Assembly (NCBI RefSeq): GCF_004365815.1 | Contig: NZ_SODD01000060.1 | Coordinates: forward strand, 1-10,381 | Direction: 5' to 3' | DNA: 10,381 bases | Source of the DNA: Breznakia blatticola | Lineage (GTDB): Bacteria > Bacillota_I > Bacilli_A > Erysipelotrichales > Erysipelotrichaceae | Part shown: positions 1-10,381 of the stretch, piece after piece | Position numbering within the stretch: position 1 is the stretch's first letter | Layout of the letters: each line of letters opens with the position of its first letter | Translations under genes and position numbers: made by a program | Notes under the pieces: generated by a model | What the model was told of the DNA's origin: nothing | What the model saw: only the letters and a program-made list of their open reading frames with translations | Databases searched by the model: none

Positions 1-120
1 ACCATCACAAGAAATGCTTTAAAGACACATAAATTATTCAGTACTTATCAGTGATTTATCGAGACTTGGTATGCACTGGTTGAATTAAGCCTAAATGAAT
101 CAAATATACGAATTAGTGAT

Positions 121-1428
121 GTGACATATCATAATCTACTGATTCACATTTATATCGCAATGATACGAATTAAGGAAGGGCACTATGTCCCGATGAATAT
201 AGAACAGTTAAAAGATATGAAAAATAGTGAAGAATATCTATTAGCTGTGAATGTAGTTAGTGAGTTAGAACAAGTATTTGATATAGAAATACCAGATTCA
301 GAAGTCGGTTATTTAGCAATTCATTTCTCGGGAAAACAGTTTATTGAAATAAAACCAGGGGAAGAGAATTTTGTGATTACTTCAAAAATTGATGGAATTG
401 TAAAACACATTCTTTCTGAAGTGAAAAGCAGTTATAATATCGATTTTACTAATGATTTTGAGTTGCGAATGAGTTTAGCATTACATTTAGTCCCTATGGA
501 TATACGCTTAAAACACGATATGTTTTTAAGAAATCCATTATTGGGAGAAATAAAACAAAGATATACATTAGCCTATATGTTAGCAACATCAGCATGTGGT
601 GTCCTAAAAAAACACTATAAAAAAGATATTTATGAAGATGAAATTAGCTACATCGCTTTACATTTCAATCTTGCTCTAGAAAGAAATAGAAGTACGATCG
701 CAAAGAAAAACATTGTGATTGTATGTGCAACAGGTCGAGGGAGTTCATCTTTGTTGGTGTATCGCTTTAAAGAAGAAGTTGGAGCCTACTTAAATCGAAT
801 TGAGGCGTGTGATGTTGGTCAATTAAAGTATTTTGATTTTGATCGCGTGGATTATGTAATTACAACTGTTCCAATTCCGTTTAGTGTACCTAAACCTATT
901 TTGGAAGTGCAGTTTTTCTTAGATGAAGGAGATGTAAAAGCACTAAAGAACTTCTTAAGTGGCAAGACGACATTCTCATTTAGTGAGAAGTTTGATTCGC
1001 GATTGTTTATCAGTCATTTATCGGCATCAACTAAAGAAGAAGTCATTAGAAAAATGGTAGATAGAATTAAAGAAGTAAAAACGATACCGAATAATTTTTA
1101 TGATTTAGTTATGAAAAGAGAAAGCATGGCAGTAACAGCGTTTGGAAATCTTGTCGCAATTCCACATCCTTGTGAAGTGATTGGTGATGAAACATTTGTC
1201 TGTATTGCTATTTTGGATGAACCAATAATTTGGGAATCAGTCGAAGTACAATTCATCTTTATGATGTCAATGAAGAAAGATCGAGATGAAAACATGGAAG
1301 CTTTTTCAACTATGATTTCTAGGTTATTACTAAATCCTGCCTATATACAAAAGATGATCCAAACAAGAGATTATCAAACATTGGCAAATTGTTTTAATCA
1401 AATAGAAGAAGAAATGAGGAGTGAATAA
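121..1428 (+). CDS. PRD-domain PTS regulator (LicR/MtlR/ManR-type), sensor portion PRD1-PRD2-EIIB-like-EIIA(type 2). The N-terminal DNA-binding part is absent from this ORF, so it may be interrupted or a pseudogene.
   Basis: The translation shows two PRD modules with paired conserved His (LLIHIY / LAIHFS and LALHLV / IALHFN). It has an EIIB-like motif VIVCATGRGSS (Cys codon 724-726) and an EIIA Mtl/Fru-type motif VAIPHP (His codon 1165-1167). The reading frame is open back to nt 55 and closed by TGA at 52-54. No SD precedes GTG121 or the in-frame ATG160. The stop TAA 1426-1428 lies 1 nt before the EIIA start. Confidence 0.85.
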   Translation: MTYHNLLIHIYIAMIRIKEGHYVPMNIEQLKDMKNSEEYLLAVNVVSELEQVFDIEIPDSEVGYLAIHFSGKQFIEIKPGEENFVITSKIDGIVKHILSEVKSSYNIDFTNDFELRMSLALHLVPMDIRLKHDMFLRNPLLGEIKQRYTLAYMLATSACGVLKKHYKKDIYEDEISYIALHFNLALERNRSTIAKKNIVIVCATGRGSSSLLVYRFKEEVGAYLNRIEACDVGQLKYFDFDRVDYVITTVPIPFSVPKPILEVQFFLDEGDVKALKNFLSGKTTFSFSEKFDSRLFISHLSASTKEEVIRKMVDRIKEVKTIPNNFYDLVMKRESMAVTAFGNLVAIPHPCEVIGDETFVCIAILDEPIIWESVEVQFIFMMSMKKDRDENMEAFSTMISRLLLNPAYIQKMIQTRDYQTLANCFNQIEEEMRSE

Positions 1429-1429
1429 T

Positions 1430-1750
1430 ATGGATGAGGTTTATGAAGTGTCATTTCAACTTATCTTAGCTGCAGGAAATTCAAAATCTGAATCAATGAT
1501 AGCGATACGAAATGCAAGAGAAGGTAAATTTGATGAAGCACTAGAACATGTAAAAAATGCACAAGAATCTCTGACAGAAGCACATCAAATTCAAACGGAT
1601 TTGATTCAAGGAGAAGCTAGAGGAGAGAAGTGTGAAGTAACCTTAATTATGGTACATGCACAAGATCATTTAAACATGGCGTTACTGACAATGGATCAAG
1701 CAAAAGAAATGATTCATTTGTATAAAGAAATATATGAATTAAAAAAATAA
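1430..1750 (+). CDS. PTS lactose/cellobiose-family EIIA component
   Basis: A 106-aa helical protein with the family signature MVHAQDHL (phosphorylatable His in HAQDH). GAGGAG at 1416-1421 lies 8 nt before ATG1430, so I prefer this start over the GTG1421 of the ORF track. Confidence 0.9.
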   Translation: MDEVYEVSFQLILAAGNSKSESMIAIRNAREGKFDEALEHVKNAQESLTEAHQIQTDLIQGEARGEKCEVTLIMVHAQDHLNMALLTMDQAKEMIHLYKEIYELKK

Positions 1751-1794
1751 GGGATAGATTACGTGTATATAAAGAGAGAGAATAGGAGATAAAC

Positions 1795-1989
1795 ATGAAT
1801 AAATTTGTTACAACATTACAGAAAATTCTAATGCCTATTGCGAATAAAATGAATAAGAATAATTATATTAAAGCAATGCGTGATGGGTTTATGTTAGCTT
1901 TACCGTTCACAATGACCGGATCAATTTTAACTGCGTTAGCAAGTATGCCGTTTTTATCGGATATATTATCTGCTTCAACTTTACAATGA
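1795..1989 (+). CDS. PTS lactose/cellobiose-family EIIC, N-terminal 64-aa fragment, separated from the rest of the gene by a frameshift
   Basis: MNKFVTTLQKILMPIANKMNKNNYIKAMRDGFMLALPFTMTGS is the typical N-terminus of CelB/ChbC/LicC-type EIIC. AGGAG at 1784-1788 lies 6 nt before ATG1795. The fragment ends at TGA 1987-1989, which overlaps the ATG of the next ORF. Confidence 0.75.
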   Translation: MNKFVTTLQKILMPIANKMNKNNYIKAMRDGFMLALPFTMTGSILTALASMPFLSDILSASTLQ

Positions 1990-3089
1990 TTAATACATTT
2001 GTCGCACCATCTTCGGTGTATTCAAATAGTATTTATTCACTATTTGTGGTTGTTGGGATTTCGTACAGTTTGGCAAAAACTTATGGAATTAATCGCATTC
2101 ACTGTGCAATGACCGCATTAGTAAGTATGTTAATTACAATTCCAACATCAATCATCACAGAGAGTGGAGAAGTGGTAGAAGGAGCATTATCACATTCACA
2201 ACTTGGATCATCTGCAATTTTTACGGCAATGATTATGGCATTTGTAATTACTGAATTATATCGATGGGCAGTTAATCATAAATTAACGATTAATTTACCT
2301 AGTAGTGTGCCAGCATCAATTCAGGATTCATTTACATCATTCATACCAGCAACATTATGTATGGTGTTTGCACTAATTATTTGTGCAGTATTTAAACAAA
2401 CATCTTATGGAACAATTGGTGCATTCTTATTTACAATGCTTCAACAACCATTATCTGTATTAGGAAATAGTCCAATAGCAGCGATTATCGCAGGTGTATT
2501 AAATAATATTTTCTGGTTCTTTGGATTGCATGGTCAAACATTAGTGAGCAGTATCTTCTCACCATTTTGGAAACCAGCTGCAGCAGAAAATATTGCTGCA
2601 CTAGCTGCAGGAAAAGCGTTACCAAACTTAATTTCATCAGGATTTGTGAATACTTGGATTTGGTTTGGTGGATGGATTTCAATTCCACTACTAATTGCGC
2701 TTTGGTTATATAGAAAGAAACGTAAAGACTGGGGAGAAGTAATGAAGATTTCCGCAGTACCGGGATTCTTCAATATTTATGAACCGTTGATGTTTGGATT
2801 GCCTTTAGTATTAAATCCATTTATGCTTATCCCAATGATTTTAACTCCACTAATTAGTGGAACGGTTGGATATCTTGTAACTGTTTCAGGTATTGTACCA
2901 TTTAGTACAGGAATAGATTTACCAATTACAATTCCATTAGGACTTAATGGTATTTTAGGATCAAATGATATATTAACTGGGGTCATTCAATTGTTGTGTG
3001 TTCCAATCTTGGTTGCTATCTGGTACTTCTTCTTAAAGATTCAAGATAAATCAGAAAGAGAATCAGGAATATATACAGATGAAGCGTAA
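1986..3089 (+). CDS. PTS lactose/cellobiose-family EIIC, main body (367 aa) in the -1 frame relative to the N-terminal fragment
   Basis: A polytopic membrane protein with EIIC-type motifs (NIFWFFGLHGQ, FGLPLVLNP). Together, 64 + 367 aa reach the normal EIIC length of about 430 aa. There is no SD before ATG1986. This frame is open upstream to 1884. Confidence 0.9.
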   Translation: MINTFVAPSSVYSNSIYSLFVVVGISYSLAKTYGINRIHCAMTALVSMLITIPTSIITESGEVVEGALSHSQLGSSAIFTAMIMAFVITELYRWAVNHKLTINLPSSVPASIQDSFTSFIPATLCMVFALIICAVFKQTSYGTIGAFLFTMLQQPLSVLGNSPIAAIIAGVLNNIFWFFGLHGQTLVSSIFSPFWKPAAAENIAALAAGKALPNLISSGFVNTWIWFGGWISIPLLIALWLYRKKRKDWGEVMKISAVPGFFNIYEPLMFGLPLVLNPFMLIPMILTPLISGTVGYLVTVSGIVPFSTGIDLPITIPLGLNGILGSNDILTGVIQLLCVPILVAIWYFFLKIQDKSERESGIYTDEA

Positions 3090-4110
3090 GAAAATACTTG
3101 GTGCATTATATGGAGCAGCTTATGGTGATTCTTTAGGTGCGATTACTGAGTTTTGCACACACGAAGAAATCATACATCATTTTCCAAATGGACTACGTAC
3201 GTATGAAAAATCAATTAGTGTAATAACTAAAGATATTGAATCAGGTTGTGTAACAGATGATTTTGGTTCTAGTTGCTATGTTATGCAAGAAATTATAAAT
3301 GAAGAAGGATACTTTCATCGTGATATTGCTTTGAAAGCTATCCTTGCTTGGTCTGAAGATGAAAATGTATTTAAACGATATGCTGGATCAAATACAAAAG
3401 CAGCAATTGAACGATTGAAAAAAGGTAGTGTTATAGAGGAGAGAGATAAGTTGTTTCACTTCCAAGGAAAAAACACAAATGGTGGAGCGATGAAAGTAAC
3501 ACCAATTGCTTTGCTTGCTAAACATGATGTAAGTAGAGTCATTCAATATACAAAAGACTTATGCTGGCCAACACATTATAATGCATCAGCAGTTTCAGCA
3601 GCAGCAGCAATTGCCTGTGCAATTGCACAAGCACAAAAAGAAACTACGATAGATAGTATAATTCATGAAGCAATACAAGGAGCAACAAAAGCCTGGAATG
3701 AAGTAAGTAATGAAGGATATGTCACATTTGGACCGCGAATTGAAAATCGAATACAGTATGCTGTTATGGTAGCAAGAAAGTGTACCACGGATGATGAGCT
3801 ATTCTCCATATTAAATAATGATATTGGAACAGGTATTTTAGTCAATGAATCAATACCAGCGGTATTTGCAATTTTAGCATATACAGATGGTGATTTTGAA
3901 AAGTCTATGTATCTAGCAGTAAATGCAGGTGGTGATACAGATACAATTGCATCTATGCTTGGAGCTATTGTTGGTGGATATCATGGTATAGATGTAATTC
4001 CTGAAGAAATTCGTGAGAAAATCAACGAAAAAAACCAAATGATTCACTTAAAAGAAACAATAGAAACATTTACACAAATGCTTCTACATGAAAAGGAGGA
4101 AGAAAAATGA
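3079..4110 (+). CDS. ADP-ribosylglycohydrolase family protein (DraG/ARH fold)
   Basis: Family motifs align with DraG/ARH along the whole protein. These are GAAYGDSLGAITEF (Asp codon 3127-3129), CVTDDFGSS (Asp-Asp codons 3256-3261), NGGAMKVTPIALL, and VNAGGDTDTIASMLGAIVGGYHGIDVIP (DTDT codons 3934-3945). The start overlaps the EIIC stop by 11 nt, and the stop TGA overlaps the EIIB ATG. Confidence 0.9.
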   Translation: MKRKKILGALYGAAYGDSLGAITEFCTHEEIIHHFPNGLRTYEKSISVITKDIESGCVTDDFGSSCYVMQEIINEEGYFHRDIALKAILAWSEDENVFKRYAGSNTKAAIERLKKGSVIEERDKLFHFQGKNTNGGAMKVTPIALLAKHDVSRVIQYTKDLCWPTHYNASAVSAAAAIACAIAQAQKETTIDSIIHEAIQGATKAWNEVSNEGYVTFGPRIENRIQYAVMVARKCTTDDELFSILNNDIGTGILVNESIPAVFAILAYTDGDFEKSMYLAVNAGGDTDTIASMLGAIVGGYHGIDVIPEEIREKINEKNQMIHLKETIETFTQMLLHEKEEEK

Positions 4111-4418
4111 GAATTATGTTAGCATGTGCATTAGGGATGTCTACAGGAATGTTGGTAGAACGAATGCGTGAAGAGGCAAAAAAACAAGAAAAAGACTATA
4201 AGATTTGGGCTGTAGATACAGCATCAGTCGATAAATATGTTGGTGAGTTTGATGTTTTATTGCTTGGCCCACAAGTGGCATTTGCCTTTGATGAAATTAA
4301 AGAAAAATATGATGCAACAACACCAGTAGCAATGATCAAACCTGTAGACTATGGAAGAATGAATGGTGCTTCAGTTTTAAAAGAAGCAGAAGAACTATAT
4401 ACATCAAGACAAGGATAG
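4107..4418 (+). CDS. PTS lactose/cellobiose-family EIIB component
   Basis: MRIMLACALGMSTGMLV carries the active-site Cys (codon 4125-4127). DVLLLGPQV is the second family signature. GGAGG at 4094-4098 lies 8 nt before ATG4107. Confidence 0.9.
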   Translation: MRIMLACALGMSTGMLVERMREEAKKQEKDYKIWAVDTASVDKYVGEFDVLLLGPQVAFAFDEIKEKYDATTPVAMIKPVDYGRMNGASVLKEAEELYTSRQG

Positions 4419-4444
4419 AAAAAGGAATCATTCCTTTTTCTTTT
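4418..4444 (+). terminator. Rho-independent terminator closing the PTS operon
   Basis: A perfect 10-bp stem GAAAAAGGAA (4418-4427) / TTCCTTTTTC (4431-4440) with a 3-nt loop, followed by TTTT (4441-4444). The stem is AT-rich with only 4 G:C pairs, so termination may be leaky. Confidence 0.65.
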
Positions 4445-4452
4445 CATATATA

Positions 4453-5298
4453 ATGAGAAAAAATATAGTAAATACTCTATGGATCATTGTAGGTAATTTC
4501 GTACTTGTAATAGGGGTGACTGCATTTTTGTTGCCACACAATATATTATCAGGTGGAATTACAGGGTTTGCAGTAGCAAGCGAATCTATATTTAATGTTG
4601 AAAAGGAATATATTATTAATGGATGTATCCTTACAGCGTTTGTACTTGGTGTAATCATACTAGGAAAGCAATTTGCATTAAAAACGGTTGTATCTTCAAT
4701 TGTATATCCAATATTACTAATGATCATTAAACCATGGATGCCATTTATTGCAGTTGACGAGGCTGTTGCTTCATTGTATGGAGGCATGATCTGTGGTATA
4801 GGATTAGGAATAGTTATGCGTTGTGGTGCGAGTACTGGTGGAATGGATGTATTCTCGTTAATTTTAAATAAGCTGTTTCATATAAAGATTAGTCATGCAG
4901 TGTTGTTGCTTGATACGTGTGTTGCATTATTAGGTTTTTTTACATGTGGGATTGCATCTGTATTGATTGGATACATTGCGATACTATCTACATCGTTTAT
5001 GGTTAATAAAGTACTTAATTTTGATACTCATCAAAAGGCGGTAAAAATAATTTCTGATAAACATGAAATAATCAATGCGCAAATACATAAAGAAATACAT
5101 CGCGGAACTACAATTGAAACCGTCAATGGCGGATACACAGGAGAATCCAAAACAGTGATTTATTGTGTAGTGAAAGCTGATCAATATACAAAGTTGATCC
5201 AATTAGTTGATGAAATAGATAATCATGCTTTTATTGTAACTACAAACGCAGTAGAGGCAAAAGGTGAAGGTTTTGATTATATATACTCCAAAACATAA
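4453..5298 (+). CDS. YitT-family integral membrane protein with C-terminal DUF2179-like domain
   Basis: The N-terminus IVGNFVLVIGVTAFLLPHNILSGGITGFA is the YitT-type repeat. The C-terminal soluble domain reads GTTIETVNGGYTGESKTVIYCVVKADQYTKLIQLVDEIDNHAFIVTT. ATG4453 is the first start codon in the open frame (checked back to the TAA at 4378-4380), but no SD precedes it. Confidence 0.8.
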   Translation: MRKNIVNTLWIIVGNFVLVIGVTAFLLPHNILSGGITGFAVASESIFNVEKEYIINGCILTAFVLGVIILGKQFALKTVVSSIVYPILLMIIKPWMPFIAVDEAVASLYGGMICGIGLGIVMRCGASTGGMDVFSLILNKLFHIKISHAVLLLDTCVALLGFFTCGIASVLIGYIAILSTSFMVNKVLNFDTHQKAVKIISDKHEIINAQIHKEIHRGTTIETVNGGYTGESKTVIYCVVKADQYTKLIQLVDEIDNHAFIVTTNAVEAKGEGFDYIYSKT

Positions 5299-5360
5299 AT
5301 TTTTTCGACATGACTCATGTTTCATAAGATAAATGATAATTAAAAAATGATAGTAATCCG

Positions 5361-5374
5361 ATTTCAATTGAAAT
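5361..5374. repeat. Perfect 14-bp palindrome ATTTCAATTGAAAT in the intergenic region
   Basis: The sequence is its own reverse complement, verified base by base. It is followed by TCTAACA direct repeats at 5390-5396 and 5399-5405, with TCTAAC again at 5428-5433. Confidence 0.5.
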
Positions 5375-5441
5375 GAAATAGATAATGAATCTAACAGTTC
5401 TAACAATTCCATTTGTATTCATGTATTTCTAACTTCTTGTG

Positions 5442-5450
5442 TGATATATT
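5442..5450 (+). promoter_or_regulatory. Candidate extended -10 promoter element (TGaTATATT) for the 84-aa gene
   Basis: TGATATATT at 5442-5450 lies about 27 nt upstream of ATG5477. The -35 region is poor. Confidence 0.3.
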
Positions 5451-5476
5451 TGAGATATATAAGGAGGAGTTAAGAA

Positions 5477-5731
5477 ATGGATTGTTATTACATAATTGGA
5501 CTACGTTTAGCATCAAGAGTACATAATGCAGTAAAATTACAAGAAGTGCTCACGAAATCTGGATGTAACATTAAAACGCGTTTGGGGTTACATGAAACAG
5601 ATGAAAAATATTGCTCAAATGATGGATTGATCATCATCCAAGCTTGTGGAACAAAAGCTGAAATTGATGATATGATGACTGCCTTTAATGAAATTGAGGG
5701 TATCACTGCAAAATTAATGGATTTGAATTAA
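5477..5731 (+). CDS. Small (84 aa) ACT/ferredoxin-like-fold protein, possibly TM1266/NikR-C-like; function unknown
   Basis: A strong RBS AAGGAGGAG (5461-5469) lies 7 nt before the ATG. The residue pattern suggests beta-alpha-beta-beta-alpha-beta: YYIIGLRLAS / VHNAVKLQEVLTKSG / IKTRLGLH / GLIIIQACG / KAEIDDMMTAFNEIEG / ITAKLMDL. A terminator follows immediately. The family assignment rests on recollection only. Confidence 0.6.
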   Translation: MDCYYIIGLRLASRVHNAVKLQEVLTKSGCNIKTRLGLHETDEKYCSNDGLIIIQACGTKAEIDDMMTAFNEIEGITAKLMDLN

Positions 5732-5757
5732 AAAAGACATCGCTTGATGTCTTTTTT
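5731..5757. terminator. Bidirectional intrinsic terminator shared by the 84-aa gene (+) and the 333-aa gene (-)
   Basis: Stem AAAAAGACATC (5731-5741) / GATGTCTTTTT (5746-5756) with loop GCTT. An A-run sits on the left and a T-run on the right, so either transcript ends in a hairpin plus U-tract. The element lies between the stop at 5729-5731 (+) and the stop at 5765-5767 (-). Confidence 0.8.
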
Positions 5758-5764
5758 AGATATA

Positions 5765-6766
5765 TTATTCGTTATAGTATTCTGTTTGTACAATGGTTCC
5801 ACTAAATTCAGCAAGTGATGTAAAAGTACCACTCATCTTTACTGCACCATTAATATTTGGCGTATCAATAATAAACTCAATCATAGAGTTTGTACTATCA
5901 ATACAACCACCAGTTGTATGGTTGTCACTTTTTTCATCAATCTTCATTACTTTGAATGTTTGTCCAGTCGATGTAGTGAAACGGTATTTAGAACCAATTG
6001 GACCATAGTATGAACCTAAGGCAACAGCGATAAAACCGTCATCTGTGCGTAAAAGTCCATCTGATGATACGTTCATATATGAAGTCAAATAATTGTATTG
6101 AAGACTACCAACACGAATCATTCGATAATCCATAAATGATATGTTATCTGCGCTAAGGGAACAAGTACCGCTTACGTTATACTTGCTTTCTTCTGCTGCA
6201 AGTTGTGCTTCATAAGCTAAGCGAGCTGCTTCTTCTTGTTGGCGACGAAGTTCTTCAGCTTCTTTTAAACGTTTTGCTTCCTCTGCTTTTTGAATTTCAA
6301 TAGCTTTTGCACCTTGTGTAACTTCAGCTTGAATGGCAAAGCTTGTTGGGCTTTGTTGTGATTCAATACCTCTAAAGTTTTCTGCAACCACATTTTTACG
6401 CATAACTGTAGGTGCTTTTTGGATTTGTGTTCCACTTGTATAAACAAGTAATGAACAAACAGTTATGACTGCTACCGTACGTGGTAGTGTAACTTCTACG
6501 CCTTTGACGTAGATTAATATATGACGACCTAATGTACGACCATTCATGCGGTCGAATTCAACATGAATGAAGTTTGTTGTTTTGCATAAGACTTGCATCA
6601 CCTTAGTTACAGAAGTAGATAACAAGTGTTTTGCTGTTCTAATGATTTGAGTACATACGTTACTCAATCTAGTTTTTGAATTGTTAAGAAGTTGCGTCCC
6701 ACGTGCAACAAGAATCTTTACTTTATCTCCCAAACGGGAGGTGGGTTTCTCAACGTTTCTTTTCAT
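5765..6766 (-). CDS. Hypothetical bitopic envelope protein: basic N-terminal domain, one hydrophobic segment, coiled coil, and a C-terminal putative double-psi-beta-barrel (RlpA/3D/expansin-like) domain
   Basis: On the minus strand, RBS AAAGGAGAG lies 9 nt before ATG6766. The roughly 95 N-terminal residues carry 18 K/R against 5 D/E. The hydrophobic segment is TVAVITVCSLLVY (nt about 6437-6481). The coiled coil AIEIQKAEEAKRLKEAEELRRQQEEAARLAYEAQLAAEE spans nt about 6185-6313. The C-terminal part DGFIAVALGSYYGPIGSKYRFTTSTGQTFKVMKIDEKSDNHTTGGCIDSTNSMIEFIIDT has the spacing seen in DPBB domains. The domain call is inference only. Confidence 0.7.
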   Translation of the reverse strand: MKRNVEKPTSRLGDKVKILVARGTQLLNNSKTRLSNVCTQIIRTAKHLLSTSVTKVMQVLCKTTNFIHVEFDRMNGRTLGRHILIYVKGVEVTLPRTVAVITVCSLLVYTSGTQIQKAPTVMRKNVVAENFRGIESQQSPTSFAIQAEVTQGAKAIEIQKAEEAKRLKEAEELRRQQEEAARLAYEAQLAAEESKYNVSGTCSLSADNISFMDYRMIRVGSLQYNYLTSYMNVSSDGLLRTDDGFIAVALGSYYGPIGSKYRFTTSTGQTFKVMKIDEKSDNHTTGGCIDSTNSMIEFIIDTPNINGAVKMSGTFTSLAEFSGTIVQTEYYNE

Positions 6767-6859
6767 AATAGTATACTCTCCTTTTTCGAAATCTCGATAT
6801 TTGATTTTTAGCTATTCGAAATATATCTTTCCGTTAGCAAATATGCGCTAACTTTTGGT

Positions 6860-6888
6860 ATTATATTGCATTTTACTATAAAATGCAA
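6860..6888 (-). promoter_or_regulatory. Sigma-A-type promoter for the 333-aa gene: TTGCAT - 17 nt - TATAAT
   Basis: The minus strand reads TTGCAT (6888-6883), a 17-nt spacer, then TATAAT (6865-6860). The predicted TSS is near 6852, giving a leader of about 85 nt before ATG6766. Confidence 0.6.
6866..6888. repeat. Perfect 10-bp inverted repeat TTGCATTTTA-cta-TAAAATGCAA overlapping the -35 and spacer of the minus-strand promoter (candidate operator)
   Basis: The arms at 6866-6875 and 6879-6888 are exact reverse complements. A third TTGCAT at 6900-6905 places motif starts at 6866, 6883 and 6900, a 17-bp phasing. Confidence 0.6.
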
Positions 6889-6975
6889 ATCACTCACCTT
6901 TGCATAGGTTTTTACTTATGGTGTTATAACGATATGTATACGTGGAATTCGCAAGTATAAAACAGGCGCAAATAG

Positions 6976-7004
6976 TTGAAGTATTGACACAATTGGTATA
7001 TTAT
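6976..7004 (+). promoter_or_regulatory. Candidate sigma-A promoter for mnmG: TTGAAG - 17 nt - TATTAT
   Basis: TTGAAG at 6976-6981 and TATTAT at 6999-7004. An alternative reading is the extended -10 TGgTATATT at 6994-7002. The RBS GGAGG at 7021-7025 lies 7 nt before ATG7033. Confidence 0.4.
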
Positions 7005-7032
7005 AGGAAAGATTTCACAAGGAGGTGTAGAC

Positions 7033-8880
7033 ATGGTAGATATTATAGTTGTAGGTGGTGGACATGCAGGTGTTGAAGCTGCTTTAGCAAGTGCTAGAAT
7101 GCAAAAAGAAACCATCTTATTTACATTATCAAAAGAGAATATTGCGAAGATGCCATGTAACCCTTCTGTTGGTGGACCTGCAAAAGGAATCGTCGTTCGT
7201 GAGATTGATGCACTTGGAGGAGAAATGGGGAAAGCTGCTGATGCAACAGCGATCCAATTCAAAATGTTAAATACAAACAAAGGTCCAGGTGTTCGATGTC
7301 TTCGTGTGCAAAGCGATAAACTTGCCTATGGTCGTTACATGCAAGATAAAGTTTTACATCAAAAACATCTTACTGTACGAGAAGCGATGATTGAAACCTT
7401 ACTTACGAAAGATGGAAAAGCAATTGGGGTAAAACTTGCTGATGGAGAAGAAGTATATGCAAAAGTTGTAATACTAACAACAGGTACATACATGAGTGGA
7501 AAGATCTTGCTTGGACATAGCGCAACGCCTAGTGGTCCAGATCAAGAACCAACAACGAATGCTTTATCACAATCATTACGCGACTTAGGTTTACAAACGT
7601 TTCGTTTAAAAACAGGAACACCGGCACGTGTCAAAACAAATAGCATTGATTTTACAAAAACAGAACCACAACCAGGAACGGATGGATTTGTGGCATTTAG
7701 TTATGATACGAAAAAAATCTTAGATTTAGATAAACAGGTATTATGTTACTTAACGTATACAAGTCCATCTACACATGAGATTATCAATGGTAACTTAAAA
7801 GAGAGTGCGATGTATTCTGGGTTGGTAGAAGGTGTAGGGCCTAGATACTGTCCAAGTATTGAAGATAAACTTGTACGTTTCCATGATAAAGAACGTCATC
7901 AAATCTTTTTAGAGCCTGAAAGTTTAGAATTAGACACAACCTATGTACAAGGTTTTTCAACATCAATGCCTGAACATATTCAAGATTTGATGATTCATTC
8001 ACTTCCTGGACTTGAAGATGCAATTATTGATAAATATGGATATGCAATTGAATACGATGCAATTGATCCTTTACAAATGAAAGTAAGTTTAGAAAGCAAG
8101 ATTGTAGAAAACTTATTTACTGCTGGTCAAATCAATGGAACTAGTGGATATGAAGAAGCTGCAGGGCAAGGATTGATGGCTGCTATTAATGCAGTACGTA
8201 AACTTGATGGAAAAGAACCATTTGTTTTACGTCGTGATGAAGCATACCTTGGAGTATTAATAGATGATCTTGCCAATAAAGGAACAAAAGAACCATATCG
8301 CTTACTTACAAGTCGTGCAGAATATCGATTACTATTACGTCATGATAATGCAGATACACGTTTAAGTGGGTATGGACATGAGATTGGTTTACTTCCACGA
8401 GATCGATATGAACGTTTTATTTTGAAACAACAACACATCGTTGAATTAAAGCAATTATTAGAAGAAACGCGCTTTACACCAAAAAGTGAAGTAAATACAT
8501 ACTTAGTAGAAATTGGATACGATGCATTGCATGATGGAACTTCTGCATATGATTTACTTAAACGTCCAAAAGTGGAACTAGCTAGATTGTGTGAATATCT
8601 AGGGGTATCATATACGCCTGATGTACTTGAAGCGGTTGAAATTGAAGTAAAGTATGAAGGGTATATCGTAAAAGCAAAAAAAGAAGCAGAACGTATGCTT
8701 TCTATGGATAAATTAAAACTTCCAGTAGATATTGATTACCAACATGTGGATAATCTATCATTAGAAGCTAGACAAAAACTAGATCAAGTAAAACCGATTA
8801 CCGTTGGACAAGCAAGCCGAATTAGTGGGGTAAACCCAGCGGATATTGCAGTCTTAATGATCTATTTAAAAAAGAAATAG
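7033..8880 (+). CDS. mnmG: tRNA uridine-5-carboxymethylaminomethyl(34) synthesis enzyme MnmG (GidA)
   Basis: It has the N-terminal FAD motif DIIVVGGGHAGVEAA, followed by MPCNPSVGGPAKG, REIDALGG, LKTGTPAR, GPRYCPSIEDK, FFAGQINGT-like LFTAGQINGTSGYEEAAGQG, and the C-terminal YEGYI ... GQASRISGVNPADI. The length of 615 aa is normal for MnmG. Confidence 0.97.
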   Translation: MVDIIVVGGGHAGVEAALASARMQKETILFTLSKENIAKMPCNPSVGGPAKGIVVREIDALGGEMGKAADATAIQFKMLNTNKGPGVRCLRVQSDKLAYGRYMQDKVLHQKHLTVREAMIETLLTKDGKAIGVKLADGEEVYAKVVILTTGTYMSGKILLGHSATPSGPDQEPTTNALSQSLRDLGLQTFRLKTGTPARVKTNSIDFTKTEPQPGTDGFVAFSYDTKKILDLDKQVLCYLTYTSPSTHEIINGNLKESAMYSGLVEGVGPRYCPSIEDKLVRFHDKERHQIFLEPESLELDTTYVQGFSTSMPEHIQDLMIHSLPGLEDAIIDKYGYAIEYDAIDPLQMKVSLESKIVENLFTAGQINGTSGYEEAAGQGLMAAINAVRKLDGKEPFVLRRDEAYLGVLIDDLANKGTKEPYRLLTSRAEYRLLLRHDNADTRLSGYGHEIGLLPRDRYERFILKQQHIVELKQLLEETRFTPKSEVNTYLVEIGYDALHDGTSAYDLLKRPKVELARLCEYLGVSYTPDVLEAVEIEVKYEGYIVKAKKEAERMLSMDKLKLPVDIDYQHVDNLSLEARQKLDQVKPITVGQASRISGVNPADIAVLMIYLKKK

Positions 8881-8890
8881 AACGAATCAA

Positions 8891-8919
8891 GTAAACAAAA
8901 AAGGATGCATTGCATCCTT
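8891..8919 (-). terminator. Intrinsic terminator of ilvA, positioned between the convergent mnmG and ilvA
   Basis: An 8-bp stem AAGGATGC / GCATCCTT (8901-8908 / 8912-8919) with a 3-nt loop. The minus strand reads TAAGGATGCAATGCATCCTTTTTTGTTT, so the hairpin begins inside the ilvA stop codon (8918-8920) and is followed by a U-tract. On the plus strand no T-tract follows the hairpin. Confidence 0.7.
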
Positions 8920-10147
8920 ACGTACGTTCTTTAACGATTTCAAAGCCTTCCTTCATGAGGGCTTTTTTAATTTCTTCAATATGTTCGTGGTTTTTGGTTT
9001 CCATCGTAATTTTTAAGAAACAAGAGTTAATGTCCATTTCTGGATCTCCTGCATCATAATCGATAGCGACAACGTTTCCACCACAATCGCTAATGATTTT
9101 ACTAACACCTAATAATTGTCCAGGTTTATCAACAAGTGCAATTGTTAGCGCGGTTTTACGTCCACTCATGATGAGTCCGCGTGTAACAACTCTAGATAGA
9201 ATATTTACATCGATGTTTCCACCGCTAACAATACAAACCACGTTTTTGTGTTCCATTGGAATTTTACCAAACATTTCAGCAGCAACTGCAACTGCTCCAG
9301 CACCTTCTGAAAGTAGTTTTTGTTTTTCCAACATCATTAAGATAGCAGCAGCGATTTCATCATCACTAACAGTAATGATTTCATCTACATACTTCATTGT
9401 TAAATCATAGGTTAATTCACCAGCTCGCATAACTGCAATTCCATCGGCAAATGTGCTTACTTGGTCAAGTTCAATAATGCTATTTTGTTTACATGCTTCA
9501 TACATACATGCAGCACCAGCAGCTTGTACACCATACACTTTGATTTCAGGGCGTAAGGTTTTAATTGTGTAGGCAACACCACTAATAAGGCCACCGCCAC
9601 CAATAGGAACTACAACTGCATCGACATTATCCAATTGGTTTATAATTTCGAAACCAATTGTACCTTGTCCAGCAATAACATCTACATCATCAAATGGATG
9701 AATAAATGTATATCCATGTTCTTTATGTAAACGAACTGCTTCTTTGTATGCATCATCGTATGTACCTTTTACAAGTACAATTTGTGCACCAAAGCTTTTT
9801 GTTGCTTCTACTTTTGAAATAGGTGCGCTATCTGGCATACATATAATACAAGGAATGTTATTCTTTTGCGCTGCTAATGCAACTCCTTGTGCATGATTTC
9901 CTGCGCTACAAGCAATAATTCCTTTTGCTTTCTCAGCTTCTGAAAGTTTGCTAATCTTATAGTAAGATCCACGAACTTTAAAACTCCCCGTTAATTGTAA
10001 ATTCTCTGTTTTTAAAAACAGGTTATTTGGACTTGGAATATTTGTGGCAGCGATAACGTCAGTTTTACGAATCACATCATTCAGCACACGACGTGCATCT
10101 AATACCAAATCAATACTCAAAGATTTGTTTTCTTCATTGTTTGCCAT
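8918..10147 (-). CDS. ilvA: Threonine ammonia-lyase (threonine dehydratase), IlvA type with one C-terminal ACT-like regulatory domain
   Basis: The PLP-lysine motif is LTGSFKVRG (Lys codon complement at 9977-9979). The glycine loop is VPIGGGGLISG. The length of 409 aa, with a C-terminal ACT-like segment (LTIALVDKPGQLLGVSKIISDCGGNVVAIDYD), matches the short IlvA class rather than the 329-aa TdcB class. On the minus strand, RBS GGGGGTGG lies 7 nt before ATG10147. Confidence 0.93.
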   Translation of the reverse strand: MANNEENKSLSIDLVLDARRVLNDVIRKTDVIAATNIPSPNNLFLKTENLQLTGSFKVRGSYYKISKLSEAEKAKGIIACSAGNHAQGVALAAQKNNIPCIICMPDSAPISKVEATKSFGAQIVLVKGTYDDAYKEAVRLHKEHGYTFIHPFDDVDVIAGQGTIGFEIINQLDNVDAVVVPIGGGGLISGVAYTIKTLRPEIKVYGVQAAGAACMYEACKQNSIIELDQVSTFADGIAVMRAGELTYDLTMKYVDEIITVSDDEIAAAILMMLEKQKLLSEGAGAVAVAAEMFGKIPMEHKNVVCIVSGGNIDVNILSRVVTRGLIMSGRKTALTIALVDKPGQLLGVSKIISDCGGNVVAIDYDAGDPEMDINSCFLKITMETKNHEHIEEIKKALMKEGFEIVKERT

Positions 10148-10177
10148 ATTCTAGCCACCCCCTTATGTAATGCTACA

Positions 10178-10186
10178 ATTATACCA
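10178..10186 (-). promoter_or_regulatory. Candidate extended -10 promoter (TGgTATAAT) for ilvA
   Basis: The minus strand reads TGGTATAAT (plus-strand 10186-10178). The predicted leader is only about 25 nt, leaving no room for a T-box or attenuator. The -35 is weak. Confidence 0.5.
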
Positions 10187-10301
10187 TAAAGGTTATATAA
10201 AAAATTGAACAAATTGAATGAATTTGGAGGGATGTTCATAAAGTAAAATGCGAAATTCTATATTTGAATGAAATAAAAAATGAAGTTGTAAATTGTAAAA
10301 T

Positions 10302-10381
10302 TAACTTGAAGAAAAAACGGAAAACCAAGTGATAAAAAATCGGAATTGCAATTGATGAATTTTCGGAATTATAACTTGAAG
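10302..10381. repeat. Cluster of short direct repeats at the right window edge
   Basis: TAACTTGAAG occurs at 10302-10311 and 10372-10381. CGGAA occurs at 10318, 10341 and 10364, an exact 23-bp period, and TCGGAATT occurs at 10340-10347 and 10363-10370. Nearby are AAATTGAA x2 (10202-10209, 10211-10218) and TTGTAAA x2 in tandem (10286-10299). Confidence 0.4.

Follow-up and report, generated by a model that had tools for sequence, protein, structure and literature searches.

A lactose/cellobiose-family PTS cassette of Breznakia blatticola with an ADP-ribosylglycohydrolase-fold enzyme: a candidate route for ribose-type glycosides

Operons of the lactose/cellobiose (Lac/Cel) family of phosphotransferase systems (PTS), such as licRBCAH of Bacillus subtilis and chbBCARFG of Escherichia coli, encode 6-phospho-glycosidases of families GH1 or GH4, and the known substrates of their EIIC proteins are β-hexopyranosides. 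We know of no PTS for ribosides. In the catabolism of pseudouridine by PsuK and PsuG, a riboside is phosphorylated at the 5' position and the glycosidic bond is then cleaved, giving ribose 5-phosphate. To our knowledge, the characterised enzymes of the ADP-ribosylglycohydrolase (ARH) fold all act on ADP-ribose conjugates and on α-anomeric linkages. Bacterial proteins of this fold are now annotated automatically as ADP-ribosylglycohydrolases, a name that implies the removal of a protein modification. E. coli yegU is an ARH-family gene that adjoins the PfkB kinase gene yegV and a gene for a nucleoside-type transporter; yegTUV is, as far as we know, uncharacterised. ADP-ribosylglycohydrolase genes adjoin ribokinase genes in the ribose-utilisation loci of Bacteroidetes (rus PULs), where the ARH-family gene, itself uncharacterised, is proposed to free ribose from ribose-containing nutrients (Glowacki et al., bioRxiv 10.1101/574913). 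A literature search found no account of a system that joins a PTS to an ARH protein.

Organisation and state of the cassette

The window, the whole stretch of DNA that was analysed, is an entire 10.4-kb contig of Breznakia blatticola. Its forward strand carries, in order, a PRD-containing regulator without its 5' part, EIIA-Lac, EIIC, an ARH-fold protein and EIIB-Lac, followed by a terminator hairpin. The EIIA gene (1430–1750, 106 amino acids; PF02255, E = 3e-33; TIGR00823, 108 bits; GenBank TDW09480.1) has AGGAG 8 nt 5' of its start and begins 1 nt past the stop codon of the regulator, which is therefore part of the same transcription unit. The ARH gene (3079–4110, 343 amino acids) overlaps the end of the EIIC gene by 11 nt (3079–3089), and its stop codon overlaps the start of the EIIB gene (4107–4418, 103 amino acids; PF02302, E = 6e-16; TIGR00853, 87 bits) in ATGA at 4107–4110; both junctions had been claimed in the preliminary description and both can be read in the sequence. 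The VHAQDH motif of EIIA and Cys7 of EIIB, in LACALGMST, are present; we take these to be the phosphorylation-site motifs. A hairpin resembling an intrinsic terminator, with an 11-bp stem followed by a T-run (about 4417–4451, forward strand), closes the transcription unit. The next gene on the same strand encodes a YitT/DUF2179 membrane protein (4453–5298; PF02588, PF10035) and has the same position 3' of the cassette in B. pachnodae (L090) and in a metagenome contig (L009), a synteny within Breznakia; it is only a possible member of the PTS-ARH system. Weak YitT-like ORFs follow add in two other loci (L019 and L021).

The regulator (1–1428, stop codon TAA at 1426–1428) was passed over in the preliminary description. 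It is of the LicR/CelR type, with the architecture HTH/Mga-PRD-PRD-EIIB-like-EIIA2, and the window holds the 3' two-thirds of the gene; a profile search detects the PRD (PF00874, E = 7e-36) and EIIA_2 (PF00359, E = 2e-22) domains. Homology to the orthologues begins at about nt 79–91 and runs to 1428, and the aligned part has 88% amino acid identity to the 637-residue B. pachnodae regulator, with a dN/dS of 0.04. Nucleotides 1–89 could not be aligned with the orthologous regulators, and similarity searches with them found nothing. A TGA lies in frame at 52–54, and all reading frames are interrupted within nt 1–89. The N-terminal, DNA-binding HTH/Mga half is absent; the contig begins here.

The EIIC gene had been taken as one ORF. 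It consists of two, at 1795–1989 (64 amino acids, model positions 1–51; TIGR00359/TIGR00410, E = 3e-11, and homologue alignment) and 1986–3089 (367 amino acids, model positions 68–418; PF02378, E = 1e-41), and no intact EIIC gene of about 430 codons of the TIGR00410 subfamily is found in the window. DNA alignment to the B. pachnodae orthologue places a 1-nt deletion at 1984–1987 of the forward strand (TTACAGATGATC to TTACA-ATGATT). CAG ATG becomes CA ATG, which gives an ATGA stop/start overlap; the 64-residue ORF ends at the TGA made by the frameshift, and the second ORF takes over without the loss of a residue. With one base restored, the protein has 431 amino acids and is 96.3% identical to that of B. 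pachnodae, with a dN/dS of 0.027. The gene is unbroken in both L009 and L090. The C-terminal fragment keeps the His and Glu residues of the GLHGQ and YEP motifs, which are invariant in the alignment of EIIC homologues.

With a split transporter gene and a regulator that lacks its DNA-binding half, the window copy may be non-working; it may have been recently inactivated or be mis-assembled. There is a real possibility, if on balance not the likelier one, that the window shows a cassette in decay, broken not long ago and no longer functional, with the system still working only in relatives. The split EIIC gene set against the intact orthologues, the first 89 nt with neither an open frame nor homology to the N-terminal half of the regulator, and the deposited annotation, in which the two EIIC pieces stand as separate proteins (the shorter as 'hypothetical protein' TDW09481.1), are consistent with such decay. 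However, the repaired EIIC gene carries no further lesion, so any inactivation would be very recent, or else an assembly error. The ATGA, at a native Met codon, could permit coupled translation of the two fragments, and the apparent truncation of the regulator falls at the contig end. A broken copy would concern the window only and is compatible with the functional proposal made below for the cassette as a whole.

The ARH-fold protein and its genomic settings

The ARH protein matches PF03747 over the full model (positions 1–287 of 287) with 179 bits against a cut-off of 26.2. Alignment to ARH3 bears out the earlier reading that its metal-binding motifs are intact: GDS (G16, D17, S18), TDD (T59, D60, D61) and GGDTDT (284–289). 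The predicted ligands E24, T59, D60, D61, D286, D288 and T289 align with E41, T76, D77, D78, D314, D316 and T317 of human ARH3; across 45 homologues each of them is either invariant or conserved to at least 90%. An AF2 model (pLDDT 94.8, pTM 0.94) has the all-alpha ARH fold, and Foldseek matches it with a probability of 1.00 to 1t5j, ARH3 and DraG (TM-score 0.76 to 1t5j (0.76/0.85) and about 0.71 to ARH3). The protein does not reach the equivalog models for DraG (TIGR02662, 67 bits against a cut-off of 337) or for the ADP-ribosylarginine hydrolase Tri1 (NF041672, 40 bits against 490, over the C-terminal 59 residues only). No nif or draT genes are present in the window. F126 and N132 occupy the positions of F143 and Y149 of human ARH3, which we take to be the adenine-stacking pair. 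The dN/dS of the ARH gene is 0.13, and all cassette genes are under purifying selection.

The order regulator-EIIA-EIIC-ARH-EIIB recurs in about 10 cassettes of Erysipelotrichales and Lachnospiraceae-type genomes. These are the orthologous and a paralogous cassette of B. pachnodae (L090 and L001), the metagenome contig L009, Lachnospiraceae MAGs L002 and L014, the genome of Clostridiales bacterium VE202-08 (L017), and MAGs of Eubacterium (L010), Holdemania (L012), Erysipelotrichaceae (L015) and Bacillota (L016); B. pachnodae DSM 16784 and Clostridiales bacterium VE202-08 have intact cassettes. The EIIC and ARH genes overlap by 8–14 nt in the loci where the overlap was measured between called genes (window, L001, L002, L009, L090 and Enterococcus L004). 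With order and overlapping junctions repeated in this way, the arrangement is far beyond chance, and the ARH gene is, as had been argued, an integral and conserved operon member across genera and not a passenger. It is also the sole enzyme gene: a profile search of the window detects no GH1 or GH4 gene, and the 10 related cassettes have none, so that the linkage of PTS and ARH is conserved without them. The orthologous loci L009 and L090 have YchF ahead of the regulator, and no GH1 or GH4 gene lies upstream there either. B. pachnodae separately has conventional Lac PTS operons linked to GH1 and GH4. In the class-1 cassette of the Holdemania MAG, a nucleoside 2-deoxyribosyltransferase-like gene overlaps the end of EIIB.

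The C-terminal EIIC fragment scores 260 bits, above the 236 set for TIGR00410 and below the 434 of the cellobiose equivalog TIGR00359. ARH-linked EIICs are 38–64% identical among themselves and only 28–33% identical to the GH1/GH4-linked EIICs of the same genomes; they are a dedicated subfamily, co-inherited with the ARH gene. A sister clade in Enterococcus and Vagococcus has GntR plus EIIC-ARH, followed in most loci by adenosine deaminase (above the TIGR01430 cut-off) and in one by purine nucleoside phosphorylase (PNP), an adjacency that could be inherited synteny and not function.

ARH genes also lie beside PTS genes of the β-glucoside type in two further lineages, 22 nt 3' of EIIBC on the same strand in Bacillus sp. 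A134 and divergent from a BglG-EIIBC operon in the Atopobiaceae MAG L078; the two proteins occupy separate branches of the neighbour-joining tree. The Bgl-type PTS of L078 occurs alongside a PsuG-family glycosidase. At about 45 loci of relatives with 38% identity or less, a ribokinase-like PfkB kinase takes the place of the PTS, although the scores of these kinases fall far short of the ribokinase threshold. Within 7 kb of distant ARH genes are Bmp-type ABC transporters (12 loci), IU-nucleoside hydrolases (12), FGGY kinases (10), transaldolase (8) and DeoC (6). Some distant relatives have CUT1 ABC transporters with no adjacent kinase, and tandem arrays hold up to five ARH paralogues. A search for a riboswitch or other clue to the ligand found none.

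Proposed function and alternatives

With its gene content, coupled junctions, intact residues for both the phospho-relay and the metal ligands, and conservation across genera, the cassette points to an undescribed route for using ribose-type glycosides. We lean towards reading it as a Lac/Cel PTS catabolic cassette in which a putative binuclear-metal hydrolase of the ARH fold takes the place of GH1 or GH4, a reading drawn entirely from gene context. EIIC and EIIB would import a small glycoside and phosphorylate a primary hydroxyl group, and the ARH protein would then hydrolyse the glycosidic bond of the phosphorylated compound in the cytoplasm, giving a sugar phosphate and an aglycone. The glycoside would most likely be a ribofuranoside, either ribosyl-O/N-X or a nucleoside-like compound; in that case the PTS would deliver a 5-phosphoriboside, equivalent to ADP-ribosyl-X without AMP, from which the ARH protein would release ribose 5-phosphate. 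This candidate deglycosylase role gains comparative support from the distant relatives, in which a PfkB kinase replaces the PTS and Bmp-type ABC transporters or nucleoside hydrolases are often near, and from the two other lineages in which ARH genes adjoin a PTS of a second family. The exchange of a phosphorylating transporter for a kinase is an argument that the substrate is phosphorylated. The hosts (Breznakia, Holdemania, Lachnospiraceae and Enterococcus) are gut-associated, which makes a nutrient of the gut the likely substrate, with nucleic acids, cofactors or glycans that contain ribose as its source.

More speculatively, and in our estimate rather improbably, the cassette could be the first riboside PTS, with EIICs of the Lac/Cel type, and independently of the Bgl type, phosphorylating the 5-OH and the ARH protein acting as a '5-phosphoriboside hydrolase' that releases ribose 5-phosphate. 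The product would feed straight into the pentose-phosphate pathway, the very large bacterial ARH family would have a catabolic function other than on ADP-ribose, and there would be a new phospho-glycosidase class beyond the current GH families. The Bgl-type PTS and PsuG-family glycosidase of L078 would extend the principle to pseudouridine-like nucleosides.

The same architecture might instead serve a hexopyranoside or another non-ribose glycoside, with an ARH-fold protein that has become a new kind of 6-phospho-glycosidase; the ribose and nucleoside theme of the distant relatives would then be inapplicable to this clade. Membership of EIIC in the Lac/Cel subfamily fits this, as does the resemblance of the Bacillus and Atopobiaceae EIIBCs to β-glucoside transporters above all others. 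Moreover, the ARH proteins linked to kinases, in nucleoside and pentose contexts, are only 28–38% identical to that of the window and its Lac-PTS clade, so their substrates may differ. We nevertheless regard a non-ribose substrate as unlikely: the metal site that binds the ribose 2''- and 3''-hydroxyls in ARH3 is fully conserved in the ARH protein, the closest outgroup on the tree is a locus of ARH, PfkB and IU-nucleoside hydrolase (L029), and the deoxyribosyltransferase-like gene of the Holdemania cassette and add and PNP of the Enterococcus loci also speak against it. The alternative raised in the preliminary description, a DraG-like regulatory de-ADP-ribosylase with a component of the PTS or some other protein as its target, which would couple modification to uptake, is very improbable. 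Although it shares its Pfam family and catalytic ligands with DraG, ARH1 and ARH3, the score falls far short of the DraG equivalog, and the neighbouring ORFs scanned in the window and related loci include none identified as ADP-ribosyltransferase-like. The gene also behaves as a diversifying catabolic enzyme, filling the enzyme slot of catabolic operons, swapping between PTS and kinase-plus-transporter settings and forming tandem arrays, a pattern typical of an enzyme that diversifies its substrates but not of a regulator.

If the ribofuranoside proposal is true, it would give a metabolic role to a large set of bacterial ARH-fold proteins, almost all of them uncharacterised, and bring a further fold into the small group of phospho-glycosidases that are coupled to a PTS. 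Ribosides or nucleoside-like compounds could also emerge as a class of PTS substrate so far not known.

Comparison with known systems

The cassette shares with the GH1/GH4-containing Lac/Cel operons the separate EIIA (PF02255), EIIB (PF02302) and EIIC (PF02378) genes, the PRD-containing regulator, the tight packing and the logic of phosphorylating import followed by cytoplasmic cleavage. It differs in the fold of its enzyme (PF03747) and in an EIIC below the cellobiose equivalog cut-off. With ARH3, ARH1 and DraG, the enzyme has in common the Pfam family, the all-alpha fold (TM-score about 0.7) and every ligand of the binuclear metal site. Identity to them is about 20–22%, the gene is embedded in a transport operon, and the scanned ORFs include none identified as a partner transferase; the residues at the positions of the adenine-stacking pair of ARH3 are unconserved in the clade of the window protein. 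The archaeal ribosylglycohydrolase MJ1187 (PDB 1t5j) is the best match in both sequence (E = 5e-23, against about 1e-14 for ARH3) and structure, but it is 23% identical and has neither a PTS context nor a known function. The rus PULs, in which an ARH gene lies beside ribokinase genes in a nutrient-scavenging locus, resemble the PfkB-linked relatives, which are only the more distant ones among Firmicutes. They differ from the cassette in being of the SusC/D type, in another phylum and without a PTS, and a profile search of the window detects no PfkB or SusC/D gene. The proposed logic of 5' phosphorylation followed by glycosidic cleavage is that of PsuK and PsuG; PsuG, however, has another fold, and its substrate receives the phosphate from a soluble kinase and not from a PTS.

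Organisation and state of the window cassette

The 10,381-bp window spans one whole contig of Breznakia blatticola (Erysipelotrichales), and the cassette is encoded on its + strand. A regulator of the HTH/Mga-PRD-EIIA2 type, of which the C-terminal two-thirds are present, ends at 1428 and is separated by 1 nt from EIIA-Lac (1430-1750, PF02255), which is followed by EIIC (1795-3089, PF02378), the 343-aa ARH-family protein (3079-4110) and EIIB-Lac (4107-4418, PF02302). A terminator-like 11-bp hairpin and T-run (4417-4441) close the unit. The coupling described from the preliminary reading is confirmed on the window sequence: the EIIC and ARH genes overlap by 11 nt, and the ARH stop and the EIIB start share an ATGA. 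The promoter scan of the window gave 18 sites (30 expected by chance), and Rfam scans of 18 sources gave no riboswitch or RNA element able to name the ligand. In Breznakia, a YitT/DUF2179 membrane protein (4453-5298) lies directly after the cassette. In two Enterococcus loci (L019:9092-9706 and L021:9918-10532), weak YitT-like ORFs come after the adenosine deaminase gene; the recurrence may be coincidence. Further downstream, an 84-aa CPF_0552-family protein (5477-5731, + strand; 104 bits, cut-off 85) adjoins a 333-aa ORF (5765-6766, - strand) with no match in Pfam or NCBIfam, and both appear unrelated to the cassette.

EIIC, previously taken as a single ORF, is in fact split into two (1795-1989, 64 aa, and 1986-3089, 367 aa), which match the cellobiose-type EIIC model at positions 1-51 and 68-418, respectively; both pieces have GenBank entries (TDW09481.1 and TDW09482.1). 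The window has one base fewer than the orthologous gene of B. pachnodae (L090, 79% DNA identity): where L090 has TTACAGATGATC, the window reads TTACA-ATGATT. The deletion removes no residues, and the ATGA stop/start overlap arises at a native Met codon. With the base put back, EIIC becomes 431 aa long and shares 96.3% identity with its L090 orthologue, at a dN/dS of 0.027; the lesion must accordingly have arisen very recently, reflect an error of assembly, or be tolerated. In Enterococcus sp. AZ194 (L022:4996-7008), the ARH-linked EIIC apparently retains only the last ~133 residues, with an opposite-strand ORF replacing the 5′ part, and may be another disrupted copy.

Similarity to the 637-645-aa regulator orthologues starts only at nt ~79-91. 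Nucleotides 1-89 are matched neither by three-frame tblastn with four regulators nor by blastn-short against all sequences compared, and contain stops in all three forward frames (the regulator frame has a TGA at 52-54). The late start of homology and the closed frames indicate that the DNA-binding half is missing at the contig end; the segment may mark the breakpoint of a rearrangement or an insertion, or the contig may end in poor sequence. The B. pachnodae L001 regulator is itself split, into a 93-aa HTH_11 ORF and a 542-aa ORF. Because EIIC is frameshifted and half of the regulator is missing, there is a real, if lesser, chance that the window copy itself is non-functional, whatever the substrate or role of ARH. 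The cassette is under purifying selection, and dN/dS values of 0.03-0.13 across it rule out an ancient pseudogene.

Conservation and genomic context of the PTS-ARH linkage

Neighbourhoods were obtained by exact look-ups and from 80 loci of a scan (one genome per species), with ORFs labelled by phmmer against reference proteins. Three classes result, with ARHs at least 50% (class 1), 39-45% (class 2) and at most 38% (class 3) identical to the window ARH. All class 1 members share one gene order, Reg-EIIA-EIIC-ARH-EIIB: the window, the metagenome contig L009, B. pachnodae (twice, L090 and L001), two Lachnospiraceae MAGs, the Clostridiales bacterium VE202-08 genome and MAGs of Eubacterium, Holdemania, Erysipelotrichaceae and Bacillota. 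Of the two paralogous B. pachnodae cassettes, L001:6428-11347 encodes an ARH that shares about 74% identity with that of the window, and L090:6720-11628 one that shares about 57%; L090, which has YchF on its upstream side and YitT on its downstream side, is the locus orthologous to the window cassette and L001 is the paralogue. The preliminary description had regarded ARH as an integral operon member, and the conserved order bears this out. None of the class 1 cassettes contains a GH1 or GH4 gene. Reading the orthologous loci rules out both a passenger gene and the glycosidase hidden upstream that would have spoken against the initial proposal; B. pachnodae does possess conventional Lac PTS operons with GH4 or GH1, but as separate units located elsewhere. 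In the Holdemania class 1 cassette, EIIB is overlapped at its end by a gene for a nucleoside 2-deoxyribosyltransferase-like protein (L012:8336-8824; E 1e-12 to PF15891), one more hint of the nucleoside type.

Class 2 comprises seven Enterococcus and Vagococcus genomes, in which a divergent GntR gene precedes EIIC-ARH (8-nt overlap), usually followed by an adenosine deaminase that scores above the equivalog cut-off and once by a purine nucleoside phosphorylase. Class 3 lacks the PTS; in about 45 loci a ribokinase-like PfkB kinase gene directly adjoins ARH, which is often present as two to five paralogues in tandem. Genes no more than 7 kb away encode Bmp (PnrA-like) ABC transporters and inosine-uridine nucleoside hydrolases (12 loci each), FGGY kinases (10), transaldolase (8) and DeoC aldolase (6), as well as CUT1 sugar ABC transporters. 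Five tandem ARH paralogues lie beside a Bmp-type ABC transporter in L048:6983-12174 and L060:4822-10141, the latter also with a PfkB kinase; these arrays suggest substrate diversification within the family.

Two further loci combine ARH with a beta-glucoside-like PTS. In Bacillus sp. A134, an operon of EIIA-Glc, BglG and EIIBC is closed by an ARH gene. In an Atopobiaceae MAG (L078:1954-8014, - strand), a single operon encodes, in this order, a BglG antiterminator, EIIBC, a ribose-1,5-bisphosphate-isomerase-like protein, an Indigoidine_A/PsuG-family glycosidase (Pfam E 2e-130) and EIIA-Glc, and the ARH gene is divergent to it. This locus looks as if a PTS had taken the place of PsuK in the use of a pseudouridine-like nucleoside. 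Neighbour joining groups the Lac-PTS-linked ARHs in a single clade, which is nested among the kinase-linked ones, and places the two Bgl-PTS-linked ARHs on other branches. The ARH-linked EIICs form their own subfamily: identity is 38-64% among them and 28-33% between them and the GH-linked EIICs that the same genomes encode.

The ARH protein

The ARH assignment made at first reading is upheld by the PF03747 profile, which matches over its full length (179 bits), and by the metal ligands, which are intact in the sequence alignment: E24, T59, D60, D61, D286, D288 and T289 align with E41, T76, D77, D78, D314, D316 and T317 of human ARH3. Across 45 homologues these positions show little or no variation. 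The AlphaFold2 model is confident (pLDDT 94.8) and its nearest structures are MJ1187 (1t5j, TM 0.76/0.85) and ARH3 (about 0.71); DraG gives 0.66-0.69 on the query and up to 0.80 on the target. The protein is not an equivalog of DraG (67 bits, curated cut-off 337) or of Tri1 (40 bits, cut-off 490). F143 and Y149, the adenine-stacking pair of ARH3, align with F126 and N132, and the clade does not conserve these two residues; this is weak evidence.

Proposed route and related systems

The strongest clue to mechanism is the exchange of PTS for kinase. The repeated replacement of the PTS by a transporter and a ribokinase-like kinase suggests that the substrate of ARH is the phosphorylated form of the imported glycoside, which the enzyme would cleave. 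A ribofuranoside is our best guess, because the neighbours are nucleoside- or pentose-flavoured and the ribose-binding metal site is fully conserved. A 5-phosphoriboside made by the PTS would chemically be ADP-ribosyl-X minus AMP, and its hydrolysis would be expected to yield ribose 5-phosphate. Gene content, coupling, conservation, co-inheritance and purifying selection are shown by the sequences; the phosphorylated substrate, its ribose nature and the products are inferred from genomic context. A less likely reading has a hexoside as the substrate and ARH as a novel 6-phospho-glycosidase. A DraG-like regulatory role, the ADP-ribosyl reversal tied to uptake that was first offered as an alternative, is unlikely given the catabolic slot of the gene, its paralogue arrays and the lack of an identified transferase-like gene among the neighbours scanned.

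In the open-access full-text literature, where absence is no proof, we found no ARH gene in a PTS operon. The one relevant paper provides a precedent in the Bacteroidetes rus loci, where ARH genes occur in ribose scavenging, although without a PTS and without biochemistry (bioRxiv 10.1101/574913). We regard the cassette as a PTS catabolic unit with a new enzyme class and probably a new substrate class. Its proposed logic is like that of ordinary PTS operons, in which GH1 or GH4 enzymes act on the phosphorylated substrate. The breakdown of pseudouridine by PsuK and PsuG, which also proceeds through a phosphorylated substrate, follows a logic like that of the proposed ARH route.
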